In this document: positions 1 to 64,000 of the stretch, piece by piece | Layout: each line of letters starts with the position of its first letter | How positions within the stretch are numbered: the stretch's first letter is position 1 | NCBI GenBank assembly: GCA_943350445.1 | Contig: CALRAE010000002.1 | Coordinates: forward strand, 2,134 to 66,133 | Direction of reading: 5' to 3' | Length of the DNA stretch: 64,000 bases | Source: Candidatus Nomurabacteria bacterium | Lineage (GTDB): Bacteria; Patescibacteriota; Minisyncoccia; Phycocordibacterales; UBA9973 | Program-made: the position numbers and the translations under genes | Notes under the pieces: model-generated | Told to the model about the DNA's origin: nothing | What the model saw: only the letters and a program-made list of their open reading frames with translations | The model's database searches: none

Positions 1-333
1 GTAGTGGAAAGTCCAGAACATGAAGTAAGTGTGAAAAGTTTAAAGTTTTTTGGAATAAAGAAAATAAGTGCAAGAAAATTCTTAGAAAATATAGAGCACA
101 GAATTCAAAAAGTAAAAGGGGATTTCAGACAGAAAGAAATTTTAAAAATTTGGCACAAGGAACTAAATAAAAAAACACTTAAAAGTTTCTTTGTGGCTGA
201 TTTTCATATCAAATGTGGTAGTGGCACTTATGTACGGGGGATAGCCGACTCTTTAGGTGGGCGTATTGGTATACCATCCTTAGCTTTTTCCATTCAAAGG
301 ACAAAAATTGGCAACTGGGGCCAAGTAGAGTAG
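1..333 (+). CDS. truB: tRNA pseudouridine(55) synthase TruB, C-terminal fragment (5' end lies outside the window)
   Basis: ORF 4..333 is open to the window edge. The motif CGSGTYVRGIADSLG resembles the TruB C-terminal region. Confidence 0.45.
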   Translation, partial: VVESPEHEVSVKSLKFFGIKKISARKFLENIEHRIQKVKGDFRQKEILKIWHKELNKKTLKSFFVADFHIKCGSGTYVRGIADSLGGRIGIPSLAFSIQRTKIGNWGQVE

Positions 334-342
334 AATACAACA

Positions 343-1260
343 ATGATTGCAGCAATTTTTACAATTATAGGGTTGGTTCTTTTTGAAACAGTTTCGTCTG
401 TAGATAATGCAATAATCAATGCCGAAGTGCTTTCTACAATGGGGAAACGTGCCCGGAGATGGTTTTTAACCTGGGGTATGTTTATTGCAGTATTTCTAGT
501 GCGTGGACTTTTGCCGTTTTTAATAATTTGGGCTTTTAACACATCACTTAGCCCAATGCAGATTCTATCAGCTGCTTGGTCTAATGATCCCTTGGTTCTG
601 GAGTCTATAGAAAAATCAGCGCCTATTCTACTTGTTGCTGGTGGGGTGTTTCTTTTATTTTTATTTTTACATTGGCTCTTTCTGGAAGAAAAGCATTTAG
701 GGCTTCCAAGAGCGGAGAAATTCTTCATGTCTAAGGGGGTTTGGTTTTACGCTATTGTGTCTATTTTACTTGCAGTTATTGCATGGTTTGCATTACAAGA
801 AAGTAATTTGATGGGTTTTGGCGCGGTAGTAGGGTCAAGCCTATTTTTTATTACTCATGGTTTTAAACAAAATGCTGAAGAGCAAGAGAGAAAATTGCTT
901 GGCAGCGCGCATTCAGATTTGAGCAAACTTTTCTTTCTGGAGATAATTGATACGACCTTCTCTATTGATGGAGTGTTGGGAGCTTTTGCATTTACTTTAT
1001 CTGTGCCGTTGATTCTAATTGGTAACGGTATTGGGGCACTTGTTGTTCGTCAAGTAACTATTGGTAATATTGAAAGAATAAAAAAATATGTATATTTAAA
1101 AAATGGAGCTATGTATTCTGTTCTTGTTTTGGGGGTGGTGATGATATTTCATAGTTTTGGTGTGCATATACCAGAATGGCTTTCTCCATCAGCGACTCTT
1201 TTAATAATTGGATTTTTCTTCTGGAAATCCAAAATGCATTTCAAGACGAACTTAAGTTAA
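343..1260 (+). CDS. TerC/DUF475-family integral membrane protein
   Basis: Polytopic membrane ORF of 305 aa with the SVDNAI motif typical of the TerC family. Confidence 0.45.
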   Translation: MIAAIFTIIGLVLFETVSSVDNAIINAEVLSTMGKRARRWFLTWGMFIAVFLVRGLLPFLIIWAFNTSLSPMQILSAAWSNDPLVLESIEKSAPILLVAGGVFLLFLFLHWLFLEEKHLGLPRAEKFFMSKGVWFYAIVSILLAVIAWFALQESNLMGFGAVVGSSLFFITHGFKQNAEEQERKLLGSAHSDLSKLFFLEIIDTTFSIDGVLGAFAFTLSVPLILIGNGIGALVVRQVTIGNIERIKKYVYLKNGAMYSVLVLGVVMIFHSFGVHIPEWLSPSATLLIIGFFFWKSKMHFKTNLS

Positions 1261-1273
1261 GTTTAATAAAATC

Positions 1274-4267
1274 ATGAACAACTCCAAGAAAAAATTTGAG
1301 CAGGAGTATAAAAATTTAAACAAAGCACAAAAAGATGCCGTGGATAGTGTCGACGGTCCAGTCATGGTGGTGGCGGGTCCAGGTACTGGCAAGACGCAGA
1401 TCTTGGCATTACGTATAGCAAATATTTTAAACAAAACTGACTCCAAACCAGAAGATATATTGGCTTTGACTTTTACAAATGCTGGGGTTATATCAATGCG
1501 GGAACGTTTGCAGAAAATAATAGGTGATGCGGCATATCGTATAAATATTTTTACATTCCATTCTTTTTGTGAAAATACGATTAAAGAGCTCCCGTTTTAT
1601 TTTAAGAAATTTATTGGAGCGCGTGTATTAAATGATCTCGAGCGTATAGAAATCTTGGAAAAAATTATAAGAGCCAATAATTTTACTGAACTTACCACAT
1701 TTAATGACGAATTTTATTTCTTAAAAGATATTGTTAGAGCGATAAATAATATTAAAAAAGAAGGTTTGTCTCCAAAGCAGTTTGAAGAATCGATTCCAAG
1801 ATGGCGCAACATCTTACTTTCGCACGAAGATGTCTTTTATAAGAGGGATTATGGTGAATACAAAAAGGGTCAAATAAAACCTGCGGAAAAAGAAAAGATA
1901 GAGCACAAAATAGCTAAAGTGAATGAAATGGTCACGATTTTTACTCTCTATCAGAAAGAATTAGATAAGCTGGGAAGGTATGATTTTAGTGATATGATAT
2001 TGTCTGTCTTGGCTGAGTTGGAGGTAAATAAGAATCTTAAAGCTGACCTATCAGAGAAATTTCAGTATTTTTTGGTTGATGAACATCAAGATACGAATAG
2101 TGGACAGAATAGGCTAATTGAACTCTTGACAGACGCTCCACACTTAGAGGGTAAGGCCAATATTTTCGCAGTGGGGGATGAAAAGCAATCTATTTACCGT
2201 TTTCAGGGAGCGAGTCGAGAAACTTTTAGAAATTTTGAAAGTTTGTATAAAGATATTAAACACATAACTCTTTCAGAAAATTATCGTTCCACTCAAAATA
2301 TATTAGATGCAGCGACTTCTCTTATTAAGCATAATACAGAACTTGGTGATACAGAAAGACTAAATTCAAATCAAGAAAAAAATGACAAGGTTATGGTTCG
2401 TGAATTTTCTAATTACAAATTTGAGCTTCTTTTTTTAGCAGAAGATATAAAGAATAAAATCATCAAAGGCGTAAAGCCGAGCGACATAGCTGTGATTTAT
2501 CGGGCACATAAATATGTTTATGATATAAAATCTGTTTTCGATCACAGGCAGATACCTTATACAATTTTATCAAAGGGTAATGTATTGAATGATCCAAATA
2601 TTAGAAACCTAATCACCATTTTACGGGTTGTGCATAATCCGAACGACGAAGAATCTCTAGGTAAGGCCCTTTTTATAAATTTTTTAGGATTAGATGCATA
2701 TGATTCCGTACGCATTTTAGAGAAATTCCGTCGTATTCGTACTGATGGCAAGAAGCACATTTTTGCCATTATTGAGAATAAGAAAAATTTACAGGATACT
2801 GAAGTAGTACATGCAGGAGACTTTATTGCTTTTGCAGAACTTATTAAAAAATTAAAAATTGAATCTACTCAAGGAGATTTTCCGAATTTCTTCAAGTCTT
2901 TTCTGGAGAGTAGTGGTTATCTAAAAGAAATGCTAGGCGCTCTCGACGGGCAAGATCGATTATTAAAAATAGATAAACTTTTTGATGAGATCAAAAAACA
3001 AGCGGGTGAGAGAGCGGATTATGGGTTGTCTAATTTTATCTATTTTGTTGATGCGTTTCTGAAATATAATCTTGATGTTGAATCAAATGCACCAGAAATA
3101 GTTGAAGGTGTAAATTTAATGACTGCTCATGGTTCCAAAGGTCGTGAATTTGAACATGTGTATATCATAAATACCGTCCGGCGTGGCTGGGAGGGTAGTG
3201 GTTCTTCGAGTGCTATCGATCTGCCGATTGAGGAATATGAAGGAGATACTGAAGATGAAAGGCGTCTTTTTTATGTGGCTATAACTCGTGCCAAATATAA
3301 ACTCGATATTTCTTATTCTAATTCAGATAATGATGGTCGCCTCAATGAACCTTCAGAGTTTTTAGCTGAGATTGATGATGCTTATTTAGCTAAAGAAAAT
3401 ATGGTGCAATTTGAAGAAAAGAATTTAGGACAACTTTTTGATTTTATTTCCCCGAATAAGTCCTTAAAATCACTTTATCAAGCAGACTACTTGAGAGAAA
3501 TTTTCTTTCGTCGCACATTAAACGTTTCTGCTTTAAATAATTATCTATCTTGTCCATTAAGGTATTTTTATAAAAATTTATTACAGATTCCTTCGAGTTA
3601 TGAATCCAGACTTGAGTTTGGTAGCTCTATTCATGAATCCCTAGAAGAATTTTTTGCACATTCACGTGATGCAGGGGAAATTTTACCAAAGAAAGAATTA
3701 CTAAAAATATTTAATGAGCTTTTAAATAATAAATCTTTTACTGAAAAAGAAGCAAGTAAATTTAAGACAAGAGGTGAGGAATTGCTTTCCGAGTATTATG
3801 ATGAGCATGCATCAAGTTGGACACATAAAGTAGACCTAGAAAAATATATCAAGAGAGATTTTAAGACTGAACATGGGGAATCTATAACCATTAGTGGCAA
3901 AATAGACAAAATTGAATACTTGGAGGATCTGTTTGGTGGTAAGGTAAATATTATAGATTATAAAACAGGTAGGAGTTTTTCTGAGAAATCTAAAGAAGAA
4001 AAGAAAGATTATGAGAGGCAGATTGTTTTTTACCACCTACTTCTTGATGATTATGACGGTAATTTTAAGATAAATAAAAGCGTTTTAGATTTTGTGGAGA
4101 AAAACAAAAAAGGAAAATTTGAACAGCATTCATTCTTAGTTACAAAAGAAAACTTGGATGAGTTGAAAAGAGAAATAAACCAGTGTATACGAGAAGTCTT
4201 GTCTTTGGAATTTCTTAAAAAGGGTTGCGGGAAGCGTGATTGTGAATGGTGTAGTTTGAGCAAGTAG
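1274..4267 (+). CDS. UvrD/PcrA-family ATP-dependent DNA helicase fused to a C-terminal PD-(D/E)XK (RecB/AddA-like) nuclease domain
   Basis: Walker A VVAGPGTGKTQ. UvrD motifs (LVDEHQDTN, SIYRFQGA, TAHGSKGREF). C-terminal DYKTG...Y..Q..Y nuclease motifs and a terminal Cys cluster CGKRDCEWC. Confidence 0.7.
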   Translation: MNNSKKKFEQEYKNLNKAQKDAVDSVDGPVMVVAGPGTGKTQILALRIANILNKTDSKPEDILALTFTNAGVISMRERLQKIIGDAAYRINIFTFHSFCENTIKELPFYFKKFIGARVLNDLERIEILEKIIRANNFTELTTFNDEFYFLKDIVRAINNIKKEGLSPKQFEESIPRWRNILLSHEDVFYKRDYGEYKKGQIKPAEKEKIEHKIAKVNEMVTIFTLYQKELDKLGRYDFSDMILSVLAELEVNKNLKADLSEKFQYFLVDEHQDTNSGQNRLIELLTDAPHLEGKANIFAVGDEKQSIYRFQGASRETFRNFESLYKDIKHITLSENYRSTQNILDAATSLIKHNTELGDTERLNSNQEKNDKVMVREFSNYKFELLFLAEDIKNKIIKGVKPSDIAVIYRAHKYVYDIKSVFDHRQIPYTILSKGNVLNDPNIRNLITILRVVHNPNDEESLGKALFINFLGLDAYDSVRILEKFRRIRTDGKKHIFAIIENKKNLQDTEVVHAGDFIAFAELIKKLKIESTQGDFPNFFKSFLESSGYLKEMLGALDGQDRLLKIDKLFDEIKKQAGERADYGLSNFIYFVDAFLKYNLDVESNAPEIVEGVNLMTAHGSKGREFEHVYIINTVRRGWEGSGSSSAIDLPIEEYEGDTEDERRLFYVAITRAKYKLDISYSNSDNDGRLNEPSEFLAEIDDAYLAKENMVQFEEKNLGQLFDFISPNKSLKSLYQADYLREIFFRRTLNVSALNNYLSCPLRYFYKNLLQIPSSYESRLEFGSSIHESLEEFFAHSRDAGEILPKKELLKIFNELLNNKSFTEKEASKFKTRGEELLSEYYDEHASSWTHKVDLEKYIKRDFKTEHGESITISGKIDKIEYLEDLFGGKVNIIDYKTGRSFSEKSKEEKKDYERQIVFYHLLLDDYDGNFKINKSVLDFVEKNKKGKFEQHSFLVTKENLDELKREINQCIREVLSLEFLKKGCGKRDCEWCSLSK

Positions 4268-4304
4268 CTCTAGATAATTTTCTGTTTTCTGTTAGTATTT
4301 TACT

Positions 4305-5348
4305 ATGTTCAAGAAAGTTAACACTAAATCCAAAGAAGAGCTTTTGCATGAATTACAGGAAGAAAACTTTCAGCGCAAAACCCTTTCATTTTATCGCTAT
4401 GTGAAGATTTCTGATCCTCTTGCCATGCGAAATAAGCTTTTTGATAAATTTGAAGAATTAAAGTGTTTGGGGAGAATTTACATTGCAGAAGAAGGTATAA
4501 ACGCTCAGATGAATGTGCCTGAACACAACTGGCAGGCTTTTGATAAATTTATACAAAGTATCGAGGAGTTTGCTGGAGTGCTGTACAAAATGGCAGTCGA
4601 AGAAAAGGGTGCATCCAGTTTCATAAAGCTTATAATTAAGGTTCGTCCGAAGATTGTTGCCGATGGACTCAATGATAAAACTTTCAATCCGGCGGATACA
4701 GGGGATTATACTACTGCTAAAGATGTAAATGATATGATCGATCGTGGGGTGACCGTGATAGATATGAGGAATTTTTATGAAGCAATGATTGGCCATTTTG
4801 AGGGTGCAAAAATAATGGATGTGGATACGTTTCGTGAACAACTCGGGAAAGTGCACGATATGTTTACAAAAAAGAAGGATGAGGAAGTTTTACTCTATTG
4901 TACTGGAGGTATTCGTTGTGAAAAAGCTTCTGCTTGGATGAAACACAATGGTTTCAAGAATGTGAAACATATCAAGGGCGGTATTATTGATTATGCACGT
5001 CAAGTGAAAGAGATGGGGTTGCAAAATAAATTTCGTGGCAGGAATTTCGTTTTTGATGAGAGACTTAGTGAAAAGGTTGGGGATGAGGTGATAGCTACTT
5101 GTCAGATTTGTGAAAAACTAAAGTCCGATGATTATATTCATTGTAAAAATTTGCTTTGCCATATTTTATTTATCTGCTGTCAAAATTGTACGAGCAAGTT
5201 GAAGGGTTATTGTTCAGGCTTGTGTATGCTCAGTGAGAAATTCCCAAAGAGATTGAATCAATTTATTTTCCGTAAAAATCTTCAGAAGCACGAAAATTAT
5301 TATAAAAAGAATTATAAGAAACTAAAAATAAATACGGGAGTTAGGTAG
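4305..5348 (+). CDS. trhO: Rhodanese-domain tRNA U34 hydroxylase TrhO/YceA (UPF0176) with a Cys-rich C-terminal tail
   Basis: N-terminal UPF0176 region (LSFYRYVKISDP...GRIYIAEEGINAQ). Rhodanese active-site loop CTGGIRCEKAS. Cys-rich C-terminus. Confidence 0.6.
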   Translation: MFKKVNTKSKEELLHELQEENFQRKTLSFYRYVKISDPLAMRNKLFDKFEELKCLGRIYIAEEGINAQMNVPEHNWQAFDKFIQSIEEFAGVLYKMAVEEKGASSFIKLIIKVRPKIVADGLNDKTFNPADTGDYTTAKDVNDMIDRGVTVIDMRNFYEAMIGHFEGAKIMDVDTFREQLGKVHDMFTKKKDEEVLLYCTGGIRCEKASAWMKHNGFKNVKHIKGGIIDYARQVKEMGLQNKFRGRNFVFDERLSEKVGDEVIATCQICEKLKSDDYIHCKNLLCHILFICCQNCTSKLKGYCSGLCMLSEKFPKRLNQFIFRKNLQKHENYYKKNYKKLKINTGVR

Positions 5349-5380
5349 ATTTTACGGTTTATTTTTGTTATATTACCTAA

Positions 5381-6157
5381 ATGAACAAAGGCACAGAGCA
5401 TCCGCTTTCTATACTGGCAAATCAAGCTTACGATGCTTTTTCAGATATGGGTTTCGAAATTGCGACTGGTCCAGAGTTGGAGAGTGATTGGTATAATTTC
5501 TATGTTTTAAATTTCCCAAAAGATCATCCAGCGCTTGACATGCAGGACACGTTTTGGATTAAAAATAGCAAAGATTTGGCGAAGAATTCTCCCGACTTCG
5601 CCCCCCTAGACAAGAGGACAGGGGACCAACACGACTCCTTGAATTCTTCGCCAAATCTTGTGCTACGGACTCACACTACGACTGTGACTGCGCGATCTCT
5701 AGAGAAGGCTGGTAAAGATGGCAGATTACCTGCAGCTTTCATATCAATTGGAAAAGTTTTCAGAAATGAGGCGACGGATATAACTCATGAGATGCAATTT
5801 TTCCAGATAGATGGAGCGATGGTGGGAGAAAATATTTCTATTGCTGACTTGAAGGGTGTATTGACTAAATTTTATAAAAAAATGCTTGGCGAAGAGATAG
5901 AAATAGAATTTCGTCCAAGCTTTTTCCCTTTTACTGAGCCTTCAATTGAAGTGTTTGCTAAATTTAAAGGGCATTGGCTCGAGATGATGGGTGCAGGAAT
6001 GCTCCATCCAAATGTGTTACGGAATATTGGCCTCGATCCATCTAAGGTGCAAGGTTTCGCTTTTGGTGGAGGACTCGACCGTATCGCCATGATCAAATGG
6101 AATATTTCTGACGTGAGACTTTTTTATCAGGGAGATTTAAGGCTCAACCAGTTTTAA
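5381..6157 (+). CDS. pheS: Phenylalanine--tRNA ligase alpha subunit, compact form, carrying an in-frame ~85-bp palindromic insertion
   Basis: Class II motifs LRTHTT and FRPSFFPFTEPSIEV. 258 aa, no N-terminal extension. Extra ~29 aa between DTFWI and LVLRTHTT coincide with the family A element. Confidence 0.85.
   Translation: MNKGTEHPLSILANQAYDAFSDMGFEIATGPELESDWYNFYVLNFPKDHPALDMQDTFWIKNSKDLAKNSPDFAPLDKRTGDQHDSLNSSPNLVLRTHTTTVTARSLEKAGKDGRLPAAFISIGKVFRNEATDITHEMQFFQIDGAMVGENISIADLKGVLTKFYKKMLGEEIEIEFRPSFFPFTEPSIEVFAKFKGHWLEMMGAGMLHPNVLRNIGLDPSKVQGFAFGGGLDRIAMIKWNISDVRLFYQGDLRLNQF
5573..5657. repeat. Family A palindromic element, copy 1, in frame inside pheS. The core is shared with the mnmA copy and is flanked by a perfect 18-bp inverted repeat AGATTTGGCGAAGAATTC/GAATTCTTCGCCAAATCT
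   Basis: Direct comparison with 59729..59825. The shared core is AATTCTCCC..TTCGCCC..GACAAGAGGACAGGGGACC.ACACG.CTCCTTGAATTCTT. Local GC is far above background. Confidence 0.7.
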
Positions 6158-6158
6158 T

Positions 6159-7976
6159 ATGAAAATTTCTTACAATTGGCTTAAATGGTACGTGCCCGAT
6201 GTTCCAACTGCAGATAAACTCGTAGATATTTTTAATTATCATCTGTGTGAAGTTGAGAGTATTGAAAAAAGAGAAGACGGAGATATAATTCTTGATTTAA
6301 AAATATTACCAAATCGTGCGCATGACCTCCTTTCTCATCAAGGAGTGGCTCGAGAGCTTGCTTCACTTTTGAATATTGCATACGTTGATCCAACGCCGAA
6401 ATATAAAATTCCGGAATCCAAAACAACTAAACTAGAAGTAAAAATTGATACAGGAAACTGCCGTCGTTACATGGGTAGAATAATCAAAAATGTGAAGGTC
6501 GGACCAACACCCGACTGGGTGGTGCAACATTTAGCATCAATAGGTCAAAGAAGTATAAATAACATAGTAGATGCGGCAAACATCGTCATGTTCGACTGTG
6601 GACAGCCAACGCATGCTTTTGATCTAGATAAAGTTCAGGGTGGAGTAGTAGTGAGAGAAGCAAAAGACGGAGAGGCTCTGAACACACTTGATAACAAAGC
6701 AGTAACTTTTAAAAATTCCAATGTCATTATTGCTGATTCTAAAAATACTCTCGCAATTGCTGGAATCAAGGGTGGGAAAATAGCAGAGGTTGATAATAAT
6801 ACAAAAAATATAATTCTAGAATGCGCTAATTTCGACTCGATATCTGTGCGTAAAACTGCTCAAGCCTTAAATATTTTTACAGACGCTCGAAAACGTTTTG
6901 AGAACGATCTATCTCCAGAATTAGCTCCATATGCTATGCGAGAGCTATCTTCTTTAATTTTTGAGATGTGTCCTGAGGCAACTTTTGAAGATATCGTGGA
7001 TATATATCCAAAGAAACAAGAATCAAGAAAGCTTTCTTTTTCTACCGATAGAGTTTCAAAAATTTTGGGTTTGAAAGTTTCCGTAGATGAGATAAAAGAT
7101 ATTTTAAAGAGATATTTGTTTGAGTATGCAGAAAAAGCAGGGAAGTTTGAGATTGTGGTGCTAACAATGCGCCTCGATTTAACTATTGAAGAAGATATGG
7201 CAGAAGAAATAGTCCGAATCCTTGGATATGACAAGGTTAAAGGAGATATTCCAAAGATAAATTTTAAACCGCAGGTAAATAAAACTCGGGCAAAGATAAT
7301 GTGGGCGAGGAATAAACTGCTGGCTGAGGGATATAGCGAGGCCATGACATATGCTTTTTGCAATAAAGGGGAAGTGGAAGTGCAAAATAGCGCTTCAGAC
7401 AAAAAGTTCTTGAGGACTAATCTGTCGGACGGATTAAAAGAAAGCATTAAGCTCAATCAATTGAATGCTCCATTTTTGGGAAGTGATAAAGTTCAAGTTT
7501 TTGAAATTGGCACTGTTTTCAAAAAATCTGGCGAAGAAATGCATGTGGCTTTTGGAGATAAAAAGGGGGTTAAAGAGATGAAGCTAGATGAATTTATTTC
7601 ACCACCTCGCCTTTCAGGCTCTCCTCCTCAGAAAGGAGGAGAGGAATTTCCTCCCCAATTTGGTAAGGAGGGGGCAGGGGGTGGTAATTTCAAAATGTGG
7701 TCTCTATTTCCTTTTATCGCCCGTGATGTGGCTGTGTGGGTGCCGGAGAATATAAAAAGTGCGGAAGTCCTAAAAGTCATAAAAGAAAATACAGGGGATA
7801 TGGTTATCCGCGGGCCGGAACTTTTTGATGAATTCAAGAAAGATGGGAAAGTTTCCTATGCGTTTAGAATGGTTTTCCAGTCGTATGACAGGACTCTGAC
7901 AGATGCAGAAACAAACGAAATAATGGCAAAAATAACTAGTAAGATTAAAGAAAATAACGGTTGGCAAGTGAGGTAG
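6159..7976 (+). CDS. pheT: Phenylalanine--tRNA ligase beta subunit, short form lacking the N-terminal tRNA-binding domain, with an in-frame G/P/E-rich insertion
   Basis: B3/4 and B5 regions (DLTIEEDMAEEIVRILGYDKV). C-terminal FDX-ACB segment (FPFIARDVAVWVPENI). Insert SPPRLSGSPPQKGGEEFPPQFGKEGAGGGNFK coincides with the family B element. Confidence 0.8.
   Translation: MKISYNWLKWYVPDVPTADKLVDIFNYHLCEVESIEKREDGDIILDLKILPNRAHDLLSHQGVARELASLLNIAYVDPTPKYKIPESKTTKLEVKIDTGNCRRYMGRIIKNVKVGPTPDWVVQHLASIGQRSINNIVDAANIVMFDCGQPTHAFDLDKVQGGVVVREAKDGEALNTLDNKAVTFKNSNVIIADSKNTLAIAGIKGGKIAEVDNNTKNIILECANFDSISVRKTAQALNIFTDARKRFENDLSPELAPYAMRELSSLIFEMCPEATFEDIVDIYPKKQESRKLSFSTDRVSKILGLKVSVDEIKDILKRYLFEYAEKAGKFEIVVLTMRLDLTIEEDMAEEIVRILGYDKVKGDIPKINFKPQVNKTRAKIMWARNKLLAEGYSEAMTYAFCNKGEVEVQNSASDKKFLRTNLSDGLKESIKLNQLNAPFLGSDKVQVFEIGTVFKKSGEEMHVAFGDKKGVKEMKLDEFISPPRLSGSPPQKGGEEFPPQFGKEGAGGGNFKMWSLFPFIARDVAVWVPENIKSAEVLKVIKENTGDMVIRGPELFDEFKKDGKVSYAFRMVFQSYDRTLTDAETNEIMAKITSKIKENNGWQVR
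7598..7692. repeat. Family B palindromic element, composite copy, in frame inside pheT. CTCCTCCTcagaaAGGAGGAG plus CCTCCCCaatttggtaAGGAGGGGG, with outer arms TCACCACC / GGGGGTGGTAA
   Basis: Nested perfect palindromes seen directly. The GGGGGTGGTAATT tail is shared with the mnmA copy. Confidence 0.65.
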
Positions 7977-8000
7977 AATTTGCTATAATATCTCTACATT

Positions 8001-10067
8001 ATGGCAAAAGACGATACAGAAAAGAAGGGAAACGGGCATCATTATGACGCTTCGGACATCTCGGTTTTAGAGGGTCTGGAGCCGGTGCGGCGTCGTCCGG
8101 GTATGTATATTGGTACCACAGGCCCGGAAGGGCTTCATCATTTGGTGTGGGAAATTTTTGATAACTCTCGCGATGAGGCGATGGGCGGTTTTTGTAATGA
8201 TATCGAGGTGGTGTTGCTTCCTGGTAATAGAATACGTGTGGCGGACAACGGCCGTGGCATACCGGTAGACACTCACAAGAAAACAAAAGTTTCTGCGCTC
8301 GAGACTGTCATGACCACACTCCACGCCGGAGGAAAGTTTGGAGGAGAAGGATATAAAGTGTCCGGTGGTTTGCACGGAGTGGGCGCATCTGTGGTGAACG
8401 CTCTTTCTATTTTTTGTAAAGTAGTAGTACACAGAGATGGAGGCATGTATATGCAGGAATATTCTCAAGGCAAGAAAAAGGCTTCAGTGAAAAAAATCGG
8501 CAGTTCGAAACTTCATGGTACGATCGTGACTTTCGAACCAGATATAGAAATATTCAAAGATCTAAAATTTGACTGGCATACGGTAGTGAATCATATTCGT
8601 CAGCAAGCTTACCTGGTGAAGGGATTGAAAATTTTAATTATTGACGCTCGCGGCTGGGACAAGACAAAGGGGATGGATGATAGTGATGTTTTTTATTTTC
8701 GAGATCTAGGGCTAGAACTTCCATCAACATCTTTTTATTTCGAAGGTGGACTTATTTCTTTAATTAAATTTTACAATAAATTACAGAAGCCAATCCAGAG
8801 CAATATTTTTTATGTTGAGAAAGAGCTCGATGGCGTAGGCGTAGAGATAGCTCTCCAATATGTAGATGATATAAGTGACCGCATTATTCCTTTTGCAAAC
8901 AATATAAACACTCCCGAAGGTGGTACACATGTCACGGGTTTTAAGACTGCGCTTACAAGAACTCTAAATACATACTGCAAGAAGAATGAAATGATGAAGG
9001 AGTCTGAGGGTGGATTTACTGGTGAAGACGTCCTCGAAGGTCTTACGGTAGCCATTTCAGTAAAACTACGTGAAATACAGTTTGAAGGTCAAACAAAGGC
9101 AAAATTGGGTAGTATGGAGGCTCAGGGGGCGACTGCGACTGTCTTTGGTGAAGCCTTTAACAATTTCCTAGAAGAAAACCCAGATGAGGCAAGAGCTATA
9201 ATAAATAAATCCATTTTAGCGTTGAAGGCTCGCAAGGCGGCAAAAGCTGCAAAGGATTCTATTTTAAGGAAAGGCGCACTCGAGGGTATGACACTTCCGG
9301 GTAAACTTGCTGACTGTCAAAGTAAAGATGCTTCAGAATCTGAATTGTTCCTAGTGGAGGGAGACTCTGCGGGAGGTAGTGCCAAGCAGGGTAGAGACAG
9401 ACGCACTCAAGCAATATTACCACTCAAGGGTAAAATTTTGAACGTTGAAAGAGCGCGCATAGATAAAATGTTGGCTTCTAAGGAAATCAAATCTCTTGTT
9501 ATCGCTCTCGGTACTTCGATTGGAGACACCTTTAATATTTCAAAGATGCGTTACCATAAAATAATAATTGCTACAGATGCTGACGTGGACGGTTCACACA
9601 TCCGTACACTTCTTCTGACTCTTTTTTACCGATATTTCAGACAAGTCATCGATGCTGGATATATATACATCGCTCAGCCACCACTTTATAAAATAAAAAA
9701 AGGTAAAGAGATCTCATATGCTTACACTGACGAAGAAAGAATAAAACTTGTCGGTAAAGGGGCGGATGTGAGTGATATAGAAGAGGTAGAAGCCGAAGGT
9801 CCCGAGCAAAGCGAGGGAGAAGAGACCGAAGAAACAACTAAGAAATCAAACAAGATACACATCCAACGCTATAAAGGTCTCGGAGAAATGAACCCAGAAG
9901 AGCTTTGGGAAACGACCATGGACCCAGCAAATCGAGTACTTAAGAAAGTAAATATCGACGATGCTGAAGAAGCGAATAAAATCTTTGATATTCTCATGGG
10001 TTCCGAAGTCCCTCCTCGTAAATCTTTCATCCAGTCTAACGCAAAATTAGCTGAGATTGATATATAA
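8001..10067 (+). CDS. gyrB: DNA gyrase subunit B
   Basis: GHKL ATPase and TOPRIM motifs (LEGLEPVRRRPGMYIG, LVEGDSAGGSAKQGRDR, PLKGKILNVERA). Acidic insert near the C-terminus. Confidence 0.9.
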   Translation: MAKDDTEKKGNGHHYDASDISVLEGLEPVRRRPGMYIGTTGPEGLHHLVWEIFDNSRDEAMGGFCNDIEVVLLPGNRIRVADNGRGIPVDTHKKTKVSALETVMTTLHAGGKFGGEGYKVSGGLHGVGASVVNALSIFCKVVVHRDGGMYMQEYSQGKKKASVKKIGSSKLHGTIVTFEPDIEIFKDLKFDWHTVVNHIRQQAYLVKGLKILIIDARGWDKTKGMDDSDVFYFRDLGLELPSTSFYFEGGLISLIKFYNKLQKPIQSNIFYVEKELDGVGVEIALQYVDDISDRIIPFANNINTPEGGTHVTGFKTALTRTLNTYCKKNEMMKESEGGFTGEDVLEGLTVAISVKLREIQFEGQTKAKLGSMEAQGATATVFGEAFNNFLEENPDEARAIINKSILALKARKAAKAAKDSILRKGALEGMTLPGKLADCQSKDASESELFLVEGDSAGGSAKQGRDRRTQAILPLKGKILNVERARIDKMLASKEIKSLVIALGTSIGDTFNISKMRYHKIIIATDADVDGSHIRTLLLTLFYRYFRQVIDAGYIYIAQPPLYKIKKGKEISYAYTDEERIKLVGKGADVSDIEEVEAEGPEQSEGEETEETTKKSNKIHIQRYKGLGEMNPEELWETTMDPANRVLKKVNIDDAEEANKIFDILMGSEVPPRKSFIQSNAKLAEIDI

Positions 10068-10069
10068 AA

Positions 10070-10579
10070 ATGCAAAAAATTGTAATTGTGGGTTGTCCTA
10101 GTTCTGGAAAAACAACTTTAGCAAACAAACTCGGTGTTTTGTTAAATATTAAAGTTTACCACTTGGATAAAATTTTCTGGGTTGAAAAGCAAGGTATTAA
10201 ACAAGATATTTTCTTGGTCCAACAAGAAGAAATTATGATGAATAATACGTGGATTATTGATGGAGGTTTTGTAAAATCAAAATCATATGGTGTTAGGTTG
10301 AATAATGCTGATACTGTAATATTTTTTGCTTTCTCAAAGGTTATAATTTATTGGAGACTCTTAAAGAGAGCTATAAGATATTTTAATAAATTAAGACCAG
10401 ATATGGGAGGAAGTCGGAAGGATCATTTAAATTGGCAGTTAGTAAAATATATTTGGAATTACGATACTAAAGAGGAGTATAAAAAAATAATGGAATACTT
10501 AGGAACAAAGAAACTGATCGTTATTAGAAATTTTCAGGAGGAAAAAGATTTTTTTATCAAAGAAAAGTTAACTCTCTAG
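10070..10579 (+). CDS. Small P-loop NTPase (adenylate-kinase/FlaR topology-modulation-like)
   Basis: Walker A GCPSSGKTT at the N-terminus, 169 aa. Confidence 0.45.
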   Translation: MQKIVIVGCPSSGKTTLANKLGVLLNIKVYHLDKIFWVEKQGIKQDIFLVQQEEIMMNNTWIIDGGFVKSKSYGVRLNNADTVIFFAFSKVIIYWRLLKRAIRYFNKLRPDMGGSRKDHLNWQLVKYIWNYDTKEEYKKIMEYLGTKKLIVIRNFQEEKDFFIKEKLTL

Positions 10580-10619
10580 TGAAGCTTAAATTGTCTTGAA
10601 TTTTTGTTTGGAGAGTTTT

Positions 10620-12392
10620 TTACTTTTTATTCTTGATTTCCTCTAGTAGTTTTTTAACTAAATCTTCTTTAGATATTTGTCCTAGATTTCCATTGCCTGC
10701 CTGCGCAGACAGGTCGCGAGATTCTAGGGTGACTTTATTTGCTTCTATTTCTTTATCGCCAATGACTATCCAGTAGGGGATCTTGTTATTCTTTGCTTCA
10801 CGGACTTTTGTACCGAGGTTGTCTTTTCCATCATCAAATTCTGCTCTTATATTATTCTCATTAAGTAATTCAAAAACTTTCTTGGCGTATTCATTATGAT
10901 TTTCACGTACAGGGATTATTTTTACTTGTACAGGCGAGAGCCACAGGGGGAAGGCACCAGCGTAATGTTCGATAAGTATACCCATAAATCTATCTGGAGA
11001 ACCAATAAGTGCTCGGTGAATCATTACTGGTGTTTGTCTGCTTCCGTCATTGTCTGTATATTCTAGTTCGAATCTATTTGGTTGATTAAAATCAAGTTGA
11101 ATAGTTGAAATTTGCCATTCTCTTTTTAAGGCATCAACTGCCATAATATCTATTTTAGGTCCATAAAATGCAGCTTCACCTTCTGCTGCTTTGTAGTTTA
11201 TTTTTTTAGCATCTAGAAGTTTTTTCATTATTATTTGAGAATTCTCCCAAATTTCATCGGTACCAAGATATTTTTCTTTATTGTCCGGATCTCTTAATGA
11301 CAATCTCATCCAATAATCAATTTTGTATAATTTTAGAGCTTTTTCAATAGCATTTAAAATATTTGAAACTTCATCTTCAATTTGATCTTTGCGACAAAAA
11401 ACATGGCCATCGTCTTGAGCAAAGCAGCGAAGGCGGACTAAGCCAGAAAGTTCCCCAGGTCTTTCATCTCTGTAAAGATTTGCAAAATCAGAATAGCGAA
11501 TAGGTAAATCACGGTAACTCCTTGGTCGTGATGCATATATTTGAGTATGCTGGGGGCAGTTCATTGGTTTTAAGAAAAAATCTTCTTCACTGTATTGTGA
11601 TTGGACGGTGAGCATGTCTTGTTTGTATTTATCGTAATGACCAGATATTTTAAACAATTCTGCTTTGTTGAAATTTGGAGTATGTACTTCTCCAAAACCA
11701 AGTTCATTATTTAGTTCTCTAGAAAATCCTATAATTGCGTTACGAATAGCGTTTCCTTTTGGAGTGAACATTGGCATACCCGTCCCAACTAAATCAGAAA
11801 AAACTAGCAAGTCTTGCTCTTTTGCTATTTTTCTATGGTCTCTTTTCTTTGCTTCCTCTATTTGGATTAGATATGCATCCAACTCTTCTTTAGTATTAAA
11901 AGCCAAACCATAAATGCGTGTAAGCATTTTGTTCTTCTCATCTCCACGCCAGTATGCTCCAGCGATGCGGTCTAGTTTGAAAGATTCTGGGGCTATCTCT
12001 TTGGCTGGATTTTCTAAGTGTCCACCACGACATAGATCTGTGAACCCTCCACATGTATAAGTAGTTATTTTCTCTCCACGTTCGGCGATTTCATTTATGA
12101 GTTCTGCTTTGTATTCATTTTTAAAGAATTTCAGTGCCTCATCTTTGCTGATTTCTTTATGTTCCCATCCTATCCACTTCGGAAGCTTTTTCTTCATTAC
12201 ATCTTCAATTTTTTTTAGATTTGCATCCGTTATCTTTTCACTACAGAAATCAATATCATAATAGAAGCCATTTTCTATGGCTGGACCGAGGGTAAGCTTT
12301 ATTTTGTCGAATTTATAGATTTCCCCGACCGCAGCTGCTAGTAAGTGTGCCAAAGTGTGCCTCATGTTGCCTAGTTTGTCTGTCTTTTCCAT
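10620..12392 (-). CDS. thrS: Threonine--tRNA ligase (no TGS domain; starts at the second additional domain)
   Basis: HTLAHLLAAAV (HxxxH editing-domain motif). Class II core (FCRKDQ, GHYDKYK). C-terminal anticodon-binding domain. Carries an 18-bp palindrome near the 3' end. Confidence 0.85.
   Translation of the reverse strand: MEKTDKLGNMRHTLAHLLAAAVGEIYKFDKIKLTLGPAIENGFYYDIDFCSEKITDANLKKIEDVMKKKLPKWIGWEHKEISKDEALKFFKNEYKAELINEIAERGEKITTYTCGGFTDLCRGGHLENPAKEIAPESFKLDRIAGAYWRGDEKNKMLTRIYGLAFNTKEELDAYLIQIEEAKKRDHRKIAKEQDLLVFSDLVGTGMPMFTPKGNAIRNAIIGFSRELNNELGFGEVHTPNFNKAELFKISGHYDKYKQDMLTVQSQYSEEDFFLKPMNCPQHTQIYASRPRSYRDLPIRYSDFANLYRDERPGELSGLVRLRCFAQDDGHVFCRKDQIEDEVSNILNAIEKALKLYKIDYWMRLSLRDPDNKEKYLGTDEIWENSQIIMKKLLDAKKINYKAAEGEAAFYGPKIDIMAVDALKREWQISTIQLDFNQPNRFELEYTDNDGSRQTPVMIHRALIGSPDRFMGILIEHYAGAFPLWLSPVQVKIIPVRENHNEYAKKVFELLNENNIRAEFDDGKDNLGTKVREAKNNKIPYWIVIGDKEIEANKVTLESRDLSAQAGNGNLGQISKEDLVKKLLEEIKNKK
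10696..10713. repeat. Family D palindrome CCTGCCTGCGCAGaCAGG inside thrS (encodes ..SAQAG..)
   Basis: Near-identical to the perfect 18-bp palindrome at 20044..20061 in rnr. Both are read as (S/P)AQAG on the minus strand. Confidence 0.55.
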
Positions 12393-12476
12393 GTTTTACA
12401 TCATATCACATTATCTTTTTTCTGAAAGTCCTTCCTGAATTGCTTTTTACTTCAAATATGTTAGGATGTATCAATT

Positions 12477-12704
12477 ATGGTAGTAAGAATGAGAAGTACA
12501 AAATCACATACAGGCAACCGACGTTCTCACCACGCTTTGAAGAGCACGAGTTTTTCCAAGTGCGAGAATTGCAAATCTTTGAAAAGACGTCACACTGTTT
12601 GTTCTGGTTGCGGTTTTTACCGAGGCAAGAAGGTTGTGGATCTAGTTAAAAAGACAGAAAAGAAGCAAAAGAAAGCTAAAGCTAAGAAGGCGGAAACAAA
12701 GTAA
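12477..12704 (+). CDS. rpmF: 50S ribosomal protein bL32 with a Lys-rich C-terminal tail
   Basis: RRSHHAL motif and the C..C....C..C zinc-ribbon pattern typical of L32. Confidence 0.6.
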   Translation: MVVRMRSTKSHTGNRRSHHALKSTSFSKCENCKSLKRRHTVCSGCGFYRGKKVVDLVKKTEKKQKKAKAKKAETK

Positions 12705-12779
12705 ATCGCGCTTAGACCTTAGGCAATAGGCCCTAGCATAGAGCTAAAGCCTAGTACCTAGAGCCTAACGCCTAAACAA

Positions 12780-13724
12780 ATGGCAAATAGGCACCTCTCA
12801 AGATCAATAGTCCTACAAACCCTTTTCGAGTGGGATTTCTTGTCTGCTGATAAAAAGGCTGATACGTCTATTAAGGATGGCATCAAAGCTGCGCTAAATA
12901 GGAATTTGAAAGAATTTGCTCCTGGACTTGAGGATGATGATTTTGTGTCTTCTCTTATGAATGGTGTATTAGAAAAACATACCATTATAGATAAAATTAT
13001 AGAGAAAGCTGCGCCTGATTGGCCAATAGATAAAATTTCTGTTGTGGATAGAAATATTTTAAGAATTGGTTTAACAGAGCTTTTGTTTGGTGACAGATCA
13101 CAAGTCCCCCCAAAGGTGGCTATCAATGAAGCAATTGAACTAGCAAAAACTTTCGGCGGAGAAAATTCTGGTAAATTTATAAATGGAGTTCTCGGAGCTG
13201 TGTACAAAGAAATGGGCGAGCCAGATAAGGGACACCAAAAAGCTCCAGAAAAAAATAAAAACAATCGGGGGAAGGATGCGAAAGAGCCGGTAGACATATC
13301 GACTTTGCCTGTAGAGAATCTTGGTGGTGCGCTTGTGTATGCTAGAAAGGATGGGTCTATAATGTTTGCTCTGGTTCACGATGTATTTGGTTATTGGACT
13401 TTATCAAAGGGAAAGGTTGAGGAATCTGAAAACATTGAAGAGGGTGCATCAGAGGCTATTAAGAAAGAAATAGGCTTGGATATAAAAATAGAATCAAAAC
13501 TTGGTATAAATGAGTATGTCGCCACACATCCAACCAAAGGAAAGAGTTTAAAGAAGGTGGTTTACTTTTTAGCTTCGAGCGAGTATAAAGAGCTAGAGCT
13601 TGAGAAGTCTGGTGGACTGGACTCAGCTCGATGGTTCGAGATGTCTCTTGTTCCAGAGCTACGCATTTATAATGATATTATTCCACTTATTGCCAAAGCG
13701 GTTGAGATAATTAGTAAAAAATAA
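12780..13724 (+). CDS. nusB: Transcription antitermination factor NusB fused to a C-terminal Nudix-fold domain with a degenerate Nudix box
   Basis: The N-terminal ~140 aa have the NusB pattern (RHLSRSIVLQTLFEWDF). C-terminus reads GGALVYARKDGSIMFALV...GYWTLSKGKVEESENIEEGASEAIKKEIGL, i.e. GX5EX7 is kept but REUXEE is largely replaced (EAIKKE). Confidence 0.6.
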   Translation: MANRHLSRSIVLQTLFEWDFLSADKKADTSIKDGIKAALNRNLKEFAPGLEDDDFVSSLMNGVLEKHTIIDKIIEKAAPDWPIDKISVVDRNILRIGLTELLFGDRSQVPPKVAINEAIELAKTFGGENSGKFINGVLGAVYKEMGEPDKGHQKAPEKNKNNRGKDAKEPVDISTLPVENLGGALVYARKDGSIMFALVHDVFGYWTLSKGKVEESENIEEGASEAIKKEIGLDIKIESKLGINEYVATHPTKGKSLKKVVYFLASSEYKELELEKSGGLDSARWFEMSLVPELRIYNDIIPLIAKAVEIISKK

Positions 13725-14438
13725 TTGATTTTGCAAAATCACATGATTCAATTTTCAAATTTTGAGAAAAAAATAAAAATAATCTTTAAAGACAAAAATC
13801 TTTTGCAACAGGCTTTTATTCACCGTTCATATATAAATGAAAATCCATCGACCAATTTATCACACAATGAAAGGCTTGAATTTTTGGGTGATGCGGTACT
13901 CGAGCTAGTCGTCACAGATTTCTTGTATAAAAAATATCCTACATACACAGAGGGGGAACTAACGGCTCTGAGGTCTGCGCTAGTCAATGCTGTTATTATT
14001 TCTGAAGTTGCGACAGATCTAGGCATGAATGACTATCTGCTTTTATCTAAAGGCGAAACAAAAGACAAAGGTAAAGCGCGATCATATATTTTAGCTAATA
14101 CTTTTGAGGCATACATAGGAGCTTTGTACTTGGATCAAGGCATCGAAATAGTTGGTAAGTTTATAACTAAAACTCTTTTGCCGAAGACCGGAGAAATAGT
14201 TTCAAAGAAGCTCTGGCGCGATGCAAAATCCCTCGTGCAGGAAAAGGCGCAAGAATTTGTAAATGTCACTCCAGCATACAAGGTTCTCTCTGAATCTGGC
14301 CCTGACCATGACAAGCATTTCAATGTCGGTATCTACTTTGGTTCTACACTTGTAGGCGAAGGCAAGGGTCAATCCAAGCAAGAAGCAGAACAAAAAGCTG
14401 CTGAGTCTGCCCTAAAAGCTAAAAATTGGCTTGATTAG
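13725..14438 (+). CDS. rnc: Ribonuclease III
   Basis: Signature ERLEFLGDAVLELVV. C-terminal dsRBD. Confidence 0.85.
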   Translation: MILQNHMIQFSNFEKKIKIIFKDKNLLQQAFIHRSYINENPSTNLSHNERLEFLGDAVLELVVTDFLYKKYPTYTEGELTALRSALVNAVIISEVATDLGMNDYLLLSKGETKDKGKARSYILANTFEAYIGALYLDQGIEIVGKFITKTLLPKTGEIVSKKLWRDAKSLVQEKAQEFVNVTPAYKVLSESGPDHDKHFNVGIYFGSTLVGEGKGQSKQEAEQKAAESALKAKNWLD

Positions 14439-14463
14439 CTGATATTAGCTATACTAATACGGT

Positions 14464-16596
14464 ATGAGGCTGAAAACTCTAGAATTAAACGGCTTTAAAT
14501 CTTTCGCACAGAAGACTGTTTTGGAGTTCGATAGTCCTGTCGTCTCTGTTGTCGGACCGAATGGTTCTGGTAAATCCAACGTGGTGGAAGCTATCCGCTA
14601 CGTCTTGGGTGAGCAGTCTATCAAGTCTATGCGTGGCAAGTCTGGCCTCGACCTCATCTTCAAGGGTTCTAAAACTTTGCCGAAAGGGTCAAAGGCGTCC
14701 GTCTCAATCTATTTCAATAATGCTGACAAAGTTTTTAAACTTTCTAACAATGACGGGGAAGATGTAAATTTAAATTATGAAACTATTAGTATTTCCCGTG
14801 AAGTTTTTTCTGATGGATTAAATAAATATATTTTAAATGGCTCAGAGGTTCGATTGAAAGATATTCACAACCTTTTGGCATCGGTGAACGTGGGTTCGAG
14901 TGGGCACCACATAATTTCTCAGGGCGAAGCGGACAGGATTTTGAACGCGAATGCACAAGATAGGCGCGAAATGGTGGAAGACGCACTTGGACTTAAAATT
15001 TATCAATATAAAATAAAGGACAGTGTCCGCAAGCTAGAACGTACGGAGACAAATATGAAGGAAGTGACGATGCTGCGTCGAGAGAATGCCCCTCACTTGA
15101 ATTTTTTAAGGAAGCAAGTTGAAAAGTTCGAGAAAGCAAAAGATATGCAGATGGAGCTCGCTACTTTATATCGAGAATATTTAAAGAGAGAAAGTTTGTA
15201 TTTAGATAAAGAAAAGGAAAATTTGTCGGTTGAAAGGCATAATATTTCTGAAGAATTAAAAAGTGTCGCTAGCAAAATCTCTGTCACAGAAGATGCAAAT
15301 TCTATTGTAGGTAATAAAAAAATAGAAGAATTGAGGGTTGTAGAGCAGGCAATAAATGCTGTACGTGCTAGTAAAAGTGAAATGGAACGTAAGCTGGGCC
15401 GTATCGAAGGAATGATAGAAGCCAAGCAGAATAGGCCGAGGGTTTCTTCCGGTAGATGTCCGACGTGCGGAAAGGAGATGGGTGATGTGAGCCAAGAACT
15501 AATAGAAAGTAGGCAAAACAATGAAAAAGAGCTCGAAGATTTAAAAAGATCTCAAGGTGAGATCGTGCTCGAGATAGAGAGGAGGGGAGAGGAGGAGAGA
15601 AGACTTTTGCAATCCATTGAGGCGTTGAAGCAGGAGATAAATAAAGAAATGGAGGCTTTGCGTGATTTAGAAAAAGAAAAATTTAAATTTAAAGTCAGAC
15701 ATCAAGAACTTTCTTCAGCTTTAGAGATGGTGGCGATAAAGGAGTCTAACTTAAGAAGCCGAACTGAAAGTTTTGAAAATGAAATTAAAGAAGGCGTGGC
15801 GCTTATCGGGCATGAGATTTTAGCCTATAAAAATTATCAAATCGAAACTCAGGTAGAGGCGCACGTGGTAGAAGAGCAAAAGCGAAAAATCGAACGCCTA
15901 AAAATAAAATTAGAGGATGCGGGACTTGGCAATGGGGCGGAAGTGATGAAAGAATTTAAAGAAGTCTCTGAGCGAGATGGATTCTTGGCAAAAGAAATGG
16001 AGGATCTAACGAAGAGCATCGAAGCCTTACAAAAACTTATCGCGGACCTGAAAGAAAAGATAGACATTGAATTCAAAGAAGGCGTCAAAAAAATAAACGT
16101 CGAATTCCAAGAATTTTTCTCACTCATGTTTGGTGGAGGAACGGGGGAGCTAAACATCGTCCTAGAGAGCAAGAAGAAAAAGAATATTTCTGAAGAACTT
16201 GAGGGTGTGGTAGAAATGGAAGAAGAAAAAATAGCTTTTGAAAAGGGGATAGAGATAAACGTCTCGCTTCCACAAAAAAAGGTCAAAGAACTTCATGCGC
16301 TCTCTGGTGGTGAAAGATCTCTCACCTCTATCGCGCTCCTTTTTGCGATGTCCCAAGTTAACCCGCCGCCTTTTTTGGTTTTAGACGAGACAGATGCAGC
16401 TCTAGACGAGGCAAATTCCCGCAAGTATGGCGACATGCTCGAAAAGCTCTCAAAGCATTCCCAGCTCATCGTCGTGACCCACAACCGTGAGACGATGTCC
16501 CGCGCTGGCGTCCTCTATGGCGTGACCGTGGGCAGTAACGGCGCCTCTAAGCTCCTCTCAGTAAAATTCGACGAAGCCGCCGCTATTGCGAAGTAA
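14464..16596 (+). CDS. smc: SMC-family chromosome segregation ATPase, short form of 710 aa (RecN/SbcC not excluded)
   Basis: N-terminal LNGFKSFA...GPNGSGKSN. Coiled-coil middle. C-terminal LSGGERSLTSIALLFAM and LVLDETDAALDE. Confidence 0.65.
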   Translation: MRLKTLELNGFKSFAQKTVLEFDSPVVSVVGPNGSGKSNVVEAIRYVLGEQSIKSMRGKSGLDLIFKGSKTLPKGSKASVSIYFNNADKVFKLSNNDGEDVNLNYETISISREVFSDGLNKYILNGSEVRLKDIHNLLASVNVGSSGHHIISQGEADRILNANAQDRREMVEDALGLKIYQYKIKDSVRKLERTETNMKEVTMLRRENAPHLNFLRKQVEKFEKAKDMQMELATLYREYLKRESLYLDKEKENLSVERHNISEELKSVASKISVTEDANSIVGNKKIEELRVVEQAINAVRASKSEMERKLGRIEGMIEAKQNRPRVSSGRCPTCGKEMGDVSQELIESRQNNEKELEDLKRSQGEIVLEIERRGEEERRLLQSIEALKQEINKEMEALRDLEKEKFKFKVRHQELSSALEMVAIKESNLRSRTESFENEIKEGVALIGHEILAYKNYQIETQVEAHVVEEQKRKIERLKIKLEDAGLGNGAEVMKEFKEVSERDGFLAKEMEDLTKSIEALQKLIADLKEKIDIEFKEGVKKINVEFQEFFSLMFGGGTGELNIVLESKKKKNISEELEGVVEMEEEKIAFEKGIEINVSLPQKKVKELHALSGGERSLTSIALLFAMSQVNPPPFLVLDETDAALDEANSRKYGDMLEKLSKHSQLIVVTHNRETMSRAGVLYGVTVGSNGASKLLSVKFDEAAAIAK

Positions 16597-16616
16597 AAGG
16601 TGTATAATTGTAAAAT

Positions 16617-17306
16617 ATGAAAAATTCACAAAACGGTTTCGTTTCGCCTATTCTTTTAGGAATAATTGCCTTATTGGTAATTGGGGGTGGTGTGTACGTT
16701 TATAAGAATAAAAAAGAAAAAGCATCTGAAGCCAATGTTGAAACACAGCAATCAAATAAAAATCAACAACAGACAAATACACAAACTTCACCAGTTGCTA
16801 CTCAAAAAAATAATAATTCTGTGGTTCCTGCTCCAATTAAAACTCCTGATATAAAAAGCGTCCCACAAAATTTTTCAACCTATAATAATTCAGGTTTAAA
16901 ATTAAATTATCCAAAAAACTGGACAATTATCGAAGATCCATCAAGAAGTGATGATACTTTAATAGAGTTTAGTATAGAAACTCCGAAAACAGATACAAGT
17001 AGATATGGGAAGCTTTTCTTTCAGTTTGCAAAGAAAGGTGAACTACCTCTTAGTACTATGATGAAAGTTGAACAAAATACTTTAGAAAAAAGTGGGGCTA
17101 CAATTACAGAACCAATGCCGTTTGAATTTGCAGGAATGTCTGGAAATAGATTCACTGCAACACTCGTAGATAATACTGGAACTAAGTATGAAAGTCTTAT
17201 ATTTGTAAACGGCAGGCTTATTGTTAGTTTTGCTGGACGAATTAAGGGTGATTCTACTTATGATGATACTGTAATGAATATTATCAATTCTATCAAAATT
17301 CAATAG
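16617..17306 (+). CDS. Membrane-anchored hypothetical protein with a Q/N-rich linker
   Basis: N-terminal TM helix followed by low-complexity Q/N/T stretch, then a globular domain. No recognisable family. Confidence 0.35.
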   Translation: MKNSQNGFVSPILLGIIALLVIGGGVYVYKNKKEKASEANVETQQSNKNQQQTNTQTSPVATQKNNNSVVPAPIKTPDIKSVPQNFSTYNNSGLKLNYPKNWTIIEDPSRSDDTLIEFSIETPKTDTSRYGKLFFQFAKKGELPLSTMMKVEQNTLEKSGATITEPMPFEFAGMSGNRFTATLVDNTGTKYESLIFVNGRLIVSFAGRIKGDSTYDDTVMNIINSIKIQ

Positions 17307-17334
17307 AAGATATGGAGGCAACGCCATGTCTCAT

Positions 17335-25943: not shown

Positions 25944-28900
25944 TTGGGCCAAGCAAATATGCATACAATTGCAAAGCGTCCGAAGAAGTATTTTAGTAGA
26001 TACAAGAAACCTCTCGTCGAATTTCCAAATTTGATCGAGTCTCAAGTAAAAAGTTTTAAGTGGTTGGTGGAGAAAGGCATTGGAGAAGTTTTTAAGGAAT
26101 TTTCTCCCATCAGCGACTACTCGACAAAAAAGTTTCAATTAGAATTCACCTCTTTCTCTTTGGGTGAATCAAAGACAGATGAAAATAATTCAAAAATAAA
26201 CAAACTCTCTTACCAAGGGCTTCTAAAAGCGCGCGTAAAATTGACGAACAAGATTTTAGGCACGGTTAAGGAGCAGGAAATATTCATGTCTGAATTTCCT
26301 TTGATGACTTCTCATGGAACTTTCATCATAAATGGTGTAGAGCGTGTGATTGTGCCACAGCTGGCGAGAAGTTTCGGAGTTTTCTTCACTGAATCTGAAA
26401 GTAAGGGTAATAGATATTTCGGTGCAAAGATTATTCCTGCTCGTGGAGTTTGGATCGAGATAGAATCAGAGTCCGATGGGGCTATTTACATCAGAATAGA
26501 CAAAAAGCGAAAATTCCCAGCGACAGCTTTACTGCGTGCGATGGGCTACGAAAGCAATGAATCCATAATCAAGGCTTTTTCTGGTAATAAAAACCCTATT
26601 TTTGAAGAAACAATAAAGAACTGTCTAGCAAAAGACGGAGTTAAGACATTGAGTGATTCTTTTATTGAAATATATAAGCGCTTAAGAGATGGCGATATGG
26701 CTACAGCGGATAATGCGAAAGAATTTATAAATTCTTTGTTTACTGCAGAGCGATACGACCTTTCTCCAGTTGGACGTTTCCGATTCAATCAGCGCTTTGA
26801 AAAGCCTATGGATGAAGTAGCACTTCTCCGCAGAACCATATCTAAAGAAGATTTGGTCACAGTTATAATGCACATTATCCTTTTAAACAATACTCCAGAT
26901 GCAAAGAGTGACGATATAGATCACTTGGGTCAAAGACGTGTTAGATTCGTCGGTGAAATTTTACAACAGAAAATTCGCACAGGTATGATGCAAATCAAAA
27001 GAAACATTCAAGACCGAATGTCCATCATTGATGTTGATACTGCTATGCCTATCGCCATCATCAATCAGCGTCCACTCCAAGCTCGCATAAAAGAATTTTT
27101 CACTACAAATCAACTCTCACAATTCATGGCGCAAGAAAACGTGCTTTACGAAATAGAGCACTTGCGTACGCTTTCAGCACTCGGACCTGGTGGACTCACC
27201 CGTGAGCGCGCAGGTCTTGAAGTTCGTGATGTGCATCCTTCACACTACGGAAGAGTTTGCCCTATTCATACTCCTGAAGGTCCAAACATTGGACTTATCT
27301 TACACCTTTCGACTTATGCGAAAATAAATGAATTCGGAATAATCGAAACTCCGTATATCAAAGTCAAAAACGGTAAACTAACTTTTGAGGTGGTTTATTT
27401 GAACGCACTCGAAGAAGAAAAATTTAACATCGCGCATGCAGCGACTCCTTATGATGATAAGGGAAATATAACAGAAGAAAAAGTAGAAGCTCGAGTCAAG
27501 ACAGAACCAGGATCAATTTCTCGTGAGGAGGTTGATTTTATTGACGTTGCTCCAAACCAGGCATTTTCTATTGCAACTTCTATGATTCCATTTTTGGAAC
27601 ACAACAATGCAAACCGTGCACTCATGGGAAGTAATATGCAGAAACAAGCTGTGCCTTGTGTTCTTCCGGAAGCTCCATTAGTTGCGACCGGTATGGAAGA
27701 ATTGGCCTCACGAGATTCAGGTAGATTGATCGTGGCAGAAGAGGACGGGGTTATTTCTTATGTTGATGCGAAAAAGATAGTAATGGAAGGTAAAAAGGAA
27801 AAGACTTATAGTCTAGTTAATTTCATGAGAAATAATAACTTTGCTGTATTTCACCAGCGCCCTCTCGTAAACGTCGGTGATAAGGTAAAGAAGGGCGATG
27901 TGCTTGCAGATACTAGTAGTACTGTAGGTGGCCAGATCTCTATAGGGCAGAATGTTTTTGTGGCTTTCTTGTCATGGTCTGGTTCAACTTATGAAGACGC
28001 TATCATTATTTCTGAACGTTTAGTAAAAAAGAGTAAATTTACATCTATCTATGTAGAGGAATTTACTTGTGTGGTTCGTGATACAAAACTTGGGCCTGAA
28101 ATCACTACTCGCGATATACCAAATGTTGGAGAATTAAAACTCAAGGACCTAGATGAGGACGGAGTTGTCCGCATTGGAGCAGAAGTTAGAGAAAACGATA
28201 TCTTGGTTGGTAAAATTACTCCAAAAGGGGAAACAGAACTTACTCCAGAAGAGAGACTGTTGCGATCTATATTTGCTGAAAAGGCTCGTGATGTTAAAGA
28301 TACATCACTTCGTGTTGAACACGGAAAGCGTGGACGTATAATTGGTGTGAAGATTTTCTCTCGTGATTTAGGACATACACTTGAGGCGGGAATTATCAAG
28401 AAGATTGTTATCGAGGTTGCACAAATCAGAAATATTTCAGTTGGAGACAAGCTTTCTGGCCGACACGGAAACAAGGGAGTTATTTCAAAAATAATGCCAG
28501 AAGAGGATATGCCTTATATGGCAGATGGTACACCGATAGATGTTATTCTTTCGCCACTTGGTGTTCCTTCTCGTATGAACTTAGGACAGATATTGGAATT
28601 ACACCTTGGTATGGCAGCAAATAGTCTCGGCTATCAAGCAATCGTTCCACCATTTTTGGGTGCTAAGTATGAAGAGATAAAACAAGAATTGGTAAAGGCT
28701 GGATTGCCAGAAAATGGTAAATTAAAACTTTTTGATGGACGTACTGGAGAAGCTTTCGAGCAAGATATAGCGGTGGGTTATATGTATATGCTCAAATTGC
28801 ACCACATGGTTGAAGACAAGATTCACATGCGTTCGATCGGACCCTACTCTCTTATTACACAACAGCCACTTGGAGGCAAGGCTCAAGGTGGAGGCCAGAG

Positions 28901-29132
28901 ATTTGGAGAAATGGAAGTCTGGGCACTCGAAGGTTACGGTGCTGCTTATACACTTCGTGAAATGCTTACTATAAAGTCTGATGACATACTAGGTCGATCT
29001 GCTACTTTTGATTCTATTATCAAAAATGAGACTATTCGACCGCCAAATTCTCCTGCATCTTTCAATGTGCTCCTCAATTACTTGCGAGGTCTTGCCATGG
29101 ATGTAGATCTAAAGAAAACCGGAGACAAATAA
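25944..29132 (+). CDS. rpoB: DNA-directed RNA polymerase subunit beta, reduced form of 1,062 aa
   Basis: VCPIHTPEGPNIGLI, GDKLSGRHGNKGV, RFGEMEVWALE. Confidence 0.9.
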   Translation: MGQANMHTIAKRPKKYFSRYKKPLVEFPNLIESQVKSFKWLVEKGIGEVFKEFSPISDYSTKKFQLEFTSFSLGESKTDENNSKINKLSYQGLLKARVKLTNKILGTVKEQEIFMSEFPLMTSHGTFIINGVERVIVPQLARSFGVFFTESESKGNRYFGAKIIPARGVWIEIESESDGAIYIRIDKKRKFPATALLRAMGYESNESIIKAFSGNKNPIFEETIKNCLAKDGVKTLSDSFIEIYKRLRDGDMATADNAKEFINSLFTAERYDLSPVGRFRFNQRFEKPMDEVALLRRTISKEDLVTVIMHIILLNNTPDAKSDDIDHLGQRRVRFVGEILQQKIRTGMMQIKRNIQDRMSIIDVDTAMPIAIINQRPLQARIKEFFTTNQLSQFMAQENVLYEIEHLRTLSALGPGGLTRERAGLEVRDVHPSHYGRVCPIHTPEGPNIGLILHLSTYAKINEFGIIETPYIKVKNGKLTFEVVYLNALEEEKFNIAHAATPYDDKGNITEEKVEARVKTEPGSISREEVDFIDVAPNQAFSIATSMIPFLEHNNANRALMGSNMQKQAVPCVLPEAPLVATGMEELASRDSGRLIVAEEDGVISYVDAKKIVMEGKKEKTYSLVNFMRNNNFAVFHQRPLVNVGDKVKKGDVLADTSSTVGGQISIGQNVFVAFLSWSGSTYEDAIIISERLVKKSKFTSIYVEEFTCVVRDTKLGPEITTRDIPNVGELKLKDLDEDGVVRIGAEVRENDILVGKITPKGETELTPEERLLRSIFAEKARDVKDTSLRVEHGKRGRIIGVKIFSRDLGHTLEAGIIKKIVIEVAQIRNISVGDKLSGRHGNKGVISKIMPEEDMPYMADGTPIDVILSPLGVPSRMNLGQILELHLGMAANSLGYQAIVPPFLGAKYEEIKQELVKAGLPENGKLKLFDGRTGEAFEQDIAVGYMYMLKLHHMVEDKIHMRSIGPYSLITQQPLGGKAQGGGQRFGEMEVWALEGYGAAYTLREMLTIKSDDILGRSATFDSIIKNETIRPPNSPASFNVLLNYLRGLAMDVDLKKTGDK

Positions 29133-29151
29133 TAAAATATAAATCAAAAAT

Positions 29152-32100
29152 ATGAAAACATTAAACACAACTGAATTTGATCGAATTGCTCTCCGTCTTG
29201 CGTCTCCGGAGCAGATAAAAGAATGGTCTTTTGGAGAAGTTACTAAGCCTGAAACGATCAACTATCGTACAGGTCGTTCTGAGCGTGGTGGTCTCTTTGA
29301 CGAAAAGATATTCGGGCCAGAAAAAGACTATGAGTGTTATTGTGGAAAATATCGTCGAATTCGCTACAAAGATATTATTTGTGAGAAATGTGGAGTCGAG
29401 GTTACTCGTTCTATAGTTCGACGTGAGCGTATGGGGCATATCGAACTCTCTACTCCAGTATCACACATCTGGTTCTTGCGTGGGGTGCCTTCTCGTATGA
29501 GTATTCTCCTCAATATCTCTGTTTCTGATCTTGAAAAGGTTATCTATTTCGCCGGGTACATAATTACAAAAGTTCACGAAGAAGAAAAAGAGAATGTCAT
29601 ATCTGGTCTAGATAAAGAGTATAAAGTTAAACTTAAAAATGCAGCTGATGATGATACTAGAGAAAAACTAAAGAACCTGCTTTCTATTACTAAAAAAGAA
29701 ATTGGGGAAATCTATGAAGGAAAGGTTTTGAATGAGATTTCTTTCCACCATTACTCATTGAAATATGGTACTTGCTTTGAAGCTAATATAGGGGCTGAAG
29801 CTATATATTCTATTTTTAAGAATCTAGATTTAAATAAATTAAAGGCTCACACCCAAGCGATGATCGAGAAGGCTAGTGCTATAGAAAAAGAGAAGCTACA
29901 AAAGAGACTTTCTCTTATTCGTGCTATGACATATGCGAACATTCGACCAGAATGGATGTTCTTGACTGTGATCCCAGTTATTCCGCCAGTTTTACGTCCG
30001 ATGGTGGCTCTTGATGGAGGTAGACATGCGACTTCTGATTTGAATGACTTATATCGCCGAGTTATAAACAGAAATAATCGTCTAAAGAAACTTAAGGAAA
30101 TAAATGCTCCTGACGTTATTTTACGTAATGAGAAAAGAATTATTCAGGAAGCAGTCGATGCTCTTATTGATAACTCAATTGCAAAGCAAAATGATTCTGC
30201 TGCAATGAGTCAATCACAAAAGCGTCCTCTTAAATCTCTATCTGATAATTTGAAGTCCAAGCAAGGCCTATTTAGACAGAATTTATTAGGAAAGCGTGTA
30301 GACTATTCAGGTCGTTCAGTTATCGTTGTTGGTCCTGAGTTGAAATTAAATCAATGTGGGTTACCAAAACACATGGCGCTAGAACTTTTCAGACCATTCG
30401 TTATTTCTAAAATATTACAGGCAGAACTAGCATTCAATATTCGTGGAGCAAACAAGCTTATTGAGGAACGTACTCCTGATGTCTGGGCAATGCTCGAAGA
30501 AGTTATCGCTGGAAAATATGTTCTCTTAAACCGTGCACCTACTTTGCATAGACTTGGTATTCAGGCTTTCAATCCTATTCTAATTGAAGGAAATGCTATT
30601 CAAGTGCACCCTCTTGTGTGTCAAGCTTTCAACGCTGACTTCGACGGAGATCAGATGGCTGTCTATGTGCCTCTTCTTGAAGAAGCGCAGTCTGAAGCTA
30701 AAGAATTAATGGCGGCAAACAAGAACTTATTAAAACCACAAAATGGTGATCCTATCGTTCATCCTCGTATGGATATGGTGCTCGGAAGTTATTGGATGAC
30801 CAAATCAATGGATGGTGAAAAAGGTGAGGGCAAGTACTTTTCTCGTCCCAATATCGCCATTAGTGCATATGAGTATGGTGTGACTTCTTTACGTGCTAGG
30901 GTAAAAGTTCTAGCACATGACACACCTAAATATAAAAAATTTGATGGCGGAATTTTCGAGACTTCAGCTGGTAAACTTCTCTTTAACACTATTTTGCCGG
31001 ATGATTTTCCTTATGTTGGTGATGAAATGACTCAAGATAGACTTTCAGCGCTTTTGGATGAGCTTATTGTGCATTCAGGTGTAGAAAAGACTCCAGATAT
31101 CTTGGATAAAATTAAAGCTTTTGGTTTCAAATATTCTACAATTTCTGGTACTACTTGGGGACTCGACAACGTGTCTGTTTCACCAGAAAAGCCGGCTATT
31201 ATAGTGAAGGGTAAAAAACTTGAAGAAGAGATAGTTTCTCAATGGCGTGAAGGCTTGCTTTCTGAGGAAGAAAAATATCAGAAAATTATTGAAATCTGGA
31301 CACATACCAAGAAAGATTTGGAAAAGGTTTTACCAAAGACGCTCGACAAAAGAAGTTCTACTTATGACTTGTTTACTTCCAAGGCGAGAGGTACTATGTC
31401 ATCTTTAATGCAGATGACGGGGATGATCGGGCTTATCCAGAACAACCAAGGTAAGACTTTGGAATTCCCAATTATCCCTTGTTACCAAGAAGGTCTTTCT
31501 CCTATCGAATACTTCGTCATTACGCACGGTGCTCGTAAAGGAGCATCTGACACTGCTCTAAACACCGCTAAAGCTGGATATTTGACTCGCCGACTCGTAG
31601 ACGTGGCGCAAGACGTGGTCATCACCGAAGAAGATTGTGGCACAAAGGAAGGTAAGATTGTTTCCAAGGAAAATATTTCCGGAATTGAAATTCCACTTTC
31701 TAAAAACATTCGTGGAAGAATATTGGCTGGAGATTTGAAAGATAAGGATGGCAAAGTGGCCTACAAGCGAGGTTTCTTGGTTACCAAAGAAGAAGCGTAC
31801 AATATAGAAGGCACGGGCTTTACTGAAGTTTTCGTTCGCTCGCCTCTTACTTGTAAAACTGTCCATGGTCTATGTCAAATGTGCTATGGCCTTGATCTCG
31901 GACGTAATCACTTGGTGGACCTTGGTGAAGCAGTGGGCATCATAGCGGCGCAAGCTATCGGCGAACCTGGTACTCAGCTTACACTACGCACATTCCACGC
32001 CGGAGGTGTCGCTGGTACAGACATTACCACTGGTCTGCCTCGCGTTGAAGAAATCTTTGAAAGAAGAATTCCTAAAAATCCTGCGATTATTTCTGAGACA

Positions 32101-32778
32101 GACGGAGAAGTTATGGAAATCAAAGCGAAGGACGGCAAAGAAAAGATCATCAAAGTTCTTTCTGATACCAAGATGGATGGTAAGCCTAATGAGATCGAAT
32201 ACCTCGTAGCTTTCCGCCGAAGCCCAATAGTAAAGGTGGGTGACAAGGTGAAAAAAGGTGAAATTCTAACAGACGGATCTGCAGATATTGCTGAAATATT
32301 CAAATTTGGTAGTAAGGAAATGGTGGAAGAGTACATCATTCGCGAAATAAATAAAGTTTACGAATTGCAGAGTGCTTCGATTTCTAGAAAGCACACAGAA
32401 ATAATTATTCGTCAAATGTTCTCTCGCCGAAAGATCAAAGATGCTGGCATTACCAATTTCTCTGTTGGTGATATTGTTGAAAACACTGCATTCATAGAAG
32501 AAAATATGAGAGTGGGTGAGTTGAAAGATAAAGATGCAGAAATTGGTGGAGCAGCGAAGGCAGAGACTGTTGTTTTGGGTATCACTGAAGTATCCCTACG
32601 TACAAAGAGCTGGCTATCTGCGGCGTCATTCCAAAACACCAACCGCGTGCTTATCGAAAATGCGATAAAGGGTGGTGTGGATAATCTCCGCGGACTTAAA
32701 GAGAATGTTATAATCGGTAGATTAATACCTGCTGGTACTGGATTCAAGAGTAAAATCAAGCCTGTGGTGGAGAAATAA
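29152..32778 (+). CDS. rpoC: DNA-directed RNA polymerase subunit beta'
   Basis: Zn finger CYCGKYRRIRYKDIICEKCG. Catalytic NADFDGDQMAV. Confidence 0.9.
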   Translation: MKTLNTTEFDRIALRLASPEQIKEWSFGEVTKPETINYRTGRSERGGLFDEKIFGPEKDYECYCGKYRRIRYKDIICEKCGVEVTRSIVRRERMGHIELSTPVSHIWFLRGVPSRMSILLNISVSDLEKVIYFAGYIITKVHEEEKENVISGLDKEYKVKLKNAADDDTREKLKNLLSITKKEIGEIYEGKVLNEISFHHYSLKYGTCFEANIGAEAIYSIFKNLDLNKLKAHTQAMIEKASAIEKEKLQKRLSLIRAMTYANIRPEWMFLTVIPVIPPVLRPMVALDGGRHATSDLNDLYRRVINRNNRLKKLKEINAPDVILRNEKRIIQEAVDALIDNSIAKQNDSAAMSQSQKRPLKSLSDNLKSKQGLFRQNLLGKRVDYSGRSVIVVGPELKLNQCGLPKHMALELFRPFVISKILQAELAFNIRGANKLIEERTPDVWAMLEEVIAGKYVLLNRAPTLHRLGIQAFNPILIEGNAIQVHPLVCQAFNADFDGDQMAVYVPLLEEAQSEAKELMAANKNLLKPQNGDPIVHPRMDMVLGSYWMTKSMDGEKGEGKYFSRPNIAISAYEYGVTSLRARVKVLAHDTPKYKKFDGGIFETSAGKLLFNTILPDDFPYVGDEMTQDRLSALLDELIVHSGVEKTPDILDKIKAFGFKYSTISGTTWGLDNVSVSPEKPAIIVKGKKLEEEIVSQWREGLLSEEEKYQKIIEIWTHTKKDLEKVLPKTLDKRSSTYDLFTSKARGTMSSLMQMTGMIGLIQNNQGKTLEFPIIPCYQEGLSPIEYFVITHGARKGASDTALNTAKAGYLTRRLVDVAQDVVITEEDCGTKEGKIVSKENISGIEIPLSKNIRGRILAGDLKDKDGKVAYKRGFLVTKEEAYNIEGTGFTEVFVRSPLTCKTVHGLCQMCYGLDLGRNHLVDLGEAVGIIAAQAIGEPGTQLTLRTFHAGGVAGTDITTGLPRVEEIFERRIPKNPAIISETDGEVMEIKAKDGKEKIIKVLSDTKMDGKPNEIEYLVAFRRSPIVKVGDKVKKGEILTDGSADIAEIFKFGSKEMVEEYIIREINKVYELQSASISRKHTEIIIRQMFSRRKIKDAGITNFSVGDIVENTAFIEENMRVGELKDKDAEIGGAAKAETVVLGITEVSLRTKSWLSAASFQNTNRVLIENAIKGGVDNLRGLKENVIIGRLIPAGTGFKSKIKPVVEK

Positions 32779-32823
32779 TCTTTTAGTCTATTAGACTTCG
32801 GGGGTGGGTGATCAATAAAAATT

Positions 32824-34560
32824 ATGTCCTCATCTGTTGATCAAATAAAATCAAGAATAGACATACTCTCGCTTATCTCATCTTATATAAAGTTGGATAA
32901 GGCGGGGGCGAGCTCTAAGGGCCGATGTCCTTTTCACAATGAAAAGACCCCAAGCTTTTTTGTCTCGCCGGATCGTGGGAGCTATTATTGTTTTGGCTGT
33001 GGAGCCTCCGGAGATATTTTTACTTTCGTTCAGGAATTCGAAGGGTTGGATTTCAAGGGTGCCTTAAAACTTTTAGCCGATAGGGCTGGAGTGGCGCTTG
33101 AAGTGTACAGTCCAGAGATGAAGGAAGCGGAAAGTGAAAAGGAAAAAATTTATCGAGTGATGGAAGAGGCTACCAAGTTCTTTGAAAACAATCTGAAAGA
33201 TTATAAGCCGGCGCAAGAGTATTTAAAATCTCGTGGACTCGAAGATAAAACTATCGGTGATTTCAGAATAGGTTATGCAATTCTGGATTGGAGAAAGTTG
33301 TGTGATTTTTTGAGGTCAAAGAATTTCACAGACAAAGAAATAGAGCTTGCTGGGCTTGCCAAAAAACCAGAAGATACATCTAAGGCGATGTACGATAGAT
33401 TTCGAGGACGAGTGATGTTTCCGATTAGTGATTCGAGTGGTCGCATAATTGCTTTTTCTGGTAGAATTTTATCCGATGACGGTAAATCAGCAAAATACCT
33501 GAATAGTCCAGAGACTCCGATATTCAACAAATCTTCGGTATTGTTTGGTATAGATAAAGCAAAGGAATCTATACGAAGAAATGATTTTTCTATTCTGGTA
33601 GAAGGGCAGATGGACCTCGTGCTTTCTCATCAGGCTGGTTTCAAGAATACCGTGGCTTCTTCTGGCACAGCCATGACGGATCAGACTATTTCCAAAGAGA
33701 ATTTGATAAACAATCTAGGTCTTGTTTGTAGATTGTCCAAAAATATTGTCCTCGCTTATGATGCCGACAAGGCAGGACTCAATGCTTCGAATCGTTTTGC
33801 TAAAATCGCTCTTTCGCTCGGGATGGATGTGAAGGTGGCGGGCATCAAGGAAGGGGTAGACCCAGCTGATACAATCTCAAAAGAGGGGAAAGACGCTTGG
33901 AGGGAAGTCATCAGGAATTCCAAGCACTTTATTCCCTTTATGTTGGAGAAAATTCTGAAGCAAGCCTCGGGGGATGGTAGGAAAGCAGGCATCTTGATTA
34001 AAGATCGCCTTCTGCCTTTCCTGAATGATTTGGAGAGTGCGATAGAAAAAGCACATTTTATTACTCTGATTAGTAATCAATCGGGCATAGCAGAGAAGGC
34101 ACTTCTCGAGGATTTAAAAAAAGTGGAGTCTGAATTGAAGCACGAAAAAGAAGACACAGAAAATGCAATAGTTAATGTTGAGAAAAGATTAAGAAAAGAC
34201 CCTATCGAGCGCCGGCTTCTCGGAATAGCTTTTTGGCAAGAGAGTATGCAAAATAGGACTATAGATCCCGCGTTAATTTTTACAAAACTAGATAAAACAA
34301 AAGAATCTTATAAAGATAAAAAAGAAGATTTAATTTACGAAGCGGAGTCTTTTTATTTAAATAGTGATAATTTGCAAAAAGATGTGGATGAGATGTTACT
34401 TTCGCTTGAGGAAGAATACTTAAATGAAGAACTTTCGAGGGAAATGGTAAAGCTTAAGAATTTAAAAGACAAGACAGAAGAAATAGAAATTTTAAAAAAG
34501 ATAAATGAGATAAATAAAAGAAAAGAAGTAATTAAAAACAGTCGGCAATTAAAAAAATAA
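32824..34560 (+). CDS. dnaG: DNA primase
   Basis: CHC2 zinc finger CPFHNEKTPSFFVS..YYCFGCGASGD. TOPRIM motifs ILVEGQMD and DADKAG. Confidence 0.85.
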   Translation: MSSSVDQIKSRIDILSLISSYIKLDKAGASSKGRCPFHNEKTPSFFVSPDRGSYYCFGCGASGDIFTFVQEFEGLDFKGALKLLADRAGVALEVYSPEMKEAESEKEKIYRVMEEATKFFENNLKDYKPAQEYLKSRGLEDKTIGDFRIGYAILDWRKLCDFLRSKNFTDKEIELAGLAKKPEDTSKAMYDRFRGRVMFPISDSSGRIIAFSGRILSDDGKSAKYLNSPETPIFNKSSVLFGIDKAKESIRRNDFSILVEGQMDLVLSHQAGFKNTVASSGTAMTDQTISKENLINNLGLVCRLSKNIVLAYDADKAGLNASNRFAKIALSLGMDVKVAGIKEGVDPADTISKEGKDAWREVIRNSKHFIPFMLEKILKQASGDGRKAGILIKDRLLPFLNDLESAIEKAHFITLISNQSGIAEKALLEDLKKVESELKHEKEDTENAIVNVEKRLRKDPIERRLLGIAFWQESMQNRTIDPALIFTKLDKTKESYKDKKEDLIYEAESFYLNSDNLQKDVDEMLLSLEEEYLNEELSREMVKLKNLKDKTEEIEILKKINEINKRKEVIKNSRQLKK

Positions 34561-34566
34561 AATAAC

Positions 34567-35778
34567 ATGAAGAAAAAAAATAAAAAATTAAATAAAAAGA
34601 TAAAAGTAGTAAAAAAGACTAGAAAAGTCGTCAAAAAGGTAAAAAAGATTAAAAAATTAATGAAATCAAAAGTTGTTGGCAAAAAAGCCTTGAAACTGTC
34701 TTCAGGTGAAAAGAAGGCAGTTAATTTGGCTCGTATTTCGAGCGAGCTGATAGAAAAAGGACGCAAGAGAGGGTTTATTACTTATGATGAGATCTTGAAG
34801 ACTTTCCCGGATATTGAAAATAATATTTTATTTTTAGATGAACTTTATGAGAAGTTTGCAGTTGCTGGTATCGATGTACTCGAAGGTGGGAATTTGCTTA
34901 ATCTAAATACAGATGCAACAGATAAAGATTTGAACAAGTCGACGATGCATGACTCTATTCAGATGTATCTGAAGGAGATAGGGCAATATCCGCTCATTCA
35001 TGCGAGTGATGAAAAAGACCTCGCAAAACGTATAGAGAAAGGGGATCTAGAAGCCAAAAACCTACTTGCTCGTGCGAATCTACGTCTAGTCGTTTCTATC
35101 GCCAAAAAATATGTAGGTAGATCAGCGAATCTAACACTTCTTGATCTAATTCAAGAGGGGAACTTAGGTCTTTTTAAAGCAGTTGAGAAGTTTGACTGGA
35201 CTAAGGGATATAAATTCTCTACCTATGCCACTTGGTGGATTCGTCAGTCTATCACTCGCGCTTTAGCCGACCAATCTCGCACTATCCGCATACCGGTGCA
35301 CATGGTGGAGACGATTTCTAAATACAAGCAAACTCATCGTCGCCTTTCTCAAGACTTGGGGCGAGAGCCACTTGCAGAAGAGATTGCGACCGAAATGGGT
35401 ATCCCAGTCGAGAAAATACATGTGATTGAAAATATCTCCCAAGAGACAGTCTCTCTTGAACAACCAGTTGGGGATGATGATGACAAATCAACACTCGAAA
35501 ACTTTATTCCAGATGATAAAATTTTACGTCCAGATCAAGAATCTTCACGCAGAATTCTCTCGGACCAGATTCGAGAGGTTCTAAATGAACTCAATCCAAA
35601 AGAACGCAAAATTCTCGAAATGCGTTACGGGCTACTTGATGGTATCCAACATACTCTAGAGAGAGTGGGTGAAGAGTTCGGCGTGACTCGCGAGCGTATT
35701 CGTCAAATAGAAGCAAAAGTGCACGAAAAACTCCGACAACATGAAAAGATCTCACGTTTAAAGAACTATTTCGATTAG
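34567..35778 (+). CDS. rpoD: RNA polymerase sigma-70 factor with a Lys-rich N-terminus
   Basis: Region 2 [29 protein letters not shown]. Region 4 [23 protein letters not shown]. Confidence 0.85.
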
Positions 35779-35854
35779 CGAGGAGCATGTGAAAATTTAT
35801 TTTCACAATGTCCGAGTGCCATCGAAATATTGTACCCAGTTATATTTTGATTAA

Positions 35855-36583
35855 TTACAACCTCGCCTCATCGAGGCCATCATTTGATGTGGTGATCTCG
35901 AAAAGTTTATCCATATATTTCCAGAAGCCATCGTTTCCCTTTTGTTCCCATGCGCATTCTGTTGCAAGAGCTTCGCGGAAGGCTTTTTTATGAAGCTGGG
36001 GGATTGGGTAGTGTCTATAAACCCAAGCTACATCTCCATTACTTTTTTCTACTACTTGATGCATGGTGTTATGGAATACTTTACAGAAAGGACATTCAAG
36101 GTCTGAGTATTCAACTATGATTATTTTTGCATTTGCATCTCCCAGAATATGATCATCGGGTGAAACTGGTTTTAGTTTGGTTTCAATTGACGCTACTTCA
36201 TTTTTCAGTATTCGTTCCATATTTTTCATTATTATGTCATATGGTTGAGCACCGGGGATGGTAGTATATGTTTTTTCGTCACCTCCAATAAAAGAGACTA
36301 CTTTACCGTCCTTTAGTATAAAAGAAGAAGGAGTTCCACTTACTCCAGCTTTAACCCCATCATCTATATCAGCTTCTATCTTGTCTTTAAATTTTCCACT
36401 TGCAAGGCAGGTATTAAATGATTTTACATTAAGTCCAATCATCTTAGAAATTGATGCATTCACCGCTACTGCTGGTGCAGAACTTCCTTTTAGTAAAATC
36501 GCTCCTGCTATAACAAGTCCGGCTATTACTATAGCTCCAGCTATTTGCTTGGTTCCACCTTCATTTTTTGTATTTTCTTCCAT
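35855..36583 (-). CDS. DsbA-family thiol:disulfide oxidoreductase, membrane-anchored
   Basis: N-terminal TM helix. Thioredoxin-fold CxxC in YSDLECPFCKVFH. Confidence 0.6.
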   Translation of the reverse strand: MEENTKNEGGTKQIAGAIVIAGLVIAGAILLKGSSAPAVAVNASISKMIGLNVKSFNTCLASGKFKDKIEADIDDGVKAGVSGTPSSFILKDGKVVSFIGGDEKTYTTIPGAQPYDIIMKNMERILKNEVASIETKLKPVSPDDHILGDANAKIIIVEYSDLECPFCKVFHNTMHQVVEKSNGDVAWVYRHYPIPQLHKKAFREALATECAWEQKGNDGFWKYMDKLFEITTSNDGLDEARL

Positions 36584-36727
36584 TGTTATATATTAAATAT
36601 TAATATAGCCATTGTAGCATATACCATTGTCTTTTTAAAAGTAGTATACCCCCACACCCGATATGAGCTTGTAATAAATTGGGTGTAGGAGTATAATTAT
36701 ATCTATTATTAATTATTTATAAATATT

Positions 36728-37009
36728 ATGTATGATTCAAAATGTGGTAGTGGAAAGTGTACTCTAGTTTTGATTGGTAAAATATTACTGATTGTTGGAG
36801 GTGTCAACTGGGGTCTAGTGGGTGTTGGGATGTTGATGGATACTGACTTAAATGTCGTACATATGCTTATTGGCTCTTTGGCTTACGTAGAAGCTGTCGT
36901 ATACATACTAGTAGGTGTGGCTGCTATCATGACGATTTTTGGTTATAAGTGTAAAAACTGCACGAATTCATGTGGCTCTTGTGCAGAAGGTGGAGAAAAC
37001 AAAGTATAA
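36728..37009 (+). CDS. DUF378-family small membrane protein with Cys-rich termini
   Basis: Conserved GGVNWGLVG motif. Confidence 0.5.
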   Translation: MYDSKCGSGKCTLVLIGKILLIVGGVNWGLVGVGMLMDTDLNVVHMLIGSLAYVEAVVYILVGVAAIMTIFGYKCKNCTNSCGSCAEGGENKV

Positions 37010-37033
37010 TACTTTTGATTTTTCTTATAAAAA

Positions 37034-37057
37034 AAGCTCCCTTTTGGGGCTTTTTTA
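37034..37057 (+). terminator. Rho-independent terminator after the DUF378 gene
   Basis: AGCTCCC-tttt-GGGGCT followed by TTTTTT. Confidence 0.5.
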
Positions 37058-37096
37058 TTTACATTTAACCCAAGAAATGATATAATAGAAAAGTAA

Positions 37097-38341
37097 ATGG
37101 CTTCAATTCCAGACCTTATATTTTATATTTTAATTTTCTTGTCTGTATATGTGCAGGTATTTTTTTTCGTCACTTTTCTTGAAAATAGAAAAAGAATAGT
37201 TTTTAAAAATGGAAAAACTGAATTGGAATTTTATCCTACGGTGACTATTATTGTGCCTTGTTTTAATGAAGAACAAACAGTATCTCAAACAATAAATTCA
37301 CTATTTGACTTAAATTATCCAAAAGAAAAAGTTAAAATTTTTTTAATAGATGATGGATCTACTGATAATACTTTAAGTTTAATGAAAAGTTTTGAGGGGT
37401 GTTTCAATGTTTTTATTTTTCATAAAGAGAATGGTGGAAAGCATACGGCGATAAATTTGGGTCTTAAAAATGTTGAAACTGAATTTATTGCTTGTTTAGA
37501 TGCGGATTCTTTTGTTCATCCGCAGGCACTAGTGAGAATGATGAAATGTTTTCTAGAAAATGAAGATATTATGGCAGTTATCCCAGCTACGGTAATTCAT
37601 AATCCAAAAAACTTTATTCAATCAATTCAAAAAATTGAGTATTTTGGTGCTATTTTTACAAAAAAAATGTTGGGTTTATCGAATGGCTTGCACGTTACAC
37701 CTGGGACATTGCCTATTTATAAAAAAGAAGTTTTTGATAAATTGGGGGGTTTTAGAAAAGCGCACAATGTTGAAGATGGAGAGATTGCGCTTAGAATGCA
37801 TCAACATAATTTACGAATAGAGTATTGTCATGATGCCTATGTTTATACTGTTCCACCAGATTCACTTTATAAATTATATAAACAACGATTGCGTTGGGGT
37901 TATGGGTTTATGAAAAACCTTATTGACTACAAGCATCTGCTGTTTAGGCCCAAATTTGGAGCTCTTTCTTTACTCACCTTGCCTTCAGGCATAATCTCTA
38001 TGTTTAGCATGGTTCTTTTATTTATATTTTTTATTTCAACATTCATTAATTTTTTTATTGAAAAAATTGTAAAAGTCCAAGCTGTTGGTTTGAATGGGAT
38101 GTTCCATTTGCAAAAATTTGATTGGTTTTATTTCGATATAAGAGGTATATCTTTGATCTTGGTGGTGTGTTCCATCTTGGCTGTTTTTACTATTTTGGTT
38201 GGTCGGAAGATGGTCGAAGATCGTTTCCAGCCAAGTTTTTATATTATTTTATATATTATAACTTACACTGTTATAGCCCCTGTTTGGTTTTTAAAGGCCA
38301 TCTATAATGTTATAGTTTCAGAAAGACCAAATTGGCGATAA
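37097..38341 (+). CDS. Processive family-2 glycosyltransferase (cellulose/chitin/hyaluronan-synthase-like)
   Basis: N-terminal TM helix. GT-A core (IIVPCFNEE, IDDGSTDNT, CLDADS). Q(R)xRW motif KQRLRWGYG. Multiple C-terminal TM helices. Confidence 0.7.
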   Translation: MASIPDLIFYILIFLSVYVQVFFFVTFLENRKRIVFKNGKTELEFYPTVTIIVPCFNEEQTVSQTINSLFDLNYPKEKVKIFLIDDGSTDNTLSLMKSFEGCFNVFIFHKENGGKHTAINLGLKNVETEFIACLDADSFVHPQALVRMMKCFLENEDIMAVIPATVIHNPKNFIQSIQKIEYFGAIFTKKMLGLSNGLHVTPGTLPIYKKEVFDKLGGFRKAHNVEDGEIALRMHQHNLRIEYCHDAYVYTVPPDSLYKLYKQRLRWGYGFMKNLIDYKHLLFRPKFGALSLLTLPSGIISMFSMVLLFIFFISTFINFFIEKIVKVQAVGLNGMFHLQKFDWFYFDIRGISLILVVCSILAVFTILVGRKMVEDRFQPSFYIILYIITYTVIAPVWFLKAIYNVIVSERPNWR

Positions 38342-39048
38342 TAAAAATGATTATACAAAATGATTGGAAAAAATATCTAATAGTTTTCTTTATAACAGCT
38401 GCTTTGTTTTTGAGTGCTTTTTATGTTACTAATTATTTCTATAATAATAAAATTGATCAACTAAAGAATATTCAAGATAATATATCTATTGATATTCTTT
38501 CTTCCGAAACACAGTTTTCTCTTCTTCAGGAATTGTCTTGTAAGGATGTCGATAATTCTATACTTTCGCAAGAAATAAACAATATTGCTGATAAAATTAA
38601 TTATAGTGAAAAAAATTTCGCTACTGACAATACTGATGTTAGATATTTAAAGAGGTATTACTTTTTATTGGAAATAAAAGATTATCTTTTGATGAAAAAA
38701 ATAAGTGAACGTTGTGGTACTAAAAATTCCTTTATTCTTTATATGTATTCTCCCGATCCTACCTGCACTGATTGTGTAAAACAAGAATATGTTTTATCAA
38801 CATTACGTGAAAAATATCCACAATTACGTATTTATTCTTTTGATTATAACTTAAATTTATCAGCCATAAAAGCTTTGATTTCAATTTATAAAATACCCGC
38901 AAGTGTACCAGTCATGGTAATAGATGGAAAAAATTATACTGGTTTTAAAACTGTAGAGGAAGTTGAAAATATTATCCCCAAATTGAAAGAGTCTTTTAAA
39001 CTTCAAGAGATGAAGCCATGGGAGAAGAATGTTCAACAGAGTTCTTGA
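38332..39048 (+). CDS. Membrane-anchored hypothetical protein co-transcribed with the GT2 synthase (has a C-x-x-C pair)
   Basis: Start overlaps the GT2 stop. N-terminal TM helix. PDPTCTDCV. Confidence 0.35.
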   Translation: MAIIKMIIQNDWKKYLIVFFITAALFLSAFYVTNYFYNNKIDQLKNIQDNISIDILSSETQFSLLQELSCKDVDNSILSQEINNIADKINYSEKNFATDNTDVRYLKRYYFLLEIKDYLLMKKISERCGTKNSFILYMYSPDPTCTDCVKQEYVLSTLREKYPQLRIYSFDYNLNLSAIKALISIYKIPASVPVMVIDGKNYTGFKTVEEVENIIPKLKESFKLQEMKPWEKNVQQSS

Positions 39049-39058
39049 TTGATTGCGG

Positions 39059-39131
39059 AGCCGCCTCTCGGATTCGAACCGAGGACCTTCGCTTTACAAA
39101 AGCGTTGCTCTACCAACTGAGCTAAGGCGGC
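39059..39131 (-). tRNA. tRNA-Thr (anticodon UGU)
   Basis: Manual fold: acceptor GCCGCCU/AGGCGGC, D-arm GCUC-AGUUGGUA-GAGC, anticodon loop UUUGUAA, T-arm CUCGG-UUCGAAU-CCGAG. 73 nt, CCA not encoded. Confidence 0.8.
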
Positions 39132-39205
39132 ACATTCGCACTGGCATGTTCAGTACTTCCTCATCTGCATTCGTCAGCATGCTTGAAACATATACTAGCA
39201 CATAT

Positions 39206-39601
39206 CTATAAATTCTCCTCTTTTGTTATTTTGTGTTTGATCTCTCTGATTTTTTGCTTGTAATCTCCTATGATTTTCAGGAATTTAGAAATTTCTTTAT
39301 TCTGACCGTTGACTTTATTTATGTAATTTATATTTTTAACCTTAACCTTTATCTCTTGGTATTTGTTTTTTGTAAAATTCACACCACGTACATAAAATCT
39401 GATAGTTGCCACAAGTCCAGAGTACCCATGTTTTTTTATATTAGTCATGGTTATGTGTTTAACTTCTTTCAAGTAGGGAAGTTCTAAATCAACTTCTTTG
39501 TGGTTCAATACTTGCTCATGTTCTAGAGCAAATAATTTCCTACCTACCATGAAGGATAGAGACAAGAGTGATGTAAAGAATAAAATTAAGAGGATATGCA
39601 T
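39206..39601 (-). CDS. Small Lys-rich membrane-anchored hypothetical protein
   Basis: ORF with N-terminal TM helix only. Confidence 0.3.
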   Translation of the reverse strand: MHILLILFFTSLLSLSFMVGRKLFALEHEQVLNHKEVDLELPYLKEVKHITMTNIKKHGYSGLVATIRFYVRGVNFTKNKYQEIKVKVKNINYINKVNGQNKEISKFLKIIGDYKQKIREIKHKITKEENL

Positions 39602-39634
39602 TTTGATTTATTGAAACCACACTCGGGTTGCTTA

Positions 39635-40414
39635 TTATATTGAATAACGCTTTACTTCTTTTATTTTTGCCTTCGCTTTCTCTAGGAGCTTACCCACCGT
39701 ATCTTGTGGATCCTTAATGAATGGTTGGTTTACTAAAGTTTTTTCCTTAAAGTAGGTGCTTATCTTACCCTCAAGCATTTTTTTCTTTATCTCTTCTGGT
39801 TTATCTACACCTGCAACTTCTTTTTGGAAAATTTCCATCATTATGGTTTTTGCTTCAGGTGTTACCTCACTCTCATCTATGTATTCTGGTCGCATTGCCG
39901 TGATGTGCATAGCGATATCTTTTGCAAGGTCTACACTTCCGCCTTCTAGGCTGACTATGACTCCAGATTTATTGTTGTGCACATAGCCACCCAAGACACT
40001 TCCTAACACTTCAGATATTTCACCGAGTTGGATGTTCTCCCCGGTCTTTTGGATTATTGGATCGATCATGTCCTTAGCTCCGGCTTTCATTTTTTCTACT
40101 CCGTCTGCGAGAGCCATATCACCTAGTTTACTGAGTAGGGTAGTGAAGTCAGCATTCCTAGAGACGAAGTCAGTTTCGCAGTGTAAAGCAACCAAGACAG
40201 CCTTCTTGTCTGTTGTTTTTATTGTTACAGCACCATCTTTAACTTCGCGATTACCCTTTTTGAGAGCAATGTCAGAACTAGTTTTCTTCAATATAGCTAG
40301 CGCCTTTTTCATATCACCCTCTGCTTCTTCGAGTGCACGTTTACATTGCATTACAGAAACGCCAGTAGCATCTCTAAGTTCCTTTACCAACTCAGTTGTT
40401 ATTTGTGATGACAT
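39635..40414 (-). CDS. tsf: Elongation factor Ts
   Basis: UBA-like N-terminus ELVKELRDATGVSVMQCKRALEEAEGDMKKA. Confidence 0.85.
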   Translation of the reverse strand: MSSQITTELVKELRDATGVSVMQCKRALEEAEGDMKKALAILKKTSSDIALKKGNREVKDGAVTIKTTDKKAVLVALHCETDFVSRNADFTTLLSKLGDMALADGVEKMKAGAKDMIDPIIQKTGENIQLGEISEVLGSVLGGYVHNNKSGVIVSLEGGSVDLAKDIAMHITAMRPEYIDESEVTPEAKTIMMEIFQKEVAGVDKPEEIKKKMLEGKISTYFKEKTLVNQPFIKDPQDTVGKLLEKAKAKIKEVKRYSI

Positions 40415-40425
40415 ATTTTATTTTT

Positions 40426-41223
40426 TTAAACTTCCTTAGGAGCGGGGACAGAATTTTGGCCTATTTTGTACGCATTCGCAATATGTGTAGTAAAAAATTT
40501 AACTGAAGGAATACTTGAGTCATTGCCGACGATAGGGTAGGTGATATTATTTATGTTTGAATCAGAGTTTACAAGTGATACTACAGGTATGTCTCTATTT
40601 TTTGCCTCAGTTACTGCGATATGTTCTGCTTTAGCATCTATTACGAATAAAACGTCAGGAGCCTTTTTAAGACCAAGTAGTCCAGTGTAGTATCGAGCGA
40701 GCTTCTCCATTTTCTTTGCCATAACCACTCTTTCTTTTTTTGTGTACTTATCAAGTCCTCCATCTTTACTGTCTTTCTGGTAATTTTCTAGTTCGTTGAT
40801 TCTCTTTTTTATTTCGGTGAAATTTGACAATGTGCCTCCAATCCAACGTTCAGCAACATAAGGCATATTCAATGATTCTGCGATGCTTTTAGTCGCTTCT
40901 CTTGCTTCAGGCTTTGTTCCAACAAAAAGAATAGTTTTACTAGAAGCGCCCAACTTTTTTATGAATTCAGTCGCACTTTCTAAAGCAACACTTGTCTTTT
41001 CAAGGTCTATTATGTCTGTTTTATTTTTTGTGGCGTAGATATATTTTGCAACACTTGGGTGCCTTCGTGTCTTGCTATAGCCATAGTGTGCTCCAACTTG
41101 GAACATCTTTTCTATTAATGTATCTGCATCTTTACCCTTTAAATCTGCTTTTTGCATATGCAATAATATAGCAGAAAGATTGTATTTTTGCAAATTTTCA
41201 GTTAAGATGGGCTGATGAGACAA
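40426..41223 (-). CDS. rpsB: 30S ribosomal protein uS2
   Basis: MFQVGAHYGYSKTRRHP. Conserved rpsB-tsf order. Confidence 0.85.
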   Translation of the reverse strand: MSHQPILTENLQKYNLSAILLHMQKADLKGKDADTLIEKMFQVGAHYGYSKTRRHPSVAKYIYATKNKTDIIDLEKTSVALESATEFIKKLGASSKTILFVGTKPEAREATKSIAESLNMPYVAERWIGGTLSNFTEIKKRINELENYQKDSKDGGLDKYTKKERVVMAKKMEKLARYYTGLLGLKKAPDVLFVIDAKAEHIAVTEAKNRDIPVVSLVNSDSNINNITYPIVGNDSSIPSVKFFTTHIANAYKIGQNSVPAPKEV

Positions 41224-42480
41224 AGCATACTTTTTACTAAAACACGCAAAGAAGCGCCAGCAGACGAGATGTCTCGAAATGCTGAGTTACTTATCCGTGG
41301 TGGTTTTATTCATAAAGAAATGGCTGGGGTGTATAGCTATCTACCGCTTGGGCTAAGAGTTTTAAAAAAAATTGAAAATATTATTAGAGAGGAGATGAAT
41401 AGGGTCGGTGGTCAGGAAGTCTTGATGTCTTCTTTCCAGCCAAAAGAAAATTGGGAAAAAACTGGCCGATGGGAAGCGATGGATGATTTATATAAAGTTA
41501 TCGACTCTTCTGGTAGAGAAGTCGCTTTGGGTCCAACCCACGAAGAGATTATTGTTCCGATTTTGAAAAATTATATTTCTTCATACAAAGATTTTCCAGA
41601 AGGTGGACCTCTTGCTATTTATCAGATTCAAAATAAATTTAGAATGGAACTGCGCGCCAAGTCTGGAGTTTTGCGTGGCCGTGAATTTATGATGAAAGAT
41701 ATGTATTCTTTCCACAAGTCAGCTTCAGATTTTGAAGGATTTTATGAAAAAATGAAGGATGTTTATAAAACAATTTTTCAGAAAATGGGCATTGGGCATC
41801 TAACTTATATGACTTTTGCATCTGGGGGAACTTTTGCAAAATATTCGCATGAATTTCAGACAATTACAGCAGTGGGAGAGGACACTATTTATGTTGATGA
41901 AAAAAAGGGTGTTGCAGTAAATAAAGAAGTTTTTAATGATGAAGTTTTAGTTCAGCTCAATATGGTCAAGGAACAATTAGTCGAAAATAAATCAATTGAA
42001 GTTGGGAATATTTTTGATCTGAAGATAAAATATTCCAAGCCGTTTGATTTGTCATATGTCGATGAAAAGGAACAAAAGCACGATGTTTTGATGGGTTGTT
42101 ATGGAATAGGTTTGGGGCGTCTTATGGGCACCGTGGTAGAAGTCCTTTCGGATGATAAAGGTATAATCTGGCCTGAGGCTATTGCTCCATTTTCTATACA
42201 TTTACTCCTTTTGGGAGAAGGTGAGGCTGTGAAAAAAGAGGCTAATAAAGTTTACGAGAGTTTGTTAAAAAATAATATTGAAGTTTTATTTGATGATCGT
42301 AGTGGTGTGACGGCTGGAGAAAAATTTGCAGATTCTGATTTGCTCGGCATTCCACTCCGAGCTGTGATTTCTCCACGAAGTATCAAAGAAGGGGGGATAG
42401 AGATAAAAAAACGTACGGAAGAAAAAGGAAAAATCGTTTCCCTGGATGAATTATTAAAATTACTAAAAAGCAATGTCTAA
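41215..42480 (+). CDS. proS: Proline--tRNA ligase, short form without the INS editing domain
   Basis: MRQSILFTKTRKEAPADE...LLIRGGFI...YSYLPLGLRVLKKIENIIREEM matches the ProRS N-terminus. C-terminal anticodon-binding domain. Confidence 0.8.
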   Translation: MRQSILFTKTRKEAPADEMSRNAELLIRGGFIHKEMAGVYSYLPLGLRVLKKIENIIREEMNRVGGQEVLMSSFQPKENWEKTGRWEAMDDLYKVIDSSGREVALGPTHEEIIVPILKNYISSYKDFPEGGPLAIYQIQNKFRMELRAKSGVLRGREFMMKDMYSFHKSASDFEGFYEKMKDVYKTIFQKMGIGHLTYMTFASGGTFAKYSHEFQTITAVGEDTIYVDEKKGVAVNKEVFNDEVLVQLNMVKEQLVENKSIEVGNIFDLKIKYSKPFDLSYVDEKEQKHDVLMGCYGIGLGRLMGTVVEVLSDDKGIIWPEAIAPFSIHLLLLGEGEAVKKEANKVYESLLKNNIEVLFDDRSGVTAGEKFADSDLLGIPLRAVISPRSIKEGGIEIKKRTEEKGKIVSLDELLKLLKSNV

Positions 42481-42483
42481 TTT

Positions 42484-43530
42484 ATGTTTGATAAAATATA
42501 CAAATTAATTTCAAACGACATAGGCATAGATCTGGGTACATCAAATACTCTGGTGTATTTAAAAGGTCACGGTATCGTAATCAATGAGCCTTCAGTTGTA
42601 GCTGTGAATGTGAAAACAAATCAAATTTTAGCTGTTGGTACAAAAGCTAAAGAGATGTTGGGTCGTACTCCAGGACATATCAAAGCTATCCGTCCGCTTG
42701 TTGATGGTGTTATATCGGACTTTGAAGTTACGGAAGAGATGCTTTCATATTTGATAAATAAAGCAGACAAAATGTCCAAAAAGTTGGCTCGCCCGAGGGT
42801 CCTCGTGGGTGTGCCGACTGGTACGACCAATGTCGAGAGTCGTGCGGTATATGACGCTGCACGTTCTGCTGGTGCACGAGAAGTTTTCTTGGTAGAGGAG
42901 CCGATGGCAGCGGCTATCGGCATAAGACTTCCAATCAAAGATCCGGTGGGTTCAATGATTATAGACATCGGAGGTGGTACTACAGATATTGCAGTTATTT
43001 CTTTAGGTGGAGTAGTAAAATCTAAAAACTTAAAGATAGCGGGTGATAGACTGGACAACGATATCATTACTTATATGAGAGATGAGTTTAAAATACTTAT
43101 TGGCGAGAGAACTGCTGAGACCATAAAGATTGCTCTTGGTTCCGCACTTCCTGGAGAATATATGGAGACAGAGGTTCATGGACGTGACATTTTGACTGGG
43201 TTACCTCGTGCTGTCATGGTCACTGATTCTGATGTTCGTGAAGCTTTCTCCTTATCAATCAAAGAATTAGTAGATGGCATTAAGGACACACTTGAGACGA
43301 CACCGCCTGAGATTTTATCTGACATAATGCATAGAGGGATTACGCTTTCTGGTGGCGGGGCTTTAATTCAAGGGCTTGATCAGCTTTTACAAAGAGTCCT
43401 CAAGATCCCAGTTTATGTCGCTGAAGACCCTCTTTCAGCAGTTGCGAGGGGTACAGGTGTCATCTTGGACGATATTCCTTTTTATAAAGAAGTTTTGATT
43501 GGAAATCAAGATGAGTTACCTCCTAGATAA
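42484..43530 (+). CDS. mreB: Rod-shape-determining actin homologue MreB
   Basis: IGIDLGTSNTLVY. DIGGGTTDIAVIS. Confidence 0.9.
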   Translation: MFDKIYKLISNDIGIDLGTSNTLVYLKGHGIVINEPSVVAVNVKTNQILAVGTKAKEMLGRTPGHIKAIRPLVDGVISDFEVTEEMLSYLINKADKMSKKLARPRVLVGVPTGTTNVESRAVYDAARSAGAREVFLVEEPMAAAIGIRLPIKDPVGSMIIDIGGGTTDIAVISLGGVVKSKNLKIAGDRLDNDIITYMRDEFKILIGERTAETIKIALGSALPGEYMETEVHGRDILTGLPRAVMVTDSDVREAFSLSIKELVDGIKDTLETTPPEILSDIMHRGITLSGGGALIQGLDQLLQRVLKIPVYVAEDPLSAVARGTGVILDDIPFYKEVLIGNQDELPPR

Positions 43531-44329
43531 AAAAATAAAACGTAAAAAGCTCTCGTATATTTTTTCATTTGTTTTTCTCTGTATCATTTTGTTTTATTTT
43601 CAAGTTGGTATTATAAATGGATTGTCTTATGTTAGTCATAAAGTTTTTAGCCCGATTTTATTTTTAGGAAATAATATTGGAGAAAAATTTACTAGTTTTG
43701 GTTCCTTTTTTATTTCAAAAAAATCTCTTTATTTAGAAAATCAAGATTTAAAATCAACATTAGATATAGACAGAGCAAAAATGTCGAATTATGATTCTAT
43801 TTTAGCTGAAAATATTTCTCTTAAAGAAATTTCGGGACGCAAAAATGAGAATGTGCCTATGGTTTTAGGTGTTATTTTGTCTAAACCAAACCAGAGTCCT
43901 TATGGCACACTTGTCATTGATGTAGGTCTCAAAGATGGTTTAAAATCGGGTGACCAGGTTTTTGCATTAGGCAATGTGCCAATTGGAACTATTGCTGAAA
44001 CTTATGTTAATTCTTCAAAGGTGACCCTTTTTTCAAATAGTGGCCAAAAAACTCAAGTAGTGGTTGGTCAAAAAAATGAGGAATCCAAAGCTGGTAAAAG
44101 TGTCTTTATGGAAATTGTTGGACGAGGTGGGGGAAATTTTGAAATGATTTTGCCGAGAGACTTTACATTACAAAAAGGGGATCAGGTTTTGTTGCCAGGT
44201 ATTAACAATCTTTTGGTGGGTATCGTCGAGACCATACTTTCTGACCCGCGTGAGCCTTTTATTAAAGCATTGATTGTTTCTCCAGTGAACGTGCAAGAAC
44301 TAAAATTCGTTGAAGTAGAAGTGAAATAA
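43499..44329 (+). CDS. mreC: Rod-shape-determining protein MreC
   Basis: N-terminal TM helix. Coiled coil. C-terminal beta-rich domain GDQVFALGNVPIGTIAETYV. Position after mreB. Confidence 0.7.
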   Translation: MEIKMSYLLDKKIKRKKLSYIFSFVFLCIILFYFQVGIINGLSYVSHKVFSPILFLGNNIGEKFTSFGSFFISKKSLYLENQDLKSTLDIDRAKMSNYDSILAENISLKEISGRKNENVPMVLGVILSKPNQSPYGTLVIDVGLKDGLKSGDQVFALGNVPIGTIAETYVNSSKVTLFSNSGQKTQVVVGQKNEESKAGKSVFMEIVGRGGGNFEMILPRDFTLQKGDQVLLPGINNLLVGIVETILSDPREPFIKALIVSPVNVQELKFVEVEVK

Positions 44330-45651
44330 TGAATTTTAAAATAGAAAAAAAATTAAAAAATAGTTTGGGTCGGGTGGGGGTTCTCACAACTTCACACGGA
44401 ATAATACAAACTCCCGCTTTTGTGGCAGTGGGCACCAAGGCTACTATAAAATCCTTAAATCCTGAACAGGTAAAAGATGCTGGCACACAAGTAGTGCTAG
44501 GCAATACCTATCATTTATATTTACAACCCGGAGATGAAATAGTCCGCGGGGCGGGCGGTATCGGTAAATTTATGAATTGGAGTGGGCCGACAATGACAGA
44601 CTCTGGTGGCTTTCAAGTTTTTTCTTTGGGTGCGGCTTATGGTAAACAAATTTCAAAGATAACTAAAATAACTGATCCATCTCTACTTATTCCAGAACGT
44701 TTCGATGATTCTGATGCTCCCAGGTTGGCGAAAATTGGGCAAGATGGGGTTTCTTTTAAATCACACTTGGATGGTTCTATTCATTACATCACTCCAGAGA
44801 AATCAATTCAGATTCAGCATAATTTGGGCGCGGATATAATTTTTGCATTTGACGAATGCACCAGTCCGACAGAAGATTTGAAATATCAAGAAGAAGCCCT
44901 CGAGCGGACACACCGATGGGCAGAGAGGAGTTTAGATGAACACAAGAAATTGGAAGAGTTAAAAAACATGGAAGAAGTGAAAAATAAAGCAGATTCTTCC
45001 TTTTTTGGGTCGCTGTCTACGGGTGCTCCCGTAGCGCTGCCTCTCAGCCCGTCGGCTTGCGAGACACCCAAAAAAGAAAAATCTGCTGACTTTTCACAAG
45101 CGCTATTCGGCATCGTCCAAGGTGGACGAGATGAGGCTCTACGAAAAAAATCAGCAAAGTTTATTTCTAGTCTAGATTTTGATGGGTTTGGTATTGGGGG
45201 TTCATTTGCAAAAGAAGACATGTCGACGGCGGTGAAATGGGTAAATGAAATTTTGCCCGAAGAAAAGCCTCGACACCTCCTCGGCATCGGTGAGCCTGAA
45301 GATTTATTTATGGGGATTGAAAATGGAGTAGATTTATTTGACTGCGTAGCTCCGACTAGACTTGGAAGAAATGGAACTTTGTACACTAAAAATGGGAAAA
45401 TTATAATCATGAATCGACAATTTAGAGAAGATTATTCTCCCATTGAGCGGGATTGTGCCTGCTATTCTTGCCAAAACTATACAAAAGCCTACATTGCGCA
45501 CCTTTTTCACGGCAAAGAAATGCTTGCGGGCACATTGGCTTCGATACATAATTTATATTTTATAGTCAATCTAGTGAAGAAAATAAGGCAGTCAATTTTG
45601 GACGATAATTTCTTCGAATTTAAAGAAGAATTTCTAAAAGAGTATCTATAG
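44329..45651 (+). CDS. tgt: Queuine tRNA-ribosyltransferase with a ~60-aa low-complexity GC-rich insertion
   Basis: TPAFVAVGTKATIKSL. GNTYHLYLQPG. C-terminal Zn site CACYSCQNY..H. Insert at about nt 44940..45110. Confidence 0.85.
   Translation: MNFKIEKKLKNSLGRVGVLTTSHGIIQTPAFVAVGTKATIKSLNPEQVKDAGTQVVLGNTYHLYLQPGDEIVRGAGGIGKFMNWSGPTMTDSGGFQVFSLGAAYGKQISKITKITDPSLLIPERFDDSDAPRLAKIGQDGVSFKSHLDGSIHYITPEKSIQIQHNLGADIIFAFDECTSPTEDLKYQEEALERTHRWAERSLDEHKKLEELKNMEEVKNKADSSFFGSLSTGAPVALPLSPSACETPKKEKSADFSQALFGIVQGGRDEALRKKSAKFISSLDFDGFGIGGSFAKEDMSTAVKWVNEILPEEKPRHLLGIGEPEDLFMGIENGVDLFDCVAPTRLGRNGTLYTKNGKIIIMNRQFREDYSPIERDCACYSCQNYTKAYIAHLFHGKEMLAGTLASIHNLYFIVNLVKKIRQSILDDNFFEFKEEFLKEYL
45008..45070. 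repeat. GC-rich insert inside tgt containing the palindrome CTACGGGtgctCCCGTAG (family C)
   Basis: Seen directly at 45018..45034. Local GC is about 65%, against about 38% background. Confidence 0.5.
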
Positions 45652-45690
45652 GGTTACCACCCCTAGCCCCTCCTTGATTAAGGAGGGGAG
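45652..45690. repeat. Family B element, intergenic copy, abutting the tgt stop codon: GGTTACCACCCCtagCCCCTCCTTGattaAGGAGGGG
   Basis: Nearly identical to the copy at 45951..45999. Reverse orientation relative to the pheT/mnmA copies. Confidence 0.65.
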
Positions 45691-45767
45691 GACACGGGAG
45701 TTATCCCCACTTTTCCTTACCCGACATATATATTATTGATATAATGTAGATATTTCCGAGTAAAAAA

Positions 45768-48700
45768 GTGAAACAAAAAAATAAATTTTTTAGGGCATAT
45801 ATAAAAAGGTTTTCACTTGGACTCTTTGTCTTTGCTTTTTTTGTTTTTCTACCTACTTCTAGTGTATTTGCAGCAGCTACAAAAGACTCATTAATGAATG
45901 CTTTTAAGAGTTATGTAACTGTACTTACTACACCTGTTAACAATCAAGTAGTTACCACCACCCCACCTCCGGCACCCCTCCTTGATCAAGGAGGGGAAAG
46001 GGGTCCTAATCCTGTTTCTATTCCTGTAACACCACCACCCCCTTCGTCAAGCTCAGGGCAGGAAATAGTCTACGTCACACCACAACCTACAATAAACGAA
46101 GCAACCCTTCTTTCTGCTTTAAGAAACCTTCTCTCAAAAAAAGAAATTGCTAACAAATTACGTGGGTCACAAGGAGCACAAGGTATCCAAGGCCTTCAGG
46201 GTCCACAAGGAGCATCAGTTACACCAGCACCAAATCCTATCTCTTATCTACCTGTTCATATCTCATACCCTAATCCTTCTGTAAACTTCTCTGGTGGTGC
46301 TTCTGCAAACATAGCTAATCTATCTTCAAACATTCTCACTGCTACTACTTCTAATATTACTACTTTGAATGTGGCTGGAACTTCTACTCTTGCAGGAACT
46401 CTAAATGTCACTGGTGCCGTCACTCTTCCGTCTTCTGGAAGTTTAACTTCGCCTTTGGTTATTGGTTCTACATCTGCTAATGGCACTTTGACCTTAGAAG
46501 GTAACAACACTACAGGCAATACCGCAACTAATGCAAACTTAATATTCAAGGTTGGTAATAATGCAGCAACTACTGCGATGACTATTTTGAATAATGGCAA
46601 TGTGGGGGTGGGGACGACGACTCCAGGAAGATTTGTCGATTTGTTTTATACGGAGCCAGGTGCAACTCGTGCTTACAATTACCTACGTTTGACTGCTAAT
46701 AGTGCTGTGGGAGCTCATCATGGTACATCTGTCATCGAAGGATTTTATAAGGATAGTGGAAACGGTAATAGTTTTACTCACAGCCAGATCGCATTGGAGG
46801 GGACATCAGTCGGCAATGGTGCTGTAAATTCTATTGGTGAAATCTTGTTTTTGACAAAGTCAGATACAGGTAGCGCGTCAGCATTGCCTACTGAAAAGAT
46901 GCGTGTGACTAGTGATGGAAAATTACTTATTGGAACCAATCGAAATGGTACTGAGGATGGTGATTTGAGTTTCTATGGTATTTCCAATAGACTCATTTCT
47001 ATAGGATCAAATCCAAGTACCAATGTGGAAGGTAAAGACTTAACTATTAGGGCAGGAAATCCTTACCCGTCATCCACCAATCTAACAGGAGGGACTCTCA
47101 ATCTTTCAGGTGGAAAATCATCTGGCACAGGGACATCACAAATTCAATTCCAGACTGCTACCGCAGGTTCTACAGGAAACTCTGTTGTGACCCCAACAAC
47201 TAAAATGACAATTTTAGGTTCCGGCAACGTGGGGATTGGGACGACGAGTCCAGGTCTCCCACTCCAAGTTGTTGGTCACGTAAATGAATTTATTGCAGAT
47301 TTTTTATATAGCTCCTCTGGCTCAGGCGTTGCAGTTGGTGGTGGGGTTAATGGCACAACCGCATGGGTAGCGAGTGATTATCTTGGTGCGACTGAACCAA
47401 AACTACATTTAGCAACCTGGTCTAATCGTGCTAATGCAAATGGTATCACTATTGATACCTCTGGCAACGTCGGGATCGGGACGACGAATCCTAGTATCGG
47501 TTCGTGGGGTAAGGCTTTGACCATTCTTAATAACGGCTTGAACACTACCGCAGCCGCACTTGAAATTGCTTCTTTTGGACTCACAGCAGGAGACGGAGAA
47601 AGCGCTCTTAGTTTTGTAAATGGTGTTGATCTAGGTAATCGTTGGGAGGTGGGACGAATTCAGGCAATTCGTGGTGCTACCGACAATGGTTCAGGTCATA
47701 TTGCGCTATCTACACGAGTGAGTGCAACAGGAGGAGGTTTGGCTGAAGTGATGCGCTTGACTGACGATGGCAAAGTCGGTATCGGCGACACTACTCCAGA
47801 TTATAAATTAGACATAGAGACAGATGTTGCTTCGTATGTTGCCAACTTCTTCAATGATGGCAATCTTGCCACCCGTAGCGGTATCCTTATCCAAGGAGGC
47901 TTAGATGATCACACTGCAGCCGGACCATCCACTCTCATTGGTTTCCAAGATGGTGACGGTGGTGCTGTCGGATCAATCACTTTTGGTTCATCTGCCACAG
48001 CATACAACACTACATCAGACCAAAGATTAAAGAATTTAGTAAACGAAAATACTACTTCATCTCTCAATATCTTAAATCAAATAAAAATTCATGATTTCAC
48101 ATGGAAAGAAGATGCTAACCATAATCTATACACTGGAATCTTCGCTCAAGAGCTCTATGATGTTTATCCTCACGCAATTACTAAACCAATCAATGATGCA
48201 GACAACTGGATGGTGGATTATTCTAAACTCACCCCTGTAATGATCGCATCTATCCAAGAACTAGATCTAAACTTAAATAGTATCGCGGGCACTATCACTC
48301 CACTTGCTGGCTCAGCCAATGAATCTTTCGTGAATGCTTTCTTCGCAAACATTTTTTCCAAGGTTGATAATTGGATGGCGGATCGGGCGAATGGGATAGG
48401 AGATTTCTTTGCAGACAAAGTACATACAAAGCAAATCTGTGTTGCGAAAGCTGATGGCACAGAATTTTGTGCAGATGGTGACCAACTTCAAGCTATGGCA
48501 GGGGGATCAGGAACACCTCCAGCGCCAACCCCTACTCCAGCTCCAGTCCCCGCACCATCATCCGACACCACTCCACCAGTCATCACCCTCACAGGTGAAT
48601 CTACAATAACTTTAAACGTGGGAGACACATATACTGAACAAGGAGCCACAGCCACAGATAATGTAGACACAGGAGTAGCTGTCATAATCAGTGGTTCTGT

Positions 48701-48800
48701 AGATACATCTGTTGCAGGCACATACACTATCACTTATAATGCCACTGACACAGCAGGGAATAATGCGATAGAGGTGGCGAGGAGTGTAGTGGTTCAATAA
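45768..48800 (+). CDS. Large secreted fibre protein (GTG start). Collagen-like G-x-y triplets, repeated NVGIGTT(S/N)P beta-helix-like motifs, a peptidase-S74-type intramolecular chaperone domain, a Pro/Thr linker and a C-terminal Ig-like (DUF5011-type) domain
   Basis: Signal/TM N-terminus. GSQGAQGIQGLQGPQGAS. At least 4 NVGIGTTxP repeats. S-D-x-R-L-K motif TSDQRLKNL followed by ..GIFAQELYDVYPHAI..VDYSKLTPVMIASIQEL. (PT)n linker. C-terminus ITLTGESTITLNVGDTYTEQGATATDNVD..VAGTYTITYNATDTAGN. Confidence 0.6.
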   Translation: MKQKNKFFRAYIKRFSLGLFVFAFFVFLPTSSVFAAATKDSLMNAFKSYVTVLTTPVNNQVVTTTPPPAPLLDQGGERGPNPVSIPVTPPPPSSSSGQEIVYVTPQPTINEATLLSALRNLLSKKEIANKLRGSQGAQGIQGLQGPQGASVTPAPNPISYLPVHISYPNPSVNFSGGASANIANLSSNILTATTSNITTLNVAGTSTLAGTLNVTGAVTLPSSGSLTSPLVIGSTSANGTLTLEGNNTTGNTATNANLIFKVGNNAATTAMTILNNGNVGVGTTTPGRFVDLFYTEPGATRAYNYLRLTANSAVGAHHGTSVIEGFYKDSGNGNSFTHSQIALEGTSVGNGAVNSIGEILFLTKSDTGSASALPTEKMRVTSDGKLLIGTNRNGTEDGDLSFYGISNRLISIGSNPSTNVEGKDLTIRAGNPYPSSTNLTGGTLNLSGGKSSGTGTSQIQFQTATAGSTGNSVVTPTTKMTILGSGNVGIGTTSPGLPLQVVGHVNEFIADFLYSSSGSGVAVGGGVNGTTAWVASDYLGATEPKLHLATWSNRANANGITIDTSGNVGIGTTNPSIGSWGKALTILNNGLNTTAAALEIASFGLTAGDGESALSFVNGVDLGNRWEVGRIQAIRGATDNGSGHIALSTRVSATGGGLAEVMRLTDDGKVGIGDTTPDYKLDIETDVASYVANFFNDGNLATRSGILIQGGLDDHTAAGPSTLIGFQDGDGGAVGSITFGSSATAYNTTSDQRLKNLVNENTTSSLNILNQIKIHDFTWKEDANHNLYTGIFAQELYDVYPHAITKPINDADNWMVDYSKLTPVMIASIQELDLNLNSIAGTITPLAGSANESFVNAFFANIFSKVDNWMADRANGIGDFFADKVHTKQICVAKADGTEFCADGDQLQAMAGGSGTPPAPTPTPAPVPAPSSDTTPPVITLTGESTITLNVGDTYTEQGATATDNVDTGVAVIISGSVDTSVAGTYTITYNATDTAGNNAIEVARSVVVQ
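45951..45999. repeat. Family B element, copy in frame inside the fibre gene (encodes ..TTPPPAPLLDQGGERG..)
   Basis: GTTACCACCaCCCCAcctccggcaCCCCTCCTTGatcaAGGAGGGG, a close match to 45652..45690. Confidence 0.65.
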
Positions 48801-48845
48801 TAAGTTTCAACACAATTTACGCCAAGCGTTATTTTACTAATTTAT

Positions 48846-49325
48846 ATGAAAAAAAAATATCTACCTGTTGTTATAATCATAAGTTTCTTTTTAATAATAT
48901 TCTCTTTGATTGAAGAGCCTACTCAAGACTTAACATCAGAGGGGATACAAAACATAAGGTATGTAAAAATTGCAGGGCAAAGTATTAAAGTTGATTTGGC
49001 TTTAACCAAAGATGCCCAAAATATGGGCCTATCCGGCCGAGAGGCTTTAGATAGCGACGAGGGTATGTTGTTTGTTTTCAAGTATTCTACTAGTCATCCA
49101 TTTTGGATGAAAGACATGAATTTCCCTATTGACATTATTTGGATCAGTGAAGATTTTAAAATAGTCTATATTAAAAAAAGTGCTCAGCCAGAATCATATC
49201 CAGAAGTTTACGAACCCAAAGGGAAAGGGCAATATTCGAGATATGTCTTAGAAGTTGTCGCTGGGTTTGCTGAAAAAAATAATCTAAAAGTGGGGGACAA
49301 AATTGAAAATTTTGTCAGTCCGTAG
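48846..49325 (+). CDS. DUF192-family protein (secreted)
   Basis: N-terminal hydrophobic segment. Conserved ..MNFPIDIIWISEDFKIVYI.. pattern. Confidence 0.5.
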   Translation: MKKKYLPVVIIISFFLIIFSLIEEPTQDLTSEGIQNIRYVKIAGQSIKVDLALTKDAQNMGLSGREALDSDEGMLFVFKYSTSHPFWMKDMNFPIDIIWISEDFKIVYIKKSAQPESYPEVYEPKGKGQYSRYVLEVVAGFAEKNNLKVGDKIENFVSP

Positions 49326-49535
49326 CACGACGGTGCGAGGAGCGGGTGGCGAAATTTTTCAACAGAAAAATATTTGCGACTACGGGTGGAGTTTTACTAA
49401 CTGAAACTTTTTGAAATATAACTTTTCTTTGGTACGGATTTTTCAATATAACCTTAGCCTTAAAAAATATTGAATTTCTGTGCGCGTCAGCCTACGAAAC
49501 CCCGCGAAAAGTTATATTTCGAAAAGTTTCTCACA

Positions 49536-49565
49536 AAAAGAAAATCCCCCGCTTTTGGCAGGGGA
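49536..49565 (-). terminator. Rho-independent terminator of rnpB
   Basis: Minus-strand read: CCCCUGC-caaaa-GCGGGGG followed by AUUUUCUUUUU. Confidence 0.55.
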
Positions 49566-49576
49566 CTTTCATTTTG

Positions 49577-50019
49577 TTGTAGGTGTCTATAAGCCGAATT
49601 TTGTCCCAATTTTGTTCACCACAGGTGATTCAAAATTGAGGACCCTGAGGATTTGTCGAAGGGTTCCCTCGACGTGGCTCGGGATGCTCAATTTTGTAAT
49701 TGCCTATGGCAAACAAAATTGGCAGATAACAATTTATCTAGGTCTAAAATTACTCTTAGACTCAAGCGATTCTTCCAAGCTTGCGCTTGGACACGATCTT
49801 GCACAGGGGTAAGGATTTAGCCGTTTCACTCTGATGTTACCACCAGACTATTCCATGGATTGCTCGATGGAACCCTAGCATCTCTGCATCAGCGTCTCTG
49901 CTCGCACCTATATATCACTATATGTGGGCGTTACCCACTACCTTTCTCCCTGATAAATCAGGGCTGTGTTCGGACTTTCCTCCCTATGAAATCATAGAGT
50001 AGCTATCCGACACCTACGC
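49577..50019 (-). ncRNA. rnpB: RNase P RNA (bacterial type)
   Basis: Minus-strand read has a P1 helix (GUAGGUGUC at the 5' end, GACACCUAC at the 3' end). It has P4 5' strand GGAGGAAAGUCCG, then ..GGUAACGCC.., then GGUGCGAGCAGAGACGC (P10-12-like), ..UGGUAACA..GGCUAAAUCC.. and P4 3' strand ACAAAAUUCGGCUUAUAG. TSS position fits the promoter. Confidence 0.8.
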
Positions 50020-50023
50020 ATAT

Positions 50024-50075
50024 ATTATACAATAGTTGCAATTTACTTGCAATTTTTTTGCAAGTATGCTATACT
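50024..50075. promoter_or_regulatory. Back-to-back sigma70-type promoters sharing one palindromic -35 hexamer. Minus strand: TTGCAA(50052..50047)-17 bp-TATAAT(50029..50024), driving rnpB. Plus strand: TTGCAA(50047..50052)-17 bp-TATACT(50070..50075). Two more TTGCAA copies lie at 50036 and 50058 on an 11-bp register.
   Basis: Hexamers and spacings counted directly. The minus TSS predicted ~7 nt after the -10 coincides with the rnpB P1 5' end (~50017). Confidence 0.55.
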
Positions 50076-50081
50076 AGTCTT

Positions 50082-50159
50082 GTGGGTGTGAGGTAAAATT
50101 CACATTTATCGTAAACAACATAAGTGCCGCAAAGACGCCCTTCGGGGCGTTTTTGTTTT
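50082..50159 (+). ncRNA. Candidate short transcript or 5' leader (~75 nt) from the plus-strand promoter, ending at an intrinsic terminator
   Basis: Predicted TSS ~50082. Internal hairpin GUGUGA..UCACAU. Terminator GACGCCC-uucg-GGGCGU + UUUUUGUUUUG. The methyltransferase ORF starts ~50 nt downstream. Confidence 0.35.
50134..50159 (+). terminator. Rho-independent terminator
   Basis: GACGCCC-TTCG-GGGCGT followed by TTTTTGTTTTG. Confidence 0.6.
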
Positions 50160-50205
50160 GTTAAGGAAATTGTATTATAGTGTATAAGCCCCCCTTAATG
50201 GACGG

Positions 50206-51021
50206 TTGCGCGGCATGATTTCGCTAAATCATATGAAAAAAGATACTTCTAAAAATAATTCCGGTGAGACTTCGTGGGGCTCTGTAGCAGGGTGGTATGA
50301 CGAGCTCTTAGAAGAATCAGACGATTCCTTTCAGGCGAAGGTTATTTTACCGAACCTGCTCCGAGTTCTTAATGTTAAGGCGGGTATGAACATAATTGAT
50401 ATTGCTTGTGGGCAGGGATATTTTAGTCGGGCGCTTGAAAATGCTGGGGCGCAGGTGACTGGTGTGGATATATCAAGTGAACTTATAAAAAAAGCGCAAG
50501 AACGTTCTCCTAAAAATATCAGTTTTTGTGTCGCCGAAGCGGACAAACTCTCTTTTTCAAAAGATGCTAGTTATGATGCAGCCATAATTATTTTAGCTAT
50601 TCAAAATATTAAAAATTTCGCTGGCGCGCTAGCTGAGTCCGCGCGGGTTCTCAAACCAAAAGGCAAGCTTGTGATTGTTTTAAATCATCCAGCATTTCGA
50701 ATTCCGCAAAATTCTAGTTGGGATTGGGATGTAAAGAAGGGGAGGCAGTATCGCCGAATCGATTCTTATTTAAAAGAATATCAGATAGAGATAGATATGA
50801 CCCCCGGGGAAAAAGATCCATCCAAGAAAAAGAAAACACTTTCATTTCATCGACCACTTCAATCTTATTTTAAATTCTTAAACAAAGCCGGATTTGCTGT
50901 CTCGGGTCTAGAAGAATTAATTTCTCACAAAAAGAGTCAAAAAGGTCCGCGCTCAATAGAAGAGGACAGGATACGTAAAGAAATTCCAATGTTTCTGATG
51001 CTAGAAGCTAAAAAGCTTTAA
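50206..51021 (+). CDS. Class I SAM-dependent methyltransferase
   Basis: Motif I IIDIACGQGYFSRAL. Acidic post-I residue. Methyltransf_11/25-like. Confidence 0.65.
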   Translation: MRGMISLNHMKKDTSKNNSGETSWGSVAGWYDELLEESDDSFQAKVILPNLLRVLNVKAGMNIIDIACGQGYFSRALENAGAQVTGVDISSELIKKAQERSPKNISFCVAEADKLSFSKDASYDAAIIILAIQNIKNFAGALAESARVLKPKGKLVIVLNHPAFRIPQNSSWDWDVKKGRQYRRIDSYLKEYQIEIDMTPGEKDPSKKKKTLSFHRPLQSYFKFLNKAGFAVSGLEELISHKKSQKGPRSIEEDRIRKEIPMFLMLEAKKL

Positions 51022-51050
51022 CCTATAGCAAGGACGGTCCTTGCTATAGG
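51022..51050. other. Perfect 14-bp-arm hairpin CCTATAGCAAGGAC-g-GTCCTTGCTATAGG immediately after the methyltransferase stop
   Basis: Read directly. No T-tract. Confidence 0.5.
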
Positions 51051-51080
51051 TGGGCCTTGTGAAAAATTGGCAAAAAAACA

Positions 51081-51112
51081 GCGCGGATACCTTTCGGTCC
51101 GCGCGTCTTTGT
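51081..51112 (+). terminator. Terminator-like hairpin GCGCGGA..TCCGCGC followed by a T-rich tract
   Basis: Read directly. Confidence 0.45.
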
Positions 51113-51129
51113 GATGGATGGATGCCTTT

Positions 51130-51567
51130 TCAGGTCTTATTCCAAAATAACAGATAGACTGGTCGGTTCGGAACCGACTCAACCATCTCGTAGCCCGACT
51201 TGTCCTTCTTGAGCTTCAAGAAAGCGAGCTTGTCGCCGCCCCAGCTGAACGCCAGCGGGAGCTCAATCGTCTTGGTAAACCGGTCAGGGTTGTCCATGAC
51301 ATTTCCGACACCTGCCGGATGAAGTATTGACCCATTAGCGCGCGACAGTTTGTCGTGTTTGGTCATCAGTTCGAAGGCTTCTGTTGGTGAGCTGACCTTG
51401 ACCAACAAGTAGCCGCTATCGATGATGACCGACGGCAACTCCTGGTTGGTGTTGTTCACGACGGCCAAAGTGGCGGTCTGGTGATGGTTGGATTGCTGTC
51501 CCCACTGGTGCCCCAAGTAGAGGCCGAAGACCAGCAGAGCGAAACCGACTGTCAGTGTTTTCTTCAT
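51130..51567 (-). CDS. GC-rich (~52%) secreted hypothetical protein. Likely start MKKTLTVGFALLVF (signal peptide); the ORF track extends to 51618
   Basis: Composition differs from neighbours. Signal-peptide-like N-terminus. Adjacent to tRNA-Tyr. Confidence 0.4.
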   Translation of the reverse strand: MKKTLTVGFALLVFGLYLGHQWGQQSNHHQTATLAVVNNTNQELPSVIIDSGYLLVKVSSPTEAFELMTKHDKLSRANGSILHPAGVGNVMDNPDRFTKTIELPLAFSWGGDKLAFLKLKKDKSGYEMVESVPNRPVYLLFWNKT

Positions 51568-51580
51568 GGTGTTTTGTTTC

Positions 51581-51656
51581 TGTAACCAACTTTGTTTATT
51601 AGCCTTGGTTACATACAACTTTCTGCATCTTTATACAAAAAATTGTTTGTAACCAA
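51581..51656. promoter_or_regulatory. Operator-like inverted repeat TGTAACCAA-N16-TTGGTTACA plus a third half-site TGTAACCAA upstream of the GC-rich secreted-protein gene
   Basis: 9-bp perfect IR at 51581..51589 / 51606..51614. Direct copy at 51648..51656. Confidence 0.45.
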
Positions 51657-51801
51657 AGCTTTTGAAAGAACATACTTATACCTGTATTATATACTCTTTT
51701 GAGCTAAAAGTCAATAGCAAATTAAACTCTTGTAAAATAAGGCTATTTAGAGGTTGTAGAAAAGATGCAAAAAAGAGTTTTTTATGTTAATTTATCTACA
51801 T

Positions 51802-51887
51802 GCGTCGATGGTAGAGTGGTCAAATACGACACGCTGTAAACGTGTTGCCTTCGGGCTTCGGGGGTTCGAATCCCTCTCGACGCACCA
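51802..51887 (+). tRNA. tRNA-Tyr (anticodon GUA), long variable arm, CCA encoded
   Basis: Manual fold: acceptor GCGUCGA/UCGACGC, anticodon stem-loop ACACG-CUGUAAA-CGUGU, variable arm GCCUUCGGGC, T-loop GGGGG-UUCGAAU-CCCUC, 3' ACCA. Confidence 0.8.
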
Positions 51888-51897
51888 AAAGAATTCT

Positions 51898-52566
51898 CTA
51901 GAAGAATCTTACTTTCATTAATTTTACGATTCCTTTGTATCCGTCTTTCCAGTTGATATGTTTTCCTTCCTCAAAACTTCGCGGCATGTATTGAATAGAT
52001 ATTTCTTCGATATCGATTTTCTTTTTTAAAATTTTTGCAATTATTTCCGCTTCTATTTCAAAGCCGTTTGATTCCAAGTTGAGTGAGTTCATAAGTTCAC
52101 GCGGTATGATTTTATAACAGGTGTATATATCAGAAATATCAGACGAAAATAATATGTTACAAGTCAAAGATAGTACCTTATTACCGATTCTATTTAATAT
52201 GTATCCATCTTTTCCACTTCTCTTTCCATAAATTACAACTTTTTTATTTTTCACTATTTTCCAGAGTTCATAGAGGTTTTTTGGATCATATTCGAGATCC
52301 GCATCTTGGATAGCGACATAGTCTCCTCTCGTTTTTTCTAGAGCACTTCGTATGGATCTTCCTTTTCCATAATTTTTTTCGTGATGCACTGTGCGTATAT
52401 GAGGATCTTTTATTCTTGAAATTATGTTGTATGTTTCATCTGTGGACCCATCATTGACTAAAATTATTTCATAATCTTCCCCTTTGAATGCTTGTTCCAC
52501 TCCAAGTACCACTTGCTCTAAAGTTTTTTCTTCATTATGTGCAGGAATTATGATCGATAGTTTCAT
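51898..52566 (-). CDS. Family-2 glycosyltransferase, polyprenol-phosphate sugar transferase type (Dpm1/GtrB/ArnC-like)
   Basis: MKLSIIIPAHNEE. ILVNDGSTDET. DAD motif (IQDADLEYDP). 222 aa, soluble. Confidence 0.7.
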   Translation of the reverse strand: MKLSIIIPAHNEEKTLEQVVLGVEQAFKGEDYEIILVNDGSTDETYNIISRIKDPHIRTVHHEKNYGKGRSIRSALEKTRGDYVAIQDADLEYDPKNLYELWKIVKNKKVVIYGKRSGKDGYILNRIGNKVLSLTCNILFSSDISDIYTCYKIIPRELMNSLNLESNGFEIEAEIIAKILKKKIDIEEISIQYMPRSFEEGKHINWKDGYKGIVKLMKVRFF

Positions 52567-54146
52567 TATTTTATCTTAAACATTTCTTTTGGTAGTTCGT
52601 ATTTTTTTATAATTTCTTTGTTTTCTTCATTTCGATAAAGAAATATGATCGTCTGATCATCGACGTATATCGGCGCCCAGAGTGGGTCACTTACACGAGA
52701 TATGAGAAAAGTCTGTGACCATGGTGTGTAATCCAGTCTATAAAAAAATATAGCATTAAATTTATTTTTCTTCAATTCTTGTTCCCAAATATCTTCTCGT
52801 TCTTGCATTGGCACGTATATGTTTTTAAAAAATTCTTTTGGGTAGGCTTCTGGTCGATTGTCCACGAACACACGCTCTTTTGGGAAAAATCCGAAAATCA
52901 TAAGTCCACCAATATCGTAATTATTGAAAAATGGTCCATGTATTTTGTTGTTTTTTATAAATTCAATTGGAGCTAATTGTTTTTTATTTATTCCAATTCC
53001 AAAATCACGATTCCACGGCAATTTTGTAGAAAACTGAAACATCGTTACTGTGATAAGAATAAGAGAAAACACTGCGTAAAAAATTACTTTAACGTCAACA
53101 TCTGTCTTGTAGTTTATCTTGTTCTCTAGTATTTTTTTAATTACGGTTAGATTGTAAACTAGGAGAGGGAGAGACAATAAGGCAAAAGCAGGAATATGGC
53201 GAATGCCGAAATATCCGAGTACTGCAAAGACTAGTGCGATGACTGAAAGTGCTAGTAAGAAACTTTTTCTTTGTTTTATTATGATGACAATAGAGGTTGT
53301 AATAATAAGTAAGAGTATAATTTTATACCAAAAAAATTCAGGATTAATAAAAGATAAATGTTCTAGAAAATTTATGGATTGATTTTCTACAATCCTATAT
53401 CCGTAATTTTGGAAAATAGTAAATGGATATAAGGCACCTTTGATCCCATAAGGAGTGATACACATCGCTATGAAGCTCGATAGTAATATTATTCCCAGTT
53501 TTTTTACTTTCTCCTTATTTTTTAGAAATAAGGCTTCAATTAAAAATATGCCGATCAAAAATGGTCCAAAAATAAAATAAATATGCATATTTGCCCAAAT
53601 TAGTTCTAGAAATGGTATGAGCCAAATCATACGATATGAGATCTTATCTTTAGAGTATCTATAAAGTAGATATAAAAAAACTGCGAGAAAAAAATAACTC
53701 AATCCTTCAGGTCTGATTTCTGTACGCCCAGCAATGAGAGGTATAAGAAAAACGCTTGTGAAAAACAAAATACTTTTATCAGCTTCATCGCTCATTACCA
53801 CCAGTGTGAAAATAAGAGCTCCTAATACAAGTAAAAAATAGAAAATAGACAACCCATTGAAACCAAGAATGCTAAAAATAAGATAAATGATTATACCGCT
53901 TCCCCAATGGTGATTTATAAACGGAAAATCAGGATGTGTGTAAGAAAATAAATTTGTATAAAGTATATCTTTTTTTGAAATGTCATACTGGGCGTTATTT
54001 AGGAGAATATTGCCGTTTGCAATATGTCGTCCAATGTCTGAAGTGGGTAAGTTTATTTTATGGAATGAAAATAAAACCAAGAAAAGTGAAAGCAAGATCA
54101 AAATTATCCATAAAGATTTGTTCATGATTTTTAAAAATTGTAGCAT
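52566..54146 (-). CDS. Polytopic membrane protein, probable GT-C-fold (ArnT/PMT-like) glycosyltransferase partner of the upstream GT2
   Basis: 526 aa with at least 10 predicted TM segments. Start-stop overlap with the GT2 gene. Confidence 0.45.
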   Translation of the reverse strand: MLQFLKIMNKSLWIILILLSLFLVLFSFHKINLPTSDIGRHIANGNILLNNAQYDISKKDILYTNLFSYTHPDFPFINHHWGSGIIIYLIFSILGFNGLSIFYFLLVLGALIFTLVVMSDEADKSILFFTSVFLIPLIAGRTEIRPEGLSYFFLAVFLYLLYRYSKDKISYRMIWLIPFLELIWANMHIYFIFGPFLIGIFLIEALFLKNKEKVKKLGIILLSSFIAMCITPYGIKGALYPFTIFQNYGYRIVENQSINFLEHLSFINPEFFWYKIILLLIITTSIVIIIKQRKSFLLALSVIALVFAVLGYFGIRHIPAFALLSLPLLVYNLTVIKKILENKINYKTDVDVKVIFYAVFSLILITVTMFQFSTKLPWNRDFGIGINKKQLAPIEFIKNNKIHGPFFNNYDIGGLMIFGFFPKERVFVDNRPEAYPKEFFKNIYVPMQEREDIWEQELKKNKFNAIFFYRLDYTPWSQTFLISRVSDPLWAPIYVDDQTIIFLYRNEENKEIIKKYELPKEMFKIK

Positions 54147-54254
54147 ATATCTAGAATAAATATGTTTTCAACTAAAAACTTGTTGTTTTTATAAAAGTAT
54201 GTTATTATAAATTTAGTTAAAAACAGGCCTTCGGGCTTTTTTGTTTAACCCAAT

Positions 54255-56060
54255 ATGGAAATACGAAACATAGCAATCATAGCTCACGTCGACCATGGCA
54301 AGACTACTTTGACTGATGGTTTGATGAAGCAAAATGGCGGACTACAAGATGAAGGAATATCGATGGACTCAAATGCCCTAGAAAAAGAGCGCGGTATTAC
54401 TATTTACGCTAAAAATACTTCCATAACCTATAAAGACACAAAAATAAACATTGTGGATACTCCTGGGCACGCGGATTTCGGGTCTGAGGTGGAACGTGTG
54501 CTTCGAGCTGTTGATTCTGTGCTTTTATTGGTGGATGCGGTTGAAGGACCGATGCCACAGACTAGATTCGTTTTGAAAAAATCTCTTGAGCTCGGACTCA
54601 AACCTATCGTTGTTATAAATAAAATTGATAAACCAGCAGCCGAGCCAGATCGAGTGCATAATGAGATTTTAGAATTATTTTTCGAGCTTGGTGCAAACGA
54701 AGAACAGGCAAACTTTGAAACAGTTTATGCCATCGGACGTGAGGGTAAGGCTTTCAAGAAATTGGGTGATGCGTCGAAAGATCTATCTCCACTTTTAGAT
54801 TTAATTTTAGAAAAAGTGCCACCAGCTTCAGTAAATCCAGATGGTAAAATGTCTGCGCAAGTTTTCAACTTGGGGTATGACAATTTCTTGGGCAGAATGG
54901 CCGTCGCTCGTATTTACTCTGGCAAAATTTCAACTTCCAGTAATATTTCCGTAAAGGGTGAAAATGGAACACGTAAGGGTAAGATAACCAAACTATTTTC
55001 TTTCCAAGGAATCGAAAGAAAAGAAGTAGAATCTGCAACTTCGGGAGACATAGTGATGCTCGCTGGTATTCCAGACATATATATTGGTGAGACTGTGTGT
55101 GAGGATGATTCTGTGGAGCCATTACCACACATTGCTATCGATGAACCGACACTGTCGCTTAACTTTTTAGTAAACGACTCTCCATTTGCGGGCAAAGAAG
55201 GTAAATTTGTTACTTCAAGACAGATTAAAGAAAGACTCGAAAAAGAGCTTGAGATAAACGTAGGACTCCGAGTGGATTTTTCTCCAGATCAAGGCGATAA
55301 ATTTGGCCCTAGCTTTTTTAAAGTATACGGACGTGGAGAGCTTCACGTCGCTATTCTTTTAGAATATATGCGTCGTGAAGGATTTGAAATGCAGGTGTCT
55401 CAGCCGGAGGTTATTATTAAAGAAGAGAATGGTCAAAAGACAGAACCCTATGAAGAGCTGGTAATAGATGTGCCTATGGAGGCGAGTGGTAGTGTAATAG
55501 AAAAAATAGGTAAAAGACGTGGAATCATGAAAGACATGGTGGAGAAAGAGGGCATCGCTCGAGTTATTTTTGACATACCTACGCGTGGACTTTTGGGCTA
55601 TCGTGGTGAATTTATTATCGACACAAAAGGAGAGGGAATTATGAGTTCTCGAGTTACAGGATTCAGAGAATACGCGGGAGAAATAAAGAAACGAGAGTAT
55701 GGCGCTATGACTTCGATGGTGGCTGGCAAGGCCGTAGCCTTTTCTCTTGCAAATCTACAAGAACGTGGTATACTGTACGTAGGACATGGTACAGAAGTCT
55801 ATGAAGGGATGGTTGTCGGTAACGTACTGAAAGGAGAAGACATGGCAGTGAACCCTACAAAAGGAAAACAACTGACCAACATGCGAGCTTCTGGTACTGA
55901 TGAAGCCATCGTTTTAAATCCTGTGTTTAGTTTGACCATAGAGAGAGCATTAGAGGTTATGAATGGAGATGAGTATCTAGAAATAACTCCGAAATCTGTC
56001 CGTTTACGCAAGAAATATTTGACGGAGCTTGATCGTAAGAAACATGGAGAAAAGAAGTAA
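54255..56060 (+). CDS. typA: Translational GTPase TypA/BipA
   Basis: IRNIAIIAHVDHGKTTL. DTPGHADF. NKIDK. EF-G-like domain layout of ~600 aa. Confidence 0.85.
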   Translation: MEIRNIAIIAHVDHGKTTLTDGLMKQNGGLQDEGISMDSNALEKERGITIYAKNTSITYKDTKINIVDTPGHADFGSEVERVLRAVDSVLLLVDAVEGPMPQTRFVLKKSLELGLKPIVVINKIDKPAAEPDRVHNEILELFFELGANEEQANFETVYAIGREGKAFKKLGDASKDLSPLLDLILEKVPPASVNPDGKMSAQVFNLGYDNFLGRMAVARIYSGKISTSSNISVKGENGTRKGKITKLFSFQGIERKEVESATSGDIVMLAGIPDIYIGETVCEDDSVEPLPHIAIDEPTLSLNFLVNDSPFAGKEGKFVTSRQIKERLEKELEINVGLRVDFSPDQGDKFGPSFFKVYGRGELHVAILLEYMRREGFEMQVSQPEVIIKEENGQKTEPYEELVIDVPMEASGSVIEKIGKRRGIMKDMVEKEGIARVIFDIPTRGLLGYRGEFIIDTKGEGIMSSRVTGFREYAGEIKKREYGAMTSMVAGKAVAFSLANLQERGILYVGHGTEVYEGMVVGNVLKGEDMAVNPTKGKQLTNMRASGTDEAIVLNPVFSLTIERALEVMNGDEYLEITPKSVRLRKKYLTELDRKKHGEKK

Positions 56061-57126
56061 TCAATTAAAATTCTTTATAACTTTAAACCAATTTATTATG
56101 TTAATAATATCATTTAAACCAAAAAAAATAACAAAGAAGATAGCTTCACAGCTCGCCCCTCGAGCTTCTGATGTTATTATGAACCGTTTTGGTTTGACTG
56201 CTGATGGTAAAATAAAAACTCTCGAAGAGATCGGACAAAAATATAACATTACTCGAGAACGTGTGCGGCAGGTGGAAGATGCAGCATTAAATTTTATCAA
56301 AAAGTCAGATGTTTACAAAGGGGAGCAGGCTGTTTTTGATGAACTAAAGCAACTAGTTCGTAAATTAGGTTCAGTGGTTGCCGAGCATGAGTTGTTGCCA
56401 CACATATCAAAAGATAAATTAACCCAGAATCATATCAATTTTTTCTTGGTTCTTTCTGATGCTTTCAAGAAGCATCGTGAAGATGAACATTTTCATGCTC
56501 GTTGGAGTGTGGATCATGATGTAGTAGATAGGGTACACGAAACATTACGCAAACTATATGCAAGTTTAAACGATGAAGACCTAGTCCCAGAGACAGAGAT
56601 GATTAAAAAGTTTTTTGATTATATGGGGGAGGTGACTGAAGAATACAGAGATGCTGAGATAGCTAAAAGATGGCTCTCTATGTCGAAGACTGTATCTCAG
56701 AATCCTCTTGGAGAGTGGGGTAGGACAAGTTCTCCAAACATACGCATTCGTGGTGTAAAAGACTATGCTTACTTGGTTATGAGAAAAAATGGTTCGCCGA
56801 TGCATTTCAAGGAAGTCGCAGATGCTATCTCAAAGACTTTCAGTAAAAAAATTCACTATGCTACTTGTCATAATGAGCTGATCAAGGACCACAGATTCGT
56901 CCTTGTGGGCCGAGGTATGTATGCTCTCGCTGAGTGGGGTTATAAGAAGGGCATCGCTCGCGAAGTTATCGCAGATATTTTAAAGCGTGAAGGCGCACTC
57001 TCCAAAGAAGAAGTAATTAAACGAGTAAACAAGGAAAGATATTTCAAGAAAAACACTATTTTAGTCAATCTTGTAAATCCTAAATATTTCAAGAAGAATA
57101 AAGGTGGACTTTACGTAGCAGTTTAG
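56029..57126 (+). CDS. Sigma-70 region-4-like HTH + HARE-HTH domain protein of unknown function (true start probably internal)
   Basis: LEEIGQKYNITRERVRQVEDAAL resembles region 4.2. C-terminal DYAYLVMRKNGSPMHFKEVADAI...VLVGRGMYALAEW resembles the HARE-HTH (RpoE delta N-terminal) fold. Confidence 0.45.
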   Translation: MIVRNMEKRSNQLKFFITLNQFIMLIISFKPKKITKKIASQLAPRASDVIMNRFGLTADGKIKTLEEIGQKYNITRERVRQVEDAALNFIKKSDVYKGEQAVFDELKQLVRKLGSVVAEHELLPHISKDKLTQNHINFFLVLSDAFKKHREDEHFHARWSVDHDVVDRVHETLRKLYASLNDEDLVPETEMIKKFFDYMGEVTEEYRDAEIAKRWLSMSKTVSQNPLGEWGRTSSPNIRIRGVKDYAYLVMRKNGSPMHFKEVADAISKTFSKKIHYATCHNELIKDHRFVLVGRGMYALAEWGYKKGIAREVIADILKREGALSKEEVIKRVNKERYFKKNTILVNLVNPKYFKKNKGGLYVAV

Positions 57127-57139
57127 ATAAAATAAGGGT

Positions 57140-58435
57140 ATGACTGATGCGGTTACCCATTTTATCTATAGTGTACTTTTAGCCATTGCTCCTTTTGTGG
57201 GCACTTTGGTGCTTGGCCGTATGGCATGGAGACTCTGGATTCACTATATACAACAGGATTTTATTTCTGGTATTGATTTCGTGTTGCTTGAGATTACTCC
57301 TCCACGTGATGTCGTCAGGTCTCCAAAGGCTATGGAGCTCTTTTTAACCAATGCTCTCTATCATATGAGTAATAAGGGTGGCAAAGAAGAATATTGGCAG
57401 GGTGCCGTCTGGTTTTGGTTTTCCTTAGAGATTGCTTCTATAGATGGACAAGTTCATTTCTATATACGTACACCAACGCGCGTTCGATCTTTAATTGAAA
57501 CACAACTATATGCTCAATATCCTCAAGCGCAGATAAGGGCGGTGGAGGATTATACGCTTTCAGTTGATGAGATAAGTCCAAAGAGTGCGTGGGATGGTTG
57601 GGGCTGTGAATTCAAACTAGAAAAATCTGAGGCATATCCAATAAAGACATATGTTGATTTTGGACTAGATAAAGATCCAAAAGAAGAGTTTAAGGTTGAT
57701 CCTATTTCGCCAGTGGTAGAGCTTTTTGGTTCTATACAAAAAGGAGAACAGATGTGGATGCAGATAATTATTACTCCAACGAAAAAGAGTTGGCATACAC
57801 ACGGGACTTGGTTTACTCATCATGGTTGGGTAGAGGAATCAAGAATGGTAATACAAAAACTATTAAAACCCTATACTACTACTCGTAAGCAAGCTCACAA
57901 TGAACATGAATTTGGAACTGAAGTACGCACCCCTATATTCTTAGATAGCGCTGTGAAGGCGATGAATGTTAAAATTACCAAGGTGGGTTTTGATACTGGT
58001 ATTCGAGTTTACTATGCTGCAAAGAAAGAAGTATTTAATCCAAATAATAAAAGAACCATGCGCCTTTTATTTCGTCAGTATGCAAAACCTGATTGTAATC
58101 AGTTAGAGCGTCATAATTCTACTCAAGCAGACGCTTATAGTGGTATATTTTTGGCTTCTTCAAATACTATTATGCTTTTAGCTAACAGAATGCTGAAAGA
58201 ATATCGAGAACGCTCCTTTTTTCATGATTCTCTAAGACAGGCAATTTTCTCTAAACACAATGTGCCTTGGCCACTCGATGGTATCATTAAGGCTTATTTC
58301 CATCCTTCGATTTTCGTTTTAAATACTGAAGAGATATCGACCTTGTGGCACTTCCCAGGTCAGATATTAAAAGTTCCTACTTTGGAGCGTATCGAATCAA
58401 AGGAAGCTTCTCCACCTACCAACTTACCGATATAG
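57140..58435 (+). CDS. Hypothetical protein (431 aa), membrane-anchored
   Basis: N-terminal hydrophobic helix. No recognisable family. Confidence 0.3.
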   Translation: MTDAVTHFIYSVLLAIAPFVGTLVLGRMAWRLWIHYIQQDFISGIDFVLLEITPPRDVVRSPKAMELFLTNALYHMSNKGGKEEYWQGAVWFWFSLEIASIDGQVHFYIRTPTRVRSLIETQLYAQYPQAQIRAVEDYTLSVDEISPKSAWDGWGCEFKLEKSEAYPIKTYVDFGLDKDPKEEFKVDPISPVVELFGSIQKGEQMWMQIIITPTKKSWHTHGTWFTHHGWVEESRMVIQKLLKPYTTTRKQAHNEHEFGTEVRTPIFLDSAVKAMNVKITKVGFDTGIRVYYAAKKEVFNPNNKRTMRLLFRQYAKPDCNQLERHNSTQADAYSGIFLASSNTIMLLANRMLKEYRERSFFHDSLRQAIFSKHNVPWPLDGIIKAYFHPSIFVLNTEEISTLWHFPGQILKVPTLERIESKEASPPTNLPI

Positions 58436-58438
58436 TTT

Positions 58439-59320
58439 ATGTATAACAAAAATATTTATTATACTTTGGGTGTAATTACGTTCTTTGTGTTGTTTTCCGT
58501 TTTTTTTATCAAACCACCGTTAGATTTTCCATCTGGAACTATATTTAAGATAGATGAAGGATCGAGCTTGCGCGGGGTGTCTTTGAAATTAAAAAATTCT
58601 AATATCATACGTTCTCGTCTTGCCTTCGAAGCCTTTGTAATACTTTTTGGTGGTGAAAAGCGTACTATGTCAGCGGATTATTTTTTTGAGAAAAAATTGC
58701 CGGTTTTTGAAATTGCACGGAGGATATCAAAAGGTGAACACCATATGGCGCCAATAGTGGTGACTATTCCTGAAGGTTTTACGATGGCTCAGATTTCCGA
58801 CACCTTTTTATTAAAATTATCTAATTTTAATAAAAATAAATTTATTTTAGAAGCTAAAGGTTTAGAAGGGTATCTTTTTCCAGACACTTACTTTTTTTTA
58901 ACTAATGACGATGAAACTAGTGTGCTTCTTTCAATGAAAGAAAATTTTAAAAAGAAAATTGCAATCCTTCGTTCTGACATTGCATCATCTAAACAGAGTG
59001 AAAGGGATATAATAATAATGGCTTCTTTGCTTGAAGGAGAGGCTAAGGGTGATATAGATAGGGAGTTTGTTTCTGGAATCTTGTGGAAGAGAATATCTAT
59101 CAACATGCCTCTCCAGGTAGACGTGGCACCTGTAACATATAAGACAAGGGGTCTTCCCAATAGCCCAATAGGTAATCCAGGCATGGAAGCGATAAAAGCC
59201 GCTATCTATCCAAAAACTTCACCTTATCTTTACTATTTACATGACAGGAATGGTGTTATACACTACGCTCGTTCGTTTGCGGAGCATCAAAATAACATAA
59301 GGAAGTATCTAACCCGGTAG
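58439..59320 (+). CDS. mltG: Endolytic murein transglycosylase MltG (YceG-like)
   Basis: N-terminal TM helix. MASLLEGEAKG. ..PLQVDVAPVTYKTRGLPNSPIGNPGMEAIKAAIYP. Confidence 0.75.
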   Translation: MYNKNIYYTLGVITFFVLFSVFFIKPPLDFPSGTIFKIDEGSSLRGVSLKLKNSNIIRSRLAFEAFVILFGGEKRTMSADYFFEKKLPVFEIARRISKGEHHMAPIVVTIPEGFTMAQISDTFLLKLSNFNKNKFILEAKGLEGYLFPDTYFFLTNDDETSVLLSMKENFKKKIAILRSDIASSKQSERDIIIMASLLEGEAKGDIDREFVSGILWKRISINMPLQVDVAPVTYKTRGLPNSPIGNPGMEAIKAAIYPKTSPYLYYLHDRNGVIHYARSFAEHQNNIRKYLTR

Positions 59321-60502
59321 GTGATTTTACTAAATCAAATAAATACAATGAAAAGAAAGAAAGTTTTTGTGGGGATGTCAGGGGGTGTTGACTCTGCAGT
59401 TAGTGCAGCACTACTTAAAAAAGATGGATGTGAAGTTATCGGGGTTTTTATCAAGACTTGGCATCCGGACTTTTTAGAGTGCAATGAAGAAGAAGAGCGT
59501 AGGGACGCCATGCGTGTGGCGGCTTTTTTAGATATTCCATTTTTAACTTTTGACTTAGAAGACGTTTACAAAAAAGAAGTGGCGGATTATATGATACGTG
59601 AATATAAAGCAGGGAGGACGCCTAACCCAGATGTGATGTGCAATAAAGAGGTGAAATTTGGTGCCTTTCTTAAAAAAGCTATTTTGATGGGGGCTGATTT
59701 TGTAGCGACAGGGCATTATGCGCAAAATGCAAATGAAAACTTCAAAAATTCTCCCACCTTCGCCCTCGGAGACAAGAGGACAGGGGACCGACACGGCTCC
59801 TTGAATTCTTCAAGTTTTCATTTGCAAAAAGGTGTTGACCCTTCCAAAGACCAAAGTTATTTCCTATGGACACTCACTCAAGAGCAATTAAAGAAAATTT
59901 TGTTTCCTGTCGGGCATTTAAAAAAGACTGAAGTCCGCAAGTTGGCGAAGAAATTTAAATTACCAGTAGCAGAAAAGAAAGATAGTCAGGGGATATGCTT
60001 TTTGGGTGCGGTGGATCTAAAAGAATTCTTAAAGCATTATATTAAGTCGAAACAAGGCGAGGTGCAAAATGAGAAAGGAGAAAAAATTGGTTTTCATGAT
60101 GGTGTAGTTTTTCATACACTCGGCGAACGTCATGGTTTTATTATCACTAAGAAAAGTCCGAATGACGGACCACACTATGTGGTTAGTAAAGATATTGCAA
60201 AAAATATATTAGTAGTTTCTCAGAAATCTCCCCTCCTTGTCGAGGAGGGGGTGGGGGGTGGTAATTCAAAAAAGAATTCCTTATCTATTATTGATACGAA
60301 TTGGATTTCTGAAATTCCAGAACCAAACAAAAATTACACAGCTCAGATACGGTATCATGGTGAATTTTTATCATGTAAAGTAGATTGTGCAACATCGGAT
60401 GTTGCACAATTGGTTTTTAAAAAACCAGTTTTGGTGGCTTCTGGGCAGTCTGTTGTGGCCTACGACGGTGATATTTGTCTTGGTGGTGGGGTTGTTGTAT
60501 GA
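59321..60502 (+). CDS. mnmA: tRNA 2-thiouridine(34) synthase MnmA, carrying two in-frame palindromic insertions
   Basis: PP-loop VGMSGGVDSAVSA. ATGHYA. KDQSYFL. C-terminal beta-barrel. Inserts at 59729..59825 (family A) and 60228..60266 (family B). Confidence 0.85.
   Translation: MILLNQINTMKRKKVFVGMSGGVDSAVSAALLKKDGCEVIGVFIKTWHPDFLECNEEEERRDAMRVAAFLDIPFLTFDLEDVYKKEVADYMIREYKAGRTPNPDVMCNKEVKFGAFLKKAILMGADFVATGHYAQNANENFKNSPTFALGDKRTGDRHGSLNSSSFHLQKGVDPSKDQSYFLWTLTQEQLKKILFPVGHLKKTEVRKLAKKFKLPVAEKKDSQGICFLGAVDLKEFLKHYIKSKQGEVQNEKGEKIGFHDGVVFHTLGERHGFIITKKSPNDGPHYVVSKDIAKNILVVSQKSPLLVEEGVGGGNSKKNSLSIIDTNWISEIPEPNKNYTAQIRYHGEFLSCKVDCATSDVAQLVFKKPVLVASGQSVVAYDGDICLGGGVVV
59729..59825. repeat. Family A palindromic element, copy 2, in frame inside mnmA. 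Same core as the pheS copy, with a copy-specific 23-bp flanking IR (2 mismatches)
   Basis: Flanks GCAAATGAAAACTTcAAaAATTC / GAATTCTTCAAGTTTTCATTTGC. The core matches 5584..5649 with few substitutions. Confidence 0.7.
60228..60266. repeat. Family B element in frame inside mnmA: CTCCCCTCCTTGtcgAGGAGGGGGtGGGGGGTGGTAATTC
   Basis: Perfect palindrome plus the GGGGTGGTAATT tail shared with the pheT copy. Encodes ..LVEEGVGGGNSK.. Confidence 0.65.
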
Positions 60503-60509
60503 TATATAC

Positions 60510-60983
60510 ATGTATGAATTTTTAACACAAAATAGTGATTTAATTTTAAAACTAGTCTTGGCAGTTGGGCTGGGTATGATTATTGGCGCTGAACGTATCT
60601 TGGCACACAAAGAAGCAGGGATGAAGACACATGCACTTGTGTCCCTCGGCTCAGCCCTTTTTATAATTATTTCTGAAATGATAGTTCTGAAGTATGGAGA
60701 TATCGGAGGTTTTGATCCGACCAGAATAGCTTCGCAAGTCATTGTGGGTATAGGATTTTTGGGTGCTGGATCTATAATATTTCAAGGTAATAGACTTTTA
60801 GGCCTGACGACTGCTGGTGGACTTTGGGTGACTGCTGGCATCGGTATGGCGACTGGATTTGGTTTTTATGGTTTAGCAATCATCACTACATTTATAGTAC
60901 TTTTAGTTTTGGTTTTGATGAATATTTTAGAGAGGCCCATCAGGAGAATGTTTGACGGTGTGGATAAGCCTGAGGCCAAATAA
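60510..60983 (+). CDS. MgtC/SapB-family membrane protein (short)
   Basis: LAVGLGMIIGAER, DPTRIASQVIVGIGFLGAGSI, GLTTAGGLWVTAGIGMA. The track ORF begins at 60387 inside mnmA; the first in-frame ATG after the mnmA stop is 60510. Confidence 0.65.
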   Translation: MYEFLTQNSDLILKLVLAVGLGMIIGAERILAHKEAGMKTHALVSLGSALFIIISEMIVLKYGDIGGFDPTRIASQVIVGIGFLGAGSIIFQGNRLLGLTTAGGLWVTAGIGMATGFGFYGLAIITTFIVLLVLVLMNILERPIRRMFDGVDKPEAK

Positions 60984-60994
60984 ATAATACGCAT

Positions 60995-62761
60995 ATGCAA
61001 TCAGACGAAATTCGGTCAAGATTTTTAAAATTTTTTGAAAAAAGGGGACATAAAATAATTCCTTCTGCATCTCTAGTGCCAGAGAATGATCCTTCTGTGC
61101 TTTTTAACACTGCAGGTATGCAACCTCTTGTACCATATCTGATGGGTCAGAAACATCCGATGGGTACACGGATTGTGGATGTGCAAAAGTGTGTGCGAAC
61201 CGGGGATCTGGATGATATTGGCGACAATCGTCATTTTTCTTTTTTTGAAATGATGGGCAATTGGTCTTTAGGAGATTATTTTAAAGAAGATGCAATTAAG
61301 TGGAGCTATGAATTTTTAACTTCTAAGGAAGAAGGTCTTGGTCTCGATCCAAAACGTCTATATGTGACCGTCTTTGAAGGTGACGAAAATGCTCCAAAAG
61401 ATATTGAATCAATAGAAATTTGGAAAAGTGTGGGTATTACAGAAAATAGAATTTACTTCTTGCCAAAAGAAGACAACTGGTGGAGTCCTGGAGACAATGG
61501 TCCATGTGGTCCATGTAGTGAAATGTTTTATGATATGACGGGCAATGTGGGAGATTTAACACCAGCGGGTTTTATTGAAGCCATAAAAAAAGAAGATGTG
61601 ATTGAGATTTGGAATGATGTTTTTATGGAATATGAAAAGAAGGATGGGGAGGTAATTGGTAAACTTAAGCAAAAAAATGTAGATACTGGCGCAGGACTGG
61701 AGCGTATGACAGCAGTCATGCAGGGCAAGAAGACTGCGTACGATACGGATTTGTTTCAAGGAGCATTCATAAGTTTCGATCAAAGATTAAAAGAATTAAA
61801 ATTTTTTGAGAGAGATGAAAAGACGATTAGATCTATAAGAATTATTCTAGATCATTTTAGAACCTCTCTGTTTTTGGTGTCTGATGGTGTTGTTCCTTCT
61901 AATAAAGAAGCAGGATATGTTTTACGCAGATTAATAAGGAGAGGTTGGACCTATTTTAAAAGACTTATACCAGTATCTTCTTCTGAAGACCTAGATATAT
62001 TATTTAATTTGTACATCAATAAGTACAAAAATCAATATCCAGGAATTTTAATAGTAAAGCATAGTATTATTACTGATGAAATATCTAAATTTTCCAAAAC
62101 TTTAGAAAATGGATTAAAAGAATTCGAAAAAGGTATAGATCCATTTATACTTGCTACCACTTATGGTTTCCCAATAGAGCTCACTCTTGAACTCGCCAAA
62201 GAAAAAGGTGAGATAGTAGATCTTGAAGGTTTCCATAAAAAAATGACAGAGCACCAGAAACTTTCTCAGACTTCTTCCACTGGTATGTTTAAAGGAGGTC
62301 TTGCGAATCATAACCAAAAAACTATTAGGCTACACACAGCACATCACCTACTGTTGGCTGGGTTACAAGCTGTTGTTGATAAAAATATTAAACAACGGGG
62401 GAGTAATATTACAGATGAACGTTTGAGGTTAGATTTCTTGTGTGATCATAAACTTACTGATGAAGAAAAGAAAAAAGTAGAAGACTGGGTTAATGAAAAA
62501 ATAAAATCTGGTCTAGATGTTACTCGTAGAGAATTACCATTATATGTTGCAGAAAAAATAGGGGCTGAAATGGAATTTGGAGCAAAATACCCCGAGGTTG
62601 TGTCTGTGTATCTTATTGAAGATAAAGATAGCAACCCTATTTCAAAAGAATTCTGTGGTGGTCCACATGTAAAAAATACTTCAGAACTTGGTCAATTCAA
62701 GATTCAAAAAGAAGAGGCTGTGGCTCAGGGCGTGAGACGCATTAAAGCCATACTGGTGTAG
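60995..62761 (+). CDS. alaS: Alanine--tRNA ligase, compact form without the C-Ala domain
   Basis: N-terminus MQSDEIRSRFLKFFEKRGHKIIPSASLVPENDPSVLFNTAGM. Editing-site HxxxH (TAHHLLLAGL) and CxxxH (CGGPHV). Confidence 0.85.
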   Translation: MQSDEIRSRFLKFFEKRGHKIIPSASLVPENDPSVLFNTAGMQPLVPYLMGQKHPMGTRIVDVQKCVRTGDLDDIGDNRHFSFFEMMGNWSLGDYFKEDAIKWSYEFLTSKEEGLGLDPKRLYVTVFEGDENAPKDIESIEIWKSVGITENRIYFLPKEDNWWSPGDNGPCGPCSEMFYDMTGNVGDLTPAGFIEAIKKEDVIEIWNDVFMEYEKKDGEVIGKLKQKNVDTGAGLERMTAVMQGKKTAYDTDLFQGAFISFDQRLKELKFFERDEKTIRSIRIILDHFRTSLFLVSDGVVPSNKEAGYVLRRLIRRGWTYFKRLIPVSSSEDLDILFNLYINKYKNQYPGILIVKHSIITDEISKFSKTLENGLKEFEKGIDPFILATTYGFPIELTLELAKEKGEIVDLEGFHKKMTEHQKLSQTSSTGMFKGGLANHNQKTIRLHTAHHLLLAGLQAVVDKNIKQRGSNITDERLRLDFLCDHKLTDEEKKKVEDWVNEKIKSGLDVTRRELPLYVAEKIGAEMEFGAKYPEVVSVYLIEDKDSNPISKEFCGGPHVKNTSELGQFKIQKEEAVAQGVRRIKAILV

Positions 62762-62795
62762 TTTTCAAAGATTATTTTGTGGTATAATTAATGTA

Positions 62796-63986
62796 ATGGA
62801 TATCTTTTCAAAAGATAAAAACGCAGAGAAATTGATATTGGTTTTTTATGTTGGGTCTTCGTCAGTCGGAGGTGCATTTTTCTGTACACAAAAATCAGGA
62901 ATTCCCAAAATAGTTTTTTCTATTCGTGAGCCTATAGCCCTAGAAGACAATATAGAACCCAAGCGTTTTTTTACTTCGACTATGAAATCTTTAGAAATTG
63001 TGGCTAACTTAGTTCATAGTGCGGGTGTGGGTGCACCAGAGGAGGTATACTGTGTCCTGTCTTCGCTTTGGTATGTTTCTCAAACGAGAGTTATAAAGCT
63101 TGAAAAGAATACGCCTTTTATTTTTACAACAAAGCTCGCAGATGGTTTGATTCAAAAAGAAATATCTCTGTTTGAGGATGAGCATTCTAAAGACTATGCT
63201 ATCTCTGGCAACCCAGTTCGATTGATTGAACTTAAAAATATAAAAACAGTTCTAAATGGATATGAAACGTCGAATCCAATAAATCAAAAAGGTAAAGAGC
63301 TTGAAATGACGATCTTTGTTTCGATAAGTAGTGAACAGGTGTTGGGCAAGATAGAAGATATAGTGGGTAAGCATTTTCATTCTAAAAAAATAAAGTTCTC
63401 TTCTTTTGCCCTCTCTTCTTTTGCGGTGGTGCGAGATATGTATGTACAAAGTGAGAATTTCCTTATGGTCAATGTTGGTGGAGAAGTTACGGACATCTCG
63501 ATGATTAAAAATAATATATTGCGTGAGTCGATTTCTTTTCCCCTTGGTTCAAATTTTATGATACGTGGGGTAGCAGCTGTTTCAAAGTCCTCACTTGATG
63601 AAGCTAAATCATCGATATATCTTTTAAAAGATGGCCACGCCGCAGACTCTGTTATGAAGAAGCTTAACCCCGTAGTAAATAAATTAAAGATGGAGTGGCT
63701 CCACAAATTTCAAGAATCTTTGTCCAATCTTTCGAATGATATATCTGTCCCTTCAACTATTTACTTGACTGTAGACAAAGATTTAGCTGATTTTTTTACA
63801 GAAATAATTAAAAATGAACAGTTCAATCAGTACACTCTAACTGAATCTAAGTTCAAGATTATCTTTCTGGGCGCAGAAGTTTTTCATGGTATGGCAGATT
63901 TCAAGGAGAATATAATCCGTGATCCATTTCTAATAATCGATTCTGTCTACATTAATAGGTTTTTAATTAATGCCGTTAAAATATAA
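62796..63986 (+). CDS. Hypothetical protein with a possible actin-like ATPase fold (FtsA/PilM-like)
   Basis: LILVFYVGSSSVGGAFF and FLMVNVGGEVTDISMI resemble the phosphate-1 and phosphate-2 motifs of the ASKHA fold. Weak. Confidence 0.3.
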   Translation: MDIFSKDKNAEKLILVFYVGSSSVGGAFFCTQKSGIPKIVFSIREPIALEDNIEPKRFFTSTMKSLEIVANLVHSAGVGAPEEVYCVLSSLWYVSQTRVIKLEKNTPFIFTTKLADGLIQKEISLFEDEHSKDYAISGNPVRLIELKNIKTVLNGYETSNPINQKGKELEMTIFVSISSEQVLGKIEDIVGKHFHSKKIKFSSFALSSFAVVRDMYVQSENFLMVNVGGEVTDISMIKNNILRESISFPLGSNFMIRGVAAVSKSSLDEAKSSIYLLKDGHAADSVMKKLNPVVNKLKMEWLHKFQESLSNLSNDISVPSTIYLTVDKDLADFFTEIIKNEQFNQYTLTESKFKIIFLGAEVFHGMADFKENIIRDPFLIIDSVYINRFLINAVKI

Positions 63987-64000
63987 TCTATGGCGAAGAA

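Follow-up and report, generated by a model that had tools for sequence, protein, structure and literature searches.

How does one conserved sequence come to lie in frame in two unrelated housekeeping genes, and why does each copy stand on a long stem of its own? Both questions are raised by pheS and mnmA in the window, the whole 64-kb stretch of DNA analysed here.

Two related hairpins in pheS and mnmA

The initial annotation reported the same core in both genes, and alignment confirms this: 68 nt are shared at 88% identity (5582-5649 and 59744-59811). With up to three mismatches allowed, the 64 kb contain exactly two occurrences of the central 20-mer (AGACAAGAGGACAGGGGACC), against an expectation of 0 from 100 shuffles. 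Both copies lie on the + strand within open ORFs and in the identical reading frame, with translations across the element of KNSPDFAPLDKRTGDQHDSLNSS in pheS (5381-6157) and KNSPTFALGDKRTGDRHGSLNSS in mnmA (59321-60502). We refer to these hairpins as Family A; an example peptide of the element, as translated, is KNSPAFALGDKRTGD. The features of the two copies are as follows.

5566-5665, + strand: whole Family-A hairpin in pheS (ORF 5381-6157), from RNA and DNA folds, covariance model R1 and stem extension
5566-5589, + strand: pheS copy, 5' arm, TAGCAAAGATTTGGCGAAGAATTC
5590-5640, + strand: pheS copy, asymmetric apical core of 51 nt, TCCCGACTTCGCCCCCCTAGACAAGAGGACAGGGGACCAACACGACTCCTT
5641-5665, + strand: pheS copy, 3' arm, GAATTCTTCGCCAAATCTTGTGCTA
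5576-5656, + strand: net insertion of 81 nt (27 codons) in pheS, LAKNSPDFAPLDKRTGDQHDSLNSSPN, from the protein alignment of 120 homologues and from codons compared with the empty loci L016 and L017
59728-59826, + strand: whole Family-A hairpin in mnmA (ORF 59321-60502), from folds and covariance model R1
59728-59751, + strand: mnmA copy, 5' arm, TGCAAATGAAAACTTCAAAAATTC
59752-59802, + strand: mnmA copy, apical core of 51 nt
59803-59826, + strand: mnmA copy, 3' arm, GAATTCTTCAAGTTTTCATTTGCA
59735-59815, + strand: net insertion of 81 nt (27 codons) in mnmA, ENFKNSPTFALGDKRTGDRHGSLNSSS, by comparison with the empty-site orthologue P0155/L141

The flanking inverted repeats noted earlier are real, and the 18 bp and 23 bp assigned to them were too short. 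In pheS a perfect repeat of 19 bp (5571-5589/5641-5659) lengthens to 24 pairs if one base is bulged out (5566-5589/5641-5665), and the mnmA arms measure 24 nt (59728-59751/59803-59826), of which 22 are paired; the mismatches are A59746.C59808 and C59743.C59811. These stems of ~24 bp are unrelated between the two genes and have just the inner GAAGAATTC/CAAAAATTC in common, as had been observed. The pheS 5' arm consists of the inner GAAGAATTC, conserved throughout the family, a site-specific middle (TTGGC) and an outer 10 nt of host-homologous codons, (N)SKD. Its 3' arm ends in 9 nt (CTT GTG CTA) that are the host codons L-V-L, K-V-L in empty sites, and the final 11 nt of the mnmA 3' arm are the host codons F-H-L-Q. 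The core itself had been called palindromic; it proved to be an asymmetric apical region seated on the stem.

Both hairpins fold far better than shuffled sequence, with z = -6.4 and -4.2 as RNA and z = -7.2 and -3.6 as DNA. Covariance model R1 scores the pheS copy at 88.2 bits (5566-5668, E=1.3e-15) and the mnmA copy at 90.1 bits (59728-59830), and finds only these two in the 64-kb window, with no further, more diverged Family-A copies.

Insertion into empty sites

The proposal that the shared loops are insertions and not an ancestral protein feature holds up against the orthologues. In the protein alignment, a loop of 5 residues occurs in 69 of the 120 closest PheS homologues, and the empty site reads DTFWIK-NEKE-KVLRTHTT; the empty MnmA site (ATGHYAQNKN-FSLVKG) is present in a few homologues. 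When the proteins are aligned with solved structures, 30 PheS residues (62-91) fall opposite a single residue of 2rhq and 25 MnmA residues (131-155) opposite three residues of 9hlv. As judged from these alignments, the pheS and mnmA loops are insertions of exactly 27 codons in each gene.

The net insert was a multiple of three in all four cases measured (81, 81, 78 and 78 nt), and its outermost 5-6 bp vary although its length is constant. The 81-nt boundaries fall at GAT|TTG...AAT|CTT in pheS and AAT|GAA...AGT|TTT in mnmA, where at most 1-2 nt are repeated directly and placement is ambiguous because the flanks are palindromic; with that ambiguity, no direct target-site duplication is evident at either pair of boundaries. 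We rejected a long palindrome pre-existing at the target, since empty sites hold an A-run/T-run quasi-palindrome of at most ~5 bp (e.g. AAAATAAAAATTTT in L141). An inverted duplication of target sequence on insertion, as the initial annotation had suggested, is not supported in that form: each gene has gained a net 81 nt, the middle of the stem is missing from empty sites and resembles neither flank, and the outermost 7-10 pairs are host-homologous codons on both sides that changed to become complementary.

Filled and empty states are intermingled on the PheS tree, where 120 sequences require 38 parsimony changes of insert type; poor resolution of the neighbour-joining tree makes this count indicative only. 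At one intergenic site, L086 has no element, and L112 and L066 carry it in opposite orientations. Some of the "empty" intergenic sites may be what a deletion left behind, and not sites that were never occupied. In other lineages, the PheS loop and both MnmA sites carry unrelated hairpin families, and one of the hairpin families, Family D, has its basal core in common with Family A.

Family size, hosts and genomic placement

Copies beyond the window are plentiful. An 18-mer of the core retrieved 10 true copies from MAGs of Nomurabacteria, Paceibacterota and "Saccharibacteria". Of the 13 genome matches, three (Thermoplasmatota L003 and L006, Prosthecochloris L010) shared the 18-mer alone and were discarded as chance. 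A degenerate 19-position pattern matched at least 120 metagenome contigs, and model R1 gave 88 + 45 strong matches among the matches listed. Together, the first 17 copies and the R1 matches amount to at least 150 matches, at least 132 of them distinct, in Nomurabacteria/Paceibacteria genomes and groundwater metagenomes; the contigs come from the Rifle and Hainich aquifers. Viral contigs account for 4 matches only.

Among the matches listed, 96 of the 132 distinct copies are intergenic and occupy the spacer from a stop codon to the next start codon. About a quarter (34 copies at 12 distinct sites, likewise among the matches listed) lie within genes, all in the sense orientation and all open, the coding class being defined as copies across which a frame stays open. 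Host proteins with an insertion include PheS, PheT, LeuRS, MnmA, Tgt, RsmH and the CCA-adding enzyme. We show that the element lies in intergenic DNA and also, keeping the frame, in permissive turns on the surface of housekeeping proteins, where the ribosome presumably translates through it. Orientation is sense at 12 of 12 coding sites, and intergenic copies are co-directional in 25 cases versus 7 (p=0.002), a bias suggestive of a constraint acting on the transcript. Decayed copies are almost lacking among the matches listed.

Of the coding copies listed, 27 use one frame and 7 another, the second reading of the same DNA being ETAPSESKGQGTH; the peptide itself is therefore not what is conserved. 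A protein feature, either ancestral or convergent (a functional loop module, for instance), could have accounted for the similar peptide in the same frame in pheS and mnmA, but we give it virtually no credence: the loop is missing from most orthologues, empty orthologues refute an ancestral loop outright, conservation acts at the nucleotide level with synonymous positions included, and neither the second frame nor the preponderance of intergenic copies suits a protein module.

The placement also bears on whether the element is absent from the protein altogether, either cut out of the mRNA or skipped by the ribosome in an intron-like, bulge-helix-bulge-like or "byp"-type hop. The long stem would bring the flanks together, and a G+C-rich hairpin in an A+T-rich genome recalls the mitochondrial byp elements, which are of the same kind. 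Against this, all 34 coding copies are open and keep the host frame at 12 independent sites and in two frames (an open frame being required by the class), the net insert was an exact multiple of three wherever measured, no Rfam intron or ribozyme matched, and intergenic look-alikes of split genes are true spacers by empty-site comparison. Such an intervening sequence is very improbable.

A conserved tip on a site-specific stem

All copies share a unit of a ~50-nt asymmetric apical core on an A/T-rich inner stem. The core combines a short covarying helix, P2, with the near-invariant CUUCGCCCUCGGAG.CA.AGGACAGGG.ACC..CACG. The inner stem of 9-10 bp (AAARAATTY/RAATTYTTT) is a self-complementary A/T palindrome in every copy (GAATTC or AAATTT), and below it stands an outer stem of ~10-25 bp that differs at every genomic site. 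In ~45% of copies, a single extrahelical base, mostly C, marks the point where conserved stem meets variable stem. The G+C content of the arms tracks local context (0.20 in intergenic and 0.46 in coding copies). Copies on the same contig have near-identical cores and unrelated outer arms, and we rejected transposition of the whole hairpin on this ground. Identity statistics on the outer arms were set aside as too noisy, the arms being short and A/T-rich.

Pairing in the stems is well maintained. The P1 and P2 helices covary strongly, with P2 broken in the window's own subfamily. Stem cells are paired in 93.1% of cases versus 68.1% in shuffles, 542 versus 165 are changed on both sides, and one-sided changes of the G.U type number 0-2 per pair. 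A wobble signature of sense RNA was considered and rejected, A.C mismatches exceeding G.T on the sense strand (71 versus 27).

The three pheS copies at the same position (the window, L014 and L015) illustrate how far stems diverge. Theirs are wholly different and perfect or nearly so, with 24 pairs and one bulge, 21 pairs and 16 pairs, and they differ in mirrored fashion, e.g. CCC/GGG versus CTT/AAG. Host codons supply the outer pairs: they read NSKD..LVL and ESRK..SVL, where empty sites have NEKE..KVL. Mirrored change and growth into host codons recur at the mnmA, L021 and L090 sites.

Such observations could suggest that the insertion mechanism itself makes the stem, every insertion being born with a new perfect one. 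The 3' end of a single-stranded intermediate might snap back on the inner stem and copy the sequence 5' of the core, or a hairpin-forming transposase might invert the flanking DNA. Perfect, unique stems even at the identical pheS position and on one contig would follow, and the universal inner palindrome, the constant insert length with variable outermost pairs and the extrahelical base at the boundary between conserved and variable stem are all in keeping with this. The variable stem middle, however, is unlike either flank of the empty site. At the CCA-adding-enzyme, rRNA-methyltransferase (MTase) and MnmA sites, the arms of orthologous copies are homologous with mirrored substitutions between them, which means that stems also change once inserted. 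Moreover, a one-step duplication would not place the outermost pairs in host-homologous codons on both sides. We regard a stem made by insertion as quite unlikely.

Conservation and possible renewal of the core

The core is conserved above the neighbouring essential coding DNA, its own third codon positions included. Among orthologous copies, core identity is 0.89-0.94, compared with 0.83-0.93 at flanking codon positions 1 and 2 and 0.49-0.56 at position 3. Cores at different sites on the same contig are 0.879 identical, orthologous copies 0.872 and random pairs 0.815 (p=2e-4). At the CCA-adding-enzyme site, the arms are homologous among copies, yet two core subtypes occur.

Purifying selection on a function at each locus would explain the conservation of the core equally well. 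The element would then be a functional structured RNA or a protein-binding DNA module, selected by the host at each locus. Its role might be in the processing or stability of mRNA, as a spacer resembling a terminator or as a site bound by a CPR-specific protein, with stem covariation reflecting ordinary selection for pairing. The conservation beyond adjoining essential coding sequence, the strong covariation of P1 and P2, the sense bias at coding and intergenic sites, the span of intergenic copies from stop to next start codon and the near-absence of degenerate copies among the matches listed all speak for such a module. It is harder to reconcile with presence and absence among close relatives, a flipped orientation at one site and the interchange of many unrelated families at the same sites. 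The stems lack G.U pairs and their mismatches favour A.C on the sense strand, the reverse of the pattern expected from selection on a sense RNA. P2 is broken in the window's subfamily, no Rfam family matches, and it is not apparent why a regulatory RNA should sit inside loops of PheS, MnmA, LeuRS, RsmH and the CCA-adding enzyme. We consider a host-selected module unlikely. Selection for a local stem, the alternative named in the initial annotation, is possible.

A model for the origin of the stems

On balance, and without great confidence, we lean towards reading the pheS and mnmA loci as copies of a mobile hairpin element, non-autonomous and widespread in Paceibacteria/Nomurabacteria (CPR), that is of the Rickettsia-palindromic-element or MITE type, is tolerated in protein loops and has stems built and kept by template switching. 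The outer stem would be neither brought from a donor copy nor already present at the target; it may instead be built, and extended into adjoining host sequence, by intramolecular template switching during replication. Each such event would use one arm as the template for several bases of the other, and quasipalindrome correction at the DNA level would keep the stem perfectly Watson-Crick. The core would be uniform because it is the propagating part, renewed by re-insertion or by conversion between hairpins with the inner stem as homology, and/or recognised by a putative trans-acting protein. Protein function would filter which sites and stem sequences survive.

The initial annotation knew of no described mechanism for copy-specific stems. 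Replication template switching at quasipalindromes fits the data: single events of this process create, lengthen and repair perfect stems (PMC8794818), and the mechanism is also treated in PMC8604942 and PMC13100816. The signs expected of quasipalindromes, namely mirrored multi-base changes in both arms, Watson-Crick stems and extension into the flanks, are all seen, and template switching would be their cause. Several observations count against the mobile-hairpin reading, among them the lack of an evident target-site duplication, the sense bias and the chance that some "empty" intergenic sites were once occupied. The near-lack of decayed copies is unusual for a selfish repeat family, and the excess of A.C over G.T mismatches is not predicted by the template-switch model.

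A tentative alternative, which we take to be possible, is that only the apical core of ~50-70 nt moves, hopping or converting between hairpins and short A-run/T-run palindromes by template switching without a transposase, after which each site grows its own stem; in a variant, the core is the recognition site of a CPR-specific hairpin protein. Movement of the core alone would explain the "landing pads" common to many core families in essential proteins, the homogeneity of cores within a genome and the site-specific stems.

Implications

CPR/Patescibacteria genomes are tiny and streamlined, and yet this lineage accommodates, and goes on renewing, insertions of 27 residues in essential proteins. 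If the mobile-hairpin reading is correct, part of the unexplained "CPR-specific insertions" would be selfish DNA and not adaptation, with consequences for annotation, phylogenetic markers and structure prediction. The copies (at least 132 distinct, with orthologous, empty and reversed sites) would also form a natural series for the origin and upkeep of perfect stems, and could put the template-switch theory of hairpin evolution to a direct test. An architecture in which the tip is conserved and the stem variable would point to a new propagation mechanism or a hairpin-binding factor in an uncultured phylum.

Comparison with known systems

The hairpin family is apparently undescribed. Across the whole 64-kb window, only two tRNAs reach the Rfam gathering score; a search of the element at E<=10 returned no family, the best hits being generic miRNA-hairpin models, which scored 15-19 bits where their thresholds are 75-136. 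We found no description of such elements in CPR in the literature searched.

Integron attC sites conserve hairpin structure, including extrahelical bases, while the stem sequence varies by site; their conserved R/L boxes lie at the base of the stem and the loop is variable. Family A reverses this pattern (tip conserved, base variable) and has no cassette or integrase context; its single extrahelical base is the only resemblance. With template-switch mutagenesis, Family A shares mirrored multi-base changes without G.U intermediates, also within coding sequence, but that is a mutational process, which accounts for the stems and not for the common 50-nt core or its spread.

Bacterial MITEs and small palindromic repeats (Correia/NEMIS, ERIC, RUP, BOX, REP/BIME) resemble Family A in being short and non-autonomous, in forming hairpins and in having many copies; they are frequently transcribed together with adjacent genes and on occasion lie inside one (PMC10969869, PMC3184786). 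The definition of a MITE calls for terminal inverted repeats conserved among copies, for direct duplication of the target site and for a cognate IS, and REPs are extragenic and 20-40 nt long (PMC10969869, PMC3184786). In Family A, by contrast, the termini are the least conserved part, with only the inner 9-10 bp (AAARAATTY) kept; the element is ~100 nt long with a quarter of copies within genes among the matches listed, whereas REP/BIME are RAYT-mobilised.

G+C-rich hairpins are also known from mitochondria, among them the Allomyces double-hairpin elements. We know of no mitochondrial hairpin element for which site-specific long stems with an ultra-conserved tip have been described. Yeast mitochondrial GC clusters (PMC4478555) and sponge repetitive hairpin-forming elements (PMC2800124) are G+C-rich hairpins in A+T-rich compact genomes, located in spacers and sometimes in frame in coding sequence; no enzyme is known for them, and a spread based on replication or recombination has been proposed (PMC4478555, PMC2800124). 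In the "coding palindromes" of Nematomorpha mitochondria, both arms encode protein (PMC6649704). Family A is similarly a G+C-rich hairpin in an A+T-rich genome, found in spacers and in frame, but the mitochondrial elements are organellar and have other sequences.

Rickettsia palindromic elements (RPEs) are palindromic repeats of ~100 nt in a reduced genome that lie between genes and in frame in unrelated housekeeping genes, where they are tolerated as a surface peptide. To our knowledge, copies of an RPE family have the whole palindrome in common, and RPEs have no transposase of their own. RPE-1 to RPE-8 were reportedly described by Ogata et al. 2000/2002. RPEs are mentioned in PMC10969869 and PMC1779305. 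The resemblance proposed in the initial annotation is sustained, Family A being a palindromic multi-copy family of ~100 nt, in frame in unrelated ORFs (34 copies at 12 sites) and intergenic in 96 cases among the matches listed. It differs in that what its copies share is confined to the apical core plus 9-10 stem pairs, the outer 10-25 bp being unique to each site even within a contig. Its hosts are Nomurabacteria/Paceibacterota MAGs and not Rickettsia, and the likeness is one of architecture; given these hosts, Family A is at best an analogue of the RPEs.

A G+C-rich core shared by pheS and mnmA

The window is A+T-rich (~38% G+C), and two unrelated genes in it carry a G+C-rich segment belonging to a ~100-nt hairpin element, Family A. 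The two 68-nt cores, the conserved apical part of the hairpin, are 88% identical in alignment, and both copies are in sense orientation and in the same reading frame. A core common to the two genes and inserted in frame had been described in the initial annotation. The central 20-mer of the core occurs at these 2 sites of the window (expected 0), and a covariance model derived from the first 17 copies recovers only these two copies there.

Family A copies in the window
pheS: ORF 5381-6157, + strand, G+C-rich segment inside, core 5582-5649
mnmA: ORF 59321-60502, + strand, G+C-rich segment inside, core 59744-59811

The long inverted repeats under the cores are unrelated except for the inner 9 bp. 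They had been annotated as copy-specific, which is correct, and as shorter than they are: the pheS repeat has 19 perfect bp and can be extended, across one bulge, to 24 pairs (5566-5589 / 5641-5665), and the mnmA arms are 24 nt long with 22/24 paired (59728-59751 / 59803-59826). Both hairpins fold much more strongly than shuffled sequence, as RNA and as DNA alike.

Homologues without the insert bear out the idea that the protein loops were lengthened by insertion. Of the 120 PheS homologues nearest to the window protein (74-100% identity, from Nomurabacteria/Paceibacteria), 69 show a loop of 5 residues (DTFWIK-NEKE-K-VLRTHTT), and the loop of the window protein has 32; the empty form of MnmA (ATGHYAQNKN-FSLVKG, in homologue P0155, locus L141) is rare. 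Set codon by codon against the empty loci L016 and L017, pheS shows a net insertion at 5576-5656 (81 nt), and comparison with P0155/L141 places that of mnmA at 59735-59815 (81 nt). Judged from these alignments, each gene has gained exactly 27 codons by insertion. On solved structures, PheS residues 62-91 (30) lie opposite 1 residue of 2rhq and MnmA residues 131-155 (25) opposite 3 residues of 9hlv; it is therefore tight turns that the element enlarges.

Family size and genomic settings

A search with an 18-mer of the core returned 10 true copies in CPR MAGs and three chance matches, and a degenerate pattern of 19 positions was found in at least 120 metagenome contigs, mostly from aquifers. In the fetched loci the covariance model gave 88 and 45 strong matches among the matches listed, and duplicate removal left at least 132 copies at 68 distinct sites. 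Non-coding copies (96) typically span the entire spacer, beginning no more than ~10 nt from the preceding stop codon and ending ~10 nt short of the following start. Another 34 lie within genes, at 12 distinct sites that include PheS, two MnmA sites, LeuRS, a CCA-adding/HD enzyme, RsmH, an RlmI-like methyltransferase, a GlcD-like oxidase and RecJ. All 34 listed coding copies are sense and open, the coding class being given only when the frame is open across the copy. They use two reading frames, KNSxAFALGDKRTGD (n = 27) and ETAPSESKGQGTH (n = 7), and therefore the peptide is not what is conserved. The element is a multi-copy one, in frame in unrelated genes as well as in spacers. Rfam, searched with the window and the element, holds no matching family, and in the literature searched we met no account of elements of this kind from CPR bacteria.

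Four viral-classed IMG/VR contigs (L142-L145) carry the core pattern and may be either CPR phages or misclassified CPR DNA. Locus L060 has tandem copies (7783-7872 and 7892-7985, spaced by 110 nt) whose outer arm is identical, ATTATGAAAATCAAAAAATTT. Among the matches listed it is the only clear case of a shared arm, and it looks like a local duplication.

Hairpin anatomy

Parts of the Family A hairpin, from tip to base
Apical region (tip): near-invariant, CUUCGCCCUCGGAG.CA.AGGACAGGG.ACC(..)CACG
Helix P2: short, covaries among subtypes (GAG/CUC, GCG/CGC, GAAAC/GUUUC), broken in the window's own subtype
Inner stem: conserved, A/T, AAARAATTY / RAATTYTTT
Extrahelical base: one base, mostly C, in ~45% of listed copies, located in the 5' arm at a distance of 9-11 nt to the core
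Outer stem (base): 10-25 bp, different at every site

The window mnmA copy has a C.C mismatch (59743/59811) at the position of the extrahelical base. Among the matches listed, the paired stretch has a median length of 24 bp when the copy is intergenic and of 21 bp when it is coding. Across 85 distinct sequences, 93.1% of stem cells are paired vs 68.1% in shuffles, changes on both sides affect 542 cells vs 165, and single-side changes (G.U type) are nearly missing.

Origin of the site-specific stems

Copies on the same contig (L007, L060, L067, L011 and the window) have unrelated outer arms under nearly identical cores, which argues against an outer stem brought from a donor copy. The empty sites compared, which hold at most a ~5-bp A-run/T-run quasi-palindrome, argue against a stem pre-existing at the target, and the mid-stem, which in pheS (TTGGC/GCCAA) is unlike either flank, against mere inverted copying of a single flank. 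The outermost 7-10 pairs fall, on both sides, in host-homologous codons that are altered toward pairing: pheS reads NSKD...LVL in the window, ESRK...SVL in L014 and NEKE...KVL at the empty site, and the mnmA site and the intergenic sites L021 and L090 follow the same pattern. Neither the mid-stem nor these changed codons fit the inverted target duplication upon insertion in the form suggested in the initial annotation. Arm G+C tracks local context (0.20 intergenic, 0.46 coding, among the matches listed).

Same-site copies differ by fully mirrored substitutions, often adjacent and without mismatched intermediates, as in pheS, where CCC/GGG in L014 corresponds to CTT/AAG in L015; the CCA-site and methyltransferase-site series behave alike. 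When replication switches template at a quasipalindrome, one event is enough to form a perfect stem, extend it or restore it, in coding DNA too (PMC8794818; PMC8604942, PMC13100816 and PMC6649704). The mirrored stem changes are the published signature of this process. Because the stem pattern matches it, we infer that the stems would be a DNA-level by-product of a hairpin-forming insert, with protein function as a filter. A described process does fit stems for which the initial annotation knew of none.

Copies are biased toward sense orientation (12/12 coding sites; 25 vs 7 co-directional spacers, p=0.002, among the matches listed), which may reflect a transcript-level constraint or a replication-strand bias, both being compatible with it. 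That selection on a sense-RNA helix holds the stems is argued against by the mismatches on the sense strand, where A.C exceeds G.T (71 vs 27, among the matches listed), an excess that persists in the outer stem. The A.C excess is also outside the prediction of the template-switch model.

Proposed mobility and renewal of the core

The element shows signs of activity, among them the tandem copies of L060. Filled and empty states are intermixed among close PheS relatives, with 38 insert-type changes by parsimony (120 sequences, weakly resolved tree). One spacer, empty in L086 (~1309-1332), carries the element in L112 (5095-5194) and, turned the other way and on a different stem, in L066 (2025-2122); the two insertions there appear to have been independent. 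No mobilising enzyme was noticed in the loci analysed, no clear target-site duplication was found at insert boundaries, and the covariance-model searches of the window and fetched loci returned almost no decayed copies.

Cores of orthologous copies are 0.89-0.94 identical, and their flanking codons 0.83-0.93 at positions 1 and 2 and 0.49-0.56 at position 3. Purifying selection on a core function at each locus would also explain this conservation. Core likeness is 0.879 between different sites of one contig, 0.872 between orthologous copies and 0.815 between random pairs, and at the CCA site homologous arms bear cores of two different subtypes. Taken together, the within-genome likeness, the CCA-site subtypes, the conservation and the interspersed filled and empty states point to renewal of the core, through re-insertion or through conversion from one hairpin to another, on persistent site-specific stems. 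There is a modest but real chance that the mode of propagation is new, whether the core alone moves from hairpin to hairpin by template switching or a novel hairpin-recognising factor is at work.

Other hairpin families at the same sites

The same protein turns hold unrelated hairpin families in other lineages. At least 4 classified insert families and many unclassified inserts occupy the PheS loop in the 120 homologues. MnmA site 1, the turn after ATGHYA, has at least 10 unrelated insert families and is empty in ~5/120 homologues (P0121-P0240, ~68-75% identical to the window protein). The DNA copies examined at this site (L138, L139, L140) all fold as long hairpins, each on a stem different from the others, and Family D, in L138, has the basal part of the Family A core in common (motifs CCGCCTT and CCGACACGG). 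At MnmA site 2 the window has Family B, and Family A is there in L047 (4695) and L068 (8433).

Copies of Family B, a second hairpin family of the CCCCTCCTTGATCAAGGAGGGG type, in the window
7600-7700: in frame in pheT, PPRLSGSPPQKGGEEFPPQFGKEGAGGGNFK
60228-60272: in frame at the second site of mnmA
45635-45690: directly after the tgt stop codon
45975-46028: within a 1010-aa surface-protein ORF (45768-48800)

Family-B-like peptides also occur in the PheS loop of P0036 and P0055. A third family is represented by a G+C-rich hairpin (44988-45085, arms CAGATTCTTCCTTTTTTGGGT / ACCCAAAAAAGAAAAATCTG) in tgt (ORF 44329-45651), in frame within the tRNA-guanine transglycosylase (ADSSFFGSLSTGAPVALPLSPSACETPKKEKSADF). 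Two long intergenic hairpins have cores unrelated to Family A: 49403-49530, with 25-bp arms (96% complementary) and a 78-nt loop, and 49631-49696, with 19-bp arms and a 28-nt loop. A G+C-rich island at 21472-23044 (56-58% vs ~38% background), with a 327-aa ORF (22045-23028), may be horizontally acquired.

Comparison with known elements

The family, the empty sites and the in-frame copies uphold the initial description and its main reading, a mobile palindromic element resembling Rickettsia palindromic elements (RPEs). By its sequence features, Family A would belong to the in-frame palindromic mobile elements. It differs from MITEs in that its termini are not conserved; at the insert boundaries, which the palindromic flanks make ambiguous, at most 1-2 nt are repeated. 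RPEs are the nearest in behaviour, alongside mitochondrial G+C-rich hairpin elements; relative to RPEs as described in the literature, Family A differs in its conserved tip on a site-specific stem.

Follow-up and report, generated by a model that had tools for sequence, protein, structure and literature searches.

BoxC, PIT and TM_ECO repeats, known from E. coli and other bacteria, are intrastrand triplex motifs (Holder et al. 2015, NAR 43:10126, PMC4666352), with earlier sources (Bergler 1992; Hoyne/Maher 2000) that are given here as cited in PMC4666352. The TM_ECO repeats are reported to be always intergenic, no mobility gene was ever found near them, and for the E. coli motif a stable triplex was found neither in double-stranded DNA nor in vivo (Holder 2015, PMC4666352). 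Salmonella is reported to lack TM_ECO. The REP, REPIN and BIME repeats, which are extragenic and have a GTAG or CGTC tag, are partnered by RAYT, a Y1 (HUH) transposase. The Rickettsia palindromic elements (RPE), reportedly described by Ogata in 2000, are about 100–150 bp long, and we know of no triplex build, cross-phylum relatives or associated nuclease gene for them. The mobile GC clusters of yeast mitochondria are GC-rich palindromes of an AT-rich genome, VAR1 has some of them in frame, and to our knowledge they have no link to DUF559.

Here we describe a repeat family, family B, from a Candidatus Nomurabacteria bacterium, a tiny-genome, Paceibacteria/Nomurabacteria-like member of the CPR, in a window of 64,000 nt that comprises the whole stretch of DNA analysed. 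A family B unit has three blocks, namely a pyrimidine arm CCCCTCCTT that is followed by a loop, a purine arm AAGGAGGGG and, after 3–4 nt, a third block GGGGTGGTAA that repeats the purine arm in mirror order, with T in place of A; the unit ends are TTACCACC / GGTGGTAA. The units in the window are the following:

7599..7643, minus strand: pheT unit B, triplex motif on the minus strand, with the third-strand complement TCACCACCTC at 7599-7608, a small hairpin GCC-TTTCA-GGC at 7609-7619 and an intact hairpin TCTCCTCCTC-AGAA-AGGAGGAGAG at 7620-7643
7650..7687, plus strand: pheT unit A, with a decayed pyrimidine arm CCTCCCC at 7650-7656, purine arm AAGGAGGGG at 7665-7673 and third strand GGGGTGGTAA at 7678-7687
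45654..45703, minus strand: intergenic copy that begins 3 nt past the tgt stop codon, with TTACCACCCC at 45654-45663, a perfect hairpin at 45667-45688 and a weaker mirror block GGGAGTTA at 45696-45703 on the plus strand
45952..46009, minus strand: copy in a surface-protein gene (45768-48800, opposite orientation), with TTACCACCACCCC at 45952-45964, a perfect hairpin at 45975-45996 and a degenerate mirror block GGGGTCCTAA at 46000-46009
60230..60274, plus strand: mnmA copy, unit A only, with CCCCTCCTT at 60230-60238, GAGGAGGGG at 60242-60250, GGGGTGGTAA at 60255-60264 and then the tail TTCAAAAAAG

The original prediction had placed motif copies at these four loci and had grouped them as one repeat family with two members in reverse orientation, and both points are borne out; all four copies are partial or decaying units. 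Its search pattern of a 10-mer, N4 and a 9-mer has no match, the spacing being off by one, while the corrected pattern CCCCTCCTT-N4-AAGGAGGGG gives three matches at up to 3 mismatches against 0.02 expected by chance. A generic triplex scan that requires an all-pyrimidine arm returns five matches, none of them outside the four loci and one of them at pheT unit B (7601-7641, minus strand, 0 mismatches; DNA fold z = -5.0); shuffled sequences give 0.03. Folding with ViennaRNA covers Watson-Crick hairpins only. The palindromes had been called perfect, which is true of the 9-bp stems at 45667-45688 and 45975-45996; the hairpin in mnmA (60230-60251) is imperfect, with an 8-bp stem at 60230-60250, and the stem of pheT unit A is decayed, the left arm of its AAGGAGGGG hairpin having become CCTCCCCAATTTGGT. 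The description as a palindrome joined to an arm was likewise incomplete, in that GGGGTGGTAA, which is exact at 7678, 45654 (minus strand) and 60255, mirrors the purine arm and is not a separate arm: direct reading of GGGGTGGTAA against reversed AAGGAGGGG gives nine of nine allowed triads (G*G:C and A/T*A:T) at three loci. GC had been put at about 70%, in agreement with values of 0.71 (60230-60250) and 0.64 (45975-45996) against 0.383 for the window.

In more than 12 hairpin variants, changes in the purine arm are matched by changes in the third block. In 17 full elements from different genes and genomes, mean column identity is 72% and 95.6% of cells are paired, with compensatory pairs. Units are combined into inverted doublets and mosaics, as A-B and B-A pairs; several A-B copies have terminal inverted repeats of the MITE kind (GAATTC-CT-CCCCTCC ... 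GGAGGAG-AG-GAATTC), and some units have an additional small hairpin in the second loop. A covariance model of the full element matches pheT at 7544-7648 and finds no further copies within the window, motif scans of the other 17.2 kb of the contig find no more, and Rfam returns no family at gathering thresholds for the window and 10 loci. The mnmA copy is also present in the independent Logan assembly ERR3719144, identical at all 4246 overlapping bases, which answers the concern that the repeats could be an assembly artefact. A tRNA-like cloverleaf was considered for the pheT copy and rejected, as the window's only tRNA matches lie elsewhere and the conserved tRNA loop motifs are absent.

Judged by the order of their blocks, family B units have the build of the BoxC/PIT/TM intrastrand triplex motif: a C-rich pyrimidine stem, a loop, a purine stem, a loop of about 3 nt and a G-rich mirror block, with class II C-G-G triads common to TM_ECO and family B. 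Both groups also have many near-identical copies, inverted-pair ('palindromic') arrangements, GC far above that of the surrounding DNA and a tie to locally variable DNA. The sequences differ (CCCCTCCTT / AAGGAGGGG / GGGGTGGTAA in family B against CCCTCNCCC / GGGNGAGGG / GGGNGAGGG in TM_ECO). Because the generic scan demands an all-pyrimidine arm it missed the E. coli TM_ECO, and the published pattern, CCCTCNCCC-N3-6-GGGNGAGGG-N3-GGGNGAGGG, was used instead; it has no match in the window and one in the positive control beside E. coli ycjD, and family B is thus a separate sequence family of the same structural class. Whereas TM_ECO is reported to be confined to intergenic DNA, three of the four window loci lie inside ORFs, in frame, and a DUF559 gene adjoins family B or is flanked by it, an adjacency that recurs at E. 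coli ycjD. Family B units may form a triplex in the cell, for which CCCCTCCTTGATTAAGGAGGGGCTAGGGGTGGTAA is an oligonucleotide with the candidate triplex-forming sequence.

Family B is like the RPE in that palindromes of several families interrupt housekeeping genes of a reduced genome without breaking the frame and are tolerated as extra peptide, but phylum and sequence are different, and similarity to RPE-1 to RPE-8 is unlikely because of the GC content and triplex build of family B. It is like the yeast clusters in being GC-rich palindromes in an AT-rich genome with some copies in frame in a coding gene, although theirs is an organelle system of unrelated sequence. The explanation that we favor, and consider probable, is that family B is a Patescibacterial lineage of selfish triplex-motif repeats, linked to DUF559, that survives in frame in permissive linkers.

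All three coding copies keep the reading frame and specify the Gly/Pro/Glu-rich loop peptides that had been quoted for them. Units A and B of pheT jointly encode ISPPRLSGSPPQKGGEEFPPQFGKEGAGGGN, which reads PPRLDKEGAGGGNF in PheT orthologues with the intact version, and the copies in mnmA and the surface-protein gene encode SPLLVEEGVGGGNSKK and VTTTPPPAPLLDQGGERGPN, respectively. Pfam confirms the hosts PheT and MnmA and the neighboring TGT, and the product of the gene described as a fibre gene is 1010 aa long and contains Peptidase_S74 and surface Ig-like domains. In the canonical loop TTGATTAA, which the tgt-proximal copy has, two of the three frames meet a TGA or TAA, and this accounts for the constant reading frame. 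Of 32 Patescibacterial copies, 16 lie in long ORFs and keep the frame, whereas 5 of 104 copies from elsewhere do so (p = 2.4e-8), and the hosts are RNase R, MnmA, UvrA, UvrB, TsaD, MetRS, FtsK and RsmA.

Could the peptides themselves be what is kept, as functional low-complexity linkers selected at the protein level, with the DNA similarity a by-product? The same type of peptide does occur in many enzymes, always at linkers. We give this account next to no weight, and it is already contradicted by the DNA: the same sequence is found in intergenic DNA and in both orientations, where it yields unrelated peptides (PAPLLDQGGERG versus KEGAGGGN), it is non-coding in other phyla, and its third-codon positions are more conserved than those of the gene core. 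The region is moreover predicted to be disordered; in an AlphaFold2 model, PheT residues 472-505 have pLDDT <50 and are without secondary structure, and the PheT insert is accordingly modeled as a disordered linker. Conservation of the mnmA element at the DNA level exceeds the gene background, with an identity between genomes of 83-94% against 74-80% for the gene core, a comparison over only 48 nt, and its GC is 0.54-0.58 against a core GC3 of 0.12-0.32.

The insertion sites are inter-domain hot spots that other insert families occupy as well, and one PheT site is common to at least ten recurring insert families. Of 121 PheT orthologues, 12 carry family B at this site. The genomes L035 and L079 have it at the same MnmA position as the window, whose mnmA copy lacks their unit B (42 nt) in the orthologue alignment. 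The original prediction had counted identical inserts in orthologues of distant taxa as evidence against it. Such inserts were found, yet their distribution is patchy and the closest PheT orthologues (81-82% identity) hold other inserts, a pattern that speaks for hot spots and long persistence and not against repeat DNA. The mnmA insert, which three genomes share, appears to have been inherited vertically, and mobility may therefore be rare. Neither a target-site duplication nor a clean empty site was found, because the PheT and MnmA sites always hold some insert; no direct repeat is consistent across the flanks either.

The family is not particular to its source genome but extends across phyla, a point that the original prediction had missed. 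An exact 18-nt pattern occurs at no fewer than 119 loci in several phyla, and nearly all of these are preceded by a matching pyrimidine arm, which lies outside the pattern. The motif is found in relatives of Geobacter, in Bacteroidota, in Planctomycetota and in others. Viral contigs have two pattern matches, both without a hairpin, which is the level of chance.

In a further alternative, the units are DNA or RNA structures that serve the host, as replication or recombination pause sites creating useful variation, as protein-binding sites or as Shine-Dalgarno (SD)/anti-SD-like mRNA hairpins, and DUF559 is a recruited repair enzyme. The arms do resemble SD and anti-SD sequences, a likeness that the original prediction had noted in copies not positioned as ribosome-binding sites and that we take to be incidental, but the copies lie away from gene starts and the motif is equally conserved in Bacteroidota, which make little use of SD. 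No terminator signature was found; in particular, the tgt-proximal copy has no terminator-like site, and a role for it as an intrinsic terminator, which had been considered, was not detected. Sequence and pairing are kept against strong AT pressure and the hot spots are hypervariable, both in favor of a host function, and TM_ECO loci are linked to higher local variability (Holder 2015, PMC4666352). Against this, RNA is reported not to form purine-motif triplexes (Holder 2015, PMC4666352), the window copies are truncated or decayed, and it is not evident what benefit placement within essential coding sequence would bring. We regard a host-serving role as very unlikely, and continue with the units as selfish repeats.

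A gene of about 120 aa with a Vsr fold, DUF559 (PF04480), recurs in nine pattern-anchored loci (Pfam E = 1.7e-32; 111.9 bits against a cut-off of 20.6). All nine aligned sequences have the nuclease motif residues D53, E64, D66 and H70, and structure matches include PDB 3HRL (E = 1.8e-28) and the homing endonuclease I-Bth0305I (3R3P, 2e-4). When loci were chosen by the protein alone, a formal triplex motif was found within 250 nt in 69 of 79, and of all 89 DUF559 genes 47 have the motif on both sides; motif density is 4.27 per kb near DUF559 and 0.096 per kb farther off, about a 45-fold difference. Beside E. coli ycjD a canonical BoxC/TM_ECO lies 168 nt downstream (chance ~0.004). DUF559 lineages partly track repeat variants, and the 81.6-kb contig that contains the window has no DUF559 gene. 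We found no report of the DUF559–repeat tie or of in-frame CPR inserts in the open-access literature, and both the tie and the in-frame housekeeping-gene copies in Patescibacteria appear to be new.

The arrangement resembles that of REP and RAYT, where short GC-rich hairpins also form inverted doublets and mosaics and a small nuclease gene is flanked by its cognate repeats. The REP tags are not in the family B consensus, REPs are without the mirror third block, and the partner of family B is a PD-(D/E)XK Vsr-fold DUF559 protein in place of a Y1 transposase. An IS200/IS605 or RAYT element, suggested by TTAC beside the hairpin, was rejected: no Y1 transposase appeared among the recurring ORFs, with Pfam run on part of their clusters, and the recurring gene, whose small product is the one directly flanked by repeats, is DUF559. 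A rare RAYT may still occur.

The gene is not always in the same place with respect to the units, being between third strands at some loci and beside complete pairs at others, so that it may be a passenger or homing gene just as well as a transposase-like one. If DUF559 were a free-standing homing endonuclease, the repeat would be its landing pad and not its product, and the repeats would spread otherwise, for example by replication slippage or template switching at non-B DNA, or by an unknown transposase. The gene often lies exactly between facing third strands (GGGGTGGT - gene - ACCACCCC), the position at which the A-B element without a gene has a short AT loop, resembling an empty homing site; the ORF often ends within the downstream unit, and DUF559 is related to I-Bth0305I. 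In Paceibacteria (L054, L122 and L124) and in L025, however, the gene is beside complete pairs and not inside them, and homing leaves the arrival of near-identical units in many unrelated genes and phyla unexplained. On balance we think the homing account unlikely, although it is the likeliest of the alternatives.

We return to the units as selfish or parasitic DNA repeats and not protein features selected for their sequence. Each consists, in order, of a pyrimidine arm, a complementary purine arm and a G/T-rich mirror block, usually in inverted pairs, and a small YcjD-like DUF559 gene for a putative Vsr-fold PD-(D/E)XK endonuclease is flanked by the repeats as RAYT is by REP. We hypothesize that the nuclease makes its cut in or close to the unusual DNA structure and that units are spread, replaced or homogenized during the repair or copying that follows, so that their mobility would be nuclease-driven. 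In CPR genomes, with scant intergenic DNA, the survivors would be stop-free copies that landed in frame where essential genes have permissive inter-domain linkers, and they would be translated as disordered loops rich in Gly and Pro. It is possible, and we propose it tentatively, that DUF559/YcjD-family Vsr-fold nucleases are the missing partners of BoxC/PIT-type repeats bacteria-wide, a second pairing of the REP-RAYT kind, and that the CPR system rewrites in-frame linkers. If this is true, a PD-(D/E)XK nuclease would recognize a non-B DNA structure, and essential genes of CPR would gain discrete, swappable insert families at hot spots.

CPR/Patescibacteria carry repeat DNA within essential coding sequences. 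Such inserts matter for annotation and for phylogenies built from marker proteins, they bear on the tolerance of selfish DNA by minimal genomes, and they form a natural map of where the loops of conserved enzymes tolerate insertions. BoxC/PIT/TM repeats have been known since the 1990s without a known origin, spreading mechanism or partner protein, and a reproducible link to DUF559, in several phyla and at ycjD in E. coli K-12, makes the question open to bench work in a model organism.

The four copies of the GC-rich repeat family B were all found at the positions given in the original prediction, in or beside four genes identified with Pfam:

6159-7976, PheT, host gene
44329-45651, TGT, host gene, with the copy after its stop codon
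45768-48800, a 1010-aa protein with Peptidase_S74 and surface Ig-like domains, host gene
59321-60502, MnmA, host gene

The literal search pattern proposed for these copies returns no match in the window, as its spacing is off by one base; the corrected pattern CCCCTCCTT-N4-AAGGAGGGG gives three matches at up to three mismatches against 0.02 expected, and exact GGGGTGGTAA occurs at 7678, 45654 (minus strand) and 60255. All three coding copies are in frame, as claimed, and the GC contrast is borne out, with hairpin cores at 64–71% GC against 38.3% across the window. The mnmA copy is identical base for base in an independent Logan assembly and therefore is not an assembly artefact. Named relatives of the window PheT come from Paceibacteria, Nomurabacteria or Patescibacteria, which makes the source a CPR bacterium. 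The observation stands; its interpretation was partly right, but overlooked that the units have a triplex build, belong to the known BoxC class and occur in several phyla.

Each unit consists of a pyrimidine arm, loop, purine arm, 3–4 nt and a third block, GGGGTGGTAA, which mirrors the purine arm (AAGGAGGGG reversed is GGGGAGGAA) with A replaced by T. G*G:C and T*A:T triads are thereby allowed at 9/9 positions, or 8/9 in the mnmA copy. A generic triplex scan (pyrimidine stem, purine stem and mirror block of 8 nt each, at most one mismatch) finds five sites in the window, all at the four loci, against 0.03 in locally shuffled sequence. The pheT locus contains two inverted triplex units with their third strands outermost (7599-7643, minus; 7650-7687, plus), and the two copies at 45.6–46.0 kb each have a hairpin with a mirror block on each side. 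This build is like that of the E. coli triplex motif TM_ECO (CCCTCNCCC-N3-6-GGGNGAGGG-N3-GGGNGAGGG), also published as the BoxC or PIT element, although the sequence is different, and the window contains nothing that fits the TM_ECO pattern. Holder et al. 2015 (PMC4666352) counted 23 copies in the E. coli K-12 genome and 3610 across 262 genomes of proteobacteria; they found that single strands of TM_ECO form a triplex in vitro, and a stable triplex in vivo was not seen. The motif class of family B is already known, and we consider it very probable that family B is not a protein-level feature but belongs among the repeat DNA of the BoxC/PIT structural class. The Shine-Dalgarno-like core is an incidental result of the polypurine arm; the copy after tgt, which is intergenic, is 80 nt away from the next start codon, and a search there for a terminator signature found none. 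Elsewhere in the window, a perfect 18-bp inverted repeat at 23998-24039 (AATAGTAAAAACACCCCA / TGGGGTGTTTTTACTATT, 6-nt loop), following an ORF at 23603-23980, is probably a bidirectional terminator unrelated to family B.

When one genome from each GTDB species was scanned for an exact 18-nt pattern, at least 119 loci matched. The matches listed include Geobacter and other Desulfuromonadales, Cytophagales, Sphingobacteriales, Scalindua and other Planctomycetota, Ignavibacteria, Nitrospirota, Nitrospinota, Saccharibacteria and others; among them a matching pyrimidine arm nearly always precedes the pattern, though it is not part of it, and ACCACCCC-hairpin-spacer-hairpin-GGGGTGGTAA is a frequent arrangement. 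Rfam, searched with the window and 10 loci, holds no matching family. Among the matches listed, the usual form in Patescibacteria, which we call A-B, is ~100 nt long and made of two triplex units inverted relative to each other: unit A, in which GGGGTGGTAA follows a hairpin, is joined by a short AT loop to TCACCACCTC, after which come a small hairpin that varies in length and the unit B hairpin (CTCCTCCTC/GAGGAGGAG). Seventeen A-B copies from different genes and genomes align with a mean column identity of 72% and share four helices, in which 95.6% of cells are paired and some changes are compensatory; the covariance model built from them matches the window at the four known loci only. Compared with the full element, the order of units in the pheT copy is permuted (B-A), and the mnmA copy is unit A alone, lacking exactly 42 nt of the full A-B found at the same mnmA site in two other genomes (L035, L079).

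Among the matches listed, 16/32 Patescibacteria copies lie inside long ORFs, 14 of the 16 in gene orientation, compared with 5/104 in other phyla (Fisher p = 2.4e-8). The host genes encode RNase R, MnmA (two sites), UvrA, UvrB, TsaD, MetRS, FtsK and RsmA, in addition to PheT in the window. The reading frame is constant because the canonical loop TTGATTAA, which occurs in the tgt-proximal copy, puts TGA/TAA in two of three frames and leaves AAG-GAG-GGG open. Inserts in PheT and MnmA fall between Pfam domains; when the window PheT was modelled with AlphaFold2 (71-sequence alignment, mean pLDDT 79.6), the insert (residues 472-505) had pLDDT <50 and no secondary structure, with the catalytic-like module on one side of it and the FDX-ACB domain on the other. 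Within the open-access literature, in-frame residence in essential CPR genes appears to be new.

This PheT linker before the FDX-ACB domain (window 7590-7690, residues ~470-515) is an insertion hot spot, with at least 10 discrete recurring insert families across 121 orthologues (P0002-P0120 and the window among them), such as NSPAFALGDTGQGTHGSLNSS, SSKEHGYFSAEKFLVLAPSRSQVS, SPLEEYPLGGGGKIIHPGASATPQEGN, SPDAFAQSLGSSLRSATPSQKHTGSAF, FLNGLAGVGDPENRGPKKTTLPMKF, LLQPSAGTFRLQNSS, ALPASGLRHEQNFS and LEPRSYNLEAKF; family B is present in 12/121. The families are interleaved on the protein-core tree, and the nearest orthologues of the window PheT (81–82% identity) carry other ones. Certain families also turn up in other genes, as LEPRTY does in a Patescibacterium RsmA/KsgA (L096, 3558-4475), a single gene with three different inserts: opposite-orientation family B (TTPNPSSTRRGGKES), a LEPRTY-type insert and a PPQPSPKEREESKSSPLGGGREGV segment. 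In MnmA there are two sites of this kind, and the families found at each differ between genomes. At the first (after TGHYA; window 59735-59820) the window carries a different insert, NFKNSPTFALGDKRTGDRHGSLNSSSFHLQKG, bounded by an 8-bp inverted repeat (GAAAACTT / AAGTTTTC) and folding no better than shuffles (z = -0.06), and two other genomes (L041, L059) carry family B. At the second, the window, L035 and L079 share the derived loop LLVEEG, and the insert looks inherited. Over only 48 nt compared, its DNA is 83–94% identical between genomes against 74–80% for the gene core, and its third-codon positions 69–94% against 53–62%; its GC is 54–58% against a core GC3 of 12–32%. Copies thus last for long times under a degree of DNA-level constraint or homogenisation, and the occupant of a site changes as well.

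Clustering all ORFs of the pattern-anchored loci revealed a recurring ~120-aa protein at no fewer than nine loci in at least four phyla. It is a DUF559 protein (Pfam, E = 1.7e-32) whose closest solved structure is 3HRL (E = 1.8e-28); the homing endonuclease I-Bth0305I (3R3P, E = 2e-4) matches more distantly. PD-(D/E)XK classification places the family with Vsr, and the nuclease motif residues are invariant. Units directly flank the gene, and the downstream one often contains the end of its ORF. In the reverse test, on 80 metagenome loci picked by protein alignment alone, a formal triplex motif lay within 250 nt in 69/79; overall, 47/89 DUF559 genes have one on both sides. Motif density is 4.27 per kb near the gene versus 0.096 per kb more than 500 nt away (2.96 versus 0.017 for a looser hairpin count). 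Upstream units mostly point their third strand toward the gene, downstream units are mostly inverted, and gene position relative to the units varies between loci. Arm variants (CCCCTCCTT, CCTCCCCT, CCCCTCTCCTT, CCCCCTCTT, GCTCCCCT) differ by nuclease lineage and track the protein clusters in part, and in every variant the third block mirrors its own purine arm. Tandem ACCACCCC-hairpin units, two to four head to tail, lie 3' of DUF559 at three loci (L188 1840-2050, L168, L091), sometimes with duplicated 3' ends of the gene. In a Bacteroidota MAG (L064, 4840-5400), a 22-bp direct repeat, GCATTTTTTAAAGTGAGATAAT, brackets the gene and an inverted triplex pair, and may represent either duplication of the target or a second copy of the following gene's 5' region. 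A search for target-site duplications or empty sites of the units found none.

Members of the subfamily are plentiful in Patescibacteria (1883 relatives at E <= 1e-20), and the 81,654-bp contig carrying the window, ENA ERZ27280223 k141_826318, has no DUF559 gene. At its end, 2.5–7 kb upstream of the window start (L205, 100-4700), this contig has a serine recombinase (Resolvase/Recombinase), RmuC and an N6/N4 DNA methyltransferase, probably an integrated mobile or restriction-modification island. Within the window, the composition of 22000-23150 (47% GC against 38%; one 327-aa ORF, 22045-23028) suggests a foreign origin.

E. coli K-12 fits the DUF559-repeat pattern: a hairpin spans the stop codon of its DUF559 gene, ycjD, and a canonical TM_ECO on the gene's strand follows 168 nt downstream of the gene, with a chance probability of ~0.004 given 23 copies per genome. 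Between the two, the last ~40 nt of the ycjD CDS are partly duplicated (GGAGACGGTGCTGGAGAATATTC...; L207, NC_000913.3 1351200-1351420), which looks like a rearrangement footprint at the repeat. According to Holder et al. 2015 (PMC4666352), whose paper nowhere uses the words 'endonuclease', 'DUF559' or 'ycjD', a mobility function had never turned up near TM_ECO. We found no link to repeats in the open-access literature on DUF559 or ycjD, within which the association appears to be new. We put the chances about even that DUF559, a putative nuclease, acts on the triplex units; it could be a nuclease that mobilises or homogenises them, or a homing gene with the units as its target.

Follow-up and report, generated by a model that had tools for sequence, protein, structure and literature searches.

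REPs are extragenic, lineage-specific repeats of ~20-40 nt with imperfect stems, a 5' GTAG (GT[AG]G) guide and CT cleavage sites, and they move in the form of inverted doublets (REPINs) (PMC3479197, PMC5581495). Rickettsia palindromic elements (RPEs) lie in frame in housekeeping genes, where they are translated and compatible with protein fold and function, and MITEs are non-autonomous, dispersed elements with inverted-repeat termini only, which sometimes form intragenic in-frame fusions (PMC10969869 for both). GC42 of yeast and other mitochondrial GC clusters are sporadic, undergo rapid gain and loss, merging and nesting, and are suspected of being mobilised by an endonuclease (PMC4478555). 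Here we describe an 18-bp palindrome found inside bacterial genes and argue, with about even confidence, that it is a miniature, non-autonomous, REP-like selfish hairpin insertion element, whose unit is the palindrome itself and which would be moved by a presumed enzyme. The window, that is the whole stretch of 64,000 nucleotides (64 kb) analysed, comes from an ultra-small member of the Patescibacteria, has a GC content of ~0.38 and carries the palindrome twice, as follows.

10620-12392, minus strand: thrS, threonyl-tRNA synthetase, 590 aa (Pfam tRNA_SAD, tRNA-synt_2b, HGTP_anticodon)
10696-10713, in minus-strand thrS: copy with one substitution, CCTGCCTGCGCAGACAGG (17/18, plus strand), translated LSAQAG
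19287-21260, likely start 21239, minus strand: rnr, RNase R (Pfam OB_RNB, CSD2, RNB, S1)
20044-20061, in minus-strand rnr: perfect 18-bp palindrome, CCTGCCTGCGCAGGCAGG, translated LPAQAG

That one palindrome is shared by thrS and rnr, with a single substitution in thrS and an (S/P)AQAG peptide in both products, had been claimed in an earlier note on this DNA and was borne out by our scan, the open reading frames and their translation. On the coding strand the thrS substitution turns CCT into TCT (P to S), and it cuts the predicted stability of the single-stranded DNA hairpin by half, to -3.3 kcal/mol, compared with -6.5 kcal/mol for the perfect 18-mer, which is predicted to fold into a 7-bp stem with a GCGC loop. 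Both copies are read in the same codon phase, xxC CTG YCT GCG CAG GCA GGy, the peptide context being D-LSAQAG-N in ThrRS and G-LPAQAG-A in RNase R, and the 18-mer is free of stop codons in every frame. The two copies are singles lying 9.3 kb apart, a density of ~1 per 30 kb; beyond them, a scan of the 64-kb window gave no match with three or fewer mismatches, 100 dinucleotide shuffles of the window gave none at all, and the composition-based expectation for the exact 18-mer in 64 kb is ~5e-8. An apparent 28-nt palindrome at thrS was dismissed, as it consists mostly of the 18-mer itself and 6 nt encoding conserved residues. Rfam searches of 18 carrier loci returned only tRNAs and one SAM riboswitch, leaving the palindrome covered by no RNA family, and a literature search found no publication containing the 18-mer and, for Patescibacteria, none dealing with RAYTs or with palindromes inserted in frame.

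Both host genes are essential. Alignment of orthologues revealed in the anticodon-binding domain of ThrRS a clean insertion of 6 aa that separates ESRD from NGNLGQ; homologues of this protein are mostly 584 aa or near, and a relative at 94% identity is exactly 6 aa shorter. A clean 6-aa insertion was likewise seen in RNase R when aligned with 100+ homologues; it lies within the RNB domain, in a Lys-rich loop that varies among homologues, also in length. At the DNA level the filled sites read GA[C CTG TCT GCG CAG GCA GG]C AAT in thrS and AAA GG[C CTG CCT GCG CAG GCA GG]T GCT in rnr, where the boundaries may be shifted by 0 or +1 and by 0, -1 or -2, respectively; the only boundary fitting both sites is the one at which the palindrome itself is the inserted unit. 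Neither target site held a palindrome before the insertion, and microhomology amounts to 2 nt at most. Comparison of filled and empty sites at codon level revealed no target-site duplication in either gene, and direct repeats were absent overall from the flanks of dispersed copies. The nearest relative, represented in run SRR24908203 by P0002 and by P0122 (the L129 locus), lacks both inserts, as do the outgroups. The earlier proposal of further mini-insertion elements is thus upheld by exact 18-bp insertions relative to orthologues and by the dispersal of the 18-mer over more than 100 genomes, where its sites are unrelated. Like RPEs, the 18-mer is a palindrome that lies in frame in housekeeping genes unrelated to one another, is translated and is compatible with the fold and function of the protein, in a genome that is reduced and AT-rich; RPEs, however, measure ~100-150 bp, encode peptides of 30-50 residues and are confined to Rickettsia, whereas the 18-mer encodes 6 residues and is carried by Patescibacteria as well as by other phyla, and the two have no sequence relationship. 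With MITEs it shares being non-autonomous, dispersed and sometimes intragenic and in frame, but MITEs span 50-500 bp and produce target-site duplications, neither of which holds for the 18-mer, and have ends matching those of DDE-type IS, whereas in 1.3 Mb of loci ends of the 18-mer type surround only a GIY-YIG ORF, in L072.

A collection-wide scan of 596 Gb found the exact 18-mer in at least 120 stretches, from at least ~105 assemblies or species genomes, so that the case which the earlier note held against its own idea, two copies only and no relatives, clearly does not apply. Among the matches listed, 71 stretches, representing every class, were labelled Patescibacteria, and 102 sites lay in loci of GC <0.52, a composition at which chance alone should yield <1-3 copies in all 596 Gb. 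Carriers are mostly low-GC Patescibacteria, along with some other low-GC bacteria; other carriers hold several copies per genome, and singles predominate in the loci. Past the adjoining base on either side the flanks are unrelated, while R at -1 and Y at +1 were found in 161/204 symmetrised flanks (p ~1e-17), and this R^Y junction preference is also seen at non-coding sites. Open stretches of at least 450 nt contain 78 of the 125 listed sites, and in 56 of these 78 (72%, p = 4e-12) the palindrome is read in the LPAQAG phase; the residue preceding the insert is D, G or N in 34/44. This strong phase bias indicates that the 18-mer is translated and filtered by selection, and that it is tolerated in coding DNA rather than placed there. 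A palindromic 18-mer resembling a linker, carried mostly by metagenome assemblies, may bring to mind a chance resemblance or a sequencing or assembly artefact (adapter, linker). Such an origin is hardly credible, since zero copies are expected by chance, the reading phase is biased, mutated and synonymously diverged copies occupy orthologous sites, the identical ThrRS protein is encoded on 6 independently assembled contigs, and the 18-mer is present in the isolate genomes of Litoribacter ruber KCTC 22899 and Rosettibacter primus.

Some other ideas were rejected as well. An extended palindrome or target-derived inverted repeats were set aside with flank complementarity at chance level (4/125 sites extended). 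A viral vector was considered in view of 25 viral contigs with the 18-mer, but in most of these the GC content is 58-67%, at which matches should arise by chance. Copies beside tRNA-Gln prompted the idea of removal at RNA level, as a mini-intron; the palindrome, however, lies in partial 5' tRNA duplicates and not in the functional gene, and the phase bias also shows translation. In L035 two copies lie around 2.2 kb, and the genes inside are housekeeping genes.

The site positions, judged by the spread of their relative positions, are unrelated to gene starts, gene ends and operons. This bears on the possibility that the palindrome is a functional DNA or RNA signal under selection, be it the site of a conserved dimeric protein, a DNA-uptake signal of naturally competent bacteria or an mRNA hairpin, which would agree with the two-fold symmetry, a usual trait of sites bound by dimers, with perfect conservation across deep lineages against nearly saturated silent sites in the neighbourhood, and with arms that are conserved around a variable centre. 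We consider it very unlikely, because copies decay in host genes that are retained and are missing in the closest relatives, their frequency of ~1 per 30 kb is far under that of known uptake signals (about 1 per kb, evenly spread), uptake signals originate by substitution and not by insertion of 18 bp, and the phase bias reflects a constraint from the protein, not one on placement. The scattered positions, free decay and low density likewise leave unsupported the earlier suggestion of a protein-binding, restriction-modification or nucleoid motif.

The history of the copies was followed most closely at thrS, where four carriers fall into four separate clades of the tree, each with insert-free sisters, and where the insertion lies at one shared nucleotide. 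In three thrS carriers all third-codon positions inside the insert are identical (6/6), against 47-56% elsewhere, which is near saturation (p ~3e-4 under one ancient neutral insertion). Decayed copies are found in thrS of the window, in nusB of L124 with 2 mismatches and in P0043 with mostly synonymous changes. Taken together, the separate clades, conserved silent sites and decayed copies amount to a birth-and-death pattern. Recent transfer of a thrS allele between lineages was rejected, the silent sites in the flanks being different, and the repeated targeting of one thrS nucleotide in four lineages exceeds what the weak R^Y preference alone explains. Several lineages also share the nucleotide position in rnr, nusB-NUDIX and the tRNA-Gln fragment, as they do in thrS, and one might argue that each site received a single ancient insertion, inherited vertically and precisely lost many times, of an element that is now immobile; hairpins do favour slippage deletions. 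This would require at least 10 exact losses on the tree with a flanking repeat of just 1 nt, the silent positions kept in the three carriers should have been ~50% and not 6/6, and both window copies are missing in the closest relative and in the outgroups, all of which makes it highly improbable.

Relatives of the 18-mer were also noticed. An imperfect 20-mer, CCTGCCTGCCGGTAGGCAGG, which contains GTAG inside its hairpin, occurs with unrelated flanks in at least 120 metagenome stretches with an asymmetric base retained, and this recurrence with the same asymmetric base points to copying from a master. It is mostly non-coding and often lies at the centre of other palindromes or at hairpin tips, and further related variants share arms and differ in their centres. 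To link the 18-mer with other GC-rich palindromic inserts of the window, as was done earlier, is reasonable, as several further families are present there and nest mutually elsewhere. The 18-mer resembles the mitochondrial GC clusters in being a sporadic GC-rich palindrome in a compact AT-rich genome, in its rapid gain and loss, in merging or nesting (the 20-mer), in its structure-constrained substitutions and in a mobilisation by endonucleases that is suspected. The fungal clusters, on the other hand, are organellar, 30-60 nt long, mostly intergenic and associated with putative AG target duplications, whereas the 18-mer resides in the chromosome of free-living or episymbiotic bacteria, makes no duplication and has another sequence. 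Frequent exact nesting into the tips of other hairpins, variants with common arms and different centres, the lack of target duplication and the absence of a transposase gene from the window would all suit a process without any dedicated enzyme, in which the sequence would spread from one GC-rich hairpin to another through replication template switching or gene conversion, perhaps aided by GC-biased repair in AT-rich genomes lacking mismatch repair. We find this quite unlikely, however, given that the thrS and rnr targets offered no prior palindrome and so little microhomology, that the R^Y preference persists at non-coding sites, and that the recurrence of identical 18 bases across different classes, in more than 100 genomes, calls for a sequence-specific agent or horizontal spread.

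Among the candidates for a mobilising enzyme, Y1_Tnp (PF01797) was the sole non-housekeeping protein family recurring across the fetched loci, and the best NCBIfam match of these proteins was REP_Tyr_transpos, at 27-78 bits, under the cut-off of 80. In L031 and L033 a Y1_Tnp gene has the 18-mer 150-196 nt upstream, and in L267 it is the 20-mer that precedes such a gene, by ~190 nt. In L126, a thrS relative, a RAYT-like gene is bracketed by its own 19-bp palindrome, different from the 18-mer, with a third copy in frame, and in L072 the distance between a canonical RAYT and a hairpin with the CCTGCCTGC arms of the 18-mer is 60 nt. RAYT-like homologues numbered 1260, mostly from Patescibacteria. 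Four further loci of RAYT homologues (L275-L283) had no adjoining 18-mer, LPAQAG-type peptides occurred in none of 120 homologous RAYT proteins, and both Y1_Tnp and GIY-YIG genes are absent from the 64-kb window. Adjacency to selfish genes is confounded, as dispensable DNA in compact genomes gathers in few permissive spots.

The L072 locus also holds an hsdR-like ORF that contains the 18-mer and a 39-nt hairpin with CCTGCCTGC/GCAGGCAGG outer arms, and the same ORF has an in-frame GIY-YIG domain bracketed by the CCTGCCTGC/GCAGGCAGG arms as inverted repeats. This could mean that the same selfish hairpin is mobilised by a small GIY-YIG nuclease, with the GIY-YIG ORF in the loop of a longer element and the palindromes as its 'empty' derivative or footprint, formed by joining of the arms. 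Similarly, in L029, L040, L184 and L239 a GIY-YIG ORF lies between an intact tRNA gene and its partial 5' duplicate, in which the palindrome sits at the D-loop position, and ORF and palindrome are less than 200 nt apart in 5/11 loci with both (p ~1e-4 against random placement). Such an association of tRNA genes and GIY-YIG ORFs recalls fungal cases; reportedly, the 18-nt 'PstI palindromes' described in Neurospora by Yin et al. in 1981 flank tRNA genes. Nevertheless, a GIY-YIG nuclease is unlikely to be the agent, for no such gene is present in the window, and among 1.3 Mb of loci arms of the 18-mer type surround an ORF in L072 only, no longer element with these termini having been found elsewhere. 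Moreover, small GIY-YIG ORFs are common beside tRNA genes here, their adjacency being confounded by permissive DNA, and insertion of short hairpins is not a known activity of GIY-YIG enzymes.

The reading of the 18-mer as a REP-like element draws on its likeness to the REP/REPIN system in being a short GC-rich hairpin repeat that is dispersed in many copies and makes no target duplication. The transposase of REPs is encoded by a single-copy gene and acts in trans, a role which a RAYT-like enzyme may play here; Y1_Tnp genes adjoin copies in some carriers, though not within the 64-kb window. It differs from REPs in being often intragenic and translated, both window copies lying inside essential genes, in lacking a 5' GTAG, with flanks that are random past R(-1)/Y(+1), and in having a perfect stem and single units rather than inverted doublets. 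REP-RAYT pairs are normally lineage-specific, whereas the 18-mer is identical across whole classes, and the guide and cleavage sequences of known HUH transposases find no room within an 18-nt unit. The results show that exact 18-bp insertions, bringing no flanking sequence along, entered thrS and rnr of this Paceibacteria-type genome, that inside genes the 18-mer survives mainly in the LPAQAG phase, after Asp, Gly or Asn and at surface loops, and that gains are repeated, even at one nucleotide in separate lineages, with later decay by point mutation. The element would move as a single-stranded DNA hairpin, cut and rejoined by a trans-acting, structure-specific enzyme, most likely, by analogy with REP/REPIN, a HUH/Y1 transposase of the RAYT-like type that is frequent among Patescibacteria. 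The clean empty sites would follow from HUH/Y1 chemistry, which leaves no duplications or footprints. For the host it would probably serve no function, its effect being the expansion of a loop by six residues. In a bolder form, which we offer tentatively and hold to be rather doubtful, the 18-bp palindrome would be a complete and self-sufficient transposition substrate, and no smaller mobile unit of DNA would be known; a trans-acting RAYT-like HUH or GIY-YIG nuclease would excise and insert it precisely at the feet of its hairpin, leaving neither duplication nor footprint. It would target single-stranded DNA loops and R^Y, hit the same nucleotide of an essential gene repeatedly in separate lineages across the superphylum, and generally drive the insertion of six residues into loops of Patescibacteria proteins.

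Proteins of Patescibacteria are known for small insertions, the origin of which is unexplained, and a selfish hairpin through which loops of essential enzymes gain LPAQAG would give them a concrete source at the DNA level. It would also extend the notion of selfish DNA inside genes, best known from the 100-150-bp elements of Rickettsia, to a unit of 18 bp and to a vast radiation of uncultured bacteria. If the link to RAYT or GIY-YIG enzymes is true, the minimal substrate of hairpin-directed DNA transposition would be defined. Furthermore, for organisms beyond cultivation the 18-mer offers a simple searchable marker with which to follow gain and loss, recombination and horizontal spread, and such inserts can mislead alignments, phylogenies and genome assembly of Patescibacteria.

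In the AlphaFold2 model of ThrRS, residues 561-568 form a loop with pLDDT <50 that joins the strands 553-558 and 569-574, and the insert is predicted to form the disordered tip of a beta-hairpin. The peptides DLSAQAGNGNLGQISK and GLPAQAGAK span the translated inserts.

The perfect palindrome CCTGCCTGCGCAGGCAGG that the earlier note had placed in rnr, and its one-substitution copy in thrS, were both found there, and ORFs, Pfam assignments and translations agree that both host genes are on the minus strand and both copies encode AQAG:

10620-12392, minus strand: thrS, identified by Pfam
10696-10713, inside minus-strand thrS: 17/18 copy CCTGCCTGCGCAGACAGG, translated LSAQAG
19287-21260, minus strand: rnr, identified by Pfam
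20044-20061, inside minus-strand rnr: perfect palindrome CCTGCCTGCGCAGGCAGG, translated LPAQAG

The two copies share one codon phase (xxC CTG YCT GCG CAG GCA GGy). The window, which lies within an 81.6-kb metagenome contig, held no further match with up to three mismatches, nor did 100 shuffles, and composition predicts about 5e-8 exact copies in 64 kb. All relatives of its ThrRS and RNase R belong to Patescibacteria of the Paceibacteria/Nomurabacteria type. When ThrRS was aligned with 60 relatives, the six insert residues opened a clean gap, with ...VTLESRD before it and xGxLGQ after it, and a 94%-identical relative was shorter by exactly 6 aa; the six residues of the RNase R insert, which fall in a variable Lys-rich loop, likewise align as a clean gap. 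Written as codons, thrS has GA[C CTG TCT GCG CAG GCA GG]C AAT at its site and rnr AAA GG[C CTG CCT GCG CAG GCA GG]T GCT, permitting junctions at 0 or +1 in the former and at 0, -1 or -2 in the latter. Just one boundary solution is common to both genes: what was inserted is the 18-bp palindrome itself, and the target was not duplicated. Since the nearest relative genome (P0002 and P0122, the ThrRS and RNase R relatives from run SRR24908203) and the next outgroups lack both inserts, both copies were gained in the lineage of the window.

The feature noticed as two in-frame copies is thus real, and its scope proved wider, since the copies belong to a large family with dispersed members. Scanning one genome per species (596 Gb) located the exact 18-mer in 120 or more stretches, which come from about 105 assemblies. 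Among the matches listed, 71 were labelled Patescibacteria, with every class represented (Paceibacteria, Microgenomates, WWE3, Saccharibacteria, Dojkabacteria, Gottesman-, Woese-, Kaiser-, Uhrbacteria and others), and 15 Bacteroidota, including the isolate Litoribacter ruber, while labels of some 'TPA_asm' MAG records are doubtful and ten low-GC 'Gammaproteobacteria/Pseudomonadales' labels untrustworthy. The isolate Rosettibacter primus also carries it. Contig CAZKJE010000001.1 (loci L105/L127), titled 'uncultured Candidatus Saccharibacteria', is syntenic with the Paceibacteria-type window and matches it in gene order and in ThrRS and RNase R sequences. Of the sites listed, 102 are in loci whose GC is below 0.52, and at such composition the whole collection should contain fewer than about 1-3 copies; the 11 high-GC matches listed are compatible with chance. 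Flanks are unrelated between sites, except that R stands out at -1 and Y at +1 (161/204 among the matches listed, p about 1e-17), at non-coding sites too. The 18-mer is a genuine feature that far exceeds chance expectation, and artefact or coincidence as its explanation has a negligible probability.

Some Bacteroidota (Saprospiraceae MAG-185, Litoribacter ruber, Sphingobacteriales bin43) have longer intergenic repeats that are conserved and have the 18-mer as their hairpin core, for example ...ACACGGA[pal]TTTGTCAAAG and GGATG[pal]CCGCTACCGTCGTTAACGC (loci L006, L045, L057; L014, L035, L073, L079, L085, L104); these repeats gave no match in Rfam.

The palindrome contains no stop codon in any frame, and 78 sites among the matches listed fall in open stretches of at least 450 nt. 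These were read as LPAQAG in 56 cases, PACAGR in 14 and CLRRQ in 8 (p = 4e-12); the 18-mer is indeed translated, and filtered by selection. The residue preceding LPAQAG was Asp (17), Gly (10) or Asn (7) in 34/44 of the listed cases, all typical turn residues, because the insertion splits an NRY codon between R and Y and the amino acid is kept. In the AlphaFold2 model of the window ThrRS, residues 561-568 have pLDDT below 50 and lie in a loop of the anticodon-binding domain, with strand 553-558 on one side and strand 569-574 on the other. At this loop position the ThrRS relative P0012 carries a different 5-residue insert, ISEGE. Among RNase R homologues LPAQAG was seen at two additional positions.

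The identical thrS nucleotide, a hotspot, is occupied in four ThrRS lineages (the window and relatives P0011, P0025 and P0043), which represent four separate clades, each with insert-free sisters. Recent allele transfer between lineages was ruled out by diverged flanks. In the three carriers with an intact element the third-codon positions of the insert were 6/6 identical, against only 47-56% at conserved codons outside it; a single ancient, neutrally evolving insertion would give this with p about 3e-4, which makes ancient insertions followed by losses only a very improbable explanation. The P0043 copy, TTACCCGCCGTGGCGGGC (LPAVAG), differs mainly at synonymous positions; it is old and now evolves as ordinary coding sequence. 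The single substitution in the window thrS copy halves hairpin stability, a site in nusB-NUDIX holds a copy with two mismatches in one locus (L124) and a perfect one in another (L127), and the rnr site carries a 21-nt relative, CCTGCCTGCCGGTAGGCAGGG (LPAGRQG), in four other lineages. This pattern is one of repeated insertion then decay, as opposed to a conserved functional site, and that the 18-mer is a functional motif is thus quite improbable.

The 18-mer is part of a superfamily. An imperfect 20-mer in it, CCTGCCTGCCGGTAGGCAGG, asymmetric owing to a G.T wobble, occurred with its odd base unchanged in at least 120 metagenome stretches. Among the matches listed its sites had a median GC of 0.44, were mostly non-coding, with unrelated flanks and G favoured on both sides. 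The same imperfection at unrelated sites indicates that the 20-mer was copied from a master. For about ten listed copies the insertion point is precisely the loop of a perfect CCTGCCTGCC/GGCAGGCAGG palindrome, and others lie centrally in CCCCTCTCCCC...GGGAGAGGG hairpins; this nesting in hairpin tips implies that single-stranded loops are preferred targets. Five loci from MAGs of Patescibacteria and Bacteroidota (L068, L084, L099, L107, L114), unrelated in other respects, share a perfect 16-bp palindrome, TCCGCCAGCTGGCGGA. That template switching spreads such palindromes with no enzyme involved we consider improbable.

When the ORFs of about 270 loci were clustered all against all, one family outside the housekeeping genes recurred, Y1_Tnp (PF01797; HUH motif LMPNHFHLL), whose sole NCBIfam match, REP_Tyr_transpos, was below cut-off. 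The 18-mer lies 150-196 nt upstream of Y1_Tnp genes in two carrier loci (L031 and L033) and the 20-mer about 190 nt upstream of one in L267 (adjacency against random placement, p about 0.004). In L126, the Paceibacteria contig bearing the P0043 thrS, a Y1 transposase gene resembling REP-associated tyrosine transposases (RAYT) at 6249-6976, directly downstream of thrS, has a copy of a 19-bp palindrome, CCACAGGTCWGACCTGTGG, on either side, and a third copy lies in frame within it, right after the HUH motif (peptide SHRSDLW). REP/RAYT-type systems with repeats entering coding sequence therefore exist in this group. RAYT-like homologues numbered 1260, mostly from Patescibacteria. Against Y1_Tnp as the machinery, four further RAYT-homologue loci had no adjacent 18-mer, and the 64-kb window held no Y1_Tnp gene.

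A small GIY-YIG nuclease, the second candidate for the mobilising agent, is unlikely, in our estimate, with adjacency (p about 1e-4 against random placement) in its favour; this adjacency and that of Y1_Tnp are confounded because dispensable DNA clusters in compact genomes. Partial 5' duplicates of tRNA-Gln or tRNA-Ser genes (about 26 nt) lie upstream of the intact tRNA and have a palindrome where the D-loop would be, either the 18-mer or the 20-mer or an imperfect variant of it (L029 1725-2105; L039 3530-4013; L044 360-487; L040 6731-6914; L112; L184 4361-4871, with two duplicates in tandem; L239), often with a small GIY-YIG ORF between the two, as in L029, L040, L184 and L239. In carrier locus L072 a 1170-aa type I restriction R-subunit-like (hsdR-like) ORF (3955-7985) contains at least four palindrome-derived peptides, the 18-mer, a 39-nt hairpin that shares its outer arms, and an in-frame GIY-YIG domain lying between inverted copies of those arms (CCTGCCTGC...); a canonical RAYT gene 60 nt away contains an in-frame 28-bp palindrome beginning GTAG, GTAGGGGCGAACGGCCGTTCGCCCCTAC.

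Whatever the enzyme, the 18-mer is very probably an insertional, selfish repeat. It would move as a single-stranded DNA hairpin, with a trans-acting HUH/Y1 enzyme cutting at the hairpin feet to give clean excision and insertion. What is demonstrated is that exactly 18 bp are inserted and nothing is duplicated, that copies are dispersed, favour R^Y junctions and are translated, that selection favours one phase and loop positions, and that copies are repeatedly gained and then decay. The full account, which joins the putative hairpin movement to these steps, we regard as evenly poised between right and wrong.

The 18-mer belongs with REP-like or RPE-like selfish palindromes (RPE, Rickettsia palindromic element). 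Neurospora PstI palindromes are similar, being 18 nt long and adjoining tRNA genes. A MITE was rejected, there being no target duplication and no IS with these ends in 1.3 Mb of loci, where L072 alone has an ORF bracketed by the same arms. A search of the available literature found no paper on the 18-mer sequence or on the phenomenon. In its working the closest likeness is to REP/REPIN-RAYT systems, defined by extragenic location, GTAG guide, stem type, arrangement and RAYT partner (PMC3479197, PMC5581495); the 18-mer, however, is not extragenic, lacks the GTAG guide, has a perfect stem and occurs as singlets, and its RAYT link is putative. Rickettsia palindromic elements are likewise translated in frame within housekeeping genes (PMC10969869), but the 18-mer has about one-eighth of their length and no sequence relationship to them. 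Mitochondrial GC clusters (PMC4478555) share composition contrast, nesting and possible endonuclease involvement. The 18-mer stands out for being minimal in size and exact in its in-frame behaviour, for recurring at identical sites and for its superphylum-wide spread.

Other GC-rich inserts occur in the window, including that which the earlier note described in tgt, whose sequence was recovered there:

5571-5659 (pheS) and 59744-59811 (ORF 59321-60502): 68-nt GC-rich element with ends AAGAATTC...GAATTCTT, in frame, copies 88% identical
7651-7695 (pheT), 60228-60272 (ORF 59321-60502) and 45975-45996 (ORF 45768-48800): GC-rich hairpin family CTCCCC..GGAGGGGG(N)GGGGGTGGTAATT and perfect 22-bp palindrome CCCCTCCTTGATCAAGGAGGGG, all in ORFs
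45008-45070 (tgt): GC-rich insert with CTACGGGtgctCCCGTAG

Each copy of the 68-nt element lies between the arms of an inverted repeat, 11-16 nt long and different at the two loci (AAGATTTGGCG/CGCCAAATCTT; TGCAAATGAAAACTT/AAGTTTTCATTTGCA), which looks like an inverted target duplication or insertion at the centre of an older palindrome. The CTCCCC hairpin family resembles the CCCCTCTCCCC/GGGAGAGGG hairpins that host nested 20-mers elsewhere.

What the first reader, a model, noticed from the sequence alone, without database searches (positions are those of the whole stretch)
12780..13724. NusB fused to a Nudix-fold domain whose catalytic Nudix box is degenerate
A single 314-aa ORF joins a canonical NusB N-terminal domain to a C-terminal Nudix fold (GGALVYARKDGSIMFALV..GYWTLSKGKVEESENIEEGASEAIKKEIGL). 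The GX5EX7 part of the Nudix box is retained, but the REUXEE catalytic glutamates are mostly replaced (EAIKKE). This suggests a nucleotide-binding but possibly non-hydrolytic module attached to the antitermination factor, and a potential link between (d)NDP-X/alarmone sensing and rRNA antitermination. The fusion sits directly upstream of rnc.
Basis: partly seen in the sequence, partly recalled or inferred. Interest (0 to 1): 0.55.

Follow-up and report, generated by a model that had tools for sequence, protein, structure and literature searches.

The report
NusB fused to non-catalytic Nudix
In this tiny-genome (Parcubacteria-type) bacterium the transcription factor NusB carries a flexibly tethered Nudix domain that keeps its nucleotide-binding pocket but has lost key catalytic residues, and the same fusion, apparently undescribed, turns up in hundreds of related genomes.

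Summary
Window 12780-13724 (+) is one uninterrupted 314-aa ORF. Residues 1-145 are a bona fide NusB domain, 146-180 a disordered Lys/Glu/Pro-rich linker, and 181-314 a complete Nudix fold. The Nudix box reads GKVEESENIEEGASEAIKKEIGL: R15, E16 and E19 are replaced (E, A, K) and only E20 is kept. The E16-to-Ala change is the same substitution as human NUDT2 E58A, which is inactive.

New findings:
- The fusion recurs across the Parcubacteria group: all 80 best species-level loci carry it (one has an in-frame stop at the domain junction), and 421 distinct proteins were collected. The gene order rpmF-fusion-rnc-smc is fixed.
- The Nudix half most resembles small ApnA hydrolases (Aquifex, Thermus Ndx1, NUDT2).
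- Box degeneracy is mosaic, not a family trait. About 14-43% of members, depending on the sample, keep all three catalytic Glu, and the state changed many times.
- The pocket residues K210, Y246, K258, Y297, W206 and W285 are 95-100% conserved. The domain is under purifying selection as strong as NusB (dN/dS about 0.075 for each half).

Best reading: a tethered nucleotide- or RNA-5'-end-binding module for which hydrolysis is dispensable. The ligand and role are inferred, not shown. I found no literature describing the fusion. I rate it a new variant of known kinds.

The parts
12477..12704 (+). rpmF (ribosomal protein L32), the conserved upstream neighbour
   Evidence: Pfam Ribosomal_L32p E=1.4e-16. 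It lies directly upstream of the fusion in 75 of 75 related loci that can be judged.
12705..12779 (+). rpmF-nusB spacer made of short CCTA(G/A)-type repeats; it has no boxA-like motif, unlike about a third of the related loci
   Evidence: Sequence. Comparison of upstream regions. The function of the repeats is unexplained.
12780..13724 (+). nusB-Nudix fusion gene, 314 aa plus the TAA stop
12780..13214 (+). NusB domain (aa 1-145), all-helical
   Evidence: PF01029 E=2e-35 and TIGR01951 above its cut-off. AF2 models helices over aa 4-145. Foldseek gives TM 0.83 and 35% identity to T. maritima NusB. Sequence matches to NusB chains from the NusB-NusE-boxA complex and from antitermination complexes.
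13215..13319 (+). Flexible linker (aa 146-180), Lys/Glu/Pro-rich
   Evidence: pLDDT is below 50 for aa 148-170 and pTM is 0.48. Across the family the linker has a median of 27 aa (range 14-44), 21% K, 15% E, 10% P and a net charge near 0. It is the least conserved region.
13320..13721 (+). Nudix-fold domain (aa 181-314) of the small ApnA-hydrolase type
   Evidence: PF00293 E=4.3e-9 when scanned alone. Foldseek TM 0.86 to Aquifex Ap4A hydrolase 3i7u and 0.83 to Thermus Ndx1. phmmer against PDB gives 3i7u and 1vc8 as best hits.
13410..13478 (+). Degenerate Nudix box (aa 211-233): E225 for R15, A226 for E16, K229 for E19; E230 (E20) is kept
   Evidence: A226 aligns with NUDT2 E58, which is Ala in the mutant chains of PDB entries 4ick, 4ijx and 1xsa.
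13725..14438 (+). rnc (RNase III), abutting the fusion's stop codon and probably co-transcribed
   Evidence: Pfam Ribonucleas_3_3 E=7.6e-37 plus a dsrm domain. It lies within 200 nt downstream in 74 of 78 related loci, and further downstream on the same strand in the other 4.
14464..16596 (+). Short SMC-like ATPase (710 aa), the conserved fourth gene of the cluster
   Evidence: Pfam SMC_N E=5.9e-59. It follows rnc in most of the related loci.

Best explanation
The gene encodes a genuine NusB, the boxA-RNA-binding partner of ribosomal protein S10 in antitermination. An unstructured linker of about 35 residues tethers it to a small Nudix domain of the Ap4A/ApnA-hydrolase type (NUDT2, Aquifex, Ndx1).

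Supported by the sequence evidence: the domain is a complete fold under strong purifying selection. It keeps the residues that, in NUDT2, hold the alpha (P1) phosphate and sandwich the adenine. It has lost three of the four key Nudix-box residues, including the Glu whose mutation to Ala inactivates NUDT2.

Inferred: in this organism the domain binds an adenine-nucleotide polyphosphate moiety and hydrolyses it poorly or not at all.

Proposed mechanism: the module works by tethering rather than by allostery. It grips a 5'-terminal nucleotide polyphosphate, meaning either the 5'-PPP or NpnN-capped end of the nascent boxA-containing leader RNA or, less likely, free ApnA or ATP. That gives NusB a second anchoring point on or near the transcript it acts on. 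Hydrolysis is dispensable for this role, which is why it has been lost repeatedly in the family. In relatives with an intact box the same module probably also cleaves the 5' polyphosphate or cap, preparing the leader for decay after RNase III cleavage.

My confidence is about 0.8 that this is NusB plus a catalytically impaired but ligand-binding ApnA-hydrolase-like module. It is about 0.35 to 0.4 that it works specifically by RNA-5'-end tethering. The confidence field gives the figure for the full mechanistic statement.
For: - Domain identities and folds.
- Residue equivalences to human NUDT2: K210=K42, Y246=Y82, K258=K89, Y297=F128, W206=W38, W285=W116, A226=E58, K229=E61, E230=E62, E225=R57.
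- In NUDT2, K42 and Y82 bind the P1 sulphate, and the adenine stacks on Y82 and F128 (PMC4734340).
- NUDT2 converts PPP-RNA to P-RNA, and its E58A mutant does not (PMC8616924).
- In 421 distinct fusions, K210 is 100% conserved, Y246 99%, K258 95%, Y297 99%, W206 100% and W285 99%. By contrast E16 is 52%, E19 66% and E20 96%.
- The Nudix box is less conserved than the rest of the domain: 59% against 72% pairwise identity in close relatives, and 29% against 32% among representatives.
- The non-box part of the domain evolves at the same rate relative to NusB (about 1.0 to 1.5 times) whether the box is intact, degenerate or severely degenerate.
- dN/dS for the window against L001 is 0.076 for the NusB half and 0.075 for the Nudix half.
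- On a tree built from the NusB half only, the intact/degenerate state changes about 73 times across 359 sequences.
- In 174 of 235 degenerate members a Lys or Arg occupies a former metal-ligand position.
- The linker is disordered, varies in length (14-44 aa) and is poorly conserved.
- The fusion and the rpmF-fusion-rnc order recur in all 80 best species-level loci.
- A boxA-like motif lies a median of 12 nt upstream of the fusion's start codon in 29 of 79 loci, against 2% of background windows. This fits a working boxA-binding NusB in this clade.
- Precedents: CF Im25 is a Nudix fold lacking two box Glu that binds Ap4A at 2.4 uM without hydrolysis inside an RNA-processing complex (PMC2425470). 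SuhB is an enzyme-fold subunit required to load NusB/E onto the rrn complex (PMC6614801).
Against: - No binding or activity data exist for any member.
- Residue equivalences come from sequence alignment. I could not inspect model coordinates, so the pocket and metal geometry were not checked.
- E20, E7 and G1 are retained, so residual or non-canonical catalysis is possible. Some Nudix enzymes place their catalytic base outside the box.
- A large minority of family members have a perfect box, so hydrolysis may be the primary function, with loss tolerated only where another enzyme compensates.
- The window contains no rRNA operon or boxA, and this gene's own upstream region lacks the boxA-like motif.
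- The distance from the transcript 5' end to boxA is unknown in these organisms.
- The count of independent losses rests on a neighbour-joining tree of a short domain and is probably inflated.
Confidence: 0.4

Rival explanations
1. Small-molecule sensor. The Nudix domain binds a free dinucleoside polyphosphate or another nucleotide signal (Ap4A, ATP, ADP-ribose) and thereby switches NusB activity, coupling rRNA antitermination to nucleotide or stress status.
For: The nucleotide pocket is conserved while the catalytic residues erode. There are precedents for non-catalytic Nudix sensors: the NrtR Nudix domain appears among the structural hits at TM 0.67, CF Im25 binds Ap4A without hydrolysing it, and non-catalytic Nudix domains typically sit in multidomain proteins (PMC5389931).
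Against: The model gives no defined interdomain interface (pTM 0.48). The linker is disordered, ranges from 14 to 44 aa and is poorly conserved, which is a poor basis for allosteric coupling. Members with a fully active-looking box would destroy their own signal. No ligand is known.
Confidence: 0.22
2. Housekeeping enzyme fused for co-expression. The Nudix domain is the cell's Ap4A hydrolase or RppH-type RNA pyrophosphohydrolase, joined to NusB in a streamlined genome. In this organism it has been inactivated or weakened, possibly because another enzyme took over.
For: Between 14% and 43% of members keep a canonical box. The closest homologues are active ApnA hydrolases. NUDT2-type enzymes also act as RNA 5'-phosphatases. 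The gene sits in an operon with RNase III. No other Nudix ORF lies in this 64-kb window.
Against: If catalysis were the selected function, the box should be the best-conserved part of the domain, and it is the least. Members with a degenerate box show no relaxation elsewhere in the domain, and dN/dS is about 0.075. Retention of the fusion in every locus examined, over very deep divergence, argues for a function linked to NusB.
Confidence: 0.15
3. Protein-protein scaffold. The Nudix fold is a structural subunit of the antitermination complex, playing a SuhB-like role in bridging NusA, S10, RNA polymerase or RNase III. Nucleotide binding is irrelevant to this role.
For: SuhB shows that an enzyme fold can serve as an architectural subunit needed for NusB/E integration (PMC6614801). 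The catalytic residues of the fusion's Nudix domain are labile. Nudix domains can mediate protein-protein contacts.
Against: The most conserved residues are precisely the equivalents of the nucleotide-contacting residues of NUDT2, not an alternative surface. Whether suhB is present or absent in these genomes could not be tested here.
Confidence: 0.12
4. Still an active hydrolase that uses a non-canonical catalytic arrangement. E230 and E217, together with neighbouring acidic residues such as E214, E215, E220, E221 or D299, bind metal and activate water.
For: E20 is 96% conserved, E7 85% and G1 97%. The loop and helix of the box are rich in Glu. From general knowledge, some Nudix-family enzymes with modified boxes remain catalytic, for example GDP-mannose mannosyl hydrolase.
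Against: The single E58A change, equivalent to A226 here, abolishes NUDT2 activity on PPP-RNA. The window protein additionally has Lys at E19 and Glu at R15. In most degenerate members Lys or Arg sits at a metal-ligand position.
Confidence: 0.1

Closest known systems
NusB (TIGR01951 / PF01029), e.g. T. maritima, Aquifex and E. coli NusB
   Same: The N-terminal 145 aa pass the equivalog model. They are 35% identical to T. maritima NusB with TM 0.83, and carry the conserved PPKVAINEAIELAK..FG...S.KF.NGVLG region.
   Different: The solved NusB chains matched here are 139-156 aa, so they are essentially the NusB domain alone. This protein carries an extra 170 aa: a linker and a Nudix domain.
Small Nudix ApnA hydrolases: Aquifex Ap4A hydrolase (3i7u), Thermus Ndx1 (1vc8), human NUDT2 and C. 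elegans Ap4A hydrolase
   Same: These are the best sequence and structure matches (TM 0.83 to 0.86). They share the W-T-x-x-K-G strand, the Y82-like and F128-like aromatic residues and the K42/K89-like lysines.
   Different: Those enzymes are free-standing with a full REUXEE box. Here R15, E16 and E19 are replaced, and the E16 change is the natural equivalent of the inactivating NUDT2 E58A mutation. The domain is fused to NusB.
CF Im25 / NUDT21, the Nudix-fold subunit of mammalian cleavage factor Im
   Same: It has a Nudix fold lacking two box glutamates. It binds Ap4A and ATP but does not hydrolyse them, and it works inside an RNA-processing or transcription-coupled machine (PMC2425470).
   Different: It is eukaryotic. 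Different Glu positions are lost (2nd and 4th there, 2nd and 3rd here). It is not a close homologue. CF Im25 binds RNA through the Nudix domain itself, and whether that happens here is unknown.
NrtR, a Nudix-related transcriptional regulator
   Same: A Nudix domain fused to a nucleic-acid-binding regulatory domain and used for ligand sensing (ADP-ribose). Its Nudix domain appears among the structural hits.
   Different: NrtR belongs to the ADP-ribose-pyrophosphatase lineage and is fused to a DNA-binding winged helix in a dimeric, allosterically coupled architecture (the last point from general knowledge). Here the lineage is ApnA-hydrolase, the partner binds RNA, and the linker is a floppy tether. 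Structural similarity is weaker (TM 0.67 against 0.86).
RsmB/Sun, a NusB-like domain fused to an rRNA methyltransferase
   Same: It is a precedent for a NusB-fold RNA-targeting domain fused to an enzyme fold that acts on RNA. The window protein gives weak NusB-region hits to RsmB models.
   Different: All RsmB scores are far below their cut-offs (56 against 319 bits). There is no methyltransferase domain, and the NusB half is an equivalog-level true NusB.
SuhB in the E. coli rrn antitermination complex
   Same: An enzyme-fold protein that works together with NusB/E on boxA-containing leader RNA and is required for their stable integration (PMC6614801).
   Different: SuhB is an unrelated fold (inositol monophosphatase) and a separate polypeptide. 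It binds the NusA AR2 domain. Any functional equivalence is speculative.

Membership tests
NusB (PF01029 / TIGR01951) | Sequence profile match above the curated thresholds | tested here: met
   PF01029 scores 122.5 bits against 23.1. TIGR01951 equivalog scores 123.4 bits against 88.35.
NusB (PF01029 / TIGR01951) | All-helical NusB fold | tested here: met
   AF2 models seven helices over aa 4-145 with high pLDDT. Foldseek gives TM 0.83 to T. maritima NusB and 0.79 to M. tuberculosis NusB.
NusB (PF01029 / TIGR01951) | Binds boxA RNA as a heterodimer with S10 (NusE) and supports antitermination | not testable with these tools
   Only indirect evidence is available. There are matches to NusB chains from boxA and antitermination complexes. 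A boxA-like motif lies upstream of the orthologous gene in 29 of 79 loci. There is no rRNA operon in the window.
Nudix hydrolase superfamily (PF00293) | Alpha/beta/alpha Nudix fold | tested here: met
   PF00293 scores 34.3 to 36.9 bits against 21.1. Foldseek probability is 1.00 with TM up to 0.86 to Nudix enzymes.
Nudix hydrolase superfamily (PF00293) | Complete Nudix box GX5EX7REUXEEXGU | tested here: not met
   The window has G1, E7, U17, E20, G22 and U23, but R15 is E, E16 is A and E19 is K.
Nudix hydrolase superfamily (PF00293) | Divalent-metal-dependent pyrophosphohydrolase activity | not testable with these tools
   Activity is predicted to be lost or strongly reduced, by analogy with NUDT2 E58A. 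This needs an enzymatic assay.
NUDT2/Aquifex/Ndx1-type ApnA hydrolases | Closest sequence and structural neighbours are ApnA hydrolases | tested here: met
   phmmer best hits are 3i7u and 1vc8. Foldseek best hits are 3i7u, MutT1/Rv2985, 1vc8, 1ktg and 4ijx.
NUDT2/Aquifex/Ndx1-type ApnA hydrolases | P1-phosphate ligands (Lys42, Tyr82, Lys89 in NUDT2) and the adenine-stacking aromatic pair (Tyr82, Phe128) | tested here: met
   K210, Y246, K258 and Y297 align with these residues and are 95-100% conserved in 421 fusions. Their roles come from PMC4734340. This was tested by alignment only, not by 3D geometry.
NUDT2/Aquifex/Ndx1-type ApnA hydrolases | Catalytic box glutamates (NUDT2 E58, E61, E62) | tested here: not met
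   The window has A226, K229 and E230. Only the last glutamate is kept.
Non-catalytic Nudix ligand-binding modules (CF Im25, NrtR, TRPM2 NUDT9-H type); a functional class, not a homologous family | Nudix fold with an incomplete box, embedded in a multidomain protein or complex, that binds its ligand without hydrolysing it | tested here: inconclusive
   The fold, the incomplete box and the multidomain context are met. Binding without hydrolysis is only inferred from conservation patterns.
RppH-type RNA pyrophosphohydrolase | Profile or structure match to RppH, and activity on 5'-PPP RNA | tested here: not met
   NCBIfam RNA pyrophosphohydrolase gives E=0.1 and 12.5 bits against a cut-off of 118. 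BdRppH gives TM 0.58, lower than the ApnA hydrolases. Activity cannot be tested here.
RsmB/Sun | NusB-like N-terminal domain plus a C-terminal SAM-dependent m5C methyltransferase | tested here: not met
   RsmB models score 56 bits or less against cut-offs of 269 to 540, and the matches are confined to the NusB region. There is no methyltransferase domain.

The most novel reading that the evidence does not exclude
NusB in Parcubacteria carries a built-in reader of the RNA 5' end. The Nudix module clamps the 5'-triphosphate or Np4A-capped first nucleotide of the nascent boxA-containing leader. This gives bivalent (5' end plus boxA) loading of the antitermination factor and may replace SuhB. Members with an intact box additionally decap or dephosphorylate the leader to trigger its decay after RNase III cleavage. 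This would be a direct mechanical link between RNA 5'-end chemistry and processive antitermination or rRNA maturation, and a natural series of enzyme-to-reader transitions within one family.
Probability: 0.25. Interest if true: 0.8.

Novelty: new variant of a known kind. Interest (0 to 1): 0.55.

Why it matters
NusB is a universal, intensively studied antitermination and ribosome-biogenesis factor, and it is normally a single-domain protein. A fusion to an ApnA-hydrolase-like Nudix module that recurs throughout a huge, uncultivated bacterial radiation suggests an unrecognised input into the Nus complex: either RNA 5'-end status or dinucleoside polyphosphates. Those organisms have minimal genomes, so every retained domain is informative.

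The family is also a natural experiment in the evolution of pseudoenzymes. The catalytic glutamates have been lost dozens of times while the ligand pocket and the fold remain under selection as strong as that on NusB itself. This gives matched active-looking and inactive-looking orthologues for biochemistry.

Current annotation calls these proteins simply NusB, or in one case 8-oxo-dGTP diphosphatase, and so hides the second domain. I found no description of the fusion in four full-text searches.

Tried and rejected
- Two genes or a frameshift: rejected. The ORF is continuous and 79 of 80 orthologous loci are single ORFs. The exception is L025, which has a TAA at the domain junction.
- Decaying pseudo-domain: rejected. 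dN/dS is about 0.075, equal to NusB, and degenerate-box members show no relaxation.
- Degeneracy as a trait of the whole family: rejected. Between 14% and 43% of members are canonical, depending on the sample.
- Close stand-alone relatives, as evidence of a split-gene ancestor: the high-identity short hits are fragments. P0125 starts at a contig end and is followed by rnc. A genuine stand-alone relative, P0146, lies in a mobile-element-like context and says little about the origin of the domain.
- The listing of cluster members returned almost no taxon names.
- An Rfam scan of the window found only two tRNAs. There is no rRNA leader or boxA to connect with NusB.
- A local HMM search found no second Nudix ORF in the window.
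- Literature searches for NusB with Nudix, and for NusB or Nudix in Patescibacteria or Parcubacteria, returned nothing relevant. The Nudix-clan review does not mention NusB.
- I could not confirm in the SuhB paper I checked that SuhB's catalytic activity is dispensable, so I do not claim it.
Full report
**1. The observation**

Window 12780-13724 (+) is one uninterrupted ORF of 314 aa. Pfam places NusB (PF01029) on aa 7-143 (E=2e-35, 122.5 bits, cut-off 23.1) and NUDIX (PF00293) on aa 203-298 (E=2.7e-8, 34.3 bits, cut-off 21.1). Each half still passes when scanned alone. The NCBIfam equivalog model for NusB, TIGR01951, is exceeded at 123.4 bits against 88.35.

The Nudix box is aa 211-233 (nt 13410-13478): GKVEESENIEEGASEAIKKEIGL. 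Against the consensus GX5EX7REUXEEXGU it keeps G1, E7, U17, E20, G22 and U23. It has E225 for R15, A226 for E16 and K229 for E19.

RNase III (rnc) starts immediately after the stop codon, at TTG 13725 or the in-frame ATG 13743. Ribosomal protein L32 (rpmF) lies 75 nt upstream, and a short SMC-like ATPase follows rnc.

**2. Structure**

An AlphaFold2 model built on a 119-sequence alignment has mean pLDDT 83.8. It shows a seven-helix NusB domain (aa 4-145) and an alpha/beta/alpha Nudix domain (aa 178-313), most of both modelled with confidence. Residues 148-170 fall below pLDDT 50, and pTM is only 0.48, so the model gives no fixed orientation between the domains.

Foldseek against the PDB matches the C-terminal half best to these structures:
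- Aquifex Ap4A hydrolase 3i7u (TM 0.86, rmsd 2.4 Å)
- Thermus Ndx1 Ap6A hydrolase (TM 0.83)
- mycobacterial MutT1/Rv2985, described as a Nudix diadenosine polyphosphatase
- DR1025, C. elegans and human Ap4A hydrolases, and Chlamydia CT771

The N-terminal half matches T. maritima NusB (TM 0.83, 35% identity) and M. tuberculosis NusB. Sequence searches of the PDB agree. The Nudix half hits 3i7u and 1vc8 first. The NusB half hits NusB chains, including those from the NusB-NusE-boxA complex (3r2c) and from the lambda-N and rrn antitermination complexes (5ms0, 6gov, 6tqn, 6tqo).

**3. The fusion recurs across a large clade**

- Three searches of the 5.8-billion-protein collection each returned about 8000 hits (the candidate ceiling), and every one of the 120 best listed in each, except P0116 in the first, carries both Pfam domains.
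- Source names include Nomura-, Kaiser-, Zambryski-, Vogel-, Lloyd-, Yonath-, Giovannoni-, Taga-, Niyogi- and Moranbacteria, plus Paceibacteria and Minisyncoccia. Nomurabacteria and Kaiserbacteria are separate candidate phyla within NCBI's Parcubacteria group.
- An exhaustive HMMER search of 1.84 billion cluster representatives with the Nudix half alone found 131 representatives at E<=1e-10. Of the best 150, 61 have a NusB N-terminus, and 43 are full-length fusions of 270-360 aa, down to about 27% identity in the Nudix half.
All 80 best loci encode the fusion over essentially the whole query.
- rpmF lies directly upstream in 75 of 75 loci that can be judged. rnc lies within 200 nt downstream in 74 of 78, and further downstream on the same strand in the remaining four.
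- High-identity "stand-alone" Nudix hits are gene fragments. P0125 begins at a contig end and is followed by rnc.

**4. The key pattern: a labile catalytic box and a fixed binding pocket**

The proportion of members with R15, E16, E19 and E20 all canonical (REEE) depends on the sample:

| Sample | Canonical REEE |
|---|---|
| 236 close relatives (59-91% identity) | 87 (37%) |
| 42 representatives of 50%-identity clusters | 6 (14%) |
| 80 species-level loci | 29 (36%) |

The other common states in the close set are KAKE 43, RAKE 23, KREE 21, RKEE 16 and REKE 14. The window's EAKE is unique in that set. Among the 42 representatives, E16 survives in 9.

In the pooled set of 421 distinct full-length fusions, 43% have all three glutamates. 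Conservation of individual residues in that set is:

| Residue | Conserved |
|---|---|
| E16 | 52% |
| E19 | 66% |
| E20 | 96% |
| K210 | 100% |
| W206 | 100% |
| Y246 | 99% |
| Y297 | 99% |
| W285 | 99% |
| K258 | 95% |

A MAFFT alignment with human NUDT2 and the C. elegans enzyme gives these equivalences:
- Pocket: K210=K42, Y246=Y82, K258=K89, Y297=F128 (Tyr in C. elegans), W206=W38, W285=W116.
- Box: E225=R57, A226=E58, K229=E61, E230=E62.

In NUDT2, Lys42 and Tyr82 hold the P1 sulphate or phosphate, with Lys89 as the neighbouring analogue. The adenine stacks between the loop-5 Tyr and Phe128 (PMC4734340). So the family conserves the nucleotide-contacting residues and lets the metal-binding glutamates drift.

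Further evidence points the same way:
- The box is less conserved than the rest of the domain: 59% against 72% mean pairwise identity in close relatives, and 29% against 32% among representatives. An active hydrolase family would be expected to show the opposite.
- The non-box part of the domain diverges at about 1.0 to 1.5 times the rate of the NusB half, whether the box is intact, degenerate or severely degenerate.
- dN/dS for the window gene against its closest locus with DNA (L001) is 0.076 for the NusB half and 0.075 for the Nudix half.
- On a neighbour-joining tree built from the NusB half only, parsimony needs about 73 changes between intact and degenerate states across 359 sequences, against a mean of 102 and a minimum of 91 when states are shuffled. 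Tree error probably inflates this count, but loss, and perhaps regain, has clearly happened many times.
- In 174 of 235 degenerate members a Lys or Arg sits at position 16 or 19. A16 with K19 occurs 73 times, and K16 or R16 with E19 occurs 63 times. My inference is that a positive side chain may replace the metal as the partner for phosphate.

**5. Is the window protein catalytically dead?**

This is inferred, not shown. A226 is the natural counterpart of NUDT2 E58A. The PDB chains of 4ick, 4ijx and 1xsa carry exactly that substitution. NUDT2 E58A fails to dephosphorylate PPP-RNA or pppGpA, whereas the wild-type enzyme trims PPP-RNA to P-RNA (PMC8616924). The window protein additionally has Lys at E19 and Glu at R15, and the R15-to-E change occurs in none of the 236 close relatives.

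Residual or non-canonical activity cannot be excluded, because E230, E217 and G211 remain. I could not inspect model coordinates, so the metal-site geometry was not checked.

**6. Mechanism**

The linker has a median of 27 aa (range 14-44), 21% Lys, 15% Glu, 10% Pro and a net charge near zero. It is the least conserved part of the protein and is predicted to be disordered. That fits a tether and does not fit an allosteric coupler.

I therefore favour a model in which the Nudix module supplies a second binding function next to NusB. It would grip an adenine-nucleotide polyphosphate. The most attractive candidate is the 5'-PPP or NpnN-capped end of the nascent boxA-bearing leader RNA, because NUDT2-type enzymes accept RNA 5' ends. 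Free ApnA or ATP is the alternative. Hydrolysis is unnecessary for anchoring and could even work against it, which would explain its repeated loss. Orthologues with an intact box could also process the 5' end, and the conserved operon with RNase III fits a role in handling the leader RNA.

Three precedents support the logic:
- CF Im25, a Nudix fold lacking two box glutamates, binds Ap4A (Kd 2.4 uM) without hydrolysis inside an RNA 3'-processing factor (PMC2425470).
- Non-catalytic Nudix domains typically sit in multidomain proteins (PMC5389931).
- SuhB is an enzyme-fold subunit that E. coli needs to integrate NusB/E into the rrn antitermination complex (PMC6614801).

The rivals cannot be excluded without experiments. 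They are a free-ligand sensor, a housekeeping hydrolase fused for co-expression, a pure protein scaffold, and non-canonical catalysis. The evidence for and against each, and a refuting result, are listed under the rival explanations.

**7. Comparison with known systems, and novelty**

The N-terminal half is a member of NusB by every criterion testable here. The C-terminal half is a member of the Nudix fold superfamily, and its nearest relatives are ApnA hydrolases. It fails the defining box test for a canonical hydrolase, so I file it as working like a non-catalytic Nudix binding module such as CF Im25 or NrtR, not as a member of those families.

RsmB is a precedent for a NusB-like domain fused to an RNA enzyme, but RsmB models score far below their cut-offs.

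Public sources annotate these proteins as NusB, or once as 8-oxo-dGTP diphosphatase. Four full-text literature searches and the Nudix-clan review turned up no description of the architecture. I rate it a new variant of known kinds, with interest 0.55.

**8. Caveats**

- The sequence samples are not phylogenetically balanced, so the percentages are descriptive.
- Residue equivalences rest on alignment.
- No rRNA operon or boxA lies in the window.
- Whole genomes could not be scanned, so three things remain unverified: whether the fusion is the only nusB, whether suhB is absent, and whether other Nudix, ApaH or YqeK enzymes are present.

Noticed in passing
L001-L080, the 45 nt upstream of the fusion start codon (e.g. 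L003, L006, L007, L011, L012...GTTCATTAATTT|ATG; L078: GTTCTTTAACTAAA|ATG): A boxA-like motif, G[CT]TC[ATC]TT, lies a median of 12 nt upstream of the nusB-Nudix ATG in 29 of 79 loci, against 2.0% of background windows (p about 4e-29). The stricter GYTCTTT occurs in 16 of 79 against 1.1%. The published boxA consensus is GYTCTTTAANA, and boxA upstream of suhB and rpsJ mediates Nus-factor autoregulation (PMC5725501). This suggests boxA-mediated autoregulation of nusB in Parcubacteria. The window's own upstream region lacks the motif.
   Followed up: partly
window 12705-12779 (also L004, L008, L009, L013, L026 at the same position): The rpmF-nusB spacer is built of short CCTA(G/A)-type repeats (...cctagcatagagctaaagcctagtacctagagcctaacgcctaaacaa). 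Relatives have clean tandem 7-mers in the same place: (CGCCTAA)x4 in L008 and L009, and (AACCTAG)n in L004, L013 and L026. Their function is unknown. They seem to occupy the place of the boxA-like element.
   Followed up: partly
L025 4406-4408 (CAYUGY010000018.1): A TAA replaces the GAA (Glu) codon exactly at the NusB/linker junction (...GAVYK*LGEPGK...). The Nudix half continues in the same frame with a canonical RELKEE box. This is the only one of the 80 loci where the fusion is interrupted. It could be a sequencing error, a recent split, or read-through.
   Followed up: partly
L081 4001-4453 (protein P0146): A genuine stand-alone 150-aa Nudix protein with a canonical box, 41% identical to the window's Nudix half, sits among genes for an integrase, a DNA methylase and a phage Rep_O-like protein. 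This looks like a mobile-element context.
   Followed up: no
window 14464-16596 (+): The SMC-like ORF downstream of rnc is only 710 aa, roughly 60% of the length I recall for bacterial SMC. The SMC_N head match is split between the two ends (aa 3-695), and there is a CxxC (GRCPTCGK) in the middle of the predicted coiled coil, which is reminiscent of a Rad50/SbcC zinc hook. It is conserved after rnc in most of the related loci.
   Followed up: no
record titles of L001, L003, L004 and many other loci; L045; protein P0428: Many loci are titled 'uncultured Candidatus Saccharibacteria', one is titled 'Flavobacteriaceae' (L045), and one protein is titled 'Marinimicrobia' (P0428). Yet they share 55-78% identity and identical synteny with Nomurabacteria and Paceibacteria loci. 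These are probably generic or mis-binned labels.
   Followed up: no
window 16617-17306 (+): A 229-aa ORF after the SMC-like gene has no Pfam hit at E<=1e-3. A relative was found downstream in only one related locus, L001.
   Followed up: no
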